NCBI GenBank assembly: GCA_038209745.1
Contig: JBBQXJ010000014.1
Coordinates: forward strand, 1-64,000
DNA length: 64,000 nucleotides
Source: Verrucomicrobiota bacterium
GTDB lineage: Bacteria; Verrucomicrobiota; Verrucomicrobiia; Limisphaerales; CANJSG01
Reading direction: 5' to 3'
In this document: in pieces, positions 1 through 64,000 of the stretch
Layout: every line of letters begins with the position of its first letter
Position numbering within the stretch: position 1 is the stretch's first letter
The notes under the pieces: generated by a model
What the model was told of the DNA's origin: nothing
Seen by the model: only the letters and a program-made list of their open reading frames with translations
Database searches by the model: none
Position numbers and translations under genes: made by a program

Positions 1-1
1 G

Positions 2-781
2 CGACAGGGGATTACCGTGGTTGCCGGTGGCGTCGGTGAAGCTCACGTAGCGGTTCCTGGCGTTTTTCCACGCCGGGTCCGACGATTCGAATGTGAGGGT
101 CGGGCTGACCCAGGGATGGTCGGGATTGGGGCCGCGCACAATGCGCTCCAGCGTGGCGACCACCGGGCCGTTGGTGCGGCGGATGGGCAGCGGTTCCGGA
201 CTCCACGCCGGGAATGGGCCCCGGATCGGATTCGGGATCATGACGGAATGGACCACGCGGTATTTCCCGTCGAGAAAGAGGAGCTTGAATTCTTGGTCCC
301 GGCGCGGGGACGAGCGCAGTTGGAACGATTCGATGTGTTGATTCTTTCCATATCCGAAGGAGCTGGTTCCGCCTTCGAGTCCGTAGCGATGGCCGGCTGA
401 ATCCTCGGCGACGAACCAGGTCCACGTTCTGAGGTTTGCACCCGGCGGCGTATTGGTCGGATAGGTGAAACGGAAGTAGGCGACCAGGTCTTCGGGATTG
501 CCGTTCGATCCGGTGAATTCCGACGGCAGCCAATCCTTCATCCGACTGGGAAGCAACCGGCGAAGCAGGGCCAGGAAGCGTGAATCGGAGGTGATGGAAA
601 CGCCGCCTCGCTGCACGGTGATGAGTTCCAGTTCCGCTCCGGAGGCGAGAGTGATCCGAGGTTGGGGAGGATCGTGGTAGAACCAAACCAGATAGGCGGC
701 AGCGGCGAGCGCGGCGACCAGCACGAGACGGAGAAGCCAACTCGGCCGGTCCGCGCGTTCTTCAGAAGTGTCCTTCTCCAT
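2..781 (-). CDS. Hypothetical membrane-anchored protein, 3'-truncated by the window edge
   Basis: Not in the ORF track because it has no stop inside the window. Manual translation from ATG at 781: MEKDTSEERADRPSWLLRLVLVAALAAAAYLVWFYHDPPQPRITLASGAELEL..., open to the window edge, with one N-terminal TM segment. Confidence 0.7.
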   Translation of the reverse strand, partial: MEKDTSEERADRPSWLLRLVLVAALAAAAYLVWFYHDPPQPRITLASGAELELITVQRGGVSITSDSRFLALLRRLLPSRMKDWLPSEFTGSNGNPEDLVAYFRFTYPTNTPPGANLRTWTWFVAEDSAGHRYGLEGGTSSFGYGKNQHIESFQLRSSPRRDQEFKLLFLDGKYRVVHSVMIPNPIRGPFPAWSPEPLPIRRTNGPVVATLERIVRGPNPDHPWVSPTLTFESSDPAWKNARNRYVSFTDATGNHGNPLS

Positions 782-982
782 AACTAGGGCGCGAGGATTC
801 CCGGATCCGGGGCGGTTGGCAAATGCCGGAACTGCGACCATGGGAAAGCAGGGTGGCCTTCCGGAGGGAGCTCCCGCCTGCGCCTCCGATCCGCTTTCGT
901 TCCGCGCCTCAAAACCTCCACGATCAAGCTCTCGCCTTAAACCTAAAACTCGTTCCAGAATAAAGGCCCGTGATCCTGTTAC

Positions 983-1318
983 TCAGGAGACCGTTCGACG
1001 TGCTGCATCCTTCGCTCTAGCCAAGAACCTACTCTGACTTTGCTCGAAGTCTGGGTAACGACCATAAATCCGCACCGTGCGGTCAAGCGACGGAACGTAC
1101 AAGCGGAACGGACCGGTCCACTCTGCGGACGGCCGCCCGGTATCTTCGCCCTCCTCTATGGCCACATGCCAGCATTCCTCGGTTGTGAACCACTGAAAGG
1201 CTACCTCGGGATAAGTGGCGGCCGCGCGCCAGAAGCGGGCACTTGGTCGGCGACTGCGGATATACAGGTAGATTGCGACCGCAAGTACGAGAACAATCCA
1301 TTCAAGGTGCATGCGCAT
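983..1318 (-). CDS. Small hypothetical membrane protein resembling an integron gene-cassette ORF
   Basis: 111 aa with an N-terminal hydrophobic helix (WIVLVLAVAIYLYI). The start lies a few nt after a GTTAGGC core site on the same strand. Confidence 0.6.
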   Translation of the reverse strand: MRMHLEWIVLVLAVAIYLYIRSRRPSARFWRAAATYPEVAFQWFTTEECWHVAIEEGEDTGRPSAEWTGPFRLYVPSLDRTVRIYGRYPDFEQSQSRFLARAKDAARRTVS

Positions 1319-1323
1319 AAGCG

Positions 1324-1350
1324 GCCTAACGACCCAAGCTCAGCGATGCC
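1324..1350 (-). mobile_element. attC-like recombination site, right half only
   Basis: The minus strand reads GCATCGCTGAGCTTGGGTCGTTAGGC: an L'-like box plus a GTTRRRY core, directly upstream of a promoterless ORF. The matching RYYYAAC half was not found. Confidence 0.5.
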
Positions 1351-1406
1351 TCCCGATGGCGGTGCCGCGAGCGCAAAGGAGACATCCAAATGAAGAAGAA
1401 CATTGA

Positions 1407-1489
1407 AGGGGACTTCAAAAAATCGAGCTTTTTGGAAGTCCACTAATGCAGTTTAACAGTGTTACTAGGCTAAACTTAGTTTGGCCTAG
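1407..1489. repeat. Three consecutive AT-rich palindromes
   Basis: 1407-1422/1429-1444 match at 14/16 (aggggacttcaaaaaa / tttttggaagtccact). 1454-1464 is taaca-g-tgtta. 1465-1476/1478-1489 match at 11/12 (ctaggctaaact / agtttggcctag). Confidence 0.7.
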
Positions 1490-1583
1490 CAGGAAGCGGT
1501 TGGTTCAGAGGTTTCTTCATGTGGTAGGCTGGATAAACCGATCGCATGGGACTGGCAAGGGGCGAGTTTGGTCCAACCAAAGA

Positions 1584-1950
1584 AAGGGCGCATCTCAGTT
1601 TCTTGCAGAGTCTCTGAACCTCGAACCCGGACGAGCGAAGCAACCTGGAAGGTTGCCATCCATCAGCCGGGGGTTGAGGAGCGCGGAGCGCGACGACACC
1701 CCCGATGCGCCGCCCAGTGCCGGTGCGGTCGGCAATGGCACCCCGCCGGGGTGCTGTCCCATCGGAGGCCGCCGTTCCCGGGGGCATCGCTGCGCTCAAC
1801 CCCCGGCTAATCGATGTCAACCCTTCGGGTTGGGCTCTACCGCTCGACGAACGCAAGCGCGGCCCCGGATCGGTTCGACTGCGCGGGGCTGATTCACCCA
1901 GGCTGTTTCCTGGCAAATTCGCGGCCTGCAAAAAACTGAGATGCGCCCTT
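1584..1950. mobile_element. MITE-like element with 25-bp terminal inverted repeats enclosing a REP-like nested palindrome
   Basis: aagggcgcatctcagtttcttgcag (1584-1608) and ctgcaaaaaactgagatgcgccctt (1926-1950) are 24/25 inverted. Internal arms: agccgggggttgag...ctcaacccccggct, caccccgccggggtg and caacccttcgggttg. No credible coding content. Confidence 0.75.
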
Positions 1951-2051
1951 AAAGAACCGGAGCCAGGACCTGGAGTCCCACTGCCCCGATCAAGCTGGAG
2001 GACGGCTGGGATTGGATCCGACTGCGGCGGGCTGCTGGCGGGGCCGGTGGG

Positions 2052-2963
2052 TCATGGCTTGGGAGCCGATGCGCGCTCCAGTTCGGTCAACCGGTGCTTG
2101 ATCTCCTCCAGTTCGAAGAAGACGGCGGTGGCGACGTCTTCGGGCGTCACGGCGGTCTTGGTCTCCAGCATGCGGACGACCTGGTCCATTCGGATGCTGT
2201 CGAGCTTTCCCTCGGCCGCTTCGGCCTTGGACCTTCTCATCGAGGCGTCGTAGCGGGTCTCCAGTTGATCGAGCAGTCTGAGCGACTCCGCATGGGTCAC
2301 GCTCACGGCCTTGATGTCGCCGGTGAAAGGCACGCCCTTATCTTCTTCGAGAACTTTCCGGAGAGCGTCGAGCACATCGGAATCGAGGAGCTCCCGGCGT
2401 CCGGCGGCCAGCTGGGTGACGTTCCGTTCGCTGAATTCGAGCAGCATCGCTCCGAGCACGCTGAAGCGGGTGGCCTCGGGACTGGTGACTTCGACCGGGA
2501 CGTTCTTTCCGTCGACGACTTTGGCCGCATAGGCGAATTCATCGGCCTCGGTCTTCCGGGGAAGCCACACGGATTCGTCGGCGATGCGTCGACGGACCGA
2601 GCGGACGATATCCAGCTTGATCGCGGGGGTGAGCCGGGAGACCTGGGTGATCGGGCCCTGGGCGGCTTTTGCGGTGATTTCCGTGGTGACAATGGCGCGG
2701 GTCGGGAAGCGGGTGGTGGTGGTGGTGGCGGCCACAGGTTGGGGCGTTGCAGGGAACGGAGCGAACGGCGATTCTTCGGGCTCTTCCTTCGGGACTGCGG
2801 CCGGTGCCGGTGCGGAGCTGGCAGCCGCCTTGATCGCCTCCGCCTCGGTCGGGACCGCGATCAGTTTCTGGCAGGTGGGACAGGAGATATGGTTGCCGGC
2901 CATGCTCTCATCGGCCTTGAGATGTTGACCGCAGGAGGGGCAGTTGAATTTGTATTCGTTCAT
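2052..2963 (-). CDS. Zinc-ribbon domain hypothetical protein
   Basis: N-terminal CPSC...CPTC zinc ribbon, Ala/Pro/Thr-rich linker, helical C-terminal domain. Confidence 0.8.
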   Translation of the reverse strand: MNEYKFNCPSCGQHLKADESMAGNHISCPTCQKLIAVPTEAEAIKAAASSAPAPAAVPKEEPEESPFAPFPATPQPVAATTTTTRFPTRAIVTTEITAKAAQGPITQVSRLTPAIKLDIVRSVRRRIADESVWLPRKTEADEFAYAAKVVDGKNVPVEVTSPEATRFSVLGAMLLEFSERNVTQLAAGRRELLDSDVLDALRKVLEEDKGVPFTGDIKAVSVTHAESLRLLDQLETRYDASMRRSKAEAAEGKLDSIRMDQVVRMLETKTAVTPEDVATAVFFELEEIKHRLTELERASAPKP

Positions 2964-3047
2964 GGAGTTTGAAAGAAGTTAGAGCATCCATCCCGGTTTA
3001 GAAACCCTCCAGATTTTGCCCCGCCATCGGTGCCGATTGCGCCGCGG

Positions 3048-4232
3048 CTATCGCAGGAGACCCCCGTGATTGTTTCGGCCCTCTGTTGTTGTGGCGAGGG
3101 CCCGGAGTTTGGGCAACGCCGATTCCTCCAGCATCACGGCGACGGTGCCGCCGCTGCCGCCGCCGCTGGCCCGGGCTCCGTAGAATCCGCGATCCGGACC
3201 GAGCGCACGGATCGCCGCGACCATGGTGTCGGTCCCGGGAGAACCGAGGCCGATGGACGAATAGCCGGCATGGGACTGGTAGAGAAGCTCGCCCAGGATC
3301 CGAAGCGTTTCCTGCCTGCGGCCGGCTTGGAATCCATCGAGAAGCGCGACGGCGGCATGGACGCGGAAGTTCTCCTCGACTGGAAAGAGCAAGCCGGCCC
3401 GGACCGGATACTCGCGCCGGAGGTCGATCACGCTAAAAGGGTCGGCCAGCTCGCCGCATCGGGCGAGAAACTGGGCGCCGGTCAAGGTCTCGGGCAGTTT
3501 GTCGAGCGAGAGGGAACGGATCTCCGACGGGCTGAATTCCGTCGCATGGGCCACCACTCGTTCCAGGGCCATTTCCGCAAGAGCACGCCCCATGAAGGCG
3601 GCGGTCCGCGCGGTGGCGTAGGGCGGTTCGGTGACGGCATGTCTCACGCCGCTGGGCCAGCCGACGGCGACGACTCCCTTGGGCAGCTTGATCGAGGGCC
3701 GGAGTTGATCCGGGCGGCAGAGGATCGGGAGCAATTCCCCGGGGACACCATGGGCGACGGCGAGCGGGTCCATCAGGCCGCAGGGCGCTCCGACGAGGGT
3801 GTTCTCGACGTGCTGCGCCAGATGCGCGAGCGCGGTGCCGCGGAAACGTTTTCCGGTGAATGCCTCCAACGCCCGGAGCGTGGCGACTTCCAGCGCGGCG
3901 CTGCTGCCGACTCCCATCGAGATCGGAATCTTGGAAGCGATGTCGAACCGCAGCCCCGTCATCGGCGCCCAGCCGTGCGCCGCGCGGAAGTGGAGGAAAC
4001 ATCCGTAGCTGTAGCGTGCCCATTTCGGGACGTCCTTCGGAGCGGTGTTCCACGGGACGACGCAGCGGCCTTCCGCCGAGCTGGTGAAGAGGAGCTGCTG
4101 TTTGGAGTGCTCGCGAAGGGCGACCCGCGTCTTCAGCGTGAGCGGCATCTGCAAAACGAGCGAGCCGCTGTAGTCGGCGACGCCGCCGAGGAAATCGAGA
4201 CGGCCCGGTGCTTCGGCAAAGGTGGGTTTCAT
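3048..4232 (-). CDS. GHMP-family sugar kinase (galactokinase / L-arabinokinase-like)
   Basis: Likely start MKPTFAEAPGRLDFLGGVADYSGSLVL at 4232 (the track ORF is over-extended). Motifs IPISMGVGSSAA, GAPCGLMD and GARASGGGSGG. Confidence 0.88.
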   Translation of the reverse strand: MKPTFAEAPGRLDFLGGVADYSGSLVLQMPLTLKTRVALREHSKQQLLFTSSAEGRCVVPWNTAPKDVPKWARYSYGCFLHFRAAHGWAPMTGLRFDIASKIPISMGVGSSAALEVATLRALEAFTGKRFRGTALAHLAQHVENTLVGAPCGLMDPLAVAHGVPGELLPILCRPDQLRPSIKLPKGVVAVGWPSGVRHAVTEPPYATARTAAFMGRALAEMALERVVAHATEFSPSEIRSLSLDKLPETLTGAQFLARCGELADPFSVIDLRREYPVRAGLLFPVEENFRVHAAVALLDGFQAGRRQETLRILGELLYQSHAGYSSIGLGSPGTDTMVAAIRALGPDRGFYGARASGGGSGGTVAVMLEESALPKLRALATTTEGRNNHGGLLR

Positions 4233-4267
4233 GGAAAGGATGGACTGCGGTGAGTCGCGGAATGCGA

Positions 4268-5281
4268 TCAGGACAAATGCTTCTTCAGCAACCGGCGGAG
4301 AATGGGCCGCACGGTCTTGGCAAGGTGCGGGTTGGCATAGCCCATCCAAGCGACGGGCGAAGTGGTGTCGAGCGGCGCGCTGAGGGGCTTGCCGGTTGGC
4401 GATTCCACGATGCCGCCGGCTTCGTCCAGAATCAGCGCGGTGCAGATGTCGTAGGGATGGCAGACGAGAGACGACTTCAATCCCAGCTTGGCGAAGACCC
4501 GTGGGCGAATGTCGCCGATCATGCGGTCGTGGCCGACCAGGAGTTCGTAGAGCTGGCCGCCGGTGCTGATGTATTGGTCGTCGAAGACCAATGGAGAACT
4601 GGTGGAGCCCAGACCGTAGAGCTCGTCCCACAGCTCTTCCTCGATCTGCGCGGTGAGCGCCTTGCCCTCGGGAAAGAACCGGGCGAACGACGCGAAGCCG
4701 TGCTGGAAATCCGTCGCTTGAGAAGGGCGCAACGGAAGCTTGGCCCGGGAGCCGTCCCGCACATCGACCGACTCGGCGACGACGCCCTTGGCTCCGCAGC
4801 CCCGGACGGCGCTGACCTGGTCGGCGCGCCATTGTTTGCTGGTCGGCAGTTCGGTCATCGCGGCCACCGCGATGTCGCCGAGGCGGGTCTTGCGGCCACG
4901 CTGGGGCGCAAGGCCGGCGAGGATCCAGGCGGCCCGTTTGTCATACATCAGGCCGCGGGTGCCATCGATGGGATCGAGGATGCACTTGAAGAGCGTCCGG
5001 TTGACGGGCGTGCCGCGCGGGAACGTCTCCGGCGCTCCGTCTTCGATTCCTTCCATGACCAGTTCGACGGGCCAGGCTTTCGGCCAGTTCCGCTCGAACC
5101 AGTGGAGGATCGCCTCTTCGCTGATCTTATCGATCTGGTAGATCGTATCGGCGGCGGTGACGGCGGCGACCTTGGCGAAGTCCTTCGCATGGTCGGCGCG
5201 TGCCGCCACGAGAGTGTCGCGGATGTGGTCCTGGAGCGCGCAGAGCAGCCGGCGGACGCGGTGGAGCTGGGCGGGAGTCAT
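4268..5281 (-). CDS. Inositol monophosphatase / FIG-superfamily sugar phosphatase
   Basis: Metal-binding motifs MEG and LDPIDGT; C-terminal HPYDIC...EAGG. Confidence 0.85.
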   Translation of the reverse strand: MTPAQLHRVRRLLCALQDHIRDTLVAARADHAKDFAKVAAVTAADTIYQIDKISEEAILHWFERNWPKAWPVELVMEGIEDGAPETFPRGTPVNRTLFKCILDPIDGTRGLMYDKRAAWILAGLAPQRGRKTRLGDIAVAAMTELPTSKQWRADQVSAVRGCGAKGVVAESVDVRDGSRAKLPLRPSQATDFQHGFASFARFFPEGKALTAQIEEELWDELYGLGSTSSPLVFDDQYISTGGQLYELLVGHDRMIGDIRPRVFAKLGLKSSLVCHPYDICTALILDEAGGIVESPTGKPLSAPLDTTSPVAWMGYANPHLAKTVRPILRRLLKKHLS

Positions 5282-6324
5282 CTTGGGCCTGCCGCTTGGT
5301 AGTGGATCGGAGAGACGGCGCGGAGTTCGGCGGCTTTCTCGTCCGGGTTGGATTCGTTGGTCATGGAGCCTCCGCCGATCTCCGGGCCGGCGAGATACTT
5401 CAAGGTGTCGGGCGTGCGGAGCGGAGGATGGAATTCGATGTGGAACAGATAGGACGAATGGTCCGCGCCATCGGTCGGGGCTTGATGGATGGCCATCACG
5501 TAGGGCAGGGGCATCTGCCAGAGGTTGTCATAGCGGATGGCGACTTCACGGATCATCCGGCCCAGATCGCCCCGTTCGACGCCCGACAAATCGGCCAGAC
5601 CCGTGACCTGCCGCCTGGGAAGAACCAGCACTTCATAGGCGTAGCGAGCGAACCAGGGGACGCACGCGATGAAGCCCTCGTTCTGGGCGATCAAACGCGG
5701 CCCGGCGATTTCCTTGGCGATGATGTCCTGCCCGAGGTGGCGGCGTGTTTTGGCGAAGAACTTTCGGGCGGCGGCGTCTTCCCGGGCCGTGATCCCGTAG
5801 ACGAGATTGCCGGCGTAGATCTGACCGTGCGGGTGGGGATTGGAGGTGCCGACGAGCGAACCCTTGTTCTCGAAGATCAGGACTTGGTCGATGTCGGGGC
5901 GGGCTCCGAGAGCGATGGAGCGTTCGGTCCAGAGATCGACGACGGCGCCGGCTTCGGTCTCGGTCAGATCGACGAAGGTCTTGGCGTGGTCCGGCGAATA
6001 GCAGACGACCTCAGCGGTGCCCGTCGCGCGGCGCGTGAGGTAGAGATCGTCGCTGCGTTGCGGGGTCGGAGCTTCGGTCGAGAAGCAGGGGAGATCGTTC
6101 GTGAACCAATGGACGCCGGAATAGGCGGGATTCTCGCCGCGCAGCCGTGGGTTCCCCGGACAAAGTGCGCAGGTCGGATCGTAGTGCGGCGGTTCGGCGA
6201 TCAGGGACCGGTGGGTATCGCCGACCCATGGGCGCCCGCCCCGGTGGGACGTGTAGAGCACCCACTCTTCACGGAGCGGGTGCCAGCGTTGTTCCCAGAC
6301 GGGCTTGGTTTCGGTGGCGGACAT
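5278..6324 (-). CDS. galT: Galactose-1-phosphate uridylyltransferase
   Basis: RWHPLREEWV, RPW, CALCPGN, FENKGSLVGTSNPHPHGQ (HPH active site) and HIEFHPPLR. Start MSATET at 6324; 4-nt overlap with the next gene. Confidence 0.93.
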   Translation of the reverse strand: MSATETKPVWEQRWHPLREEWVLYTSHRGGRPWVGDTHRSLIAEPPHYDPTCALCPGNPRLRGENPAYSGVHWFTNDLPCFSTEAPTPQRSDDLYLTRRATGTAEVVCYSPDHAKTFVDLTETEAGAVVDLWTERSIALGARPDIDQVLIFENKGSLVGTSNPHPHGQIYAGNLVYGITAREDAAARKFFAKTRRHLGQDIIAKEIAGPRLIAQNEGFIACVPWFARYAYEVLVLPRRQVTGLADLSGVERGDLGRMIREVAIRYDNLWQMPLPYVMAIHQAPTDGADHSSYLFHIEFHPPLRTPDTLKYLAGPEIGGGSMTNESNPDEKAAELRAVSPIHYQAAGPR

Positions 6325-6611
6325 CGAACGGCGGGAGGATGGAGGGGTCGGACGGTCGGGATCAAGATGACGGATTCCAACTGGCGGCAGCATTTTGGCT
6401 TCTCCAAAAGCCGCCGAGACTCTGGATGAAGCAGAAGTCCGAAGCGTCGGTACGCCGATTTCAGTCGTGCCGTGTTGCGATCAGGCCGGGGGTGTTTCGG
6501 CCCATAAATCCAAGTAAAACGCGCGTCCGGAGGTGGCTTTGGAATTGAGCCTTGGTTGGGGCGCTTCCTGACGGATGGCGTCCCTGAAACAAACCCTGTA
6601 GAGCAATCTCC

Positions 6612-7673
6612 ATGAACATGCCCTGCCTCTTCGTCATGACTGCATTTCTAGGAACCGCCGTCGCGATGGCCGCGGATCAGCCGGGCTTTGTCCGGTCCGA
6701 CTTCCTCTATGAAACGGCGCCGTTTCCATCTTGCCACGCCTCGACATTGGTCGAGACCAAGAACGGCCTGCTCGCGGCGTATTTCGGGGGGACGGAAGAG
6801 CGCAATCCCGATGTCGCCATCTGGCTCTCCCGCCAGACCGACGGCAAATGGTCCGCGCCCGTCGAAGTGGCCAATGGCGTCGAGTCTCCGACCAAGCGGT
6901 ATCCGACGTGGAACCCCGTGCTCTTCCAGCCAAAGGACGGGCCACTCCGTCTCTTCTACAAGAAAGGCCCCAGCCCGAGCGAATGGTGGGGCATGGTCAT
7001 GACTTCGACCGATGAAGGGCGGACCTGGTCCAAGGCCGTCCGCTTGCCGGAGGGCATCCTGGGTCCGATCAAGAACAAGCCGGTGCAGCTGGCCAATGGC
7101 GACATCATCTCCGGCAGCAGCAGCGAGGGTAAGGAAGGCTGGCGCGTCCACTTCGAGCGTTCGACCGATGGCGGCATGACCTGGACGGCGACGCCTCCGT
7201 TGAACGACGGCAAGAAGATCGCGGCGATCCAGCCGAGCCTCTTGATCCATCCGGGCGATCGGCTCCAGGCCCTGGGCCGCACCCGTGCGACGGGTATCTT
7301 CGAGACCTGGTCGGAGGACGGCGGCAAGACGTGGGGGCCGATGATCTCGACCGGTCTGCCGAATCCCAGCTCCGGCACCGATGCCGTGACGCTGCGCGAC
7401 GGCCGCCATCTGCTGGTCTACAACCACAGCCGAAAGGACCGCAGTCCACTGAACATCGCCGTGTCGAACGACGGCAAAGTATGGGAGGCGGCGCTGGTGT
7501 TGGAGGACGACGCCAAGGCGCCGAACGGATTCTCCTACCCGGCCGTGATCCAGACCAAAGACGGGCTCGTCCACATCAGCTACACGTGGCGCCGCGAGCG
7601 GATCAAACATGTGGTGGTGGATCCCGCAAAGCTCGTCCTGCGTCCGCTGGTCAACGGGGCTTGGCCGAAGTAA
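6612..7673 (+). CDS. Secreted BNR/Asp-box sialidase-family protein
   Basis: Signal peptide; Asp-boxes STDEGRTW, STDGGMTW, SEDGGKTW and SNDGKVW; motifs CHAST, GPIKNKP and FSYP. Confidence 0.88.
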   Translation: MNMPCLFVMTAFLGTAVAMAADQPGFVRSDFLYETAPFPSCHASTLVETKNGLLAAYFGGTEERNPDVAIWLSRQTDGKWSAPVEVANGVESPTKRYPTWNPVLFQPKDGPLRLFYKKGPSPSEWWGMVMTSTDEGRTWSKAVRLPEGILGPIKNKPVQLANGDIISGSSSEGKEGWRVHFERSTDGGMTWTATPPLNDGKKIAAIQPSLLIHPGDRLQALGRTRATGIFETWSEDGGKTWGPMISTGLPNPSSGTDAVTLRDGRHLLVYNHSRKDRSPLNIAVSNDGKVWEAALVLEDDAKAPNGFSYPAVIQTKDGLVHISYTWRRERIKHVVVDPAKLVLRPLVNGAWPK

Positions 7674-7768
7674 AGGCGCTGCATGGAGAGCCTTTGCGCC
7701 ACCGACCTCGTTGAGGCACGGCTGCCGACTGATCGGGCTCTTTTCGCAAGCAGGGTAATCGGGCCGGA

Positions 7769-8653
7769 CTATTTGGCCGGGGGCGCGACCTTGGAAGGAT
7801 AGGCCTTCACCAGATAGTCGACGAGAGAGTCGATCTGCGCGTCGTCGAGGATGCCGCCGTGTTTCTTGGAGAAGGCGGCCATCAATGTGCCGGGCTTTCC
7901 GAAAGTGGTCCAAGTGCGCCAGAAATCGGCGTTGGTGTCGGTCTTGATGGCGGAGAGATCGGGGACCATGGAGGCGCGGTGTTCGGCGGTGTGGCAGATG
8001 CCGCAGGCGGTGACGAAGAGCTTTTCGCCGGTTCGGCCCACGGTTGGCTCGACGTGGCATTTGGCGCAGTCGTTCCGGAAGATCGCCTGGCGGTCGGACA
8101 GCGCCGCCATCTGGTTCTGCTGGCGCGGATTGAGTCCGGGCAGCATGGCGGGAGCGCCTGCGGGAATGTCGGAGCGGACCAGGAGAACCTGGGCGCCGCC
8201 CGAGGTGTCCAAGGTGATGGTCTTCGTGACGATGCCGCGTTTTCCGAGAAGATTCATGTTGGCGACCAAGGAGCCGCTTTCACCCGGTTTCAGGATCCAC
8301 GGCTGGCTGGGAAGCTTGGCGACGGTGCAGCCGCAGGAGGTGCGGGCCGAGTTGATCGCGGTGTCGGTTGCCGCGGTGTTGGTCACCCAAAAGATGAACT
8401 CGGCCGACTTGTCCTCGGGCTTGGCCTTGAATTCCTTGACCAACGTGTCCCACACGAGGGGATTGGCCGAGGCAACCGGGGCAGGGGCGGTGGCCGGTGG
8501 TTTCGCGGCCAAGTCCCCGGTGGGCAGGACCCGGTTGGGAAAGGATCGTGCAGTCGGGGCACTGGGTGGAAGCGGCGGAGGAAGCGGCGGCGTTTGCGCC
8601 GGTAAAAGCAACGTCGACACCAGGAGCGAGAAGGTGGCTATCGAAGCGCGCAT
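7769..8653 (-). CDS. Secreted DUF1573 (Ig-like) plus diheme cytochrome c protein
   Basis: Signal peptide, Pro-rich linker, TSCGCT motif typical of DUF1573, two heme motifs CAKCH and CGICH, distal Met in GTLMAAF. Confidence 0.82.
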   Translation of the reverse strand: MRASIATFSLLVSTLLLPAQTPPLPPPLPPSAPTARSFPNRVLPTGDLAAKPPATAPAPVASANPLVWDTLVKEFKAKPEDKSAEFIFWVTNTAATDTAINSARTSCGCTVAKLPSQPWILKPGESGSLVANMNLLGKRGIVTKTITLDTSGGAQVLLVRSDIPAGAPAMLPGLNPRQQNQMAALSDRQAIFRNDCAKCHVEPTVGRTGEKLFVTACGICHTAEHRASMVPDLSAIKTDTNADFWRTWTTFGKPGTLMAAFSKKHGGILDDAQIDSLVDYLVKAYPSKVAPPAK

Positions 8654-8696
8654 GGGGGAAAGTTAGAGTTTGCCGGGCGGTTTTCTAGCGGAAACA

Positions 8697-9086
8697 TCAC
8701 GGGACGATCACTTGGCCCGTCGGAACGGGGGCGACCACCAGGCCGGCGGAGGACAGATGAACCGGTTGCTCGCTCATCGTCGTGGTGATGGTCGAGGTGT
8801 GGCTGTAGGAATAGGTGTGGCCGAAGGGGATGTTCTGGGAGTCGGTGGTCGTCCTGGAATCCTGCGTTCGGGAACCGAGATGGTAGATCCAATCCTCGCG
8901 TCCCTCAGGGAGCCGTTCTCGGCGGATGGGAGGGCCGAAAGATTTGAGCAGCTTGGCCCGCGACATGCCCAACAGCACGGGGGTCGCCATGCCCGCCGGC
9001 GGTGGCGGTGGCGCGGTCGCGCAACCGGCCAAGAGCCAACCCGCACCGAGAATTGGAAGGGCGAGGCGATGGGGCAGGGGAGACAT
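8697..9086 (-). CDS. Lipoprotein with SmpA/OmlA (BamE)-like motif
   Basis: Lipobox LAGC; GMSRAKLLKSFGPP...EDWIY pattern. Confidence 0.6.
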   Translation of the reverse strand: MSPLPHRLALPILGAGWLLAGCATAPPPPPAGMATPVLLGMSRAKLLKSFGPPIRRERLPEGREDWIYHLGSRTQDSRTTTDSQNIPFGHTYSYSHTSTITTTMSEQPVHLSSAGLVVAPVPTGQVIVP

Positions 9087-9098
9087 GGCGAGCGGGAG

Positions 9099-10502
9099 CT
9101 AAATCTTCTTCAAGCGAGGCCCCTTCGAAGTGTCCTCGATGACCCAGCCCTGGGCTTTGAGTTCGTCGCGGATGGCATCGGAACGTTTGAAGTCCCTGGC
9201 TTTGCGGGCGGCTTGGCGCTCTTCGAGGAGGGCGAGAAGTTCGGGGGGGGCTTCAGCGGCGGCGGGTTGGCCGAGGCCGAGGACCGTGTTCATCTGATCC
9301 CAAGCGGCCAGAGCCCCGGCGGCTGTTTTGGCGTCGAGTTGGTTCGACGCGATCGCACGGTTCAAGTCGCGGATCCAGTCGAAGACGGCGCCCCATGCGC
9401 CGGAGATGTTCAGATCTTCGGAGAGAGCCTTGGAGAACTTTTCCAAAACAACTGCGTCTGGCTCGCCTCCGGTTTGGCCGGCGAGATCGCGGAGTTTGGC
9501 GATGCACTCATTGATCCTGGCGAGGGCCGACTTGGCTCCGGCCAGTCCTTCCTGGGTGAAGTTGAACTGTTCGCGGTAGTGGGCGGTGAGCAGGAGGTAG
9601 CGGACTTCGCGGCCGCTGAAGCCTTTGGCCAGGAGATCACGTAGCGTGAAGAAGTTGCCGAGCGATTTGCTCATCTTCTTCCCTTCGACCAGCAGGTGCA
9701 TCCCGTGCATCCAGTGCTTCACGAAGGGCTTGCCGGTCGCGCCTTCGCTCTGGGCGATCTCGTCCTCGTGATGGGGGAACATCAGGTCCTCGCCGCCGAG
9801 GTGCAGGTCGAAGGTTTCGCCGAGCGCCTTCATGGCCATGGCGCTGCACTCGATATGCCAACCGGGTCGGCCTTCGCCCCAGGGGCTTTCCCAGAAAACG
9901 TCGCCGTCGTCGGGGACACGGGCTTTCCACAGGGCGAAGTCGGCCACGGATTCCTTCTCGTATTCGTCGCTGGCGACGCGTTCGCCCACACGCATCTCCT
10001 CGAAGTTCAGGTTCACCAGTTGGCCGTATTTGCAGCCGCAGCCGCGATACTTCTCGATGCTGAAGTAGACGGAACCGTCGCCGGCCTTGTAGGCGACGCC
10101 CTTGTCGATCAGGCGGGCGATCAGCGCGACGATGTCGGGAATATGCTCGGTGGCTCTGGGAGTCTCGTGCGGCTTGAGGCAGCCGACGGTTTCCAGATCC
10201 TTGAAGAACTCCGCTTCATATTGGCTGGTGAACTCGGCGAGAGTCCGGCCCGTTTCGCGGACCTTGCGGATGATCTTGTCCTCCACGTCGGTGAGGTTCA
10301 TCACGTGCTTCACGGAGAATCCGCGAAACTCGAGCCAACGGCGGACGAGGTCGGCGAAGACGAAGGTGCGGATGTTCCCAATGTGGGCGAAGTCGTAGAC
10401 CGTCGGACCGCAACAGTAGAGGCCGACCGCCTTGCCGGCGGGATCGAGCGGGACGAAGTCTTCGACGCAGCGCGTCAGGGTATTGAACAGTCGGAAAGCC
10501 AT
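9099..10502 (-). CDS. cysS: Cysteine--tRNA ligase
   Basis: CGPTVYDFAHIGN, DFALWK, GRPGWHIECSAM, FPHHEDE and KMSKS. Start MAFRLFNTL at 10502. Confidence 0.98.
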   Translation of the reverse strand: MAFRLFNTLTRCVEDFVPLDPAGKAVGLYCCGPTVYDFAHIGNIRTFVFADLVRRWLEFRGFSVKHVMNLTDVEDKIIRKVRETGRTLAEFTSQYEAEFFKDLETVGCLKPHETPRATEHIPDIVALIARLIDKGVAYKAGDGSVYFSIEKYRGCGCKYGQLVNLNFEEMRVGERVASDEYEKESVADFALWKARVPDDGDVFWESPWGEGRPGWHIECSAMAMKALGETFDLHLGGEDLMFPHHEDEIAQSEGATGKPFVKHWMHGMHLLVEGKKMSKSLGNFFTLRDLLAKGFSGREVRYLLLTAHYREQFNFTQEGLAGAKSALARINECIAKLRDLAGQTGGEPDAVVLEKFSKALSEDLNISGAWGAVFDWIRDLNRAIASNQLDAKTAAGALAAWDQMNTVLGLGQPAAAEAPPELLALLEERQAARKARDFKRSDAIRDELKAQGWVIEDTSKGPRLKKI

Positions 10503-10622
10503 GTTTTTGGTGTAGGAAGATGGGGCACGGGAATCCGCGGGGCAATTGCGGAGTCGCACGGGAGGCGGCGGCCGAGAACGTGAAGTTGCGGGTTGAACCG
10601 GCCGGGAGGAAGCTGGGTTTCA

Positions 10623-11717
10623 ATGAGCAGACGGCGGGCAGTTTCAATCGGATTGGCGGCGACGGCGGCCGTATTGGCGCTGGTCGCCGCATGCTGGTGG
10701 CGCCCCCTCTCTCGCCCGGCCCGCGCAGAGAGAGCGATGCGAGACGCCCTCGGGACTGGCTGGCCGGGAACCAACGAAGCCCACCGAATCGTCCAACAGC
10801 TTCCGACCGGGGACGCCCTTCACGTCTTGGTGGATCTGCTGCGCACACCCGAGCCGTCCTTCGTCCAAATGTATCAGAGGGTCTGGTTCGAGTTGCCCGA
10901 CGGATTGCGGAAGATTGTTCCAGGCCCAACGTCATCGGGGCCGGTCGAGATGTGCGCCTACCAGTGGCTGGCGGAAACGTTGACCCGCACGAATGTAACA
11001 GTGGAGCCCCTGATGCCCTTGTTGAGGGAGAAGCCGGATCTCTTCTGGAACGTTCTGCCGCAGCCGCTGCTCGTGCACTTGAACGCGCACCAGGGGGACG
11101 TGCGCAAGCTGGTGCCGCTGCTTCGAAGCAAGGACTTCAAAGTGGTCAACGTGGTCAGCCATCTGGTGGCAAGCTCGGACAGGGAAGGCGTGTCGGAACC
11201 GGAATTTCGCCGACTGGTCTCGGTTGTTCCCGACGACCGGGTGAGCCAAATGGTCAACGGACTTGTCGGGGTGACGCGCACGCCGGACGACACGGCGAAC
11301 TGGTTGTGGGCCGAGATCGATCGACAGGGCTCGAACCGGGCGAAGGTGCTCATTCCGGCGGTCCGGCAGCTGGAGTTCCGAATTCGGCGCGAGGTCGGTT
11401 TCCTGGGGCTGCGATTGGGTTCGACGAACCGCATGGTGCGTTTGGGCGCGCTGGAGGTGGCCGCTTCGCATCCGTCCAGAGCGGCCCAAGCCTTTGAGCG
11501 GATCGTGCAACTGGCGTCATCGTCCGATCCCGAAGAACGGGCCTTCGCCTTGAGGGCGTGTGTGCTTGTGGCCGCGTCGCCCCAGCGTCCGCTGGCGATG
11601 CGGACGGAGGCGGCGCGGGTGGTTCACGAGTCCGGCGACGGCGAATCGGTCAAGGCGGCGCAGGAGCGGGAATTGCCCGACGCGATGAAGGCGGCTTTGC
11701 CCGGGCTGGAACCTTAG
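10623..11717 (+). CDS. Hypothetical membrane-anchored helical (HEAT-like) protein
   Basis: N-terminal TM helix; C-terminal HEAT-like segments (MVRLGALEVA, DPEERAFALRA). Confidence 0.6.
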   Translation: MSRRRAVSIGLAATAAVLALVAACWWRPLSRPARAERAMRDALGTGWPGTNEAHRIVQQLPTGDALHVLVDLLRTPEPSFVQMYQRVWFELPDGLRKIVPGPTSSGPVEMCAYQWLAETLTRTNVTVEPLMPLLREKPDLFWNVLPQPLLVHLNAHQGDVRKLVPLLRSKDFKVVNVVSHLVASSDREGVSEPEFRRLVSVVPDDRVSQMVNGLVGVTRTPDDTANWLWAEIDRQGSNRAKVLIPAVRQLEFRIRREVGFLGLRLGSTNRMVRLGALEVAASHPSRAAQAFERIVQLASSSDPEERAFALRACVLVAASPQRPLAMRTEAARVVHESGDGESVKAAQERELPDAMKAALPGLEP

Positions 11718-11795
11718 CGGGAAAGGCCGCTCGATCCCCGCCTCCGATCCGGGAGCGAACTTTTGAGGAGAGGGCGTGCGGCTTCGCTCCACCCG

Positions 11796-12530
11796 TCAAA
11801 CGCCGCCGAAGCGACGGTGGCGGCGGGCGTATTCTTCGAGGGCGGCGATCAACTGGGCTTTGCGGAAATCCGGCCAGAGAGTCTCGGTGACCACGAATTC
11901 GGCGTAGCTGATCTGCCAGAGGAGGAAGTTGCTCACTCGGACTTCGCCGCTGGTGCGGATGAGAAGATCCGGATCGGGCCATGGGCTGGTGTAGAGATGG
12001 TCGGCGATGACCCGCTCGGTGATCTCGGCCGGGTCGAGCTTTCCGTCCTTCACCTTGGCCGCGATGGCGCGGGTGGCTTCGACGATCTCGGTGCGGCCGC
12101 CGTAGCTGAGGGCCAGAACCAGCGTGAGGCCATTGTTCTTGGCGAGGGCGGCCTGGGTCTTCTTGAGCTGTTCCTGGACGAATTCCGGGAGCCGCCAGAT
12201 CTGGCCGATGGCTTCGAGGCGGACGTTGTTCCGGGTCAACTCGCCGATCTCGTTCTTCAGGAACCGGGCGAGGAACTTCATCAAGGTGTCGACCTCGTCC
12301 TTGGGCCGGTTCCAGTTTTCGACGGAGAACGCGTAGAGGGTGAGGAATTTGATCCCGACTTCACCCGCCGCCCGAACGATGGCCCGCACCGACTCGACGC
12401 CGTTGCGATGGCCTTCGACGCGGGGCAATCCGCGCTGCTTCGCCCAACGCCCGTTGCCGTCCATGATGACCGCGACATGGGTCGGGAGGTTGGAGAGGGC
12501 CTGGGCGGAAAGCTGGGGAGTGGTGCTCAA
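11796..12530 (-). CDS. uppS: Undecaprenyl diphosphate synthase (isoprenyl transferase)
   Basis: HVAVIMDGNGRWA, YAFSVENWNRP, DPDLLIRTSGEVRVSNFLLWQ and RRFGG. Confidence 0.97.
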   Translation of the reverse strand: MSTTPQLSAQALSNLPTHVAVIMDGNGRWAKQRGLPRVEGHRNGVESVRAIVRAAGEVGIKFLTLYAFSVENWNRPKDEVDTLMKFLARFLKNEIGELTRNNVRLEAIGQIWRLPEFVQEQLKKTQAALAKNNGLTLVLALSYGGRTEIVEATRAIAAKVKDGKLDPAEITERVIADHLYTSPWPDPDLLIRTSGEVRVSNFLLWQISYAEFVVTETLWPDFRKAQLIAALEEYARRHRRFGGV

Positions 12531-12531
12531 G

Positions 12532-12915
12532 TTACTCGGTCGGTTTGTTTGTCAATTGAACCAGACATTCCGAAGTGTTGGTCCAGTAGGTCGTAGTGGC
12601 ATTTACTTCGTTGGTTCGTCCTAGAACCAGCGCAACATACTTTTCATAGACATTGTCTTCAGGCCCATTGACCAACCGCTTCAGCCGGAACGAGGCCGAG
12701 GAAATGAATGGGGATCGCAGCCGCCCCCGCCGCCGGACCCGGACGCGTCCGGACATACGAGGCGGGGAATCGTTTCCTGCGGCTCCGATGAACCGCGAGG
12801 GCGCGGCCCACTGCGCCCGGGGCGGGCGCGCTCCCCCATCCCCGTTCCGGCTTAGTGCGAGGGCTGCCGCGAAAAGCGCACTGACAGCCAAACCAATCTT
12901 GGCGAAGGCTTTCAT
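12532..12915 (-). CDS. Small exported hypothetical protein carrying an in-frame repeat insertion (possibly a relic)
   Basis: Signal-like N-terminus MKAFAKIGLAVSALFAAALAL. The central part is the dispersed repeat at 12684-12851. Flanks are lower in GC. Confidence 0.4.
   Translation of the reverse strand: MKAFAKIGLAVSALFAAALALSRNGDGGARPPRAQWAAPSRFIGAAGNDSPPRMSGRVRVRRRGRLRSPFISSASFRLKRLVNGPEDNVYEKYVALVLGRTNEVNATTTYWTNTSECLVQLTNKPTE
12684..12851. repeat. Dispersed palindromic MITE/REP-like repeat, copy A
   Basis: Terminal IR gccggaacg / cgttccggc with flanks tca / tta. Core gaaatgaatggggatcgcagccgccc...ctgcgcccggggcgggcg(c/t)gctcccc is shared with copy B. Confidence 0.85.
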
Positions 12916-12959
12916 GGTAATTCAGCCGCACCCGCACTGATTGATCCGACACAAGAAGC

Positions 12960-13111
12960 CCGAAGTGGCATCCCACCGCAGCTTTCACCATCACATGCAA
13001 TTCCTCCACCGAATCAGCCTGGGTGAAGATGTCGTGGCCCAACGGCTGGGCGCTGTAGCCGCCGTCCACTTCGTCCTCGCGGACCTCAAAGATGATCTCG
13101 GAAGCGGTCAT
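12960..13111 (-). pseudogene. HicB-like antitoxin fragment without a cognate toxin
   Basis: MTASEIIFEVREDEVDGGYSAQPLGHDIFTQADSVEELHVMVKAAVGCHF fits the short HicB-like pattern. The frame then runs on into unrelated sequence (track ORF ends at 12659). No hicA nearby. Confidence 0.6.
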
Positions 13112-13151
13112 GGTCGGAGATGGGTCCCCGCTACCGGGACCCGTCAAAGCC

Positions 13152-14420
13152 TCACAGGAACATCGTCTGGTCGCGGCCGGGGCCGACGGAGGCGATGGAG
13201 AGCTTGGCCCCGGTGAGCTCCGCGACGGCCTTCAGGTAGGCCCGGCACTTGGCGGGGAGCTTCTTGTATTCGGTGATCTTCTCGGTGGGCGTCTTCCAAC
13301 CGTCGAAGTCGGCATAGATCGGCTCCACGCGGCCGAGGTCTTCCAGATCGCTCGGGAGGTGGTCGATGTGTTTGCCGTCGAGCTTGTAGCTCAGGACCAG
13401 CCGGATGTTCTCGAGGCTGTCGAGGCCGTCGATGTTGGTGATGGCGAGTTCATCGATGCCGTTGACCATCGTGGCGTGGCGGGTCACGACGGTGTCGAGC
13501 CAGCCGCAACGGCGGGCGCGTCCAGTGGTGGAGCCATATTCACGGCCCATGCCGTGGAGCATGTCGGAAATCTCCTGGCTCTCGCTGGGGAAGGGGCCTT
13601 CGCCGACGCGGGTGGTGTAGGCCTTCATCACGCCGACCACCCGGTCCATGCGATGGGGAGGGACGCCGGATCCGGTGCAGGCGCCGCCGGCGGTGGTGTT
13701 CGACGAAGTGACGTAGGGATAGGTGCCGTGGTCGATGTCGAGGAACGTGCCTTGCGCGCCTTCGAAGAGGATGTCCTTGCCCTGCTGCATGGCCTTGTGG
13801 AGCAACACGACGGTGTTGGTCACGTAGGGCGCGAGACGATCGCCGGCGGCACGGTAGGCGTCGTGGACCTTCTTGTAGGAAAGGGGGATGGCTCCGAGGG
13901 CCTTGAGGACGGCGTTGTTCTCCTTGATCCGTTCCTTGAGCTTGGCGGCGAAGCGATCGGGCTTGATCAGGTCGATCATGCGGAGGCCGACGCGGGCGAC
14001 TTTGTCGCCGTAGGCCGGGCCAATGCCGCGCTTCGTGGTGCCGATCTTGTTCTTGCCCTTGAGCGCTTCGCGCTGGGCGTCGAGCTCGCGGTGATAGGGG
14101 AACACGATGTGGGCCGTCTCGCTGATGTAGAACTTGCCGCCGACCTTGATGCCGAGCTTCTCCAGACCGTCGAGCTCAGCGACGAGCGCCACGGGATCGA
14201 TGACGACGCCGTTGCCGACGACGTTGGTCTTGCCCTTCCAGAGGATGCCGGAGGGGATGAGGTGGAGGACGTATTTGGTCTTGCCGACCCAGACAGTGTG
14301 GCCGGCGTTGTTGCCGCCCTGGGTCCGGACCACGACGTCGGCCTGTTCGGTCAGGACGTCGATGATCTTTCCTTTGCCTTCGTCGCCCCATTGGGCGCCG
14401 ACGAGAATCGTGTTGGCCAT
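13152..14420 (-). CDS. purA: Adenylosuccinate synthetase
   Basis: GAQWGDEGKGK, QGGNNAGHT, GTTKRGIGPAY, FEGAQG...DHGTYPYVTSS and TTGRARRCGW. Start MANTILVG at 14420. Confidence 0.98.
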   Translation of the reverse strand: MANTILVGAQWGDEGKGKIIDVLTEQADVVVRTQGGNNAGHTVWVGKTKYVLHLIPSGILWKGKTNVVGNGVVIDPVALVAELDGLEKLGIKVGGKFYISETAHIVFPYHRELDAQREALKGKNKIGTTKRGIGPAYGDKVARVGLRMIDLIKPDRFAAKLKERIKENNAVLKALGAIPLSYKKVHDAYRAAGDRLAPYVTNTVVLLHKAMQQGKDILFEGAQGTFLDIDHGTYPYVTSSNTTAGGACTGSGVPPHRMDRVVGVMKAYTTRVGEGPFPSESQEISDMLHGMGREYGSTTGRARRCGWLDTVVTRHATMVNGIDELAITNIDGLDSLENIRLVLSYKLDGKHIDHLPSDLEDLGRVEPIYADFDGWKTPTEKITEYKKLPAKCRAYLKAVAELTGAKLSIASVGPGRDQTMFL

Positions 14421-14467
14421 AAATTGAATCGAAATCGCGGGACTCACCCGCGGCGACTCCGGACAGC

Positions 14468-14491
14468 AAAAAACCCCGAGCAAATCGGGGT
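14468..14491 (-). terminator. Intrinsic terminator inside the purA 5' leader (attenuator-like)
   Basis: Minus strand ACCCCGA-TTTGC-TCGGGGT followed by TTTTT, ending about 48 nt upstream of the purA ATG, with no gene upstream on that strand for it to terminate. Confidence 0.75.
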
Positions 14492-14514
14492 GTGCGACCG
14501 GTCTTTGCGGCGGG

Positions 14515-14544
14515 ACGTTAGAGACCATGGCTCCGGGGTGTCAA
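14515..14544 (-). promoter_or_regulatory. Sigma-70-type promoter for purA
   Basis: TTGACA (14544-14539), 18 nt, TAACGT (14520-14515). Predicted +1 near G14508. Confidence 0.65.
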
Positions 14545-14617
14545 ACCGGAAGGTCGGAATCCCAACTATCCGGCACGTCCTGTTTGACGCTGGAAAGGAA
14601 AGGCGGACAGTTCCTGC

Positions 14618-15100
14618 ATGAAAACGGTGCTCCTATTTCTCGTGCTGGCCGGGGCGGTCGCCTCGGGGGCCGAACAGACCAACGGCCCGGTCGCCGTGAC
14701 GGTCCCGGTCCCGGTCCAGCCCAGCCCGTCCACCGAGGTTCCAAAAGCGGCTGTCGCGGAGGCTCCATCCCCCGGTCCGATTGGCTTGGTTGCGGCGCCG
14801 GTCGCACGGAGTGCGGCTTCCATGCCCCTGACGCCTGAGAACCTCCCGAAGATCGAGCCCAAGATCCCGGTCGAGGGAATCGAGGGGCGGCATGTAAACT
14901 ACACGGGTGTGGTTCCGCGCGTCGTGAAAGCGGATGGAATCCAAGGGGTGCTCCATCTCTTCAATCCTTTCGCCCCGTTGAGCCCGGCGGAGAAGCACTG
15001 GGCGGTGGCGGTAAGGGATCGGCCGGCTCCCCGGGGATTCGTGGACGACACCAAGCTGGAACCGGTCGGCATCACGCTGATCTCGGTCGAGACCAAGTGA
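14618..15100 (+). CDS. Secreted hypothetical protein
   Basis: Signal peptide MKTVLLFLVLAGAVASGA, Pro-rich linker, C-terminal LFNPFAP motif. Confidence 0.7.
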   Translation: MKTVLLFLVLAGAVASGAEQTNGPVAVTVPVPVQPSPSTEVPKAAVAEAPSPGPIGLVAAPVARSAASMPLTPENLPKIEPKIPVEGIEGRHVNYTGVVPRVVKADGIQGVLHLFNPFAPLSPAEKHWAVAVRDRPAPRGFVDDTKLEPVGITLISVETK

Positions 15101-15158
15101 ATCGACCCGGAGGATCGCAGAGCGGGTTCGTTAGTTGGCGCTGAAAGACGCGGGGGGG

Positions 15159-16700
15159 TCACTTGATCGCCTTACGCGGCGTCTGGGCAGCGGGTCCTTG
15201 TCCGTAGGCGGTGGGTTCGTCGTCTTTGGGAACTTTCAACTCTGCGCGGAGGCGGACGATCTCGGCCTTCAGCTTTTCGACCGTGGCAGCGTTTTCGGGA
15301 AGGCCCGCGACGTCGCGCAGTTCATTCGGATCCGACTGCCGGTCGAACAGCTGCCAATCGTCCACGTCCGGCGTGTAGAAGTGGACCAGTTTGTAGCGGT
15401 CGGTCACGACTCCGTAGTGGGGGTGGACGTGGTGCGGTTGGGGGTATTCGTAGTAATGGTAGTAGAAGCTCGTCCGCCAATCCTTCGGTGTTTCTCCTCT
15501 GAGGATCGGCACGAGGCTCTTGCCCTGCATGTCGCCCGGGATCGGAAGATGCGCGGCGTCGAGGAAGGTCTCGGCGAAGTCCAGATTGGAAACGATGTCG
15601 CGGCTTTGGCTGCCGGGCTTGGTGACTCCCGGCCACCGAACGATCAGCGGCGTGCGGAGCGATTCCTCGAAGATCCAACGCTTGTCGAACCAGCCGTGCT
15701 CTCCGAGGTAGAAGCCCTGGTCGGCGGAATAGATGACGATGGTGTTGTCGGCGAGCCCCTCGTCGTCGAGATATTTGAGGATCTGCCCGACGCTCTCGTC
15801 CACGGAGCGGATGCAGCCGAGGTAGTCGTGGAGGTAGCGGTTGTATTTCCAACGGACGAGGTCTTTGCCGGTGAGATGGGCATTGGTGAAGGCTTCGTTG
15901 CGGGGTCCGTAGTAGGCGTCCCATTCCTTGCGCTGCTCTGCCGTCAGACGCGGGGGCGGGGTCTGTTTGAGGTCCTTCGGGGTCATCGTCTTTTCGATGG
16001 TCATGTCCTGGTCGCGCACGACCTTGCTCCGGTTCGCGTAGTCGTCGAAGAGCGTTTCCGGCTCCGGGTATTTCCGGTCGTTGTCATGGCCGAGATGGCG
16101 GAGGGCGGGTTCCCATTCGCGGTGCGGCGCCTTGTGCTGCGCCATCAGGAGAAAGGGCTTCGATTTGTCGCGGTGCTTCAGCCAATCGAGCGAACGCTCG
16201 GTGATGATGTCGGTGACGTAGCCCTCGGTCGCCACTCGGGTGCCGTTCCGGATCATGGGCGGATTGTAGTAGGCGCCCTGGCCCGGAAGGATGTCCCAGT
16301 AGTCGAAACCGGTGGGATCGGAGACCAGATGCCATTTGCCGATGATCGCGGTCTGGTAGCCGCCGGCCTGGAGGAGCTTGGCGACGGTCTGTTGGGAACC
16401 GTCGAAGCGGCTGTTCGAATTGTTGTAGAAGCCGTTCAGATGATTGTATTTCCCGGTGAGGATCGTGGCGCGGCTGGGGCCGCAGATGGAATTCGGCACG
16501 ACGCAGCGCTGGAAGAGCATCCCCTCCTTGGCGATCCGGTCGATGTTCGGCGTCTCGATCAGCTTGCGCGGGTCGTGGTAGGCGCCGATCGCCTGATACG
16601 CGTGGTCGTCCGAGAAGATGAAGACGATGTTCGGGCGCTGGGTGGCCGCCGAGACTGTGGCTGTGGTCAACGCGACGGCGAGGAACGGGAGAATTTTCAT
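15159..16700 (-). CDS. Sulfatase (N-acetylglucosamine-6-sulfatase-like)
   Basis: RPNIVFIFSDDH, CGPSRATILTG (formylglycine motif), GKWHL and DQGFYLGEHGWFDKR. Start at 16700 or 16712. Confidence 0.93.
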   Translation of the reverse strand: MKILPFLAVALTTATVSAATQRPNIVFIFSDDHAYQAIGAYHDPRKLIETPNIDRIAKEGMLFQRCVVPNSICGPSRATILTGKYNHLNGFYNNSNSRFDGSQQTVAKLLQAGGYQTAIIGKWHLVSDPTGFDYWDILPGQGAYYNPPMIRNGTRVATEGYVTDIITERSLDWLKHRDKSKPFLLMAQHKAPHREWEPALRHLGHDNDRKYPEPETLFDDYANRSKVVRDQDMTIEKTMTPKDLKQTPPPRLTAEQRKEWDAYYGPRNEAFTNAHLTGKDLVRWKYNRYLHDYLGCIRSVDESVGQILKYLDDEGLADNTIVIYSADQGFYLGEHGWFDKRWIFEESLRTPLIVRWPGVTKPGSQSRDIVSNLDFAETFLDAAHLPIPGDMQGKSLVPILRGETPKDWRTSFYYHYYEYPQPHHVHPHYGVVTDRYKLVHFYTPDVDDWQLFDRQSDPNELRDVAGLPENAATVEKLKAEIVRLRAELKVPKDDEPTAYGQGPAAQTPRKAIK

Positions 16701-16731
16701 GGGCAGTTTCATCGGATCCGAGGCGGCTCGA

Positions 16732-18798
16732 TCATTGGAAGGTGCAGAACGCGGTCGAGGGAACGGCTTGCAGCGGAATGTCGGGACCGCTGTATTCCAG
16801 CCGGAGGACCGGGGCTCCCCCGACATGCCGGTAGAACAGGCGGAACGGATGCAGTCCTGCCTTCAGGCGGACGCTGCCGGTGCGGACGGATCCGTCATGG
16901 CCGAAGTCGTCGTCGATCACCAGCGCTTCATGCAGACGCAGCGTGGCGCCCGCATCGGAGCGGAGCTGGAAGGTATATTCTCCTTCGGTCGGGGCGATGA
17001 ACCAGCCGCTGAAGCGCAGGCCGAAGTTGTTAGTCTTTCCGGTCTTGGCAACGTCCAGAGCCGGCATCGAGGTGGTGCGGGTGGGAGTCAACGCGTCGAA
17101 GTCGGGCACCCACGGCCATTGGCCTTCATAGACCGCCACATCGATCTGGTTGGCGAGCGGGGCCGAAACGGGCACCGCCGGAATCGCTTCTTGGTCGTAG
17201 GGTCGCGGCGCGCCGGCGTCGGGGCGGCGCATCCCGAGCACGGCATCCTTCATCTGCTGCTGCAGCTCCGGGCGTTTCGCCGCGAGATCGGTCGTCTCTT
17301 TGGGATCATGGACGATGTCGTAGATCTCGAAGTCGTCCTTGTGGGAGACGACGTTGTAGCGGACGCCGATGAAATCGCCGAGACGGATGGCCTGCATCTG
17401 GCGGCGGCGCCGGCCGCGATGAGCGGTCTCGAAGGCGCGGTAGTCCGGGGTTTTCCCGCCTTCGAAGTATTCGACGTAGATATTGGGACGACGTTGGGCG
17501 CCGTGTCCGGTGAGCGTTGGCACCAGCGAACGTCCGTCGGTTCGGGCGGGCGGGGGCACACCCGCGAGTTCGGCGAAGGTCGGCAGCCAATCCCAGGAGC
17601 CCGAGGGCAGGGAGCTGGTGGATCCGGCACGAACGCCACCCGGCCAACGCACCAGGGCGCCGACCCGGACGCCGCCTTCCCAGCAGTCGCGCTTGATGCC
17701 GTCGAACGGTCCGAACGAACCGAAGAACGTGGGTTCGTAGTTTTCGGGCAGATACGATTCGCGGCTGGGGCCGTTGTCCGAGGTGAAGACGACGAGGGTG
17801 TTCTGGTCGATCTGGAGATCCTTCAGCAACTGCACGAGATCGCCGACGCAATGGTCGATCCGACGGACATCGGTGGCGTGGCGCTTGAAGACATCGGGCC
17901 AAGGCTGCTCCGGGGTGGCGGGGTCATGGTCGTGATCCCAAGTGGCGGTCGCGTAGGCGGGATCGGTCCAGCCATCGACCGTGCCGGTGGCCGTATTGAT
18001 CATGTGGCCCGGTTGACCGAGCCATTGCAGACCGCCGTTGGTGCCCCCGCCATCGGGATAGGCGCAGGGAGGGAGCTGGAGCTTGGCATGCGGGGTGTCG
18101 AAGGCGAGATACAGGAAGAAGGGCTGCTGCGGTTTCGTGCGGACTCGGTCGGTGATCCAGTGCTTGGCCCGCGCGGTGAACAGGTCGGTGGTGTAGCATT
18201 TGTCGAGGTCGGCGGCGACGTTGCGGCGGTTCTCCCAGACCTCCTTGCCGTCTTCTTTGGGATAGTGGGCGTGACCGTCGACGTGGCGGATGTAGCCGTA
18301 ATAGTCGTCGAACCCGCGCTCCAGCGGATGGGCCGGCCAGGCTGGCGGGGCGTCGGTCTTGCCCTGAAGTCCCCACTTGCCAATCGCGGCGGTGGCGTAG
18401 CCGGCTTTCCTGAGAACCGACGCCAGGGTGTGGTTGTTCTCCAGCGCCTTGTCGAACTGGTTGTCGCGCACATTGGCGTGGCCCTGGGTGACGCCGAGCA
18501 ACAGCGAGGCGCGTGAGGGCGCGCAGACGGGCGCGGCGCAATAGTGATGAGGCAGCTCCATGCCCTCTTTCGCAAACGCGTCGATCTGCGGAGTCAGGTG
18601 CCAAGGCTGGGACCGGTCGCCCTGCTCGCGGCGCAGGTTCTGGTGGAAGACGCCCAGATCTCCGAAGCCAAGGTCGTCGCAAAGTATGAAGACGATGTTC
18701 GGTCGGGGCGCCTCAGCGGCCCGCATCGAACCAATGCCCAACACACTGAAGGCGAAGGAAAGGAGGCAAACTTGGCAGAACAGGCGATCTTGCTTCAT
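16732..18798 (-). CDS. Arylsulfatase-family protein with C-terminal PA14 domain
   Basis: RPNIVFILCDDLG, CAPSRASLLLG and FTSDNGP; PA14-like tail FGLRFSGWFIAPTEGEYTFQLRSDAG...GLHPFRL. Confidence 0.9.
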   Translation of the reverse strand: MKQDRLFCQVCLLSFAFSVLGIGSMRAAEAPRPNIVFILCDDLGFGDLGVFHQNLRREQGDRSQPWHLTPQIDAFAKEGMELPHHYCAAPVCAPSRASLLLGVTQGHANVRDNQFDKALENNHTLASVLRKAGYATAAIGKWGLQGKTDAPPAWPAHPLERGFDDYYGYIRHVDGHAHYPKEDGKEVWENRRNVAADLDKCYTTDLFTARAKHWITDRVRTKPQQPFFLYLAFDTPHAKLQLPPCAYPDGGGTNGGLQWLGQPGHMINTATGTVDGWTDPAYATATWDHDHDPATPEQPWPDVFKRHATDVRRIDHCVGDLVQLLKDLQIDQNTLVVFTSDNGPSRESYLPENYEPTFFGSFGPFDGIKRDCWEGGVRVGALVRWPGGVRAGSTSSLPSGSWDWLPTFAELAGVPPPARTDGRSLVPTLTGHGAQRRPNIYVEYFEGGKTPDYRAFETAHRGRRRRQMQAIRLGDFIGVRYNVVSHKDDFEIYDIVHDPKETTDLAAKRPELQQQMKDAVLGMRRPDAGAPRPYDQEAIPAVPVSAPLANQIDVAVYEGQWPWVPDFDALTPTRTTSMPALDVAKTGKTNNFGLRFSGWFIAPTEGEYTFQLRSDAGATLRLHEALVIDDDFGHDGSVRTGSVRLKAGLHPFRLFYRHVGGAPVLRLEYSGPDIPLQAVPSTAFCTFQ

Positions 18799-18982
18799 CG
18801 GTGCTGAATGGTCGGCTGGAACCGGTGTTTTTAGTGACTGCGTGGGGCCAAATTTTCCCGCCTCGGCGATGGATTTAGTAGCGGCTTGTTTGGGCGGTGC
18901 CGTGAGGCAGGAGCGGACGGGCGGATATTGGGGGGCCAACCGCCCGGTGGGCTCCTGTTTCCTGCGGATGCTGAGGTCCGTG

Positions 18983-20452
18983 CTAGCGCAGGGTCGGACC
19001 GGTTCGTCGCCACTGTTCGCGCAAGGATTTCAAAGTGTCGGCAAACGCCGGATCCGCCGCAAGATCGCGCTGTTCGAAGGGATCGGCGCGCAGATCGTAG
19101 AGCTCTTCCAGCTCTGGATTGGGCGGCATCCAGCGGAGATAGGTCCAGCGTTCGGTGCGGATGCCTTCGCTGGGCGGAATGATCTTCGGCCCGAAGTGGT
19201 GTTCGTAGAAGAAGTCCGTGCGCCAGTCGGCCGGCCTTGCCCCGGTGAGGAACGGACGGAGGCTCTTGCCCTGCATCGTCTCGGGCAGCGGCAGCCCTGC
19301 CAAATCCAGCAGGGTGGGGGCGCAGTCGAGGTTCAGGGACAACGCATCTACGGTGCGGCCACGAGTGGATTCCGGCAGCCGTGGATCGGAGATGATCAAG
19401 GGCAGGCGAATGCTCGCCTCATACATCAGCCACTTGTCGGCCATGCCGCGTTCGCCGGCGAACCAGCCGTTGTCCGAGGTGAAGACGATCACGGTGTTGG
19501 TGCCGAAGCCCCGCTCGGCCAGCTTGGCCATGATGCGGCCGACTTCGCGGTCGATGCCGGTGACGAGCCGGTAGTAGTCGCGCAGGGTCGACTGGAACAT
19601 CTCGGGATTGGCGAAGCGTTTCTCCCAACGGCGCCGACCTTCGGATTGCTGGACGAATTCGGGCAGACGGCGAAACTGTTCGTCGGTGGCCGTCACCGGC
19701 ACCGGGAGCGTATTCGTCGCGTAGAGCGTCTCATCGCGGATGTCGGGCTGGAACTCGCGGGGTTTGCCGTCGCGGGCGTGGGGGGCGTTGAAGCTGATGG
19801 AGAGACAGAAGGGCTTCGCGGAGTCGCAGCCTTCGATGAACTCGAGGGCCTCGTTGCCGAAACGAGCGGTGGCGTGGGTCCGGGTCGGGTCCTTGGGATC
19901 GATGAACCATTCGCCGGCTTGTCCGGGCAGACCCCGCCAATAGTCGAAGTCCGTCTCCTTTGCCGCGATCTGTTTCGCGTTGCCGACGCCGAACTTGCCG
20001 ATGAACCCGGTGCGATAGCCGGCGGCCCGCAACAGCATCGGATAGGTGGCGGCCCATTGGATCGGAGTAAACGGCGTGGAGAAATTTCCGATGCCGTGGC
20101 GGCGCTCATATTGGCCCGAAAGGATCGAGGCCCGGCTGACGCAGCAGATCGCGGTCGTCGCGAAGTGGTTGACGAACCGGACGCCGGCTGCCGCCAGCCG
20201 ATCCAGGTTCGGCGTCTGGATGACGGGATTGCCCGCGCAGCCCATCGAGTCGAAGCGCTGGTCGTCGGTCAGGATGAAGACGAGGTTGGGCCGCGCTTTG
20301 GTGGGCGGAATCGTGCCGGCCGATCCCATCAGTGCTGGCATCAGGCAGAGTCCGATCAGCAGCAGTTGTCCGGTGGGAGAACGGCTGTGCCGCGGAAAGC
20401 TGAGCGAACGAAATGCGATCTGGATCCTTTGGGAAGTTCGGTGAATGAGCAT
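18983..20452 (-). CDS. Sulfatase
   Basis: RPNLVFILTDDQR, CCVSRASILSG and FTSDNGWFAGERGMADKW. The true start may be further downstream (about 20341). Confidence 0.92.
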   Translation of the reverse strand: MLIHRTSQRIQIAFRSLSFPRHSRSPTGQLLLIGLCLMPALMGSAGTIPPTKARPNLVFILTDDQRFDSMGCAGNPVIQTPNLDRLAAAGVRFVNHFATTAICCVSRASILSGQYERRHGIGNFSTPFTPIQWAATYPMLLRAAGYRTGFIGKFGVGNAKQIAAKETDFDYWRGLPGQAGEWFIDPKDPTRTHATARFGNEALEFIEGCDSAKPFCLSISFNAPHARDGKPREFQPDIRDETLYATNTLPVPVTATDEQFRRLPEFVQQSEGRRRWEKRFANPEMFQSTLRDYYRLVTGIDREVGRIMAKLAERGFGTNTVIVFTSDNGWFAGERGMADKWLMYEASIRLPLIISDPRLPESTRGRTVDALSLNLDCAPTLLDLAGLPLPETMQGKSLRPFLTGARPADWRTDFFYEHHFGPKIIPPSEGIRTERWTYLRWMPPNPELEELYDLRADPFEQRDLAADPAFADTLKSLREQWRRTGPTLR

Positions 20453-20552
20453 GGCGGTGGTCCGATGTCAGACGGTCAGGTTTTGGGAAAGATTACGTGG
20501 GCCGAGTGGCGGCGCACAGTCGAAGATGAGTGGTGTCGGAAAAACTTCCTGA

Positions 20553-20748
20553 GGCGGACCGATTCAGTAGAAATGAATGGGGATCGCAGCCGCCCCGGTT
20601 GCCGTCCGGCGCGCGCCCCCGCCGGACGCGGACACGTCCGGTCACACTAGCCGGTGAATCGTTTCCTATGCCTCACATGGACCGCGAGGGCGCGGTCCAC
20701 TGCGCCCGGGGCGGGCGTGCTCCCCAATCCCCACTGCCTCGTTCCGTC
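20553..20748. repeat. Dispersed palindromic MITE/REP-like repeat, copy B
   Basis: Aligns by eye with copy A (12684-12851). Its right end gcctcgttccg is the reverse complement of copy A's left end cggaacgaggc. Confidence 0.85.
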
Positions 20749-21234
20749 GCAGGTGGGTTCTGGAGGCTGTAGCGTATTGCCATGCGATTCCGTTTCAGGA
20801 CCCGCCAAAGCCCGGCCCGGTTGCGGTCAGGACGATTTTATGCCCCCTGTTTTGGCTGTTGATCGGTCAGAGTGACCTGTTCAATTTCACCGCGTTCCCC
20901 GTTTTAGCGACCGTCGGCATTTCTGCTGGGGCTGCCCTTTGCAATTCTGAATTTCTTCCTGGTGGAAGGAACGATGGCCCCTTGAGCCGGAACCGTGTGC
21001 CGGCCCTTGGGGCCATCGTGTTTTCAGGACATCAGTCGGGAGCAGGGCGTCGTTGTGGACTCCTCTGTGCTGCTGGACTCACAGTTGAAGCAGATGAAGT
21101 TTTGCGATTTGATACTTTCAGAAAAGACATGTTCCCATTTTTTTCTGGGCCGTTTTGATGCACACTATGTCCTTAAATCCGATGACTTGGTCGATCCACT
21201 TCCTAGTCCAAAGCAATTATCCTGCGTGAATTCA

Positions 21235-22122
21235 ATGAACACAAACAACTCTCTCTGCGAGCGACAAGCGTTGCCCGGTCGCCAGCCAGGCGGGCGAACT
21301 TCTAACCCAGTGAGCGGAGGCCGTTGGGCTAGGTCTTCCGCTTTCACGCTGATCGAGCTTCTCGTGGTGATCGCGATCATTGCGATTTTGGCGGGCATGC
21401 TGCTGCCGGCGTTGGCCAAGGCGAAGGCACGCACGCAGGGCATCCAATGCATGAACAACTCCCACCAACTGCTGCTGGCTTGGACCATGTATACCGGCGA
21501 CAATCGGGAGTTTTTCCCGTGGGTGGATGATACCTCAAATCCGAACGTTGCCGCTTGGTGTGCAGGTGGTTGTGGTGGAAATTCGGGGAGCAGGACGGCT
21601 CCGATCTCCACAGATGCAAGCGCAGGCGATCTCAAAGTTTTGGAGCGAGGACAAATTTGGCCCTACAACAAGAGCTACAAGATCTACAAGTGCCCGGCCG
21701 ATCCGAAAAAGGCTAATTTTCAGGGGCAGCTAGTTCCAACCATCCGCAGCATGTCTGCCAGTCAGGCATTTAGCGCGGGCTCTTGGCTGCCGTATCCTAC
21801 CTTCCGCCGTTTCAAAAAGACCGGAGATGTGGGCAACCCGACCAAGACGTGGGTCTTCATCGACGAAGATCCCCTCAGCATCAACGATGGCGGTTTTGGC
21901 GTTCAGATGTGGCAGTACAACGACAAGACTGGGACGCCACGGATCGTCGACACTCCGGCCGGCTACCATGGTGGATCCGCCGGCGTCGCATTCTTGGACG
22001 GCCACTCTGAGGTTCACCATTGGAAGAACAAAGACACCTACAACAATAGTGGCGCCGGCAGCGGTATCCAGTATGCCGAAGATGTTGATTGGCTGTCCCA
22101 GAACACGTCCGTCAGGAGATAG
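21235..22122 (+). CDS. Prepilin-type N-terminal cleavage/methylation protein with H-X9-DG motif (DUF1559-like)
   Basis: [39 protein letters not shown] and C-terminal [14 protein letters not shown]. Confidence 0.92.
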
Positions 22123-22139
22123 TCAGAGTTTTTAACCAC

Positions 22140-22179
22140 GGGGCGCCCAAGCCTTTGTAGGCTTGGGCGCCCCTTTTTT
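22140..22179 (+). terminator. Rho-independent terminator
   Basis: 15-bp perfect stem ggggcgcccaagcct / aggcttgggcgcccc, loop ttgt, followed by T6. Confidence 0.9.
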
Positions 22180-22307
22180 GTTTCGATCCAACGGCGCCGC
22201 TTCCGGAAGTCGGTTCGACCTGTTGGATCTTTTAGCTGTTTCGATTGTCACAATCGGGCCAAAGTCCCATCGAATAGATCACTCACCCAACCCACTACCA
22301 AACACCA

Positions 22308-25300
22308 ATGAAACAAAGACTCATAGCCTTGCTGGCGACCGTGCTTGGCACTGGCGCTCTCCACGCCGGTTTCTTGCCGGTCCCTTTGAACCCATCCAGC
22401 TTCAACGCGGATGTCGTCGTCGAAAAGGAGGCGCTTCCGGCTCTCAACCAGCGATCGACCGCCTCGGTGGATGGTGGCACCAACAACTCCGGCAACACCT
22501 GGTATGAAGTGGGCTACAACGCCGCGTCACCGGCGAGCGGGTTGCCGACGGCGGGAAGCACGTTCACCCACCTGACCTTCCCCGACCGCTCCTACGTGAT
22601 GGCGCCCAGCTTCACGGCGAACAACGCGATCCTGATCGATTCGGCAGTGACGAACGCGATCTTCTCGTTGACGACCCCGGCGGCGTTCGGCGCGCTTTCC
22701 ATCATTGCCAGCTCCGGCAACGGCGGCGGAAACATCATTGCGGTGGTGTCGCATCAGGACGGCTCCAAGGAGACGAATGTCTTCAATCCGGGCGACTGGT
22801 TCAATCGGGCCAACCAGGCGTGGACGGCCAACGGCCGTCTGAATGCACAGACCTACGGCTTGGCCGACGTGGACACCGGCAATCCCCGCCTGAATTCCTC
22901 GGAGTTCGCGCTGGCGAACACCGGCAGCCCGGTGACGAGCATTTCGTTCACCTACTCCACGGGGAACGCGAATGTGCACAACGCGATCTGGGCGGTCAGC
23001 GGCGGCTCGACCACCAATGGAGCGTTCTCCCCCATCGTCGTGACGGGCTTCAACCAGGACATGGTGGTCGAGGCCGGCTCACCGGCTCAGGGTCCGGTTC
23101 TGGACACGTTGGGAGCACCTGCCACTACCCAGACCTTGGACAGCGACCTCAACACGGGGAACACGTGGTATGAACGAGGCTACAACTTGAACAACCCGAC
23201 CAGCTCCGGGACCAACGCCGCGTTCAGCGGACTTCCGGCCCCCGGAGCGACCGTCACGGATACGAACGGAACCTACTCGTTCGTGATGCCGCCAACCTAC
23301 GTCGGAAACAACGCCGTCTTTTTGAACCAGACGGTCTTGGCAGCCACGATCACCCCGGCCACGCCGACCGCAGCCACGGTGCTCTCCTTCCTCGGCGCGT
23401 CCGGCGGCGGGCAGGCGAACCTCGGTTTCGTCGTCCACTATCAGGACGGCTCGATGCAGACCGGGATTCTTCCGATTCTTGATTGGTTCAGTGGTGGCAC
23501 TCCCGTGTTTCAGGCCAAGGGACGGGTCGCGTCGAATACCGGCGTTTTCGACTCGGTGAACAGCGCCAATCCGCGTCTCTTCCACTCCGACTTGGTTCTG
23601 GCGAACACCACCAGCCCAGTCACGAGCATCGATCTGGCCTACACCCAGGCCGGGCCGCGTCCCTCGATCTTCGCGATGAGCGCGAGCGCGGGCGTCGAGC
23701 TGCCGTTCTTCATCGTCCAGCCCGCTGGAGTCCGCAATTATTCCGGATCAGCCGCCAGTTTCGGCGCGGTCGCGTCGAGCACCGGCAGCTTGGCCTACAA
23801 GTGGCAGAAGGGGACGAACGGCGTTTTCGTCGATGTGTCGAACGGCGGCACGGTCTCCGGAGCAACCACCACCAACTTGGTGAACACCGCGTTCGGCCTG
23901 TCTGACGACGCGGACTACCGCTGCGTGGCGAGCAACAGCGCCGGTTCGGCCAACAGTTCCACTGTCCATCTCACGGTCGTTTCCGAACTTTCCGACATCA
24001 CGACCCCGGGCGATCCGATCTCGGTGCCTGCCGGATACGGCACGGACAACCCTCCGAACGAAAGCGTCAGCCACGCGATCGACAACCTCACGGGCAAGTG
24101 GCTGGGACGGGATGCGGACGGTGCGGCTCCTTTCGTTGGACCCGTGGGCATGGTTGTTACGCCCTCCTTGGGCCGCACGATCGTCTCCGGCATCAGGCTC
24201 TACACCGCGAACGACACCGAAGATCGAGATCCGAGGGACTACAAGCTCGAAGGCTCCAACAATGGCGGCGCCACCTATGCGGTCGTTTCCTCCGGTAATC
24301 TTGCTCTTCCCGGCGGGCGCAACGCCGGCGGTCTGAGTTTGGATCCGGTGAACCAGAACCTTCAGCAGCTGCTCTTCGCGAATACGGTCGGCTACAGCAC
24401 GTATCGCCTGTCGTTCCAGAACATGAAGAACAATGCCAACGTGGGATTGTTCCAGATCGCGGAGATCGAGCTCCTCGGCGTCGTCGACACTTCGGTGGGA
24501 CTGCCGGCTGTGTCGGTGTCGTTCACTATGGCGAACGCCGTGATCGGGCAACCCGTCACCATGACCGGGACCGCGTTTGGCAATCCGACGCCGACCTACC
24601 AGTGGATCAAGAAGGGCGTCGCCGGCGACACCGTGCTGGTCAACGGCGGCAACATTTCAGGCGCTACTTCTGGAAGTCTGATGATCGCCGCCACCACTGC
24701 AAACGACGGCGGCCTCTACGCGCTGGTCGGCATCAACTCGCAGGGCTCGGTCACCAGCGCCCCGATCACGCTGACGCTCTTCAGCGGCAAGATGGACATC
24801 ATCACCACCGTGGGCGCCACCGCCACGTCCTTCGGAGGCGTCGACGACCAGGACGCCTCGTTCGCGATCGACCACTTGTTCAGCTCGTGGCAGAACCGGG
24901 GCCACGGCCCCAATGCCGGCGCCGGCTTCGCGCCGTTCGGCGGTCCTGTCGGCTTGGAGATCACGCCGGCGCAATCGACCATCGTCACCGGTCTGAGGCT
25001 CTATGCTTCCGACAGCAATCCCCAGGACGATCCGTTGGACTACAAGCTGGAAGGGTCCAACGACGGCGGGGTCACTTATAGGGCGCTCTCTTCCGGTTTG
25101 GTCGACCTGCCTCTGGCCCGTAACAATCTCGCCAACTCGGTCGCCCCCTCCAACCCCGACGGCACGCCCAACTCGGTCCGCGAGTTCCTGTTCGCGAATG
25201 GCCAGTCCTTCACCTCCTACCGGTTGACCTTCTCGGACATCCGGGTCGGCGGCGATACGGGTAGCTCCGGCACCCGGCTGTGGCTTGGGGAAGTCGAGCT

Positions 25301-25505
25301 GCTCGGCGTGGCTGGAACCGCGAGCCCAATCACTGTTTCAGTCATGAAACAGACGGGTGGAACGCTCGAGCTCCAGTGGACCTCCGGTTCGCTCCTGGAA
25401 TCGACCAACGTGACGGGGCCTTGGACGACCAACACCACGGCCGTATCGCCGTTTACGGTGACGCCGACTGAACCCCAGAAGTTCTACCAGATCCTCGGCC
25501 AGTAA
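22308..25505 (+). CDS. Large secreted multidomain surface protein (2 unrecognised repeats, 2 x [Ig + discoidin-like], C-terminal tail)
   Basis: Signal peptide; duplicated GNTWYExGYN / SGLP / HQDGS-YQDGS / DWF / NPRL domain; Ig motifs YKWQK...DADYRC and YQWIK...DGGLYAL; duplicated DPxDYKLEGSN...YRL(S/T)F...E(I/V)ELLG domain. Confidence 0.88.
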   Translation: MKQRLIALLATVLGTGALHAGFLPVPLNPSSFNADVVVEKEALPALNQRSTASVDGGTNNSGNTWYEVGYNAASPASGLPTAGSTFTHLTFPDRSYVMAPSFTANNAILIDSAVTNAIFSLTTPAAFGALSIIASSGNGGGNIIAVVSHQDGSKETNVFNPGDWFNRANQAWTANGRLNAQTYGLADVDTGNPRLNSSEFALANTGSPVTSISFTYSTGNANVHNAIWAVSGGSTTNGAFSPIVVTGFNQDMVVEAGSPAQGPVLDTLGAPATTQTLDSDLNTGNTWYERGYNLNNPTSSGTNAAFSGLPAPGATVTDTNGTYSFVMPPTYVGNNAVFLNQTVLAATITPATPTAATVLSFLGASGGGQANLGFVVHYQDGSMQTGILPILDWFSGGTPVFQAKGRVASNTGVFDSVNSANPRLFHSDLVLANTTSPVTSIDLAYTQAGPRPSIFAMSASAGVELPFFIVQPAGVRNYSGSAASFGAVASSTGSLAYKWQKGTNGVFVDVSNGGTVSGATTTNLVNTAFGLSDDADYRCVASNSAGSANSSTVHLTVVSELSDITTPGDPISVPAGYGTDNPPNESVSHAIDNLTGKWLGRDADGAAPFVGPVGMVVTPSLGRTIVSGIRLYTANDTEDRDPRDYKLEGSNNGGATYAVVSSGNLALPGGRNAGGLSLDPVNQNLQQLLFANTVGYSTYRLSFQNMKNNANVGLFQIAEIELLGVVDTSVGLPAVSVSFTMANAVIGQPVTMTGTAFGNPTPTYQWIKKGVAGDTVLVNGGNISGATSGSLMIAATTANDGGLYALVGINSQGSVTSAPITLTLFSGKMDIITTVGATATSFGGVDDQDASFAIDHLFSSWQNRGHGPNAGAGFAPFGGPVGLEITPAQSTIVTGLRLYASDSNPQDDPLDYKLEGSNDGGVTYRALSSGLVDLPLARNNLANSVAPSNPDGTPNSVREFLFANGQSFTSYRLTFSDIRVGGDTGSSGTRLWLGEVELLGVAGTASPITVSVMKQTGGTLELQWTSGSLLESTNVTGPWTTNTTAVSPFTVTPTEPQKFYQILGQ

Positions 25506-25523
25506 GCCCGGTGGATCCCACGC

Positions 25524-25565
25524 AAAGGCCCGGACTTCGTTTGAAGTCCGGGCCTTTTCATTTTT
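25524..25565. terminator. Terminator between convergent genes, possibly bidirectional
   Basis: aaaggcccggacttc-gttt-gaagtccgggccttt followed by a T-rich tail. Confidence 0.88.
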
Positions 25566-25605
25566 GGTCGGGAAGAATGCTTGGACAAGAGTCCTCCCGA
25601 GCGGA

Positions 25606-26667
25606 TCAGGCGGGTTTGATCTCCCGGGCCGCCGCGACACCCAAGGGCAGAGGCTGCAGCATTGGGCCGGAGCGATCAACGCGCTTGGCCGGATCGGTCT
25701 CGAAACTGACGGCGCGGAATCGGATCTGATGGCCGATCACCTCGGCGTGGGCGCCCACGGGACTGGAGCAGCCACCGCCGAGAGCGTTGAGAAATGTCCG
25801 CTCGGCCAGGACACAGCGCAGCGTATTCGCGTGGTTGAGCGTGTTGGCGAGTTCGACCCCTACCGCGTCGTTCGCTCGGATTTCCAAACCGATGGCGGCT
25901 TGTCCGACACAGGGGATCATCTCTTCGACGCTGATGGGTGAGGCAAGAATTCCTGCGGGAAGTGCGAATGCGGGAACTCCGGCCGGTTTGTGCGGGCCAA
26001 AGCGGAGGGAACCGTCGGGCCAGATCAAGAGCCCGAGGCGCTCCAACCCGGCGGCCGCCAGGATCGTTGCGTCGATGTCGTCGTGGTCGGCGACCTTCTG
26101 GATGCGGGTGGGCACGTTTCCGCGAATTGGGACGATCTGGAGGTCGGGTCGGATGTGTTTGAGCTGGGCTTCGCGGCGGGTGCTGCTGGTGGCGACAGTG
26201 GCCCCTTTGGATAGTTTCCCGATGGTCAGGTCCTTGGCAAAACCAAGGCGCTGCTTTTGTCCCGGCACCCAATCCTCAGGGGATTTTGTCCTGGCCGCTT
26301 GGTGGGTGGCGACGTGCCTGGCGTCCCGGTAGATGAGCACATCGCGCGGGTCGGCCCGCTTCAAGACCGCGCCCAGGATCAAGCCTTCGGGCAGATCGGT
26401 CGGAAGATCCTTCAAGCTATGGACGGCGATGGTGGCCTCGGCGGCGAGCAGAGCATCCTCGATTTCCTTCGTGAAAAGGCCCTTGGGCAGATCCAGGTCG
26501 GGATTCGAGAGAGAGGCCGTCTGGAGCTTGTCGCCGGTGGTCTTGATGACCTTGAGCTCGAAGGTGCGGCGGGGGAAGTGGCGGCGGCACAGGCCGAGAA
26601 CGGTGTTGGCCTGGGCGAGAGCCAGGGCGGAACCACGGGTGGCGATGAAGACGGTGTCGGTTTTCAA
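25606..26667 (-). CDS. hemC: Hydroxymethylbilane synthase
   Basis: IATRGSALALAQ, KGLFTKEIE, AVHSLKDLP, TSSTRR, IRGNVPTR and AERTFLNALGGGCSSP. Confidence 0.96.
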   Translation of the reverse strand: MKTDTVFIATRGSALALAQANTVLGLCRRHFPRRTFELKVIKTTGDKLQTASLSNPDLDLPKGLFTKEIEDALLAAEATIAVHSLKDLPTDLPEGLILGAVLKRADPRDVLIYRDARHVATHQAARTKSPEDWVPGQKQRLGFAKDLTIGKLSKGATVATSSTRREAQLKHIRPDLQIVPIRGNVPTRIQKVADHDDIDATILAAAGLERLGLLIWPDGSLRFGPHKPAGVPAFALPAGILASPISVEEMIPCVGQAAIGLEIRANDAVGVELANTLNHANTLRCVLAERTFLNALGGGCSSPVGAHAEVIGHQIRFRAVSFETDPAKRVDRSGPMLQPLPLGVAAAREIKPA

Positions 26668-26737
26668 TGGTTCGGGTATCGGTTGCGTTGAGCGAAAAAT
26701 CGGGAGCTTTGGCGGACGGGTTTTCTGGGGCGGAAAC

Positions 26738-27760
26738 TCATGTCTCCCGCTTGCGCGCTGCGATCAACTCGGCCGCTTTCTGGGTGATGATCCTTTCGCA
26801 CTCGGTCACTTCCTCGCGGCGTTGCTTGAGGTAGCTGTCGGCGATGGCCTGGAGGTCGTCCACGTTGTAGAGGTAGACGTTCTCCAGAAAGTTGACCTCC
26901 GGCTCGATGTCCCGGGGCACGGCGATGTCGATGAGGAGCAGGGGCCGGTTGTGCCGGAGGGACAGCAGCGGCGCGAGCTTGGCGCGGTCGAGCACGTAGT
27001 GCGGCGCCGAGGTGGAGCTGATGACGATGTCGATGTCCGAGAAGACGGACGCCCATTGGTCGAAATGGATCGCGCGGCCGCCCAGTTCTCCGGCCAGTTC
27101 CTCGGCACGCTCGTAGGAGCGGTTGGAGACCAGGATGCTCTTGGCGCCCCGGCTGAGCAGGGCGCGGGCGGCCTTTTCCGAAGTGTCGCCCGCACCCAGG
27201 ACCATGACCTGACGCTGGTCGAGCGAGCCGAAGATCTTCTCGGCCAGCTCGACGCTGGCGGAGGCGATCGAAATGCTGCCGCGCTGGATGTTCGTCTCGG
27301 TGCGGATCTGTTTGGCGACGTTGAACGCCTTCTGGAAGGCCTTGTTGAGGCGGGCGCCGGTGTGCTTGTGCTGGAGGGCGAGATCGTAGGCCTTCTTGAG
27401 TTGGCCGAGGATCTCCGTTTCCCCGAGCACCATCGAATCGAGGCCGCTGGCGACCTTGAACAGGTGCTCCAGACTGTCGGGTTCCCCCAGGCGGTAGAGC
27501 TCCGCTCCGATAGGGTCGGTGTGCTGGCGCGACTCGGCGAGGAAGCGTTCCAAGCGGACGAAGGCCTCGCTTTCGTTGAGCGGAGTGGCGGCGTAGAGCT
27601 CCACCCGGTTGCAGGTGGAGAGAATGACCGCCTCGCTGACGAGGCCGGACTCGCGGAGCTGGGCGAGCGTTGCGGGGATGTGGTGTTCCGCGAAGGCGAA
27701 GCGTTCCCGCAGGCTCACGGGCGCCGTGTGATGGCTGAGGCCGAGGACGAGAACGTTCAC
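26738..27760 (-). CDS. hemA: Glutamyl-tRNA reductase (short form, 340 aa)
   Basis: GLSHHTAP, ILSTCNRVELY, SGLDSMVLGETEILGQ, GAGDT and DIAVPRDI. The GTG start overlaps the upstream stop (GTGA). Confidence 0.96.
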   Translation of the reverse strand: MNVLVLGLSHHTAPVSLRERFAFAEHHIPATLAQLRESGLVSEAVILSTCNRVELYAATPLNESEAFVRLERFLAESRQHTDPIGAELYRLGEPDSLEHLFKVASGLDSMVLGETEILGQLKKAYDLALQHKHTGARLNKAFQKAFNVAKQIRTETNIQRGSISIASASVELAEKIFGSLDQRQVMVLGAGDTSEKAARALLSRGAKSILVSNRSYERAEELAGELGGRAIHFDQWASVFSDIDIVISSTSAPHYVLDRAKLAPLLSLRHNRPLLLIDIAVPRDIEPEVNFLENVYLYNVDDLQAIADSYLKQRREEVTECERIITQKAAELIAARKRET

Positions 27761-28575
27761 GGGTGATGGATGGCGGAGCCGAGGTTTGCTCCCCAGAAAG
27801 TCAGGACGATGATGGCGAAGCCGAGAACCGCGCCCCAGGCGAAGCGTCGCCCGCGCTGGTCGAAGGCCCACCGCAGGACCATCAGCACCAGATACAGCAG
27901 CCACAGGCCGGCGGACCAGATGACCTTGAGGTCGCCGAAGAAGGTCTTTCCCTCCGGCAGCGGCACCCAGAGAGCGCCCACGGCCAGACCCGCGGTCAAC
28001 AGGGTGAAGCCGGCGATCATCAGGCGACCGATGGTTTGTTCGAGCTTCTGGATCGAAGGCAGCAACGACAGCAGAGCGCGGGTCTTGTGCCGTTTGAGGT
28101 CGTTCTCCTGGGTGAGGAACATGAGACCCGCCACGGAGGCCAGACCGAAGGCGCCGTAGCCGAGGATGACGAGGGCCGCATGCAGGCTGGTGGGACCGTT
28201 GGCGAAGTTCGGGTGGCCGCCATGCTTCACGTCAAGAGACGGCATCAGAGCGAACACCCCGAGCGAAAAAAGCACGGGCGAGGTGAAGACCCCGACGAAG
28301 CGCAGCTTGGGCGAAAAATTGAGCGCGTTGCAGATTCCAGCGAGGCTCCAGGTGAGGAAGACCATCGCTTCGTAGAGGTTGTTCACCGGGCAGCGGTCGA
28401 AGTAGATGCCACGTTTGCAGAGGGCCACGGTGTTCAGCGCGAAGCCGAAGAGGAGGATCCCGAAGTTGGTCCGGTCGTCCTGCCGGAAGCCGCGCCGCCA
28501 GAGGAAGACCGAATAGACCATGCTCGCGCCGTAGAAAACCACGGCGAGCGCGTAGAGGATGCGGTCGTTGAACAC
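27757..28575 (-). CDS. ccsA: Cytochrome c assembly protein (CcsA/HemX-like)
   Basis: About 8 TM segments; PVNNLYE, LHAAL, LPSIQKLE, DLKVIWS and terminal HH; translationally coupled to hemA. Confidence 0.8.
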   Translation of the reverse strand: MFNDRILYALAVVFYGASMVYSVFLWRRGFRQDDRTNFGILLFGFALNTVALCKRGIYFDRCPVNNLYEAMVFLTWSLAGICNALNFSPKLRFVGVFTSPVLFSLGVFALMPSLDVKHGGHPNFANGPTSLHAALVILGYGAFGLASVAGLMFLTQENDLKRHKTRALLSLLPSIQKLEQTIGRLMIAGFTLLTAGLAVGALWVPLPEGKTFFGDLKVIWSAGLWLLYLVLMVLRWAFDQRGRRFAWGAVLGFAIIVLTFWGANLGSAIHHP

Positions 28576-28653
28576 TGGCGAAAACTACGGGCAGGAACGG
28601 ATCGGGCAAGGAGGCAGTTGTTCTCGCGACAGGCGAGATTGGCCGCGGCAACC

Positions 28654-30045
28654 CTATTTTGGTGCGAGGGAGGCAGCGATGCGTCGGCCGAGCGAAGTGA
28701 AGGAAGGATCGCAGGGGTTGGCCTGGGAGGCGGCAAGGCCGGAAACGTAGGCGGTGGCGGAGGAGGTGCCGGAAACGATATACTGCTGGCCGTTCCAGTA
28801 GACGAGGGAGTTTCCGGGAGCCACGGCGTCCACGAAGGAGCCGTGGTTCGCATAGTCGGCAATGGCTCCGTTGCGGTCGGCGGCGGTGACGGCGACAACT
28901 TCGGAGTAGGCCGCCGGGTAGGTGGGCGCGGTGGTGGGGTCGTTGCCGGCCGCGGCGAAGACCAGCACGCCCTGGCTGCTGGCCTGCTGGATCACTTGAT
29001 GGAGGAAGTCGCTGTTGCCGGAGGAACCGAGGCTCAGATTGAGGATGTTCGCCCCGCTGGTGACGGCTTTGGAGATGCCCAGAGCGACGTCGTAGGTGGT
29101 GGTCGATTCTTGTCCGCCGTAGACATCCACCGGGAGCACTTGAAGGGAAGAGACGTTGGACTTGTTGTTGGCGGCAACGGTGGAAAGGAGCGTGCTGGCC
29201 ATCGAGGTGCCATGGGTCGGAGAGGTGGTGGAGGTCGTGGATCCGTCGCCGACCACGCTGACTGCCGGAAGCAAAAATGAATCGCGGGCGTCGCCGAACG
29301 GCTGGACTGGCGTGTCGATCAGACCGACGACGACGTTGCATCCGCCGTCTACCGGAGCTTTGAAACTCATGTTGAAGCCGCCGGAGCCACCAGATTCGGG
29401 CGTGCCTGGCGGTGGGACGGGGGATTCCATCCAATAGTTCGAGTCGATCCCCAACACATCGGGATTCTGGGCGAGGGCTTCGGTTCCGGCGTTGGCGGAC
29501 TTCGCGTCGTCGAACCGAAGGCGATAGATGCCGAGCGCGTCGTCGCGACCGACGACTTTGGCCCCGAGGCCACGGGCGAGGGCGTCGATGTCGGTGCCGG
29601 GCTTGACCTTTACCACGAGCTCGTTGTCGACGCGGCCGGAGTGCTTTCTGACCCTTGGGATGACGCGCGTGGCATTGTTTTTGGACGTTTCGAACACGAG
29701 CAACCGGGGCACCGAATTCGTTTCTGGAACGACGGAGTAGCTCAGGGATGCGAAAAGCAGTCCGAGGGCGCGGTCGATCGGGACCTCCTTGAACCGGGCT
29801 GAAATCGTTTTGGCCAACCCCGGTTCATAGGCGACTTCCCAGCCGGACTCCTTGGCGACGCGATCAAGCACCGTTTCGAGCGAGGCCCGATCGAAATCGG
29901 CATCCACGAGGCCGCTCTTGCCGTCCCATCGAAGCGCCGGCGAAGCGGGGGCGGCATTGGTGGAGAGGTTCCGAGCGCCGGCGGTCAACATCGTCGCCAA
30001 CAGCATCACCAACTGGAAAAGGAGGATGCGGGAGCGGCTGCTCAT
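28654..30045 (-). CDS. Secreted S8 (subtilisin-like) serine peptidase with N-terminal STN-like and prodomain regions
   Basis: Triad motifs VGLIDT, THGT and SGTSSAT; oxyanion AAAGN; YPAAY. Confidence 0.88.
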   Translation of the reverse strand: MSSRSRILLFQLVMLLATMLTAGARNLSTNAAPASPALRWDGKSGLVDADFDRASLETVLDRVAKESGWEVAYEPGLAKTISARFKEVPIDRALGLLFASLSYSVVPETNSVPRLLVFETSKNNATRVIPRVRKHSGRVDNELVVKVKPGTDIDALARGLGAKVVGRDDALGIYRLRFDDAKSANAGTEALAQNPDVLGIDSNYWMESPVPPPGTPESGGSGGFNMSFKAPVDGGCNVVVGLIDTPVQPFGDARDSFLLPAVSVVGDGSTTSTTSPTHGTSMASTLLSTVAANNKSNVSSLQVLPVDVYGGQESTTTYDVALGISKAVTSGANILNLSLGSSGNSDFLHQVIQQASSQGVLVFAAAGNDPTTAPTYPAAYSEVVAVTAADRNGAIADYANHGSFVDAVAPGNSLVYWNGQQYIVSGTSSATAYVSGLAASQANPCDPSFTSLGRRIAASLAPK

Positions 30046-30068
30046 CGATGGGCGGAACGTCATGGGGG

Positions 30069-31664
30069 TTAGGGACGGCGCAAGCGGTAAATCTGCTGCG
30101 CGTTCGTGGAGACCATCGTGACGACGTTCCGGTTACCGACCGGCGCCGGAGGGTGGGCCACGGTGGTCCAGACGGCCGGCAGACCGGACGATTCTTCCAG
30201 GACGAAGCCATCCGGGGCAAGCGGCCAGGAAACGGCGACCGACTGGTCCGTAGCGGAGATTTCGAGCTGTTGGGCGTAGAATTCAAACACCAGCGAGTAG
30301 GTTTCTTCGGGGGAGACACGACCACTGCCGGGGTTGCCGCCGTTTTTTACCACCTGCAGATCGTATCGACCGGGCGGGACGGCCGCGAGATGCAGGTGTT
30401 CGACGTTGTTCACGAAGGTGGTGCTTTGGCCGAGGATGGCTTCAGACTCGGTTTTGACCAGATAGAGGTCGAGATCGTTCAAGGCAGTGCGGCCAGATTG
30501 CATGTTCCAGACCAGGGTGATTGTCGCTCCATACGAATTCGGGCCGGGCGGAAGGTCGACATAGTGATGTTGGATGGCGTCCTGGGCGGCGGTGTTGGTG
30601 ATGGAGGAAAACGTCCACCCGACCCGGTTTGTATGGGTGGCTGTTGATTGACCCGGCGGGTGAGAGGTTCCGGTCGGCACAGCCGTGGTCTCGCCGGGAA
30701 ACGTCCGGCCGCCGAGGAGCTGGTTCCACGAGTTGAACACGTTGAGGATACCGGCGCCATAGCGGGTATCCAAAGGCTGGTTGGTCGGAGCGGTCCAATC
30801 GACCGGCTTGACGGCTCCATTGAGCAGAAGCGCCTTCAGGACCCGCGTGTCGGCCGCGTTGGTATCCCTTCCGTCGCCTCGAAGAGCTGCTTGCAGGAGC
30901 AGTGCGGCGGCACCGGCGACCTGCGGAGTGGAAAAGCTCGTCGCACCCGCAGGGGCTGTGATGTCGGGTTTGGAACGGGCGTTGTCGACGGTCGGCCCGA
31001 TGCTGGAGGCGCCCCCAAAGGCCGCCACCCCAAGTCCGTTATAGGCGGTGGCGGGCGAATAGGTGCTTCCGCCGTTGCCGATGCCGCTGACGAAGAGGAC
31101 GTTGAATTTGTCGGAGTAGTCGTCGTAGTTCCGGTTTATGAAGGCCTGTTCAGTCGCGACTGTGGTGCTGAAGATGAAGCTCTGGTTGACGATCCGCGCC
31201 GGAATGGCCGTCTGGGGACCTATGATGGACTCATAGAAAAAGTCAGCTTCGTAGCAGTCCACACCTGCCGCGCCCGGGGCGAATCCAGAAGCACTCCCGT
31301 AGAACAATGAAGCCACGGAATTGGCGTGTCCCGATTCAATGCCGACAGAATTCGGGAAAATCGTCGCAGTCCCGTTGGAACTTGTGTAGGTAAAGGCCGT
31401 TCCGGTTCGCGCGAAGGCTGGATTGGGCTGCCAGCGAGTGGTGTTCTCAAGCTCGACTCCTTCGGCTTGAGCGACCTGGATTCCGGAACCGTCCAACCCG
31501 GGAGACAGCGAGCGGAGCAGTTGGAGACCGGTGAAATCGGCTGCCGACAAGCGGCCAAGGCAGGGAGCGATTCCGGCCAAAAACAGCAGAAAAAGCAGAG
31601 TGGCTCTCGGATTTAAACGGCGAGCCGGACGGGTTGCGTGTAGCAGTTTCAACTTGCGACTCAC
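30069..31664 (-). CDS. Secreted S8-family peptidase with C-terminal tail domain
   Basis: GSGIQVAQAEG, SGHANSVA, GIGNGG, KPDITAP...TSFSTPQVAGAAALL, KALLLNGA and YGAG. Confidence 0.85.
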   Translation of the reverse strand: MSRKLKLLHATRPARRLNPRATLLFLLFLAGIAPCLGRLSAADFTGLQLLRSLSPGLDGSGIQVAQAEGVELENTTRWQPNPAFARTGTAFTYTSSNGTATIFPNSVGIESGHANSVASLFYGSASGFAPGAAGVDCYEADFFYESIIGPQTAIPARIVNQSFIFSTTVATEQAFINRNYDDYSDKFNVLFVSGIGNGGSTYSPATAYNGLGVAAFGGASSIGPTVDNARSKPDITAPAGATSFSTPQVAGAAALLLQAALRGDGRDTNAADTRVLKALLLNGAVKPVDWTAPTNQPLDTRYGAGILNVFNSWNQLLGGRTFPGETTAVPTGTSHPPGQSTATHTNRVGWTFSSITNTAAQDAIQHHYVDLPPGPNSYGATITLVWNMQSGRTALNDLDLYLVKTESEAILGQSTTFVNNVEHLHLAAVPPGRYDLQVVKNGGNPGSGRVSPEETYSLVFEFYAQQLEISATDQSVAVSWPLAPDGFVLEESSGLPAVWTTVAHPPAPVGNRNVVTMVSTNAQQIYRLRRP

Positions 31665-31696
31665 TGTAACTCTTTGTTAAAGGCAGCGATACAATT

Positions 31697-32452
31697 ATGG
31701 CAGCGATTGGCCGATTCCAAAAGGGCGACGATATTTTCTACGCCAAAGTGGTCGACGGTGAGCTTTTTAGGCTGATCGGAGATGTCTTCGGTTCGCCCTC
31801 TTTCGAGAAGAAAGCGACCCCCGCCAAGGGGATCAAGACACTGGTGCCGGTCGTCCCGTCGAAAATCATCGCGGTGGGGCTCAACTACGCCGATCACGCG
31901 CGGGAATCTGGCAAGGCCTTGCCGAAGGAGCCTCTCTTCTGGCTCAAGGCGAACACGTCCCTCATTCCCGACGGGGCCAAGATCGAGATTCCCTTTGCCC
32001 CGCATCGCACGGACTACGAGGCCGAATTGGCCATCGTCATCGGCCGCCGGGTGCGCAATGTGACTCCAGCAGCGGCCGCGCGCTACATCTTCGGCTACAC
32101 GGCCGCCCAGGACATCACCGACCGCACCATCCAGGCCGCCGAAAGCCAGTGGGCCCGATGCAAATCCTTCGATACCTTTACCCCGGTCGGCCCGTATGTG
32201 GAGACCAAGATCGACCCGCATGATCTGAGCATCCAGCTCTTTCAGAACGGCCAGCTTCGCCAGAACGGGAACACCAGCCAGCTCATCTTCAACTGCTTCG
32301 ACATCGTCAGCTTCGTCTCGACGAACATGACGCTGCTCCCGGGCGACATCATCCTCACGGGCACTCCCAGCGGCATCGGCCCGATCGAATCCGGTGACCG
32401 TCTTGAAGTGCGTATTCAGGGACTGTCTCCTCTGGTCAACTCGGTGAAATAG
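31697..32452 (+). CDS. Fumarylacetoacetate hydrolase family protein
   Basis: PSKIIAVGLNYADH, DYEAELAIVIG, KSFDTFTPVGP and LLPGDIILTGTPSG. Confidence 0.93.
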   Translation: MAAIGRFQKGDDIFYAKVVDGELFRLIGDVFGSPSFEKKATPAKGIKTLVPVVPSKIIAVGLNYADHARESGKALPKEPLFWLKANTSLIPDGAKIEIPFAPHRTDYEAELAIVIGRRVRNVTPAAAARYIFGYTAAQDITDRTIQAAESQWARCKSFDTFTPVGPYVETKIDPHDLSIQLFQNGQLRQNGNTSQLIFNCFDIVSFVSTNMTLLPGDIILTGTPSGIGPIESGDRLEVRIQGLSPLVNSVK

Positions 32453-32552
32453 GCGCGCGCCGATCTGGCCCTGCAAGTGGAGCCTCCAAGCCCTGTTTTC
32501 ACCGGCTCCGTTTCCGCTTCCCGCTCCATCGCGGCGTTTTTGGGAATCGGGC

Positions 32553-33446
32553 CTACTCCTCCGGCGTAACCGCGTCGCTCCGGACCACCCGGACTTGCAC
32601 GGAGAGCTTTTGTTTCTGTGAACCTTTGAAGATTCCCTTGAGCGGCGGCACATCGGCGTAGTCGCGACCGATGCCGATCTGCACGTGCCGCTCGCTCTCC
32701 CTCATTTTGTTCGTCGGATCGAATCCGATCCACATGCCGTTCGGAGCATGGACCTCGAGCCAGGCGTGGCTGGCTGCGGAGCCGATCATCTCCGGGTCGT
32801 TCCGCTGTTTGTCGCCGGCGGGCGGATCGCTCTCGATATAGCCACTGACGTAGCGGGCGGGAATGCCGGCGCAGCGACACAGGGCGATCATCAAGTGGGT
32901 GAAGTCCTGACAGACGCCTTCTCCGGTGGCCAAGAATTGGGAGACCGTGGTGGTCACGTCCGTGGAGCCGGGGCGATAACGGTATTTGGAAAAGATGTGG
33001 CGGTTCAGCCGGTGCAACGCCTCGCTGAAATTCGCCGAAGGCGGAAGGAGATCACGGGCCATGGCCCGGACGTTTCCATCGAAGTGGACGAAGGTGGAGG
33101 GGCGGAGGAAGTCGTGCAGCTCGCGGCGCTTCTCGTGGTTCACGGCCTGGGCCTCGCTGATGCTGAGGTCCAGACCGGAGAGGGCGTCGTTGAGTTCGAA
33201 AGTCTGCACCTGGCAGAGGGACGTGACGGTGAGCGCGGAATGGCGGAAGGGGACGGCGATCGCCTCGACGATGTTGCCGAAATAGTCGGTATAGCTGTCC
33301 ACGACCACGGCGGGCTGGACGCTGGTGTTGTGGCGAGTGACGCGCTGTTTGAGATTGTCGCGCGGGCGCAAGCGCAGCTCGCTGAAAGCCTCGGTGGCCG
33401 GGGCCGAGTAGGTGTATTCGGTCGTGTGCTCGATGAGAAACTGCAT
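32553..33446 (-). CDS. Transglutaminase-like protein with bacterial N-terminal domain
   Basis: IEHTTEYTY, GVCQDFTH (Cys), ARYVSGY, SHAWLEV (His), FDPTN (Asp) and GRDYADVPP. Confidence 0.93.
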   Translation of the reverse strand: MQFLIEHTTEYTYSAPATEAFSELRLRPRDNLKQRVTRHNTSVQPAVVVDSYTDYFGNIVEAIAVPFRHSALTVTSLCQVQTFELNDALSGLDLSISEAQAVNHEKRRELHDFLRPSTFVHFDGNVRAMARDLLPPSANFSEALHRLNRHIFSKYRYRPGSTDVTTTVSQFLATGEGVCQDFTHLMIALCRCAGIPARYVSGYIESDPPAGDKQRNDPEMIGSAASHAWLEVHAPNGMWIGFDPTNKMRESERHVQIGIGRDYADVPPLKGIFKGSQKQKLSVQVRVVRSDAVTPEE

Positions 33447-33452
33447 GGCAGG

Positions 33453-35960
33453 TCAGCGGAGGATGTTGAACGCCTGGTGGTGCAGGTAATGGTCGGAGAT
33501 GGTGCTCGACAGCTGCGAAAGTCGCTCACAGATGCTGTCGGCCAATCGTCCGAGACGACGGTCGGGTTCGTTCGGTCCGGTCGGAAAGAACTCGTCGAGG
33601 TCGGTGAACTCAATGTCCGCCGCGAGCTTGGAGGCCATTCGCAGCGGAGCCGAGGCTGTGTCTTCCGCCCGGCCGGCGAGGACCGACCGCAGGCTGGAGA
33701 GGATCTCGTCCATGCAGTAGCGGAGCCCTCGTGGAAGGTGTCCGTCCTGAAGGATGAGCGTGGTGACGTTGCAAAGGTTGGGGCGTGACTGGAACAGGCT
33801 ACGATAGGCGTATTGACAGGCCAACAGCCGCAGGAGGCAGTCCGCGATTTCTTCAACTTGGCGCTCGGCGCCGTTGCGGTTTTGGCTGCGGGGTTGGACG
33901 GCTTCCCGACTGACGAGGACGGTGACCAAGGCGCGTTCCAAATGGCAGCCGAGGCTCCAGAAGTGCCAGCCATCGTCGCGAAGCATGTGGCGGCCGGCGG
34001 CGCCGCTGAGCGCGTCGAACTGGGCGAGCAGCTCCTGGGTGAGACCTTGGATATCGACGATGGCCACCCGGCCCGGGGCCGCGCCGACGTTGGCGGTCTC
34101 CACGATCTGGTGGATCCGGTCGATCACCCGCCATAGCTCGGGCGGGGTGCTTTCGCGGATCGCGAGGATGTTGTCGCGACAGGCTCGGATGCAGCCGGCG
34201 ACGGAGGCGGGGTTTTTCGCGTCGAGGAGCAGGGTGGTGAGAGCGGGGCGGAGATCGATCCCGCGACGGCCTCGCGGGCGGGCGATTCGATGCCCGGTCG
34301 TCTTCTCCAAAGTGGCCCGGAGGAAGGCGTCGAGGGAGTGGGTCTGGCGCCCTTCGGTTTCGGCGTTGATCTGGTCGATGACACGGAGCAGTCGTGTGGC
34401 GTTCTCGGCGCGTTCGGCATACCGGCCCAACCAGAGGAGTCGATCGGCGATGCGACTGCCCAGGCGGAGGCGCCGTTCGGGCGACTGGATGATAATGGTG
34501 CGCGCGGGTGAATCGGACTCCTTCGGGCCGTGCAGAATCCAAGTGTCCTTCAGGCCGCCGCCGCGTCCCAGGGAGATGGAGCGGGTCTTGGCGTCGGCGG
34601 CGAAACGGGTGAGCGCACAGGGCAGGACGCGGGTCTTGCGGCCGGAGAGCGCGAAGACCCGCAGGCCGGAGTGCCGCTCTTCGAGGCCGCCGGCGTTGAA
34701 ACACGGAAGCGGATCGCGCGGAAGAAGAGGTTCGGCGACGAAGCTCGACGGGGCAGCCATAATGGTCCGGCGCAGGGTCTCCATTTCGCCGTCGGACAGT
34801 TCATCGGCCAGCCAGCGCGACTCGTCTGGCCGGGCATGGACCGGAGCGACGAAGCAGCTTTCCAGTCTGGAAAGGGCGGCCTCGCGGCCGTCCGGATCAC
34901 GCAGGGCGTACCGTTCGACGGTGGGAAGCAGGAGCGGCTCGTTCAGGTAGAACTTGGACAGCCGGTTGAGCATGGACGCGATGACGCGGTTGGAGGCGAC
35001 GCCGGCCCCGATGGCATTGACGACGCTGGTGGTCCGCTTCCGGACGCAGCTCAGCAGCGCGGGGATTCCGTAGGGGCTTTCGGGATCGAGGGTCAGTGGA
35101 TCGAGCTGCGAATCCTCGATCCGGCGGAAGACGACGTCGATGGGCTCGAGTCCGCCGATGGTCTTGAGATGGATGCTGGTGTTGAGCACCGTCAAGTCGT
35201 CCCCACGGACCAGAGGCACGCCCATCAACCGCGCGAGGTGCCCGTGTTCGAAGTAGTCCGGAGAGTCCGGGCCGGAGGAGAGCATGACCACGCGCGGTTC
35301 CGTCGAGCCGCCCCGCGAAAAGCCCCTGAAGTGCTCCAGCATGTCGGTCGCGAAATTACGGTGCGCCTGGATGTCGGCGAATTCCATCAGCCCGGCGGCC
35401 GCGCCGTTGATGACGTTGCGGGCGTGGAGCGCGTAGACCGCGCCCTTGGGAGTGGAGACGTGGTCCTCGATCACAGTCCATCTGCCCTGCGCGTCGCGGG
35501 CCAGATCGAAGGCGCAAAAATGGCAGAAGACGTCGTCGGGCACCTTGATCCCGACGGCGGGTCGGAGGTAGTCGGGGCTGTCGTAGACCAGCTCGAAGGG
35601 GATTATGCCGGCCTTGAGCACCTCCTGCGAATCGTGGATGTCGCGGAGGAAATGGTTCCAGATCGAGGCACGTTGCCGGATGCCGGCCTCCAGTCCGATC
35701 CATTCGGCGGGACCGATGACGCGCGGGAACAAGTCGAACGGGATCCGGCGCCGGTCGGGCGAGGATCGCAGCGACGTGGGCGCTGCGCTCAGGTCCTCGG
35801 TGAGCCGCTGGGACAGGTCAATGGAGCGGCGGATGTCGGGGATGTCGCCGGTTCGAAAATGGGAAAGGAGCCGCCTATAGACGTTTCCGACCGGAGTCGG
35901 GGTTCCGAGCGTTTCGTCCAGACTTCCGGAGGCCGTCCCGATCATGGGAAGGAGAGGCAC
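33453..35960 (-). CDS. Circularly permuted type-2 ATP-grasp fused to an alpha-E domain
   Basis: DLFPRVI, LKTIGGLEPIDVVFRRI and GGGLKDTW, then SRIADRLLWLGRYAERAEN and FWSLGCHLERA. Confidence 0.9.
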   Translation of the reverse strand: MPLLPMIGTASGSLDETLGTPTPVGNVYRRLLSHFRTGDIPDIRRSIDLSQRLTEDLSAAPTSLRSSPDRRRIPFDLFPRVIGPAEWIGLEAGIRQRASIWNHFLRDIHDSQEVLKAGIIPFELVYDSPDYLRPAVGIKVPDDVFCHFCAFDLARDAQGRWTVIEDHVSTPKGAVYALHARNVINGAAAGLMEFADIQAHRNFATDMLEHFRGFSRGGSTEPRVVMLSSGPDSPDYFEHGHLARLMGVPLVRGDDLTVLNTSIHLKTIGGLEPIDVVFRRIEDSQLDPLTLDPESPYGIPALLSCVRKRTTSVVNAIGAGVASNRVIASMLNRLSKFYLNEPLLLPTVERYALRDPDGREAALSRLESCFVAPVHARPDESRWLADELSDGEMETLRRTIMAAPSSFVAEPLLPRDPLPCFNAGGLEERHSGLRVFALSGRKTRVLPCALTRFAADAKTRSISLGRGGGLKDTWILHGPKESDSPARTIIIQSPERRLRLGSRIADRLLWLGRYAERAENATRLLRVIDQINAETEGRQTHSLDAFLRATLEKTTGHRIARPRGRRGIDLRPALTTLLLDAKNPASVAGCIRACRDNILAIRESTPPELWRVIDRIHQIVETANVGAAPGRVAIVDIQGLTQELLAQFDALSGAAGRHMLRDDGWHFWSLGCHLERALVTVLVSREAVQPRSQNRNGAERQVEEIADCLLRLLACQYAYRSLFQSRPNLCNVTTLILQDGHLPRGLRYCMDEILSSLRSVLAGRAEDTASAPLRMASKLAADIEFTDLDEFFPTGPNEPDRRLGRLADSICERLSQLSSTISDHYLHHQAFNILR

Positions 35961-35969
35961 GGAACGGGG

Positions 35970-36980
35970 TTACTGCTGCTGGTTGTGCCTGGGAAGGTTG
36001 GAGTTCTCGCCATCGTCCTCGCTCGGCGTGGGATGATAGATGTAGGCGTCGTAGAGCGCCGCTCCGATGGCGTTGATCTTGGTCTGCATGTCGTCCATGG
36101 CCTGATGGAGCCCCACGGAGACGATGTCGTCAATCGAGCTGTAGACCAGCTCGGCGATCAAGCGCCCGCTGAGCTTCTCGGCCCGGTTGGAGAACCGGGC
36201 CGGCTGCACGCCGGAGATTCGTCGGAGCACCGTGTCGATCTCGTGGACACAGAACTGGACCGACCGTGGAAACGACTCTGAGAGCAGGAGCATGTCGGCC
36301 ACCTTCTCCCGTTCGACGCTTGCGACGTAGATCTGCTGGTAGGCCTGCTTGGCACTGCAACTCCTCAGGACGGAGGTCCATTGCATGGCGTAGATGCTGG
36401 GCTGATCCGGCGTGCCCTTCACGAGATGAAATTCCTCGTCGAGGAAGCGGGAGGTCTTGTCTGCCCGTTCCATCATGATGCCCAGCTGGATAAAATCCCA
36501 GCCGGCCGTGTGGGGCATGGACGTGTCGGTCACGCCATAGAACAGGCAGGCGAACTCGCGGATGCGCTGGAAAAACTCGTAGCAGTTGTCGTCAAAGGTG
36601 CGGCGCGCCTCTTTGCCCAAGGTCCAAAGGTAGACGCGGTTCAGCTCCTCCCACATTTCGGATGAAATCTGTTCGCGGACGGTGCGGGCGTTTTCGCGGG
36701 CAGCGGCGATGCAGGAGAAGATCGAGTTCGAGTTCTTCCGGTCGAACGTCAGGTAGTGGGTGACGGTGGCGGAGTCGGTCTTCTTGGTGGCCTTCTGGAA
36801 CCCCTCTTCGTCGCCGAGCGCGGCCACAATGGGGAACCAGTCTTTTTTCAGCTTTTCCGCCTGGACCAGCGGGATGTCGAGCATGAGCTGGGTGTTGACG
36901 TCGAGCAGGCGCGCGATGTTCTCGGCGCGTTCCACGTGGCGACCCATCCAGATGAGGCAGTCGGCGACTCGGCTAAGCAT
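35970..36980 (-). CDS. Alpha-E domain protein
   Basis: MLSRVADCLIWMGRHVERAENIAR, ARENARTVREQISSEMWE, ERADKTSR and FPRS. Confidence 0.93.
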   Translation of the reverse strand: MLSRVADCLIWMGRHVERAENIARLLDVNTQLMLDIPLVQAEKLKKDWFPIVAALGDEEGFQKATKKTDSATVTHYLTFDRKNSNSIFSCIAAARENARTVREQISSEMWEELNRVYLWTLGKEARRTFDDNCYEFFQRIREFACLFYGVTDTSMPHTAGWDFIQLGIMMERADKTSRFLDEEFHLVKGTPDQPSIYAMQWTSVLRSCSAKQAYQQIYVASVEREKVADMLLLSESFPRSVQFCVHEIDTVLRRISGVQPARFSNRAEKLSGRLIAELVYSSIDDIVSVGLHQAMDDMQTKINAIGAALYDAYIYHPTPSEDDGENSNLPRHNQQQ

Positions 36981-37030
36981 GGCGGCAGATCAGATTGGAG
37001 AATTGATGTCGGTGAGATCGGGGTCGGCGG

Positions 37031-38476
37031 CTATTGGTCGCCTTCCAGAACCCAGGTGTCTTTGCTGCCTCCGCCCTGGGAGGAGTTGACGACGAGGGAT
37101 CCCTTCGTCAACGCCACGCGGGTGAGACCGCCGGGAACAATGGTGACCTTGTCGCCGTAGAGCACGTAGGGCCGGAGATCGACGTGACGGCCCTCGGGTT
37201 TGCCGTCGACGACGCACGGATGGCGAGACAGGCCGAGAGTGGGCTGGGCGATGTAGTTGCGCGGATTGGCCTTGATGAGCTTGCGGAATTTCTCCACCTC
37301 GGCCGTGGACGCGTGCGGCCCGATCAGCATGCCATAGCCGCCGGACTCGTTGGCGGCCTTCACCACGAGCTTGGGCAGGTTGTCCATGATGTATTTCATG
37401 CCCGTCGCCTCGCTGGCGAGATAGGTGGGGACGTTCGGCAGAATCGGGTCTTCTCCGAGGTAGTATTTGATCATCTGCGGCACGAAATAATAGATGACCT
37501 TGTCGTCGGCCACGCCGGTCCCGATGGAGTTGGCGAGGCTGACGTTGCCCTTGCGGTAGGCGTCTACGATGCCCGGGACTCCAAGCTGGGAGTCCTTGCG
37601 GAAGACCTTCGGGTCGAGGAAATCGTCGTCGATACGGCGGTAGATCACGTCCACGTGCTCGAGTCCCTTGGTCGTCTTCATGTAGACGTGGCCGTCGCGC
37701 ACCGTCAGGTCGCTGCCCTCGACGATGTCGATTCCCATCTGCCGTGCCAGGAACGAATGCTCGAAATAGGCGCTGTTGAAGATGCCGGGCGTCAGGACGA
37801 CGACCTTGGGATTCGGGCGGCTGAGGGGGGCGATGTATTTGAGGACGTTGAGCAGCTCCTGGGGATAGCTCGCCACCGGCCGCACCCCATACGACTCGAA
37901 AAGCCCCGGGAAGACCTGCCGGAGCGTCTGCCGGTTCTCCAGCATGTAGGAGACGCCGCTGGGGCAGCGGCCGTTGTCCTCCAGCACGACATATTGACCC
38001 GTTTCGTCGCGGATGAGATCGGTGCCACAAACGTGGATGTAGATGTTCTTGGGGACGTTGAATCCCATGAACTCGGGCCGGAAATGCTTCGCTCCGTCGA
38101 TGAAGGTGCGGGGGACGACGCCGTCCTTCACGATCTTCTGTCCGTGATAGACATCGTGCAGGAAGAGGTTCAGCGCGGTGATGCGCTGGGTAAGACCCCG
38201 TTCGACGTGTTGCCATTCCGAGTTCGGGATGATCCGGGGCACGATGTCGAACGGGAAGATCCGCTCGGTGCCCTGATTGTCGCTGTAGACGGTGAAGGTG
38301 ATTCCCTGGTTGAGGAACGACGCGTCGGCCAGTCGGCGGCGGTTCTCGAGCTCCGCCGGGGTGAGGCGGTTGAAGCGCTCCAGGAGCCGCTGATAGTGGG
38401 GCCGGACCGTGCGATCATTGACGAACATCTCGTCAAAAAACCCATCCAGTTGGTAGTTCGTGAATCCAGGTTTCAT
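37031..38476 (-). CDS. Circularly permuted type-2 ATP-grasp protein
   Basis: [60 protein letters not shown] and [14 protein letters not shown]. Confidence 0.95.
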
Positions 38477-38940
38477 GTTGGCTGACAACGGGGAAACGAG
38501 GCGGGCTTGGGGAAGATCGCGCCGACGCCGCGCAAACCGAGGTTAGGAACCGGACCCCGGGTGGGTCAACGTGTTTCAGGAAATGCCCTGCGGATCCTGT
38601 TGGCTGGAGGGTGGGCCGCGCCGTTGTCGCCGCCGGCAATCCGGTGCGCGCTCCGAGGGGTGACCTCGATGATGTGGGATGCGGGCGGACCAGAGGTTGC
38701 GCGGAAGCAGTCCCTCGATGTCCAAGGCTGGCGCGGACAACACGCTTCCCATGATGACGGCGGCAACATTGGGGAAGAGACCGGAAATCGGGACGAAGCC
38801 GGTGGAACCTTCCGTCAGGATTCGCGGAAGGACTGGCTGCATCTGCGAACCGTGCTTATCACCGCCGGCAGAGGCCACAAAACGAGGCCGCCAGTGGACC
38901 GTTTCGTCGGCTGAAGACACGCGCAAGGCGCCCCCGCTCC

Positions 38941-40857
38941 CTACTTCAAGAGGTGCTCCCGGAAGAAGAGGATCTGCGCTATAAACTGGAAGTCGGCGTT
39001 GGCCTTCTTGGCGAAGCCGTGGCCTTCGTCCTTGGCCATGAGATACCAGACCGTGCCGCCCTGGTGCCGCAGGGCCTTCACCATCTGCTCGGCCTCGGTC
39101 ACGGGCACTCGTGGATCGTTCTTTCCCTGAACCACGAAGAGCGGCTTTTTCAGACGGTCGACGTGGGTGGTGGGGGAGATCTCTTCCAGAAACTTGGCCA
39201 TGTCGGGCTGGCGCTCGTCGCCATATTCCACGCGGCGCAGGTCGCGGCGGTAGTCCTGGGTGTTCTTCAGAAAGGTCAGGAAGTTCGAGATGCCCACGAT
39301 GTCCACGCCGCAGCGGAGCCGGTCGTCGAAGTGGATCATCGAGGCCAGCACCATGTAGCCACCGTAGCTGCCGCCGATGACGGCGATGCGGTCCGGATCG
39401 AAGTCCGTGTTCTTGCGGGCCCAGTCGATGAAGGCACCGATGTCCTTGACCGAGTCTTCGCGCTTGTAGCCGTTGTCCAGGGTCAGGAACGTCTTCCCGT
39501 AGCCGGCGGAGCCGCGGACGTTGGGGACGAGCAGGGCGATGCCGAGCTCGTTCAGGTAGTAGTTGTTCCTGGCTTGAAAGCCGGGCCTGGACTGCGACTC
39601 GGGTCCGCCGTGGATCGCGATCAACAGGGGGCGTTTGCCGGGAAACTTCCCCGCCTCCGGTTGGTAGAGAAAGGCCGAGACCTCGACGTTGTCGAAGCTG
39701 TGGAGCTTGACCAGGGACGGTTCGACAAAGGTGTCGGGGTTCAGACCGCCGGACTCGCTCTCGGTCCAACGGTTCAGCGTGCCGGCTTTGAGACTGTAGG
39801 AGAACACGTCGCTGGGCGACTTGGCCGAGGATAGCGTAAACGCGAGATCCTGGCTGTTCTGGTGGAACTTCAAACCGGTGATCACGCCCATTGGCGTCTT
39901 GGGCGCGGTCCGCTCGTTCCAATTCTTCAGGCTCCGAAGGTGGAGCCGACTGGAGCCGGCTTCGTTCGTCACGAAGGCGATGGTTTCCCCGTCCGCCGAA
40001 AGGTCGAACGCCTCCACGTCCCACGGGATGTCCTTCGTCAACACGGTGGGGCGAAAGGTCGCGAGGTCGATCCGCACGAGTTGCTGGAACTCCGTGCCGC
40101 GGTCGCTCGTGGAATAGACGCTGAGGCCGTCCTTGGCGAAGCGGGCGTCGCCCCAGGCGATCTTGTCGCCGCTGCGCGGGGTGATGAGCGTCTTCTTGCC
40201 GGTCTCCACGTCGGCCAGCCAGAGGTAGCTTTCGTTGATGGAGACGTATTCCTGGACGAGAAGGGTGCGTTCGTCCTTGGACCAATCCGTGACCTGCCAG
40301 CCGCCGCCGGACAGCTCCAGCAGGACCCGATCGGTCGTCGCATCCGCCGGGTTCATCAGGCGGAGGTCGGTGTCGCGGCCGGTGCGTTTCGTGGAGGAAT
40401 ACGCGAGCCATTTGCCGGTGGGGCTGAAGAGCGGACCGGTGTTCCGCGAACCGCCGTCGGTCAGGAGCGTCGTCTGTCCATTGGCCACGTCGTAGCGGTA
40501 GAGCTGGTAGAATTCGCCGCCGCCGGCGTCCTGCTGGTAGAGGATCGAGTTGCCGGGGCCCGGTTGGAACATGGCGCCCTTGACCGGCTCCTGGGAGAAC
40601 GTGATCTGCTTGCGCGCCCCGCCGGGCATCGAGACGAGGTGCAATTGCGGCGTGTCGCCAAAGCGCGTCGTGATCAACACCTCGCGGCGCGTCGGATGCC
40701 AGTCGAGGAATCCGGCCGCACGAAACTCCAGATATCGCCCGACCTCGGCGCGGAGCGGGGCAGTGATCGGGGGAACGCCCTCGACGACGAGGTTCTCTGG
40801 CACTTGGGCAAGAGCGGAAGTGGCGGCGAGCATCACGGCAAGGGCGGCTGTTTTCAT
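38941..40857 (-). CDS. Secreted S9 (prolyl oligopeptidase / acylaminoacyl peptidase) family peptidase
   Basis: Signal peptide, beta-propeller region, HGGPE, GGSYGG (Ser), NDPRV (Asp) and EGHGF (His). Confidence 0.94.
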   Translation of the reverse strand: MKTAALAVMLAATSALAQVPENLVVEGVPPITAPLRAEVGRYLEFRAAGFLDWHPTRREVLITTRFGDTPQLHLVSMPGGARKQITFSQEPVKGAMFQPGPGNSILYQQDAGGGEFYQLYRYDVANGQTTLLTDGGSRNTGPLFSPTGKWLAYSSTKRTGRDTDLRLMNPADATTDRVLLELSGGGWQVTDWSKDERTLLVQEYVSINESYLWLADVETGKKTLITPRSGDKIAWGDARFAKDGLSVYSTSDRGTEFQQLVRIDLATFRPTVLTKDIPWDVEAFDLSADGETIAFVTNEAGSSRLHLRSLKNWNERTAPKTPMGVITGLKFHQNSQDLAFTLSSAKSPSDVFSYSLKAGTLNRWTESESGGLNPDTFVEPSLVKLHSFDNVEVSAFLYQPEAGKFPGKRPLLIAIHGGPESQSRPGFQARNNYYLNELGIALLVPNVRGSAGYGKTFLTLDNGYKREDSVKDIGAFIDWARKNTDFDPDRIAVIGGSYGGYMVLASMIHFDDRLRCGVDIVGISNFLTFLKNTQDYRRDLRRVEYGDERQPDMAKFLEEISPTTHVDRLKKPLFVVQGKNDPRVPVTEAEQMVKALRHQGGTVWYLMAKDEGHGFAKKANADFQFIAQILFFREHLLK

Positions 40858-40941
40858 GGTCCGCCGCGAATGTTTCCGCGACGGGGCGTGGGCGCAAGGC
40901 GAAGGCGGGTATCGATCCCAGTTCCTGGGACTAGACCGCCG

Positions 40942-42165
40942 TCACTGGCCAAAGAGTTTGAAGAAGCCCCGGGAGCGGAACGGGCTGCGGGGATCGAAGG
41001 TGAACTCCGTGGTTTGCCGGACCTGGTCCAGATCGATTTCACAAAGGATCGCGATGTTGTTCGCGCCGCGTTCACCGTTTCGGATGGCGTTGAAGCCGTA
41101 GGCGTAGCTGGCGATTATCCGGAAGCGGCTGGCCGGGGAGTTGTAGGAGATGGCGCCGCCCACGCCGGAATGGAGGTTGCCGGAGCGATCCGTGCTTTCG
41201 AGGTTGTCGACGCCGCCGACCGAGCCGATGACCATGAACCGCCAGATATCGCGGGAATCGAGCGGGAAATCGTAGGTGCCCGATAGGAGCGCGAACTGTC
41301 GGGCGCTGAGTTCCTGGAAGTAGTAGCCGGGGATGCTGAGGGGAAACTCCGAGACCAACGGAAGGAACGCGCCCAGCCGGTAGGCGCTGGACCGGTCGGA
41401 GTGCAGACTGGTGCCGGCGGTGATGGCCGCGCTGAAGCGGTGGCGGCTTTCCGGCAGGGTGTAGGTGAGGGATGCGCGCGACCAGAAGAGGTGGCTGTCG
41501 AGGTTCAGGTCGCGATCGCCGCTGTAGCCATAGCCGCCGCTGCGCGTGCGGAACTGGCCTTCATACCAGGCGGAGATCTCCATCCCGACGCGGGGCGAGA
41601 GGAGCGGTTCGGCTCCGCCCCAGCGGAACCCGGTGCGGATGGAGCCGGTCAAGTGGTCCTCCGGCAGGACGAACGCCGGGTCGGTGCCGTTGCCCCGGCT
41701 GTAGAACGAGTAGTGGACCGAGGCCTCCGCGACGCCGTTGAGCGGAATCTGGGCTCCCGGATTGAAGAGGTGGTAGAGCGAGACCGAGGTGCCGGCTCCG
41801 TGCCCATCATAGGATTCTTCGCGCCACAGCCTGCCCGAGCGGACCTCGTTGTAGCTGTCGGCGAATCCGCCACCGGCCAAGCCGATGCCCAGGTCGGTAT
41901 TCTCGCCGAGCAATCCTTTGAGCCCGAGTTCGCCGTCCATGTAGACCGGCGCGATGGCGAGTCGGAGGGTCTGGTTGGTCGAGGGGAAGTCGGGCGTGTT
42001 CGAGTAGTAGAAGGCGTAGGCGGCGACCGGGCCGCGGCCTTCGAGCGGTTGGTTGTAGCCGATCTGGACGAGGTTCCTCCGGTAGGGATCGATCTGGGCA
42101 TCGGCGGTGAAGGTCCCGATCAGGACCGCCGAGCCCAGCAGAGTTTTGAACCACGCGACGCGCAT
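40942..42165 (-). CDS. Putative outer-membrane beta-barrel protein
   Basis: Signal peptide ending ADA; alternating hydrophobic/aromatic strands (e.g. IIASYAYGF). Family not recognised. Confidence 0.65.
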   Translation of the reverse strand: MRVAWFKTLLGSAVLIGTFTADAQIDPYRRNLVQIGYNQPLEGRGPVAAYAFYYSNTPDFPSTNQTLRLAIAPVYMDGELGLKGLLGENTDLGIGLAGGGFADSYNEVRSGRLWREESYDGHGAGTSVSLYHLFNPGAQIPLNGVAEASVHYSFYSRGNGTDPAFVLPEDHLTGSIRTGFRWGGAEPLLSPRVGMEISAWYEGQFRTRSGGYGYSGDRDLNLDSHLFWSRASLTYTLPESRHRFSAAITAGTSLHSDRSSAYRLGAFLPLVSEFPLSIPGYYFQELSARQFALLSGTYDFPLDSRDIWRFMVIGSVGGVDNLESTDRSGNLHSGVGGAISYNSPASRFRIIASYAYGFNAIRNGERGANNIAILCEIDLDQVRQTTEFTFDPRSPFRSRGFFKLFGQ

Positions 42166-42538
42166 CGCGCGGGAGCATCGGGAGCGGCGGGGGCATCGGG
42201 CAAGCGACAAGTGACCGGTCTTTCGAGACAGCCCGATCGCTTCCAGCGTGAGCATCGGGAATGGAACGAGCCAGGCGGACACCTTGGTCGGAGACGGGGA
42301 CCATCAAACGGGTCCGGCGAAAGCGACCTGGTGGACAACGAGCCGACAACAAAGAGCAACCTGCCGGAAGCGGACGCATCGGGATCCTGCCAAAGCTTTG
42401 CCCAGAAGTGACGGACCGCGGCTCCGCCCCGGGCGCGTTCCGGATGTGGCACGGGGTTTTGCATTCGAGAACGACCGGGGCGGAGCCGGTTCCGACCTTC
42501 GAACACCGACCGAAACGTCCAGAATCAAAGTCAAGCCG

Positions 42539-44776
42539 ATGAGTTCCCGCCTCAGCCTCCGCTCCGATCTATGCTCCGAAAGCCTTGCCGCCTGCACCTT
42601 GCTGGGCGCCGCGCTCCTCTCCGGTTCCGCCCAGGCCCAGACCGCCGCTCCTGCCGATCACCGGTCCGCAGGGGTTGCCACCAACCGGATGGAAACCGTG
42701 GTGGTGACCGGGGATGCGCCAAATCCCTACGTCCCTGAAACGGTTTCTTCTCCGAAGTACACGGCGCCACTGCGCGACATTCCGCAGACCATCACGGTCA
42801 TCCCCAAGGTCATGATCGAGGAGCAGGGCGCCACATCGCTCTCGGAAGTCCTGCGCAACGTCCCCGGCATCAGTCTCCAAGCCGGTGAGGGCGGAACACC
42901 CGCCGGCGATCAGATGACCATCCGCGGCTTCAGCGCGCGCACGGATCTCTACATCGACGGGGTTCGCGATTTTGGAGGGTATTCCCGGGATCCCTTCAAC
43001 TTGGAGCAGGTCGAAGTTGTCAAAGGACCGTCCAGCGCCACGACCGGTCGCGGCTCCACCGGCGGATCGATCAATCTCTCCAGCAAAACGCCGACGGCCA
43101 ATCCGTTCTATCAGGGGTCGATCGGCATCGGAACGGACAACTACAAACGCGCCACACTCGACATCAACCAACCCATCCCCAGCGAGACTGTGCCCGGAAT
43201 GGCGTTTCGGTTGAACGCCCTTTGGCACGAGGCCGACACGCCCGGTCGCGATGTCGCCGATCAATCGCGCTGGGGAATTGCGCCGTCGTTTTCGCTCGGG
43301 CTGGGAACGCCGACCCGGATCACGTTGGCGTATTTCCACCTCGATCAGGACAACACTCCGGACTACGGCCTCCCGTGGGTGCCTTCCGGCCAGACGGACC
43401 CCTATTTGTCGCAGTTTGTGGATCAGGTCGCACCGGTGGACTTCAGCAACTTCTACGGCTTGGAGAACCGTGACTACGAGAAGGTCCAGACCGACTTGCT
43501 CACGGCCACGGTCGAGCACGATTTCAACGATTCGCTGGCGCTTCGGAATCTGACCCGCTACGGAATCAGCGACCGCGATTCGATCATCACCGCGCCGCGC
43601 TTTCAGGACATCGATCCCGTCACGCCCGGCAACCAATACGGCACCGTCATTCGTCGCAGCGACTGGAAGTCGCGCGACCAGACCGACACTGTCTTCGCCA
43701 ATCAGACCGATCTCCGCGCCCACTTCGATTCAGGTCGGTTCAGCCATTCCGTCGTCGGTGGTTTGGAGCTGTCCCGCGAGAACCAGAAGAACTGGTCACG
43801 GATCGAGACAGATCCGGCCTCGTTGCCGACGACCGATGTCTACCACCCCTCACCGGGTGACGCCTACACGGGGTCCATTGCCCGTAATGGCCTGAAGACC
43901 GACACCCGCGTGGATACCGTCGCGCTCTACGTGGGAGACACGGTCGATCTGACCGATCGTTGGCAGATCAGCGGCGGCACCCGCTGGGAGAACTCCGACG
44001 TGGAATACACCGGGACCGACGGCAACACGCTCGGTCGCACCGATTCGCTGCCGACATGGCGCGCCGGACTCGTCTACAAACCGGTCGAACGTGGCTCCAT
44101 CTACTTCGGCTACGGCACCTCCTTCAATCCCTCCTACGAGGGTCTGTCGCTGTCGACCAACGCAACGTCCTCTTCAAATCTGAACACGGATCCGGAGGAA
44201 AGCCGGAGCTTCGAGCTGGGCACGAAATGGGAACTGGTCCAGCGCCGGCTGTTTGTCACGGCGGCGCTTTTCCGGACGGACAAGACCAAGGCCCGCACCG
44301 AGGACCCCACGGACAGCTCGGACGTTCTCGTGCTGGACGGCGGGCAACGGGTTCAGGGCATCGAGCTCGGTGCGGCGGGCCAGATCACCGACGATTGGAG
44401 GGTCAATGTGGCCTACACCTTTCAGGACAGCCAGATCACCAAGTCGAAGGACGTGATGGAAATCGGCCATGAACTGGGCAACACGCCGCACCACTCCGCC
44501 AGCCTGTGGACCACCTATCGTTTGCCCTACGGCATCACCGTCGGTGGCGGACCCCGCTTTGTCGGCAGCCGCTACAGCAGCGTCTCCAACACCCGCCGAG
44601 CCGACAGCTACTGGGTTTGGGACGCGATGGCCGCCTATGAGGTGAACAAGAACATGACGCTCCGGTTGAACGTCTATAACCTGTCCGACTCGGACTACAT
44701 CGGCTCGGTCGGTGGCGGGCATGTCATCCCCGGTCAGGGCCGCTCCGCAACGCTCACGGCCAGCTTCAAGTTCTGA
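42539..44776 (+). CDS. TonB-dependent siderophore receptor (Fiu/PiuA-like)
   Basis: TonB box ETVVVTG; plug PLRDIPQTITV...LRNVPGI...IRGF...EVVKGP...GGSIN; C-terminal LNVYNL...ASFKF. Confidence 0.93.
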   Translation: MSSRLSLRSDLCSESLAACTLLGAALLSGSAQAQTAAPADHRSAGVATNRMETVVVTGDAPNPYVPETVSSPKYTAPLRDIPQTITVIPKVMIEEQGATSLSEVLRNVPGISLQAGEGGTPAGDQMTIRGFSARTDLYIDGVRDFGGYSRDPFNLEQVEVVKGPSSATTGRGSTGGSINLSSKTPTANPFYQGSIGIGTDNYKRATLDINQPIPSETVPGMAFRLNALWHEADTPGRDVADQSRWGIAPSFSLGLGTPTRITLAYFHLDQDNTPDYGLPWVPSGQTDPYLSQFVDQVAPVDFSNFYGLENRDYEKVQTDLLTATVEHDFNDSLALRNLTRYGISDRDSIITAPRFQDIDPVTPGNQYGTVIRRSDWKSRDQTDTVFANQTDLRAHFDSGRFSHSVVGGLELSRENQKNWSRIETDPASLPTTDVYHPSPGDAYTGSIARNGLKTDTRVDTVALYVGDTVDLTDRWQISGGTRWENSDVEYTGTDGNTLGRTDSLPTWRAGLVYKPVERGSIYFGYGTSFNPSYEGLSLSTNATSSSNLNTDPEESRSFELGTKWELVQRRLFVTAALFRTDKTKARTEDPTDSSDVLVLDGGQRVQGIELGAAGQITDDWRVNVAYTFQDSQITKSKDVMEIGHELGNTPHHSASLWTTYRLPYGITVGGGPRFVGSRYSSVSNTRRADSYWVWDAMAAYEVNKNMTLRLNVYNLSDSDYIGSVGGGHVIPGQGRSATLTASFKF

Positions 44777-44885
44777 TCCTGGCATATCTGCAACAACACC
44801 CGAGAAAACCGAATATATCGACCGAAGAGCGCCCCTCTCACCCGAGCCTCGGCCAACCTCTCCGCCCCGTTGATTTAATCCCGCC

Positions 44886-45563
44886 ATGCTGATCGCCATC
44901 CCCAATGTTCTTACGGCCGAGCAGGTCGTCCAAGCACGCCAGACCCTCGGTTCCGCCGAGTGGATCGACGGCCTGGTCACCGCCGGCCATCAGGGAGCGC
45001 GGGTGAAGGACAACCGCCAGATTCCTGCATCGCATCCCGCCGCCCGTCAGGTCGGCGAGATGATCGTGCAGGCTCTGAACCGCAGTCCGCTCTTCATCGC
45101 CGCCGCGTTGCCGTTGCACATCCTTCCCCCGATGTTCAACCGCTACAGCGGCGGTCAGACCTTCGGCACACATGTCGATGGCTCGATCCGCAGCCTGCCC
45201 AACGGCCAACGCATCCGCACCGACCTGTCGGCCACGTTGTTCCTCGCGGATCCCGACGAATACGACGGTGGCGAACTGGTCGTCGAAGACACTTATGGCG
45301 CCAAGAGCGTGAAGCTGCCGGTCGGCCAGATGATTCTCTATCCTTCCACCAGCCTGCACCGCGTCACGCCCGTGACACGAGGGACGCGACTCTGCTCGTT
45401 CTTCTGGATCCAGAGCATGATCCGCGACGATGGCCAACGGTCGCTGCTCTTCGACTTGGATGTTGGCCTCCAGCGGCTCAGCGCCGAGATTCCCGCGCAT
45501 CCAGGCGTCGTCCAGATCACCGGCGTCTACCACAACCTCCTCCGGCAATGGGCCGAAATGTAA
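44886..45563 (+). CDS. piuC: PKHD-type Fe(II)/2-oxoglutarate dioxygenase (PiuC/YbiX)
   Basis: [35 protein letters not shown] and [10 protein letters not shown]. Confidence 0.93.
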
Positions 45564-46855
45564 TGCCCGAAAACCAATCCACATCTGAAGGTGAAGGGTC
45601 GGCAAAGCCCACAAACAACGCTTCCGGGTTCCGCCGGCTGGTCTTCTGGCTCCATCTACTCGTTGGACTCGGCGCCGGTTTCATCGTGCTCGTGATGGCG
45701 GTAACCGGTGCGATCCTCGCCTACGAACGCCAGATCGTTGCGGCGAGCGACTCGGCCTTCCGCGTTGCACCGCCGGCGGCCGCTGCCACCAGGATGGATG
45801 TCGAAGCCCTCTTGGCCGCGGTCCAAGCGCAGACGGCGCACGGCGTGCCCGTGGGTCTGACCCTGCGCTCGGATCCGGACGCGCCGGCCGCAGTTTCTTT
45901 CGGCCAAAGCACCACGTTTTTCGTCGACCCGTATACCGGAGCTGTCCTTGGCGAGGCCACCCGGGGTTGGCGTCCGTTCTTCCGCTGGATCACGAATTGT
46001 CACCGCTGGCTCGGCGGCAACGGCCGGGGCGCCGGCAAGGCCATCACCGGAGCGTGCAACCTCGCATTCCTTTTTCTCGTGACCAGCGGCGTCTTCCTCT
46101 GGTTCCCGCGCAAGTGGACCCAACCCGCCGTCGCTGCGGTGACCCGCTTCAATGGGCGGCTCAAGGGCCGAGCCCGCGACTGGAATTGGCACAATGTCCT
46201 CGGCTTCTGGTCCGCCCTGCCGCTGGTGGTGATCGTTTCCACCGGCGTGGTCATGTCCTATCCATGGGCCAACGCGCTGCTCTTTCGCGCGACGGGCTCA
46301 AAACCGCCGGCGCCGACCGGGAAGTCGGAGGCAAAGACGGAGGAAGGGGACCGTGGCGGTGGCAAGACATCGGCCGAGCCTGAGGCTGGAGGCAATGCTG
46401 GCGGCCTGCAGAGCTCCAAAACGGAAGGCCAACGGTCTCGTCCGGGACCGCGACGAGGCTTCATCCCACCCGTTGAAATTCGCACGGCGGGGCTCAACCC
46501 AGTGTGGGCGGTGGCGGAGCGGAAGGTTGCCGGATGGAACTACGTCAGCCTGCGCTTTCCCCAGAAGGCCGGCGATCCGCTCACCTTCCTTGTGGACCGC
46601 GGCAACGGCGCCCGACCCGATCTCCGCGCGACTCTCACTCTCGATGCCGACACGGCTGCGGAATTGGACTGGGAACCCTATTCCAGCATGGACGCGGGGC
46701 AGAAGGCCCGGAACTGGGTTCGCTGGCTCCACACCGGCGAAGCGGGCGGCTGGATTGGCCAGACGATCGGACTGCTCGCCTGTCTCGCGGCCACCGTGCT
46801 GGTGTGGACCGGATTCGCGCTCAGTTGGCGCCGGTTCTTCGGAAAGAAGGGCTGA
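45563..46855 (+). CDS. PepSY-associated TM helix protein (PiuB-like)
   Basis: Start MPENQ at 45563 overlaps the piuC stop (TAATG). Motifs FWLHL, VDPYTG, HRWL, WHNVLG and RWLHTGE. Confidence 0.9.
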   Translation: MPENQSTSEGEGSAKPTNNASGFRRLVFWLHLLVGLGAGFIVLVMAVTGAILAYERQIVAASDSAFRVAPPAAAATRMDVEALLAAVQAQTAHGVPVGLTLRSDPDAPAAVSFGQSTTFFVDPYTGAVLGEATRGWRPFFRWITNCHRWLGGNGRGAGKAITGACNLAFLFLVTSGVFLWFPRKWTQPAVAAVTRFNGRLKGRARDWNWHNVLGFWSALPLVVIVSTGVVMSYPWANALLFRATGSKPPAPTGKSEAKTEEGDRGGGKTSAEPEAGGNAGGLQSSKTEGQRSRPGPRRGFIPPVEIRTAGLNPVWAVAERKVAGWNYVSLRFPQKAGDPLTFLVDRGNGARPDLRATLTLDADTAAELDWEPYSSMDAGQKARNWVRWLHTGEAGGWIGQTIGLLACLAATVLVWTGFALSWRRFFGKKG

Positions 46856-47022
46856 GGCAAACGCCGGGCCGATTGATGCGATCCAGTCGAATCGCCGAGT
46901 TTTTTGGTTGGGCTTTTGCAAACACGCATCGGCTCGCTCTGCAAAACCAGAACGCAATCCGCCGATGGTTTTTGGCAACCAGCCAAAAGCGGCCTGCTCC
47001 GAGTCTGTGATTCAATGCCCGG

Positions 47023-47721
47023 GTGACAGTGGACCATCCCGTCGTAGCCGAGAGTTCCCGAAGAAGCCGCTCGGCCGGCTTCGTATCGGTTCTGACCCTC
47101 GTGCTGTGGTCGGGCAGCCTGACGGTCGGCTTGCTCGGATTGGCTTTGCCCTACGCGCGACCAAAGCCCGTGCCGATGCCGGTCCAACCGATCGAGGCCG
47201 AGTTGCTGGAGATCGAACTGACCACCGCTCCCGTCGAACCTGATTATCAGCCGCCCGCCAACTCCGTCCGGCTCGATCCCCTGCCGCCAATGGCTGTGGT
47301 CCAGCCCCGAGTGCCGCAGGCGATCCCGGTCGCCACTGTGTCGCGGGTGGCGTTCGCGCTGCCGGTCGAAGGCCTGACCCGCGTGGTCGCGGTCGATCAG
47401 GCCGCGTTCAACCGGCCGACGCCTCCCGCCGCGCCGACCATCGGAGCACGGCCGGAAATGCTCACGTTCGGCCAAGGTGACGGACGCCAGCCAGCTCCGG
47501 AGTATCCGGCCCGAGCGCGTCGGTCGGGTCAGGAAGGATCCGTTTCGGTTCGTTTCACGGTGGGCGAATCGGGCCGTGTTCTTTCGGCGGAGGCTTCGGC
47601 TCCGTGCCGTTGGTCCTTATTGAACGAAGCCGCGCTCCGTGCGGTTCAGACGCGCTGGCGGTTCCCGGCCGGCAAACCGCGCCTCATCGAAGTCACCATC
47701 CGTTTCGAACTGAACCGTTAG
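47023..47721 (+). CDS. tonB: Energy transducer TonB
   Basis: TM anchor, Pro-rich linker, [22 protein letters not shown]...[12 protein letters not shown]. Confidence 0.88.
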
Positions 47722-47735
47722 TCTCCAGATCTTCT

Positions 47736-48431
47736 ATGCAGCCTCTATTCGCCAATGTCGTCCTCGACGTGTTCTTCAAGGGCGGTCCGATCATGTGGCC
47801 GATCCTGTTCTGCCTCGTGGCGGCGGCGGTGGTCGTGCTGGAACGTGCGATTTGGTGGACGTCCTTGGGTCGCCGCTCCAACGAAGAGAAGTTGAAGGGT
47901 GTGTTCGAAGCCATCGCCCAGGGCCGGTTCCAGGACGCGGTGCATCTGGCTCGGCAAGGACGCGATCCATTCCTCGCGACGGTCCACGAAGGGTTGATGC
48001 ATGCCCACGCCTCCTTGCTCGGCGCCATGCAGCTGAGGGCGACCGACGAGATCGACGAGGCGGAGAAGCGGCTTTGGATTCTCGGGACTTTGATCACTTT
48101 GGCACCGCTGCTCGGTCTCCTCGGAACGGTCACGGGCATCATGCACTCGTTCAGCTTTGTGGGCTCCGAGGAGCTGTCCGCGGTGAAGGTGAGCGGGGGC
48201 ATCGGCGAGGCGCTCATCGCCACGGCGTGCGGGCTGGGCATCGCCATTCTTTGCCTGATCCCTTTCAACTACCTCAATCGTCGACTGGCGCATCTCCGGT
48301 CGCGGCTGGAGCGCACGATCAACCACGTCGAGCTGCTGGTGCAGTCGGCTCGGCATCACGGACATGATTTGGAGGAGTTCGCCCGCCGGCAGGCGGTCGG
48401 AACACCGGCCGTTCCGGCCTCGCTGGATTGA
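47736..48431 (+). CDS. exbB: MotA/TolQ/ExbB proton channel protein
   Basis: [21 protein letters not shown] and [13 protein letters not shown]. Confidence 0.92.
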
Positions 48432-48456
48432 TCCGACCTCACCCGAATTCGCCGCC

Positions 48457-48888
48457 ATGCCTGTCCGACTCGGATCCCGAACGCCCTCCGAAAACGAGGC
48501 CCGCATCGAAATCGTCCCGCTCATCGACATCATGTTCTTCCTGCTCGCGGCCTTCATGCTGGTGAGCTTGAGCATGGTGCATCTCAAGGGCGTGAAAGTG
48601 GATCTCCCCACCGCCACGTCCGCGACCCTGGAAACCAAGAACGAACTTCTCAGCATCTCGGTGGACAAGAGCGGCCTCGCGTATCTCGACAAACAGCCGG
48701 TCGGTCCCAACGAGCTCGCCCAACAGCTCGCCGCTTGGCACCGGACCAACACGGACGTTCGCGTCTTCATCAGCGGGGACAAGGAAGCGCGCCACGGCGA
48801 CGTGATCCGCGTGCTGGATCTGGTGCGGGCCGCAGGCATCCAGAAAATCGCGTTCGAGACCCGTGAACCCGCGGGCAACCCGCCATGA
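48457..48888 (+). CDS. exbD: ExbD/TolR protein
   Basis: IEIVPLIDIMFFLL, VDLP and GDKEARHGDVIRVLD. Confidence 0.92.
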   Translation: MPVRLGSRTPSENEARIEIVPLIDIMFFLLAAFMLVSLSMVHLKGVKVDLPTATSATLETKNELLSISVDKSGLAYLDKQPVGPNELAQQLAAWHRTNTDVRVFISGDKEARHGDVIRVLDLVRAAGIQKIAFETREPAGNPP

Positions 48889-49388
48889 ACCGACGCCTCC
48901 AAGTTGCCAATCTGATCGGAGTATTGGTCCTCGTGGCTCTCTGCGTCGTGCAGTGGAACCGGAACCGCCGGGTGAACCTCGAAGCCATCCGGCTGGAGGC
49001 TTTGCGGCGATCGCAGGAGCAGGTGGTCGCCGACCAGACCCGGAACATCCAGGGCCTGACCGGAGATTTGGCCCAGTTCAAAGAACGGCTGGGCACGGCT
49101 CGCGAGGATCATTCGGAGTCCATGAAACAGATTTCGGCGTTGCGCGGCGAACGGGACGAGCTGTCGGTCGATACATCTCAGCTGAAGGAAAGCTTGGCTG
49201 CGTGGACCGATGCGGTCGTCGCGCGAGACGAGCGGCTCAAGGAGGCCAATGATCGGATCTTTGAATTGGGTGGGCGGCTCGACGATTCGATCCAGAAGTT
49301 CAATGGCCTCGCGACGAACTACAACGCGGTCGTGGCCCGGTTGAACGCGCTTGGGATGGCATCGGAGTCGACAGTTGCGAAGCCTTGA
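48885..49388 (+). CDS. Membrane-anchored coiled-coil hypothetical protein
   Basis: N-terminal TM, heptad-rich helical body, ATGA overlap with exbD. Confidence 0.75.
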   Translation: MNRRLQVANLIGVLVLVALCVVQWNRNRRVNLEAIRLEALRRSQEQVVADQTRNIQGLTGDLAQFKERLGTAREDHSESMKQISALRGERDELSVDTSQLKESLAAWTDAVVARDERLKEANDRIFELGGRLDDSIQKFNGLATNYNAVVARLNALGMASESTVAKP

Positions 49389-49619
49389 GATTTGCAACGG
49401 CGGAGAGCCCGGGAACAAGACGGGTCCGGAGGTGGATCACGTTCCGTGGGATGCCGTGTTCGTGAGGCGGGTCTTGGTCGGAATTTGGCTGGGAAACGGG
49501 CCTCCTGGCCGCGCCGCCGCGCTTCCGTAGATCTGGCATGCAGGCAATTTCAGGGACGAATAGTCGCCTCCAGACTTCGGATCCGACCCAATGGGAAGGT
49601 CCGCGCAGAGAGGCCGTCT

Positions 49620-50925
49620 CTACTCGTGCCGGAGCGCCTCGACCGGATCCATCTTGGCGGCGCGGAGGGCGGGGTAGATGCCGAAGACGACGCCGACGAG
49701 GGCGGAAATGGTGAAGGCAAGGACGGGGGACCAAAGGGTGACGATGGTCTTCATGCCGGCGAAGTGGGTCACGATCAGGGGCACGAGCATGCCGAAGGCG
49801 ACGCCCAGAATGCCGCCGGCCCCGGAGAGGATCACGGTCTCGACGAGGAACTGGATGATGATGTCGCGGCGACGGGCTCCGAGAGCGCGGCGGATGCCGA
49901 TCTCGCGGGTCCGTTCGGTCACGGTGGCCAGCATGATGTTCATGATGCCGATGCCGCCGACGACGAGGGAGATGGCGGCGATGGAGCCGAGGACGATGTT
50001 GAAGATTCGCTTGGTCTTTTCCTTCTGCCGGAGCAGTTCCAGGGGCACGATGATCTCGTAGTCCTTCTTCTTGTGGGTATGCTCCAGCACCTGCTTCACG
50101 GCGTCGGCCACGGAACCCACCTGCTCGGTGGTCTCGACCTTGACGGTGACTTCGTGGAGTTCGACCCGTTCGGCCTCCATGCTGCCGGCTCGACGCTTGA
50201 TCAAGAGGTCGCCGTAGCGCAGGCGGGCGGTTTCCAGCGGAATGAACATCTCGCCCTTGGTGGAACCGGAGCCGCCGACGGTTCCGTCGTCGTCGACGGG
50301 GGCTTTGCTGGGCGGATCGATCACGCCGACGACGCTGTAGTAGGTGCTGCCGACACGGACGTCTTTGCCCAAGGGGGAGGTGATCGGGAACAGGGAGCGG
50401 GCCAGCTTGGCGTCGAGAACGCAAACGGCGGACTTCTGGTCCATCTCGCCGTCGCTGAAGAACCGGCCGGAGGCCATGTGACGGTTCCTGAGCCGGGGAT
50501 ACCAGGGGACGGTGCCGATGATGTCGCTGTTGAGGCGGCGGCTGATGTGCCAGACGTAGTCGTTCATGATGCGCGCCGGCATCATGATGGTTACGCCGGG
50601 GATCGTGGCGCGGATCCGGTTCACATCGGTGTAGGTGAGGCCATAGGCCAGGACGCGGCTCTGGCTGCTCTGGTCGGACACCTTCTGCTCCTCGGGCGGC
50701 TTGGCGCTTCGGAGGATGATGTTCTGGCTGCCGAGATTCTTGATCGCCTCCTGGGCTTCGTAGCTGGCGCCTTCGCCGATGGCGAGCATGGCGATGACGG
50801 AGCAGACGCCGAAGACGATGCCCATCACCGTGAGCAACGAGCGGAGGCGGTGCAGCCAGAGGCTCTTCAGCCCGAGGCGAAAGGCGCGCTTCAGCCGGAG
50901 CCAGCGAAGCGATCTGTGGGATGAT

Positions 50926-50939
<14 letters not shown>
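49620..50939 (-). CDS. MacB/FtsX-type ABC permease
   Basis: RSLLTVMGIVFGV, VGGIGIMNIMLATVTERTREIGIRRALGA and DPVEALRHE. Start MSAAES at 50939. Confidence 0.93.
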
Positions 50940-51609
<670 letters not shown>

Positions 51610-51633
51610 GGTGGATTCGTCGAGTGGGGGAGG

Positions 51634-53544
51634 TCAGGCCTTGCCGGTGGCGACGGGAGGGGCCTTCTCCGTGGCTTCGACCGGTTTGTCCGAGGTCGGT
51701 GCGATCTCCTCCGGGCCGATGGACGGCGGGCGCAGGAGGATCTTCTCGCCTTCTTTGAGGCCGGCGACCACTTCGATGAATTCGTCGTTGAACTGGCCGG
51801 TCTGGATGACGCGTTTCTCGGTCTTGAACCCCGTGTTCACATAGCAGACCTGCTGGCCTCCGTCGGGCACGACGGCTTGGACGGGGATCTGGACGACGTC
51901 GTCAAGGCGGTCGACGAAGATCTCGACCTTGGCGCTCATGCCGGGTTTGACCCAGTCATGGGTGCCGCCGATGGAGAGGTCGGTCATGTAGACCTTGAGG
52001 TCGGGATTCATCCACCGGTTCTGCGAATCGGGGAGGACGGCCACCTTGGTCACCTCGGCCTCGAGGATCTGGTCGGGGAAGGCGTCGATGGTGACCTTGG
52101 CCTTCTGGCCCTTCTTCACCTTCTTGATGTAGCTCTCGTGGATCTTCACCGTCACTTCCATCCGGGTGAGGTTGGGGATGGTGATGATGGCTTGGCGTTC
52201 ACGCACGGTGGCACCTTCGCGGATGCGTTCTTCTCCGCCGTAGTAGTTGCCGTCGTCGCGGCCTCCGCCGTAGACGACAAGACCCGGTTTGGTGGCCTTG
52301 ATGATGCAGTTGTCCTTCTGCTCGACCAGTTCTTTGCGGCGGCGCAGTTGGACGTTGTATTGGGCTTCGGCCGAGCGGAGACGCGCTTCGGTTTGGGCGA
52401 GCTTGGATATGGCGGCTTTTTTGGCACGGTCGAGTTCGCGGACCGTCTCGGTGTAGGCGGAAGCGGCCTGTTCGGCGGCTTTGACGAATTCGTATTTGAG
52501 GAACAGCGCCTTGGCCGTCTCGGCGGTCTGGACCTTGAGGTTGACGTTGTCCATGGCGATCTCGTCGCGTTCGAGATCGGTCCGGGTGACGAAGCCGCGC
52601 TCGAAGAGCCGACGGGTGCCGCTGAGGGTGTTGGTGGCCTGTTTGAGCTCCTTTTGGGCGACCTGGAGGTCGTCCTCCAATTTGCGCAGCATCTGCTTGG
52701 CCTGGCCGGCGCCGAGGTGGTCCAGATCGGCATAGGGGGCGAAATCGATTGCGGCAGGCTCGGGCGCGGGCGGAGCGGCTTCGGGTGCGGCCGGAGTAAC
52801 CGGCGTCGGCGTCGGGGTTGACGGGGAAGGGGCCGGGTTCGGGGTCGGGGCCTTCAAGGTGATCGACGGACCGGCAGGCGGAGCGTCGGCGAGCATGCGC
52901 ACGGCCCGGTTGGCTGCGTCCGCATCTGGACCGGCCCCTGGAACGATGGGACCATCGGCTCGGGGGGGCTCAACGGGCAGCAGCACCGGTTTGTCCATGT
53001 CGTATTTCTGAACAAGGTCTTCTGCGACTTTTTCACCGAGGTACTTGTCGAAATCCATCCGGGCGAAGCGCTCTTTCTGCTCGGTGGCCTTGATGTCGCT
53101 GACGTTCTGGTTGCGCTGGATCTCGTAGTTCTGCTGGGCATCGGTGAAGCTGGCGGCGCCGGCCTGAAACTGGATCTCCTGCTGCACGATCTGGTTGTCG
53201 ATCTCGGAGGAATCCAGTTCGATCAACACCTTGCCGTTTTTCACGTCGGTGTCGGTGACCAGATAGCCTTCGTCCACGATGCGGAGAATCTTGGTGCCCT
53301 GATAGCCGACGCGGACCTCGCATTTGATCTGCTGGGATTCGATGGATTGGAGGCTGCCTCCTTCGAGGACGGTGATGTTCAGCGGACCGCGCCGCGCGGC
53401 GAAGGTGGCGCCTTCGAAACCAGGACCGCGGCCTCCGCCGCGGAAGACGAGGAACAGAACGGCGACGACCGCGACGCCGGCCACGACGAAGCGCCAGAGT
53501 GGTTGGCGCTTCACGAAATCTTGAAAGCTATTGTTTGCCGGCAT
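51634..53544 (-). CDS. Periplasmic adaptor (HlyD/MFP family), unusually long
   Basis: TM anchor, lipoyl halves (IVDEGYLV; IKATKPGLVV), extended coiled coil, KPGMSAKVEI, IPVQAV and GLKEGE. Confidence 0.88.
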   Translation of the reverse strand: MPANNSFQDFVKRQPLWRFVVAGVAVVAVLFLVFRGGGRGPGFEGATFAARRGPLNITVLEGGSLQSIESQQIKCEVRVGYQGTKILRIVDEGYLVTDTDVKNGKVLIELDSSEIDNQIVQQEIQFQAGAASFTDAQQNYEIQRNQNVSDIKATEQKERFARMDFDKYLGEKVAEDLVQKYDMDKPVLLPVEPPRADGPIVPGAGPDADAANRAVRMLADAPPAGPSITLKAPTPNPAPSPSTPTPTPVTPAAPEAAPPAPEPAAIDFAPYADLDHLGAGQAKQMLRKLEDDLQVAQKELKQATNTLSGTRRLFERGFVTRTDLERDEIAMDNVNLKVQTAETAKALFLKYEFVKAAEQAASAYTETVRELDRAKKAAISKLAQTEARLRSAEAQYNVQLRRRKELVEQKDNCIIKATKPGLVVYGGGRDDGNYYGGEERIREGATVRERQAIITIPNLTRMEVTVKIHESYIKKVKKGQKAKVTIDAFPDQILEAEVTKVAVLPDSQNRWMNPDLKVYMTDLSIGGTHDWVKPGMSAKVEIFVDRLDDVVQIPVQAVVPDGGQQVCYVNTGFKTEKRVIQTGQFNDEFIEVVAGLKEGEKILLRPPSIGPEEIAPTSDKPVEATEKAPPVATGKA

Positions 53545-55204
53545 TTGTCATTTCCTCCCAACGTCCGTTGTCCTTGATGAAGAGAATCCCCATGTTGTTC
53601 CAGAACTGCAGGCGCGCGATCGTGTGGGTGACCAGGGCCTGGGTGCGGGCGTTCTTGGAGGCATTGAGCGCGTTCTGCGCGTCGACCTGGTCCTGGGCCT
53701 TGGCCCGGCCGAGTTCGGATAGGATGGTCTGCTCCTCCACGCGGCGTTCGTTGATCTTCACCTGGATCTCGCTGATTTCGTAGGTGCGTTTCGCCTGGTC
53801 GAGGGTGCGCCAGCTGTCGCGGACATCGAGGCGGATCTGGTCCTCCTGTTGCTCCACCGCCCGGCCGGCGCTTTTCTCCGCGATCAGCGCGGAACGGTAG
53901 GAATTGCGTTCCGACTTACGGTCGAGGGGGAGGTTCACGTCGAGTCCGGCGCTCCAGCTGTAGCGGCTCGCGTCCGGAAAGTTCAATCGACCGCTGCGCG
54001 CGGGATCGTTGACGATGGCGACGTCGGCCACGAGATCCACCTGCGGTTTGAGGAAGTCTTTCGTCAAGTTCACTTGGCGGAGGGCGTCGTCGTGGCGATC
54101 CTTCACGTTCATGAAGTCCGTTCGGGAGGCCAGGGCGATTTTGATCGATTCATCGATCCCGAGGGTCGGATTCTCGATCAGGAGCGCGGTCAGATCCTTG
54201 TCGTCGAGGGCCACGTTGACCGCCACGGGAATGCCGAGCTGCGTCAGCTTGAAGCGGTCGAGCGTCTGCTTGTAGGAGAGGACGGCGCTGTTCCAGGAGT
54301 TCTCCGCGTCGAGTTCCTGCTGTTCGAGACGGCCGAGATCCGCCTGGGTGACGCGGCCTTCGGCGGCGAGAGCCCGGGTGCGGACGGCGTTCGTCCGGGA
54401 GCTCTGGAGATTGAGGAAGCTGTTCCTCGCGGCATCGCGCCGGCCGAGCACGTCGTAGTAGGCGGACGCGACCTGCACGCTGAAGTCCTTCCGGAACTGG
54501 GTGAAGACGCGCAGGTCATAGAGGAGGTTCCGCTCGGACTGGGTCAGCGCCTCGATCTGGGCCTTGAAATTGGCGTTGCGGAGCAGGGGGCGCGCGAAGG
54601 TCGCTCCAACCCTGGAGGAGGTGAAGGTCCGGGGATCGCCGGTGATGAAGCGCAGGAAGTCCGTGGTGAACGACGCGGAGATCCGACCGACGTCCCGGAT
54701 CAACCAGCTGGAATCCGCCGAGCCGGCCACCGATACGGATTGGTCCTCGGTGAGTCCGTCCACGGCCTGCTGGGTCTGGCCCGCGATGCCCCCTTTCACG
54801 CCCGCGTTGAAGAGCGGGGTGAACTGGTGGCGTGCGAGGGTCAGGCTCAGGGCGGAAAAATAGAGGCTCTCCTTGCGGGACTGGTAGGTGCGGTTGTGCT
54901 GGACGGCCAGCTTCAGGGATTCATCCAGCGAGACGATGTGGGCCCCAACCTCGGCGGCTCCGTCGGTCCCGAGGAAGTCCGCGGCGTCCGTTTGGACTGG
55001 AAGAGGATCGAGGACGATGCGGTTCGTCTGTTCGATGTTGAACCGGGGTTCGGTGTTCTTCACCAAACCCGATTTTCCGGCAATGGCCTTGTAGGCTTCG
55101 GCATCGGCCGACTTGCGGTAGTGCGCGGCGCTGCATCCGCACAGGATCAGCAGTGCGGAGACCAACGAAAGGGTCAGGTTTTGGTGGCGGAACAAAGGTT
55201 TCAT
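53528..55204 (-). CDS. TolC-family outer-membrane efflux lipoprotein
   Basis: Lipobox LCGC, SLDESLKLAVQHN, RPLLRN, VASAYYDV and WSAGLDVNLPLD; first gene of the exporter operon. Confidence 0.88.
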   Translation of the reverse strand: MKPLFRHQNLTLSLVSALLILCGCSAAHYRKSADAEAYKAIAGKSGLVKNTEPRFNIEQTNRIVLDPLPVQTDAADFLGTDGAAEVGAHIVSLDESLKLAVQHNRTYQSRKESLYFSALSLTLARHQFTPLFNAGVKGGIAGQTQQAVDGLTEDQSVSVAGSADSSWLIRDVGRISASFTTDFLRFITGDPRTFTSSRVGATFARPLLRNANFKAQIEALTQSERNLLYDLRVFTQFRKDFSVQVASAYYDVLGRRDAARNSFLNLQSSRTNAVRTRALAAEGRVTQADLGRLEQQELDAENSWNSAVLSYKQTLDRFKLTQLGIPVAVNVALDDKDLTALLIENPTLGIDESIKIALASRTDFMNVKDRHDDALRQVNLTKDFLKPQVDLVADVAIVNDPARSGRLNFPDASRYSWSAGLDVNLPLDRKSERNSYRSALIAEKSAGRAVEQQEDQIRLDVRDSWRTLDQAKRTYEISEIQVKINERRVEEQTILSELGRAKAQDQVDAQNALNASKNARTQALVTHTIARLQFWNNMGILFIKDNGRWEEMTNAGKQ

Positions 55205-55419
55205 TCTCCCGGATGACTCGCAGCTAGACTTGCCTGCTGATGGATATGTTCAAAATCCAAAGACGATCGGACCATGTTTTTTTAGAAAACCCCGGCCAAG
55301 CGAGATGGTTTCAGCAAACTCGGATTTTCTGAAGAGGGACGGTCCGGGGCGACCATGTGGAGTCTGACCGGGGTGGAGGCGGAAGCGCACGCACGGATTG
55401 CGCGATGGGCGTCTTTGGA

Positions 55420-56127
55420 TCAGCCGCCGAGGTAGGCGTCGCGGACCTTGGGATCGTTGCGGAGCGCGGCGGAGGTGCCGCTGAGAAGGATGCTTCCGGT
55501 CTCCAGCACGTAGCCGCGATGGGAGATCTCCAGGGCGAGGTTGGCGTTCTGTTCGACCAGCAGGATGGTCAGCTTTCGCGTGCGGTTCAGCTCGACGATC
55601 TTCTGGAAGATCGACTTCACCAACAGAGGGGCGATGCCGAGGGACGGTTCGTCCAGCAACAGGCAACGGGGCTGGCTCATGAGGGCGCGGCCAATGGCGA
55701 GCATCTGCTGTTCGCCGCCGCTGAGGGTGCCGGCGAGCTGGGCCTGACGTTCTTTCAACCGGGGAAAGGTGGTGAAGACGAACTCCTCTTCGCGGGCGAT
55801 GATCTTCTTGTCGCGCTGGAGGTAGGCGCCCATCTGGAGGTTTTCGCGGACGGTGAGGTTGGAGAAAACCATGCGGCCTTCGGGACAGTGGGCGAGCCCC
55901 AGGCCGACGAGCTTGTGGGCCGGGACGCCCGAGATTTCCTGGCCTTCGTAGAGGATCTGGCCGGACTTCGGTTTCAACATCCCCGAAATCGCCCGGAGCG
56001 TGGTGGTCTTGCCCGCGCCGTTCGCCCCGATGAGCGTGACGATCTCGCCCGGTTCGACCCGCAGCGAGATGGCGTGGAGCGCGGAGATGGCGCCGTAGTT
56101 GACGGTCAGGTTTCGGACTTCGAGCAC
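55420..56127 (-). CDS. livF: Branched-chain amino-acid ABC ATPase
   Basis: GANGAGKTT, PEGR, LSGGEQQMLAIGRALM, LDEPSLG and VEQNA. Confidence 0.95.
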   Translation of the reverse strand: MLEVRNLTVNYGAISALHAISLRVEPGEIVTLIGANGAGKTTTLRAISGMLKPKSGQILYEGQEISGVPAHKLVGLGLAHCPEGRMVFSNLTVRENLQMGAYLQRDKKIIAREEEFVFTTFPRLKERQAQLAGTLSGGEQQMLAIGRALMSQPRCLLLDEPSLGIAPLLVKSIFQKIVELNRTRKLTILLVEQNANLALEISHRGYVLETGSILLSGTSAALRNDPKVRDAYLGG

Positions 56128-56139
56128 GGGGCGGAGGAA

Positions 56140-56565
56140 TTAAAAGTTGGCCAATGTGAAATGAAAAATGGCTGGAGCTGTCGGGTGCGCTTCGTGGAAG
56201 TGCCGATGGTGCCCAGCACGCGGCGGATCTCGTCGGACCCTTGCACCTGCTCGACGGGCAGGGCCAAGGGCTGGATGTCGGAGGCGGCCATCACAGCGGA
56301 GACGATAGCGGGTCTCACGGGCTTCCTTGGGCGCGATGGACATCTTCGAGACGAAGGCGGCCCGGCTTTCGGCGGCTTGGGCTTCTTCCACGTTCAAGCC
56401 GACGCTCGTGCCGGAGCGCGCCATCTGGGACATCACCCCGCGTCCGACTCCGGGCTGTTGGTCGATGCGGTGGCAGTGTTTCACAACGTTCACAGCGCAG
56501 CGAAATGATCGTCTGCCGATCTCCGGTTGCTGGCTTTCCGCATTTTTGATCGGTGAATCCCCCAT
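56140..56565 (-). pseudogene. Four-helix-bundle (23S rRNA intervening-sequence protein family) gene, frameshifted
   Basis: SQMARSGTSVGLNVEEAQAAESRAAFVSKMSIAPKEARETRY. The family-like C-terminus (VMAASDI...DEIRRVLGTIGTSTK) continues in another frame after about 56295. Confidence 0.8.
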
Positions 56566-56568
56566 TTT

Positions 56569-57342
56569 TCATTCCTCCGACTTTCCGAGATACGCCGCGA
56601 TGACCTTCGGATTCGCCCGCACTTCCCCGGGGGTTCCTTCGGCAATCTTGCGGCCGTATTCGAGGACGTGGATGCGTTCGCAGATGCCCATGACGACTTT
56701 CATGTCGTGTTCGACGAGGAGGATGGCGAGTTGGAACTTTTCCTGGATGAAGCGGATGAGCTTCATCAGCTCGGTCTTCTCGGCGGGGTTCATGCCGGCG
56801 GCGGGTTCGTCGAGGAGCAGCAGCTTGGGTTGGGTGGCGAGGGCGCGGACGATTTCCAAACGGCGCTGGTCGCCATACGGGAGGCTCTTGGCGGCCTCGT
56901 CGCGCAGACGGTAGAGGTTGAAGATGTCGAGCAGTTCCTTGGTGCGTTCCTTCAGTTCGCGTTCTTCCGCGCGGAACTTCCGGCCCCGGGTCAGGGAATG
57001 GACCGAGTCGTGGTTGAGGTGGAGATGGAAGGCGACGCGGACGTTGTCGAAGACGGTGAGGCTGGGGAAGAGCCGGATGTTCTGGAAGGTCCGGGCGATG
57101 CCGCGCGCGGTGATCTCGAAGGGCTTTAGTCCGGCGGTCGGTTTTCCGTGGAAGGCGATGGTGCCTTCGGAGGGCTGATAGACGCCCGTGACCATGTTGA
57201 ACAGCGTGGTTTTGCCGGCGCCGTTCGGGCCGATCAAGCCGACCAGCTCGCCCTCGCCGACGGACACCGAAACCTCGGAAACGGCGGTAAGGCCGCCAAA
57301 GCGGATGGTGACGCGGTCGAGTTGGAGGAGAGGAGCGGACAT
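56569..57342 (-). CDS. livG: Branched-chain amino-acid ABC ATPase
   Basis: [37 protein letters not shown] and DEPAAG. Start MSAPLL at 57342. Confidence 0.95.
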
Positions 57343-57350
57343 GGATGAGC

Positions 57351-58292
57351 TCAGGCGGGCTCGACTTTTTTCCGGGTCTTCCAAGTGAAGAGCCCCTGCG
57401 GACGGGTGATCATCAGGATGATCAGGATCAGAGAATAGAGGATCATGCGGAAGTCGCCGAGTTGGCGCAGCGGTTCCTGAACAACTGTCAGAAGAACGGC
57501 CGCGACGATCACACCGACGTGTTTGCCCATGCCTCCTAGGATGACCATCACGACGATCTCGATGCTCTTGTTGAAGTCGAAGCCGCTGGGGTTGAGGTAG
57601 CCCTTCAGGTGGGCGTAGAGACCGCCGGCCACCCCGGCGAAGAACGAGCCGACCATGAAGGCGGTGATCTTGTAGCGGGTGGTGTTCAGGCCCATCGCTT
57701 CGGCGGCGATCTCGTCGTCCGCCACGGCGAGGAAGCCGCGGCCGTAGGTCGAGTTCACCAGGCCCCAGACCGCGTAGACCGTCACCGCCGCCGCGCCGAA
57801 GGTCCAAAAGAGGTTGGTGTAGCTCGGGACGCCGACCAGGCCGCGAGCCGCACCCACCGAGTCCATGTTCTGGAGAAGGACCTTGATGATCTCGCCGAAT
57901 CCGAGCGTGACGATGGCGAGGTAGTCGCCTTTCAACCGCAGCGACGGAGCGCCGATGGCGAAGCCCGCGATGGCCGCGAGCAGTCCCCCGGCGAGCAGCG
58001 AAGCCGGGAAAAGCAGCCATTGTTGCAGCGGAGCCGACCAGCCGAGCTTCGGCCCCAGAGCGGTGGTGATCATGGCCGAAGTGTAGGCGCCGATCGCCAT
58101 GAATCCGGCGTGGCCGAGGGAGAATTGGCCGGTGAATCCGTTGATCAGGTTCAGGCTCGAGGCCAGCACGATGGCGATGCCCGCGCCCATGGCGACATCG
58201 AGGAAGTAGGCGTCCATCCGGCCGGAGAATGCTGAGACCACCCAGGCGAGGGCGAGGGCGGCGAGGAGCCAGCGTTGGGAGAGGGGTGGCAT
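57351..58292 (-). CDS. livM: Branched-chain amino-acid ABC permease
   Basis: [44 protein letters not shown] and RPQGL. Confidence 0.94.
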
Positions 58293-58300
58293 TTTTCGAT

Positions 58301-59206
58301 CTAGACCTTTTCCGCCTTCAGTTTTCCCAGCAGTCCGGCCGGTCGGAACATGAGGATCAGGATGAGGATGGCGAAGGCGATGGCGTCGCGGTAGGTCGAG
58401 AAACGCGTGCCGGAGACGAAGGTCTCGATCAGGCCGATGAGGAGCCCGCCCAAGGCCGCGCCGGGCAGGTTGCCGATGCCTCCGAGGACGGCGGCGACGA
58501 ACGCCTTCAAGCCCGGGAGCGTGCCCATCAGCGGATCGATGCTCGGGTAGTTCATGGCGTAGAGGACGCCGCCCGCGCCGGCCAGGGCCGAGCCAAGCGC
58601 GAAGGTGAAGGAGATGACGGCATTGTTGTTGATGCCGACGAGGGACGCGGCGGTGGAATTGAACGACAGCGCCCGCATGGCGGTGCCGATACGGGTGCGG
58701 TGGACGATCCAATAGAGGGCGCCGAGCAGGATGGCGGCGACGGCGATGACGATGAGCTGGTTGCTGGAGAGCGTCAGCTCGCCCAGGTGGATCTGGCGGA
58801 CGGGGAACACCTCGGGAAAGGGTTTTGGATTGGGTCCGAATCCGATTCGCTGGTTCTGGGCCACGTTCTGGATCAGGAGCGAAACGCCGATGGCGGTAAT
58901 GAGAACGGTGAGGGTGGAGCGGCCACGGAGCGGCTTGTAGGCGAGCTTCTCGATGAGCATGCCGAGAGCGGCGCAGACGGCCATGGCGGTGACGAGCACC
59001 AGCAGCCCGCCTCCGATGGTTCCGGTGGGAATGTGCAGCTTCTCCACCGCCGCCCAGCCGACGAACGCGCCGACCATGAAGACATCGCTATGGGCGAAGT
59101 TGATGAACCGGAGGACGCCGTAGACCATGGTGTAGCCTAGGGCGATCAGCGCGTAGATCGCGCCGAGGGACAGGCCATTGATGATCTGCTGGAGGAATTC
59201 GGTCAT
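58301..59206 (-). CDS. livH: Branched-chain amino-acid ABC permease
   Basis: YALIALGYTMVYG, INFAH and KAFVAAVLGGIG. Confidence 0.95.
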   Translation of the reverse strand: MTEFLQQIINGLSLGAIYALIALGYTMVYGVLRFINFAHSDVFMVGAFVGWAAVEKLHIPTGTIGGGLLVLVTAMAVCAALGMLIEKLAYKPLRGRSTLTVLITAIGVSLLIQNVAQNQRIGFGPNPKPFPEVFPVRQIHLGELTLSSNQLIVIAVAAILLGALYWIVHRTRIGTAMRALSFNSTAASLVGINNNAVISFTFALGSALAGAGGVLYAMNYPSIDPLMGTLPGLKAFVAAVLGGIGNLPGAALGGLLIGLIETFVSGTRFSTYRDAIAFAILILILMFRPAGLLGKLKAEKV

Positions 59207-59221
59207 GGTCTTCGAATTCCG

Positions 59222-59620
59222 TTAATCTGGGAGAATCCCTTTTAGTTCCTGGATCAAGGCGGCGGTGGCGTGAAGCGTGGTGTCCGGCTTGATGCGATCA
59301 AACAAGAGGCGGGTGTCGCCGTCGTCGGAAATCATGGTGCCACCACCCAGGCGCTCCAGCCAAGAGAGGGCGGCGCTTTCGCCGTCATCCAGATTGAATC
59401 GCTCCAGTTCCAAGCGCAGCCGCGCGGACGGTGCCGGTGCCGTTTCCAAGATTACGGCATTGGTCAGATCGGCTGGTCTGAGCTTTGGGCGATGTCGGGA
59501 TGCTTCTGACCAAACTTCAGCGGGGCCAAGGATTTCGTCGGAGCAACGAAAGAAATCCAAGCGGCCCAACTCGTCGAGATGGATCAAGGGACCGGCATCG
59601 AGAAGGACCGCTTGGCTCAT
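59222..59620 (-). CDS. PIN-domain (VapC/DUF3368-like) toxin, apparently internally shortened
   Basis: VLLDAGPLIHLDEL, EVWSE, LDDGESAAL and SDD acidic PIN residues; ATGA overlap with the antitoxin. Confidence 0.75.
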   Translation of the reverse strand: MSQAVLLDAGPLIHLDELGRLDFFRCSDEILGPAEVWSEASRHRPKLRPADLTNAVILETAPAPSARLRLELERFNLDDGESAALSWLERLGGGTMISDDGDTRLLFDRIKPDTTLHATAALIQELKGILPD

Positions 59621-59817
59621 TTGCCCTCGTGTAGGGCCATTTGGACATCCTCCCGCAGATGCCTCTCGATGACCTCAGGTCGATGGGACCAGAGGTAGCG
59701 GCGGGTGGCTTCAATAATCACTTCATCGGGACTCGATGCCCAGCCGTCCGCCACGTAGGCGCGTGGCTTCAACAGCAGATCGCCGGGAAGCTCTACGGAA
59801 ATGGTTTCTTTCTTCAT
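59617..59817 (-). CDS. Ribbon-helix-helix (CopG-like) antitoxin
   Basis: ISVELP...YVADGWASSPDEVIIEATRRYL; directly upstream of the PIN gene. Confidence 0.75.
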   Translation of the reverse strand: MKKETISVELPGDLLLKPRAYVADGWASSPDEVIIEATRRYLWSHRPEVIERHLREDVQMALHEGK

Positions 59818-59824
59818 GGATGGA

Positions 59825-59854
59825 ATTATATCCGGGCGGGGAATTGGTTTTCAA
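59825..59854 (-). promoter_or_regulatory. Internal sigma-70 promoter for the TA module (probably leaderless)
   Basis: TTGAAA, 18 nt, TATAAT, then 7 nt to the antitoxin ATG. Confidence 0.7.
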
Positions 59855-59867
59855 CTGCGTTGCTGGC

Positions 59868-61031
59868 TCAGGGCTCGACCGTCTGGAGGAACTTAAACTT
59901 GTTGTCCTCAACGGTGATGATGACGGCGGGCTTGGTCGCGTCCCGATGGGCGTCGAGCTTGGTCCGGCCGGTCACGCCTTCGAAGTCGGTCGAGGTCAAG
60001 GCCTCCTTGATCTTCGCGGGTTCGGCGGAGCCGGCCTTCTTGATGGCGGCGACGAGGGCCATGGCGGAGTCGTAGCCGAGGGCTGCCATGGCGTCCGGGG
60101 TCTTGCCGTCGTATTTGGCCTTGTAGGCTTCGACGAACTTCTTGGCGGCGGGAGTTCCTTGGGTGGGGGAGAAATGGGTCGAATAGAACGTGTTCTTCAG
60201 CGCTTCGCCGCCGGCGATCTGGATCAGCTCGGGCGCTTCCCAACCGTCGCCGCCGAAGATCGGGACGGTGACGCCGAGTTCACGGGCCTGCTTCACGATC
60301 AAACCCGCCTCGGTGTAGTAGCCGGGCACGCAGATGGCATCGGGATTGACCGCTTTGAGGGCGGTGAGCTGGGCTTTGAAATCCTTGTCCTTGGCGCTGT
60401 ATTTCTGCTCGGACGCGATCTCGCCGCCGGCGGCGACGAACGATTCCTTGAAGAACTGGCCGAGGCCGACGCTGTAGGCCGAGGCGACGTCGGTCAGCAC
60501 GGAGACCTTCTTCGCCTTCAGGGTCTGATGGGCGAAATTAGCGAGGAGCTTGCCCTGGAACGGATCGATGAAGCAGACCCGGAAGATGTAGTCGCCGACC
60601 TTCGTCACATCGGGGTTGGTAGAGGACGGGGAGATCATCGGGATCCCGGCCGCTTGGCAGATCGGGGCACCTTCGAGGGACCGGCCCGAGGCCACTTCGC
60701 CTAGCACGGCGACGACTTTGTCGCGGCTGATGAACTTCTTGACGATCGTGGCCGATTCGCCGGCGGTGGATCGGTCGTCCTCCGTGATGAGGGCGATCTG
60801 CTTCCCGAGCACGCCGCCGCCGGCGTTGATCTCGTCGACGGCGAGTTTGGTGCCTTCGTGGGAAGAGACGCCGAAGGTGGCTTCGCTGCCGGTGAGCGAG
60901 GCGTATTCACCGACCTTGATGGTGGCGGCGGCTCCGGGGGTGGAACCTCCCTGATCGCCGCAACCATTGAGGAGGAGCGACACGGCGAGACCGCAAACTG
61001 CCGGCAGGAGAGTGGCGATGGAACGGTTCAT
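59868..61031 (-). CDS. livK: Branched-chain amino-acid ABC substrate-binding lipoprotein
   Basis: Lipobox LNGC, SLTGSEATFG, INAGGGVLGK, FRVCFIDPFQG, GGDGW and FEGVTG. Confidence 0.92.
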   Translation of the reverse strand: MNRSIATLLPAVCGLAVSLLLNGCGDQGGSTPGAAATIKVGEYASLTGSEATFGVSSHEGTKLAVDEINAGGGVLGKQIALITEDDRSTAGESATIVKKFISRDKVVAVLGEVASGRSLEGAPICQAAGIPMISPSSTNPDVTKVGDYIFRVCFIDPFQGKLLANFAHQTLKAKKVSVLTDVASAYSVGLGQFFKESFVAAGGEIASEQKYSAKDKDFKAQLTALKAVNPDAICVPGYYTEAGLIVKQARELGVTVPIFGGDGWEAPELIQIAGGEALKNTFYSTHFSPTQGTPAAKKFVEAYKAKYDGKTPDAMAALGYDSAMALVAAIKKAGSAEPAKIKEALTSTDFEGVTGRTKLDAHRDATKPAVIITVEDNKFKFLQTVEP

Positions 61032-61231
61032 TTGATTGGCTTTTGGGTTTCCGGGAGTGGAGGACCATCCGCTCCGGTGCACTGGGAAGGGAGGTTAGGC
61101 GGCGAGCCCCGAGGTTTTCAATCAGCAATGCCTTGGCTCCACGCGTCGAGACGTCCCTTTTGGGAGAGATCGTGGGAAAGGCGGACGGTGGCTTGCGTCG
61201 GGAGAAAGGCCTCCGTTACTCAAGGAAGGCG

Positions 61232-62499
61232 ACGAACCTTCTCTCCTTGATCGAGGCCAAGCGCGACGGCGCGGCTCTGCGTCCGGCGGAGATCCAGGGC
61301 CTCGTCCGTGAATTTACAGCGGGACGGCTGCCGGATTACCAGATGTCGGCGTTCTTGATGGCGGTTTTTTTCCGGGGGCTGGATCCGGAAGAGACCCGGG
61401 CTCTGACTTTGGCATGAGGGATTCGGGGCCGCCGCTGGCATTTCCGGAGGATCCACGACCGCTGGTGGACAAACATTCGACGGGCGGAGTAGGGGACAAG
61501 GTTTCGCTGCCGCTGGCGCCGTTGTTGGCGGAACTCGGCTTCCGGGTTCCGATGATTTCTGGCCGGGGCCTTGGGATCACGGGCGGGACCTTGGACAAAC
61601 TGGAGTCGATCCCTGGTTTTACGACAAAGCTTTCGCGCGACCGGATCAGCCGCCAGGTGCAGGAGATCGGCTGCGTGATCTGCGCACAGACCGAGGACAT
61701 GGCGCCGGCGGATCGGTTGATGTATGCGCTGCGTGAAGTGAGCGGCACCGTGCCGTCCATCCCGTTGATCACGGCATCGATTCTGTCGAAGAAGCTGTCG
61801 GAGTCGCTGGACGTGCTGTTGCTCGAGGTGAAATTCGCCTGGGTGGCGTTTATGCGCACCCGGGAAGAGGCTGCCGAACTTGCCGGGACGATGAGCCGGT
61901 TGGCCGAGGATTGTGGCGTGTCGACCCACGCCAGTCTGACCCCGATGGACGCGCCGTTGGGTCGCGGTGTGGGGAATTGGCTGGAGGTGCGCGAATCGGT
62001 CGAGTGTCTGGAGGGCAGGGGCCCGGAGGATCTCCGGCGACTGGTGCTGGAATGCGCCGGGCATCTTCTGCGGTTGACCGGTTGCACGTCTGATCTGGAA
62101 GCGGGCGTTGCTGTGGCGGACGAGTGTCTTGCGGGAGGCGGTCCCTTGCGGCGTTGGGAATCCATGTTGGCCGCGCAAGGGGCTTATCTGGAGACGTATC
62201 GGGCAAAGCTTCGCCGCGACGCAACGGCGTCGTTCGTTCGGGCGGTCGTTGCTCCCCAGACGGGACATGTTGCGGCTCTTGATGCCGGAGTTGTTGGCGA
62301 AGTGGTGCGGGATCTGGGGGGTGGGCGATTGGCCAAAGGAGACATTCTCGACCCCGAGGTGGGGATCGATCGGATGGCTTCGTTGCATGAAGCCGTCACA
62401 CAGGGGCGCTCCATTGCTCGGATCCATGCGGCCTCCGAAGCCGCCGCCGCGGACGCGGCAGAGCGGGTTGGATCGGCCTTCCAGTTCACGACCGGTTGA
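61232..62499 (+). pseudogene. pdp: Thymidine / pyrimidine-nucleoside phosphorylase, frameshifted
   Basis: The N-terminus LIEAKRDG...PDYQMSAFLMAVFFRG...ALTLA is in one frame. MRDSG...DKHSTGGVGDK...SGRGLGITGGTLDKLESIPG is in another, after ttggc/atg at 61409-61416. The expected start codon reads ACG. Confidence 0.8.
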
Positions 62500-62560
62500 T
62501 GGATCCGGGTCGCCGTGCCTGTGCGCGACGGCGCTTTGCAATCCGTTCTCGATATCCGGC

Positions 62561-62587
62561 TAAAGCTCCTGGTTCCACCGCCGATAC
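62561..62587 (+). promoter_or_regulatory. Sigma-28 (FliA)-type promoter
   Basis: TAAA-N15-GCCGATAC, versus consensus TAAA-N15-GCCGATAA. Confidence 0.7.
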
Positions 62588-62594
62588 AAAACCA

Positions 62595-63230
62595 GTGAGT
62601 ACTCCGCATCCATTGGTTGCCGGGCCCGTCGTCATGCTGGACGGCGAGACTCTTTTCGTGCCGAAAGAACTGGCCGTTTCGCTGGATCATCTTGTCGGTT
62701 TCCTCGAATCCACCGCGATGGATCGGGGCCGGATATTGGCCTCCGTGCTGGTCGATGGGCTGCCGTTGGAGGTGCTTCTCGCGAACAACGCCACGATGGG
62801 TTTCCAACGAGTGGCGGCCGCGACGATGAGCCCAGCGGATCTGGGCGCCCAGGTCGTGCTGAGCGCGCGGGATTCGGTGGAGCGCCTGGTCCGGGAAGTC
62901 GACGAAAGGATCGTGATGGTTCTCATCAACGACTGGCCGGTGGTGGGCCGACTTTGGCTCGACCTGACGCCGGGGTTGCGGACCCCGATGTTGGGACTTG
63001 GATTTTTGAAGGAACTGTGGGGTCTGTCCTTGGATGAACTAAGGGTGGGAGAGGCCACGTTCCTGGATCACTGGGAGAGGCTGCAAGGCATCATCGAAGA
63101 CGCCGAGCGCCTGCTCCGCGGCCGGGAGGACGTCATCGCGTTTTCCCAGCTGCTGGAACTACGACTAAAACCCTGGTTGGAACGGACGCTGACATTTCTG
63201 GACCGACTGGATGACGCGAAACTTTCTTAG
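62595..63230 (+). CDS. Hypothetical helical protein
   Basis: Start GTG 62595 or ATG 62634, downstream of the sigma-28 promoter; overlaps the next gene. Confidence 0.65.
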   Translation: MSTPHPLVAGPVVMLDGETLFVPKELAVSLDHLVGFLESTAMDRGRILASVLVDGLPLEVLLANNATMGFQRVAAATMSPADLGAQVVLSARDSVERLVREVDERIVMVLINDWPVVGRLWLDLTPGLRTPMLGLGFLKELWGLSLDELRVGEATFLDHWERLQGIIEDAERLLRGREDVIAFSQLLELRLKPWLERTLTFLDRLDDAKLS

Positions 63231-63876
63231 GGCTCTGACCGGCTGGGGAATGCTGGCTTTAGCGGGATGCGCCACGCTCCCGATGGGGGACACCGTGCGC
63301 GGGCCGGTCTACGTGCCGGCCAACGTCCACCGGAGTGTCGAAAACTTGCCGATAACCGTTCGCCGGGTCGCCCTTCTTCCGGCCACGGCCCGTATCGGCG
63401 AAGTCGAAGCCTCCGGGGCCGACGCCGTTTCCGGCATACTCCTGGCGGAACTCCAGCGCCAACACCGGCTCGAGGTCTTCCATGTGAACCGTGCGGATCT
63501 GGCCCGATGGTCGGGGCGGCGGGATTGGGCAATCTCGGACCAGCTTCCCTCCGACTTCCTGGATTCTGTCCGGAAACACACCGGGGCCGAAGCCGTTCTC
63601 TTCCCTGAAATCACCACCTATCGGGCCTATCCGCCCCTGGCGATCGGGCTGCGCATGTCGCTTGTCGAGGTCCAGTCCGGGCGGGTGCTCTGGGCGGTGG
63701 ACGACCTTCTCGACGCCGGCAATCCAAAGGTCTCGAACGGTGCGCGACAGTTCTATTTGGACGAGATGAAGGGGGGCAGCGAGACGCCGTTCGACTCGCA
63801 ATCGGTTCTGGATTCACCGCGGCGATTTTCCCGATACGTGATTGCCACATTGTTGGGCACCATGCCGGACAGGTGA
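63211..63876 (+). CDS. Lipoprotein (DUF799/CsgG-like pattern)
   Basis: Lipobox LAGC, VRRVALLP, GAEAVLFPEIT and LVEVQSGRVLWA. Confidence 0.72.
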   Translation: MTRNFLRALTGWGMLALAGCATLPMGDTVRGPVYVPANVHRSVENLPITVRRVALLPATARIGEVEASGADAVSGILLAELQRQHRLEVFHVNRADLARWSGRRDWAISDQLPSDFLDSVRKHTGAEAVLFPEITTYRAYPPLAIGLRMSLVEVQSGRVLWAVDDLLDAGNPKVSNGARQFYLDEMKGGSETPFDSQSVLDSPRRFSRYVIATLLGTMPDR

Positions 63877-63887
63877 CCAGATTTTGC

Positions 63888-63914
63888 TAAAGTTTTACGC
63901 CGGCGTGCCGAATA
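63888..63914 (+). promoter_or_regulatory. Sigma-28 (FliA)-type promoter
   Basis: TAAAGTTT-N11-GCCGAATA. A possible downstream ORF (ATG 63982, MEIKPN...) runs off the window. Confidence 0.72.
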
Positions 63915-64000
63915 GATTGGTGTGGATGAAATTGTTCATCCTAAAAACTAAAACCACGGCCTGCCAAAAAAATGAGAGTTTATGGAGATCAAACCTAACT

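What the first reader, a model, noticed from the sequence alone, without database searches (positions are those of the whole stretch)
14421..14544. Candidate undescribed nucleotide-sensing attenuator in the purA leader
Seen: TTGACA-18-TAACGT promoter on the minus strand, giving a predicted transcript 5'-GCAAAGACCGGUCGCAC-ACCCCGA-UUUGC-UCGGGGU-UUUUU. The terminator ends only about 41 nt after +1. Its loop (UUUGC) is the exact complement of the first five nucleotides (GCAAA), and a self-complementary GACCGGUC lies between them. A second hairpin (CGCGGG-UGAGU-CCCGCG, 14436-14452) precedes the ATG. Established: PurA uses GTP to commit IMP to AMP; short NTP-sensing leaders work by start-site choice or reiterative transcription (B. 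subtilis pyrG; E. coli pyrBI, pyrC, codBA). Inference: 5'-end/loop pairing or slippage on the A run could couple termination to the ATP/GTP balance, or this could be a very compact riboswitch. I do not recognise it as the purine, ZTP or ykkC/PRPP classes.
Basis: partly seen in the sequence, partly recalled or inferred. Interest (0 to 1): 0.75.

Follow-up and report, generated by a model that had tools for sequence, protein, structure and literature searches.

The report
Conserved purA leader attenuator RNA
In front of the purA gene, which commits IMP to AMP synthesis, sits a short structured leader RNA with its own promoter and a built-in terminator; it is conserved across a whole order of Verrucomicrobia and is probably an undescribed on/off valve for adenine nucleotide synthesis.

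Summary
The promoter is TTGACA-18-TAACGT. The predicted start G lies exactly 6 nt after the -10. A strong intrinsic terminator ends at +41. The first five transcript bases are complementary to the terminator loop.

A covariance model of the leader hits 106 of 151 genomes sampled from the same order, almost always once per genome. purA lies directly downstream in 87 of 90 fetched hits. The own genome has no second copy. Nothing in Rfam 15 reaches threshold, and five literature searches found no description.

The 5'-end helix (P1) covaries: position 2 is U:A or C:G. It exists in two layouts. Its 3' strand lies in the terminator loop in 63 leaders and immediately 5' of the terminator stem in 28.

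I found no conserved unpaired pocket and no conserved leader peptide.

Best reading: a purA-specific transcription attenuator controlled through its 5'-terminal helix, possibly by start-nucleotide choice (GTP versus ATP). The structure is shown. Attenuation, the signal and its sign are inferred.

The parts
14539..14544 (-). -35 hexamer TTGACA
   Evidence: Conserved as TTGACA or a near-variant in the promoter position counts of 91 leaders.
14515..14520 (-). -10 hexamer TAACGT (TAnnnT)
   Evidence: In 91 leaders, T-12 is kept in 88, A-11 in 91 and T-7 in 90.
14509..14514 (-). 6-nt discriminator CCCGCC between the -10 and +1
   Evidence: The spacing is exactly 6 nt in 26 of 30 loci. Position -5 is G in only 4 of 91 leaders, although G makes up 0.318 of the genome.
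14503..14508 (-). Predicted +1 G and the 5' strand of helix P1 (GCAAAG)
   Evidence: G1 is kept in 91 of 91 leaders and A3-A5 in 91 of 91. Position 2 is C or U and covaries with its partner.
14492..14502 (-). Linker, also the 5' strand of the optional helix P0 (ACCGGUCGCAC)
   Evidence: The linker is 9-13 nt long in variant a. It is complementary to the sequence just after the U tract.
14485..14491 (-). Terminator stem, 5' strand (ACCCCGA)
   Evidence: CCCCG is invariant in 63 of 63 variant a leaders and near-invariant in variant b.
14480..14484 (-). Terminator loop, also the 3' strand of P1 (UUUGC)
   Evidence: Exact complement of nt 1-5. Covariation: U:A 50 and C:G 8 at pair 2.
14473..14479 (-). 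Terminator stem, 3' strand (UCGGGGU)
   Evidence: The hairpin folds at -11.0 kcal/mol.
14468..14472 (-). U tract of the terminator, ending at +41
   Evidence: U is kept at 56-63 of 63 leaders at the five tract positions.
14458..14469 (-). 3' strand of the optional helix P0 (UUGCUGUCCGGA), which can form only after read-through
   Evidence: Duplex of -10.9 kcal/mol with the linker. The same pairing appears in the minimum-energy fold.
14436..14452 (-). Second hairpin CGCGGG-UGAGU-CCCGCG. It is not conserved and is not counted as part of the element.
13152..14420 (-). purA (adenylosuccinate synthetase), the regulated gene
   Evidence: PF00709, E 4.6e-177.

Best explanation
SHOWN. A dedicated sigma-70-type promoter places the transcript start at a fixed G. 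The first six nucleotides (G-Y-A-A-A-K) form a covarying helix, P1. Its partner strand is contiguous with the 5' strand of a nearly sequence-invariant intrinsic terminator T (CCCCGAA...UUCGGGG-UUUUU). That partner lies either in the terminator loop (variant a, as in this window) or immediately 5' of the stem (variant b). T ends about 45 nt after +1, ahead of purA. The element occurs once per genome and only at purA.

INFERRED. It is a transcription attenuator. Most polymerases stop at T unless something changes how T folds. P1 is the only alternative pairing available at the moment of decision.

MOST LIKELY MECHANISM (hypothesis). The signal is read at the 5' end of the RNA. Transcripts that start with GTP at G1 can form P1. 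Transcripts that start two bases later with ATP at A3 cannot. P1 then interferes with T in one of two ways. In variant b it competes with the stem's bottom C:G pair next to the U tract. In variant a it closes a hairpin around the terminator's 5' strand. On this reading a high GTP/ATP ratio gives read-through and more PurA.

The sign is not settled. P1 could instead stack on T and help termination.

My odds:
- About 0.8 that this is a purA-specific cis-regulatory attenuator.
- About 0.35 that its input is the initiating nucleotide or 5' end.
- 0.4 overall for the statement as written.
For: Conservation and specificity:
- Model R1 hits 106 of 151 genomes of the order at E<=0.01. 104 of these have one hit and 2 have two.
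- Outside the order, only 5 of 150 sampled genomes of the phylum have weak hits, at E 0.001-0.009.
- The own genome has one hit at 50 bits. The next best scores 21 bits at E 0.37.
- 87 of 90 fetched hits in the order have the purA N-terminus directly downstream.

Fixed start:
- The -10 to G spacing is exactly 6 nt in 26 of 30 loci.
- G1 and A3-A5 are kept in 91 of 91 leaders.

P1 covariation:
- Over 93 parsed leaders, pair 1 is G:C in 93. Pair 2 is U:A in 56, C:G in 35 and mismatched in 2, one of which is a parsing error.
- Tool counts for variant a: pair 2 is UA 50 and CG 8, and 0 of 500 shuffles reach the observed covariation score.
- Tool counts for variant b: pair 2 is CG 23 and UA 3; pair 6 is GC 19, CG 2 and UA 2; 0 of 500 shuffles reach the score.
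- A C:G versus U:A switch lies inside one genus, in a clade with 99% support.
- A sister family has GCAAC/GUUGC, which adds covariation at position 5.

Dependence on the 5' end, in the nascent RNA just before the terminator's 3' strand emerges:
- With a G1 start, the predicted P1 probability is 0.85 in variant a and 0.91 in variant b.
- With an A3 start, it falls to 0.13 and 0.29.

Competition with T in variant b:
- The bottom C:G pair of T has a median predicted probability of 0.52 with a G1 start and 0.99 with an A3 start.
- The base below that pair is mostly a G.A mismatch (17 of 28), which leaves the G free for P1.

Timing in variant a:
- The linker can pair with the sequence just after the U tract (helix P0). 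Own pairs average -9.33 kcal/mol against -8.00 for cross-species pairs, and 0 of 5000 permutations are as low.
- By geometry P0 and P1 exclude each other (inference). P1 would then matter only during the termination decision.

Terminator strength:
- T folds at a mean of -12.7 kcal/mol over 91 leaders.
- It is followed by five U's.
Against: - There is no experimental start site, 3' end or read-through measurement. The RNA data that could be laid do not cover the leader.
- P1 is weak beside T. Its duplex energy is -2.1 (variant a) or -4.6 (variant b) kcal/mol, against -12.7 for T. At equilibrium it could not prevent T, so any effect must be kinetic or need a helper.
- In variant a, P1 removes only the top A:U pair of T. 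A compact pseudoknot in which P1 stacks on T looks sterically possible, which would make P1 neutral or pro-termination.
- P1's partner can sit in two places. That also fits a role as a mere cap for the 5' end.
- Only 2 of the 6 P1 pairs covary within the order. The U:A to C:G change can pass through wobble intermediates. The tree used to count independent events is poorly resolved, with 85 columns and 54 of 86 inner branches open.
- Pyrimidine at -1 of G1 is found in only 56 of 91 leaders.
- The terminator stem sequence is nearly invariant. A purely structural model does not explain that, and it hints at a sequence-specific partner.
- Physiological logic does not fix the sign. By recall, E. 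coli PurR represses purA when guanine or hypoxanthine is plentiful.
Confidence: 0.4

Rival explanations
1. Protein-mediated (or trans-RNA-mediated) attenuation. A purine-responsive RNA-binding factor recognises the invariant terminator hairpin, with P1 as an accessory. It either stabilises or prevents the hairpin, in the way PyrR or TRAP act on their leaders.
For: - The terminator stem is nearly invariant in sequence across more than 80 families. CCCCG is kept in 63 of 63 variant a leaders, and the GGGG run is kept in 63 of 63 variant a and 28 of 28 variant b leaders. Pairing alone would not require this.
- The stem is kept even in leaders that have lost P1, such as L022, L128-L130 and L132.
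- P1 alone is too weak to outcompete T.
Against: - No candidate factor was found.
- The only ORF directly downstream of purA looks, by eye, like an antitoxin. It recurs in only 2 other genomes: 4 of the 132 loci searched, beyond the window's own three, and those 4 are duplicate fetches of G003 and G008.
- No gene neighbour is conserved. The upstream genes differ between genomes.
- A factor that binds one hairpin in one copy per genome is possible, but nothing here supports it.
Confidence: 0.2
2. A constitutive 5' structure. P1 plus T simply buries the 5' end of the purA mRNA and protects it from 5'-end-dependent decay, and perhaps insulates purA from upstream transcription. The terminator is leaky and unregulated.
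For: - P1 starts exactly at the predicted +1, so no nucleotide at the 5' end is left unpaired. By recall, this is the hallmark of 5' stabiliser hairpins.
- The partner of the 5' end can sit in the loop or on the flank. That fits any arrangement that caps the end.
Against: - In variant a the read-through RNA can form P0, which is stronger than P1 and by geometry excludes it. P1 would then not persist in the mature mRNA.
- A stabiliser needs no U tract, yet five U's are kept in nearly all leaders.
- An unregulated strong terminator (-12.7 kcal/mol) 45 nt after a near-consensus promoter would only waste transcription.
- The element is found at one gene only.
Confidence: 0.15
3. A minimal riboswitch. 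A small ligand such as a purine nucleotide, IMP, ppGpp or PRPP binds at the P1/T junction and shifts termination.
For: - The leader is conserved and structured, and it covaries, ahead of a metabolic gene. It has a built-in terminator and no leader peptide: 64 of 91 leaders contain no ATG before the end of the U tract.
- Very small terminator-embedded or pseudoknot aptamers are known (recalled: HMP-PP, preQ1-I).
Against: - No Rfam family reaches its gathering score, either in the window or in 10 relatives' leaders.
- The two layouts differ in topology, one a loop pseudoknot and the other an adjacent hairpin.
- In variant b both loops vary freely.
- In variant a the conserved linker bases are accounted for by pairing in P0.
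- The only conserved unpaired positions are A7 and the U tract.
Confidence: 0.1
4. The roughly 45-nt terminated product is itself the functional unit, a small stable RNA. purA read-through is incidental.
For: - The promoter, a compact fold with both ends structured, and a U tail are all conserved.
- Weak sub-threshold resemblance to terminator-bearing sRNA models: anti-hemB at 18.7-24.6 bits against a gathering score of 49.5.
Against: - The element always lies directly upstream of purA on the same strand (87 of 90). purA has no other recognisable promoter between T and the ATG. In several genomes the ATG follows the U tract within about 10 nt.
- No target complementarity is known.
Confidence: 0.05

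Closest known systems
Start-site switching at E. coli/Salmonella pyrC and pyrD. The details are recalled. The general statement that Gram-negative pyr genes are controlled by premature termination, start-site changes and reiterative transcription is in passages of PMC13328217.
   Same: - Fixed geometry between the -10 and alternative start nucleotides two positions apart.
- A 5'-terminal hairpin forms only in the longer transcript.
- No protein or ligand other than NTPs is needed.
   Different: - There the hairpin hides the ribosome-binding site and the CTP/GTP ratio is sensed.
- Here the helix is tied to an intrinsic terminator, the gene is purA, and the candidate pair is GTP (G1) against ATP (A3).
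- Alternative starts have not been mapped here.
B. subtilis pyrG reiterative-transcription antitermination. Recalled. Shin et al. 2020 (PMC7039003) was seen only as an entry in the reference list of PMC13328217.
   Same: - A very short leader.
- The extreme 5' end of the nascent RNA pairs with the terminator region and so decides termination.
   Different: - In pyrG the pairing bases are extra G's added by slippage when CTP is low, and they pair with the terminator's 5' strand.
- Here the pairing bases are encoded in the genome. They pair with the loop or with the flank of the terminator.
- The A run shrinks to two A's in a sister family.
Initiating-NTP- and ppGpp-sensitive promoters of the rRNA P1 type (recalled)
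   Same: - A near-consensus -35, a weak -10 and a GC-rich discriminator.
- G is depleted two bases after the -10 (4 of 91 leaders).
- An invariant purine start.
   Different: Those promoters carry no downstream terminator and no 5'-end helix. The kinetics of this promoter are unknown.
Terminator-embedded or pseudoknot mini-riboswitches (HMP-PP/thiS, preQ1-I; recalled)
   Same: - Size of about 45 nt.
- The sensing element overlaps the terminator.
- In variant a, a tail pairs with a loop to form a pseudoknot.
   Different: - No conserved pocket.
- Two non-equivalent topologies.
- No Rfam match.
PyrR- or TRAP-type protein-dependent attenuators (recalled)
   Same: A sequence-conserved hairpin in a biosynthetic leader that controls a terminator.
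   Different: No classical antiterminator/anti-antiterminator pair, no repeated binding triplets, and no candidate protein identified.

Membership tests
Intrinsic (Rho-independent) terminator | GC-rich stem of at least 5 bp with a short loop | tested here: met
   The stem has 7 pairs (5 G-C) and the loop is 5 nt. It folds at -11.0 kcal/mol, with a family mean of -12.7.
Intrinsic (Rho-independent) terminator | A run of U immediately 3' of the stem | tested here: met
   Six U's in the window. U is kept at 56-63 of 63 leaders at five consecutive positions.
Intrinsic (Rho-independent) terminator | Transcripts actually end there | not testable with these tools
   The RNA runs found hold only contigs of relatives' purA coding sequence. 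None covers the leader.
Transcription attenuator (leader terminator) | Own promoter upstream and a terminator between +1 and the regulated gene | tested here: met
   Promoter geometry is conserved in 26 of 30 loci. purA lies directly downstream in 87 of 90 hits.
Transcription attenuator (leader terminator) | An alternative structure that competes with, or modulates, the terminator | tested here: inconclusive
   P1 is supported by covariation and is predicted to form before the 3' strand of T emerges. It overlaps T by only 1-2 nt and is much weaker than T.
Transcription attenuator (leader terminator) | Read-through changes with a physiological signal | not testable with these tools
   Needs experiments.
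Start-site-switch or reiterative-transcription control (pyrC, pyrG, codBA type) | Fixed spacing from the -10 to alternative start nucleotides | tested here: met
   Exactly 6 nt to G1 in 26 of 30 loci. Y2-A3 is present in 91 of 91 leaders.
Start-site-switch or reiterative-transcription control (pyrC, pyrG, codBA type) | A 5' structure that depends on which nucleotide starts the RNA | tested here: met
   The predicted P1 probability is 0.85 (variant a) and 0.91 (variant b) with a G1 start, against 0.13 and 0.29 with an A3 start. This is a prediction only.
Start-site-switch or reiterative-transcription control (pyrC, pyrG, codBA type) | A homopolymer run of at least 3 in the initially transcribed region (needed for slippage) | tested here: inconclusive
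   AAA is present in 91 of 91 leaders of the order. A sister family keeps the architecture with GCAAC or GCAAU.
Start-site-switch or reiterative-transcription control (pyrC, pyrG, codBA type) | Mapped alternative 5' ends, or extra untemplated bases, that respond to NTP pools | not testable with these tools
   No usable RNA data.
Known riboswitch classes (Rfam 15: purine, ZTP, ykkC/PRPP, preQ1 and all others) | A covariance-model match at the family's gathering score | tested here: not met
   0 matches at gathering in the 64-kb window. In the leader the only matches have E>=0.65. Nothing comes near gathering in 10 relatives' leaders.
Riboswitch in general | Conserved unpaired nucleotides that could form a ligand pocket, in one conserved topology | tested here: not met
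   There are two topologies. The loops vary in variant b. The linker conservation in variant a is explained by P0.
Ribosome-mediated (leader-peptide) attenuation | A conserved short ORF that starts before the terminator | tested here: not met
   64 of 91 leaders have no ATG between +1 and the end of the U tract. The window has none.
Palindromic DNA operator of a dimeric repressor (LacI/PurR type) | Two inverted half-sites at a fixed, close spacing | tested here: not met
   The GYAAA and UUURC halves are about 19-21 nt apart in variant a and about 8-9 nt apart in variant b.

The most novel reading that the evidence does not exclude
A purine-nucleotide-sensing attenuator that needs no protein and no ligand pocket. 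RNA polymerase starts at G1 with GTP, or two bases later at A3 with ATP. Only the GTP-initiated RNA can close the 5'-terminal helix P1, which shifts the fold of a terminator 40 nt downstream. The GTP/ATP ratio would then directly set how much adenylosuccinate synthetase is made. As far as I know, this would be the first start-site-switch control of a purine gene and the first that is coupled to termination rather than translation.
Probability: 0.27. Interest if true: 0.85.

Novelty: new variant of a known kind. Interest (0 to 1): 0.66.

Why it matters
PurA sits at the IMP branch point and spends GTP to make AMP. How bacteria outside the model phyla balance the A and G pools at the level of transcription is largely unknown.

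This element is a clean candidate for experiments. It is about 45 nt long, occurs once per genome and only at purA, and is found in roughly 70% of the sampled genomes of a large, mostly uncultured order of Verrucomicrobiota. Public records that share the motif are labelled Limisphaerales or Pedosphaera. It comes in two natural layouts that already act as structural swap mutants.

If the 5'-end model holds, NTP-sensing logic known so far from pyrimidine genes would extend to purines. It would also give a minimal, portable GTP/ATP-responsive part. If a protein or ligand turns out to be the sensor, that would be a new regulator class. Either way the motif deserves a covariance-model entry in RNA family databases.

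Tried and rejected
- Repeat or mobile element: rejected. The 140-nt leader matches only itself in the genome.
- Regulon beyond purA in the own genome: none found. With R1 the next best hit is an ordinary terminator after a stop codon, at 21 bits. A relaxed scan for a promoter followed by a nearby terminator gave 5 candidates, and only purA has a consensus promoter. A broader terminator-before-ORF list (86 rows of 524 terminator-like sites) is mostly made of ordinary terminators and was not informative.
- guaB leader: nothing similar.
- RNA evidence: 21 runs were listed and all hold small shares, 0.14 at most. Four were laid. Their contigs are 85-95% alike, cover only purA coding sequence and stop at or before the ATG. 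There is no cover at 14440-14700. No conclusion can be drawn.
- RNAalifold on 62 extended leaders recovered only 3 invariant terminator pairs, because MAFFT mis-registers the loops and the downstream part. I used explicit per-sequence parsing and the pair-counting tool instead.
- PurA tree for counting independent covariation events: it has too few columns (85) and the careful search did not finish, so only the quick tree was used.
- Pairing of the 5' end with the U tract plus the next bases: in the window UUUGC recurs right after the U run, but the purine after the U tract does not covary with position 2 across the family. Rejected as a general feature.
- Classical antiterminator made of the linker and the terminator 3' strand: I saw at most 3 complementary bases by eye.
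- Cis-encoded regulator: beyond the window's own three loci, the ORF downstream of purA recurs in 4 of the 132 loci searched. Rejected.
- Literature: five searches found nothing on this motif. They were purA + riboswitch + Verrucomicrobia; reiterative transcription + purA; adenylosuccinate synthetase + attenuator + leader + terminator; 'purA motif'; and Limisphaerales + riboswitch. Subscription-only papers are not covered.
Full report
WHAT IS IN THE WINDOW. Read on the minus strand, the stretch 14544-14421 holds the following, in order.
- TTGACA at 14544-14539, then 18 nt, then TAACGT at 14520-14515.
- Six bases (CCCGCC), then G14508, taken as +1.
- From +1 the RNA reads GCAAAG, then an 11-nt linker (ACCGGUCGCAC).
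- A hairpin ACCCCGA-UUUGC-UCGGGGU at 14491-14473, followed by U's to 14468 (+41).
- A second hairpin at 14452-14436.
- The purA ATG at 14420.

The loop UUUGC is the exact complement of nucleotides 1-5. The ORF is adenylosuccinate synthetase (PF00709, E 4.6e-177). The tool's own terminator scan reports both hairpins, while its promoter scan reports no site in 13000-16000.

IS IT MORE THAN CHANCE?
- The leader is single-copy in the genome.
- TTGACA-N17/18-TAnnnT occurs only five times in 4.58 Mb, counting both strands.
- A scan for such a promoter with a perfect terminator within 75 nt of the predicted start returns one site, this one.
- A relaxed version returns five, and only purA has a consensus promoter.

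CONSERVATION.
- purA was found in 41 of 41 relatives.
- In the 30 loci fetched, 28 carry G-Y-A-A-A, a linker of about 11-13 nt, (G/A)CCCCGA(A), a short loop, (U)UCGGGG and a U run.
- 26 of 30 fit the strict pattern -35 / 17-18 nt / TAnnnT / exactly 6 nt / GYAAA.
- I built a covariance model from 28 of these leaders, with only the terminator stem as structure (R1).
- R1 hits 106 of 151 genomes sampled evenly from the order at E<=0.01. 104 have one hit and two have two.
- Among genomes at least 90% complete the count is 77 of 110.
- In 150 other genomes of the phylum it finds only 5 weak matches, at E 0.001-0.009.
- In the own genome it finds only the purA leader, at 50 bits. The runner-up scores 21 bits and is an ordinary terminator after a stop codon.
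- Of the 90 loci fetched from the order's hits, 87 have the purA N-terminus directly downstream. Two of the others are cut by contig ends, and one is a second, weaker hit in front of a different gene.

An exact-pattern scan of one genome per 185,579 species gave 93 stretches, of which 80 were listed.
- 65 have purA downstream on the same strand, and 64 of these also matched my GYAAA pattern upstream.
- 2 more are cut by contig ends.
- All of these carry Verrucomicrobia, Limisphaerales or Pedosphaera labels, apart from a few labels that look wrong.
- The remaining 13, from Bacteroidota, Clostridia and others, are plain terminators preceded by A-rich sequence, with no purA.

The element is therefore a purA-specific feature of one large order.

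A homologous but diverged form exists in a sister family of the same class. It has the same promoter and spacing. The start is GCAAC or GCAAU, paired with GUUGC or UUGC immediately 5' of a CCCCG/CGGGG terminator. It appears in 5 of the 23 loci examined from outside the order. Another family has a very short leader with no hairpin.

ANATOMY OF THE FAMILY. I parsed 93 distinct leaders. Two were set aside for later counts: L098, where my parser picked the wrong start, and L129, which has no P1. That leaves 91.

Promoter:
- A-11 is kept in 91 of 91, T-12 in 88 and T-7 in 90.
- C follows the -10 in 77.
- The position two bases after the -10 is G in only 4 of 91, although G makes up 0.318 of the genome.

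RNA:
- G1 is kept in 91 of 91 and A3-A5 in 91 of 91.
- Position 2 is always C or U.
- CCCCG is invariant in all 63 variant a leaders and in 27 of 28 variant b leaders. GGGG is invariant in all 91.
- Five U's follow the stem.
- The stem ends 38-41 nt after +1 in most leaders.
- The terminator hairpin averages -12.7 kcal/mol, with a range of -15.1 to -9.8.

THE 5'-END HELIX P1. The first six bases pair with a complement that sits in one of two places.
- Variant a: inside the terminator loop, directly after the stem's 5' strand. This covers 65 parsed leaders, 63 of them used, including the window.
- Variant b: immediately before the stem's 5' strand, sharing its first one or two bases. This covers 28 leaders.

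In both variants the P1 3' strand and the terminator 5' strand form one continuous run of 12-13 nt.

Covariation:
- Pair 1 is G:C in 93 of 93.
- Pair 2 is U:A in 56 and C:G in 35, with 2 mismatches, one of them the parsing error.
- Pair-counting tool, variant a: pair 2 is UA 50 and CG 8. Two more C:G rows, the window and L002, are mis-registered by MAFFT and fall among the rows the tool did not score as pairs. 0 of 500 shuffles reach the observed covariation score, and every slid control is lower.
- Pair-counting tool, variant b: pair 2 is CG 23 and UA 3. Pair 6 is GC 19, CG 2, UA 2 and GU 1. Again 0 of 500 shuffles reach the score.
- All four combinations exist (U:A or C:G, in the loop or on the flank), and all are matched.

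Independence of events is only partly shown.
- A tree from 85 PurA columns is poorly resolved and came from the quick search.
- The C:G/U:A switch does fall inside one well-supported genus clade, with the window and L002 on one side and L003, L004 and L007 on the other.
- Changes between the loop and flank layouts occur within three families (f18, f27, f76).
- Transitional forms exist. L009 carries both partners. L228 has the flank partner plus a relict loop partner.
- The sister family adds a C:G at position 5.

The three central A:U pairs never vary within the order.

A THIRD HELIX, P0, IN VARIANT A. The conserved part of the linker (positions 8-14) is complementary to the sequence that begins just after UUUUURUUG.
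- The sequences differ between species but match within each one. Examples are ACCGUGC/GCACGGU, ACCGGCAG/CUGCCGGU, CGCGCCG/CGGCGCG and GCGUGG/CCACGC.
- Own linker-downstream duplexes average -9.33 kcal/mol, against -8.00 for cross-species pairs. 0 of 5000 permutations are as low.
- The own partner's median rank is only 15 of 62, so this is a tendency and not a universal feature.
- Variant b shows no signal (543 of 5000 permutations as low).
- In the window, P0 is CCGG/CCGG plus four further pairs (-10.9 kcal/mol). It also appears in the minimum-energy fold.

P0 can form only after read-through. If the linker is locked in P0, the 6-nt 5' tail cannot reach the terminator loop. This is an inference from geometry. 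It means P1 is relevant mainly during the termination decision and in the terminated product.

WHAT IT IS NOT.
- Not a known RNA family. There are no Rfam 15 matches at gathering in the window. In the leader the only matches have E>=0.65. In ten relatives' leaders nothing comes near gathering, and the best relevant hit is a terminator-bearing sRNA model at 24.6 bits against 49.5.
- Not a leader-peptide attenuator. 64 of 91 leaders have no ATG before the end of the U tract.
- Not a palindromic operator. The two half-sites are about 20 nt apart in one layout and about 8 nt apart in the other.
- Unlikely to be a ligand-binding riboswitch. The two layouts differ in topology, the loops of variant b vary freely, and the linker conservation in variant a is explained by P0. 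That leaves A7 and the U tract as the only conserved unpaired bases.

HOW IT MOST LIKELY WORKS. A near-consensus promoter followed 45 nt later by a strong terminator, kept in front of one biosynthetic gene across more than 80 families, is best read as an attenuator. This is an inference. The only alternative pairing available while the polymerase is at the U tract is P1, and P1 is anchored to the very first transcribed base.

Nearest-neighbour predictions:
- In the nascent RNA just before the terminator's 3' strand emerges, P1 forms with probability 0.85 (variant a) or 0.91 (variant b) when the RNA starts at G1.
- When the RNA starts at A3, the probability is 0.13 or 0.29.
- In variant b, G1 competes with the last G of the terminator for the same C. 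The terminator's bottom pair, next to the U tract, has a median probability of 0.52 with a G1 start and 0.99 with an A3 start.
- The base below that pair is mostly a G.A mismatch, which reserves that G for P1 (17 of 28).

The invariant G1, the always-pyrimidine position 2 followed by A3, the exact spacing from the -10, and the G-poor discriminator all fit control by the initiating nucleotide. The same logic is known for pyrimidine genes. pyrC, pyrG and codBA are recalled. The general statement is in passages of the review PMC13328217.

On this model a high GTP/ATP ratio favours G1 starts, P1 forms, the terminator is weakened, and more PurA is made. That suits an enzyme which spends GTP to make AMP.

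I put about 0.8 on a purA-specific attenuator and about 0.35 on this input.

WEAK POINTS.
- P1 is far weaker than T, at -2.1 or -4.6 against -12.7 kcal/mol.
- In variant a, P1 overlaps only the top A:U pair of T. A compact pseudoknot in which P1 stacks on T seems possible, so P1 might instead help termination.
- The near-invariance of the stem sequence suggests a sequence-specific partner.
- The movable P1 partner also fits a simple 5'-end cap.
- No RNA data cover the leader. The runs found hold only relatives' purA coding contigs.

NOVELTY. Five full-text searches found no description of this motif. Subscription-only literature was not searchable. Two earlier notes of this scan describe purA leaders in Chloroflexota as translated attenuators. 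They concern different, longer leaders and were not tested here. I class this element as a new variant of a known kind: a leader attenuator, possibly NTP-sensing.

Noticed in passing
G000 contig C50, about 13240-13300 (locus L135), and relatives L140-L159: guaA, the ATP-dependent branch enzyme, has its own conserved upstream element in many genomes of the order: TTTTTCTCTCGCCAAA, about 17 nt, then GGCAAACAC, lying about 25-30 nt before the ATG. It also contains a GCAAA-type word. It looks unlike a sigma-70 promoter and has no terminator.
   Followed up: partly
window 14466-14470 (minus strand): UUUGC, the complement of the 5' GCAAA, occurs a second time directly after the U run. L002 and a few other leaders show the same, but this does not covary across the family. 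One genome of another family (L267) pairs a 5' GGCAA with UUGCC after its U run.
   Followed up: partly
locus L122 (second R1 hit in G028), about 340-420: Similar architecture ahead of a different gene: GCAAAU, 16 nt, a CCCUGAG/CUCAGGG terminator, then UUUUUUAUUGCC. The ORF downstream looks, by eye, like a PLP-dependent threonine dehydratase. There is no complement to the 5' end in the loop.
   Followed up: no
window 12659-13147 (minus strand): The ORF just downstream of purA has no Pfam hit for the full 162-aa reading. From an internal ATG it reads, by eye, like a HicB-type antitoxin N-terminus. It recurs next to purA in only two other genomes, G003 and G008.
   Followed up: partly
window 14618-15100 (plus strand): An ORF divergent from purA begins with a signal-peptide-like MKTVLLFLVLAGAVASG and has no Pfam family. 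On the minus strand, the next clear gene upstream of purA is a sulfatase at 15159-16826.
   Followed up: no
loci L262-L264, L270, L271 (same class, other order): A diverged homologue of the purA leader, with P1 as GCAAC/GUUGC or GCAACC/GGUUGC on the flank of a CCCCG/CGGGG terminator. Model R1 probably misses such forms, so the element may be older than the order.
   Followed up: partly
G000 contig C60, minus strand (row): A second candidate promoter-proximal terminator: TTGACG-18-TAGCTT, an 11-bp stem and eight U's, 110 nt before a 301-aa ORF. The ORF was not annotated.
   Followed up: no
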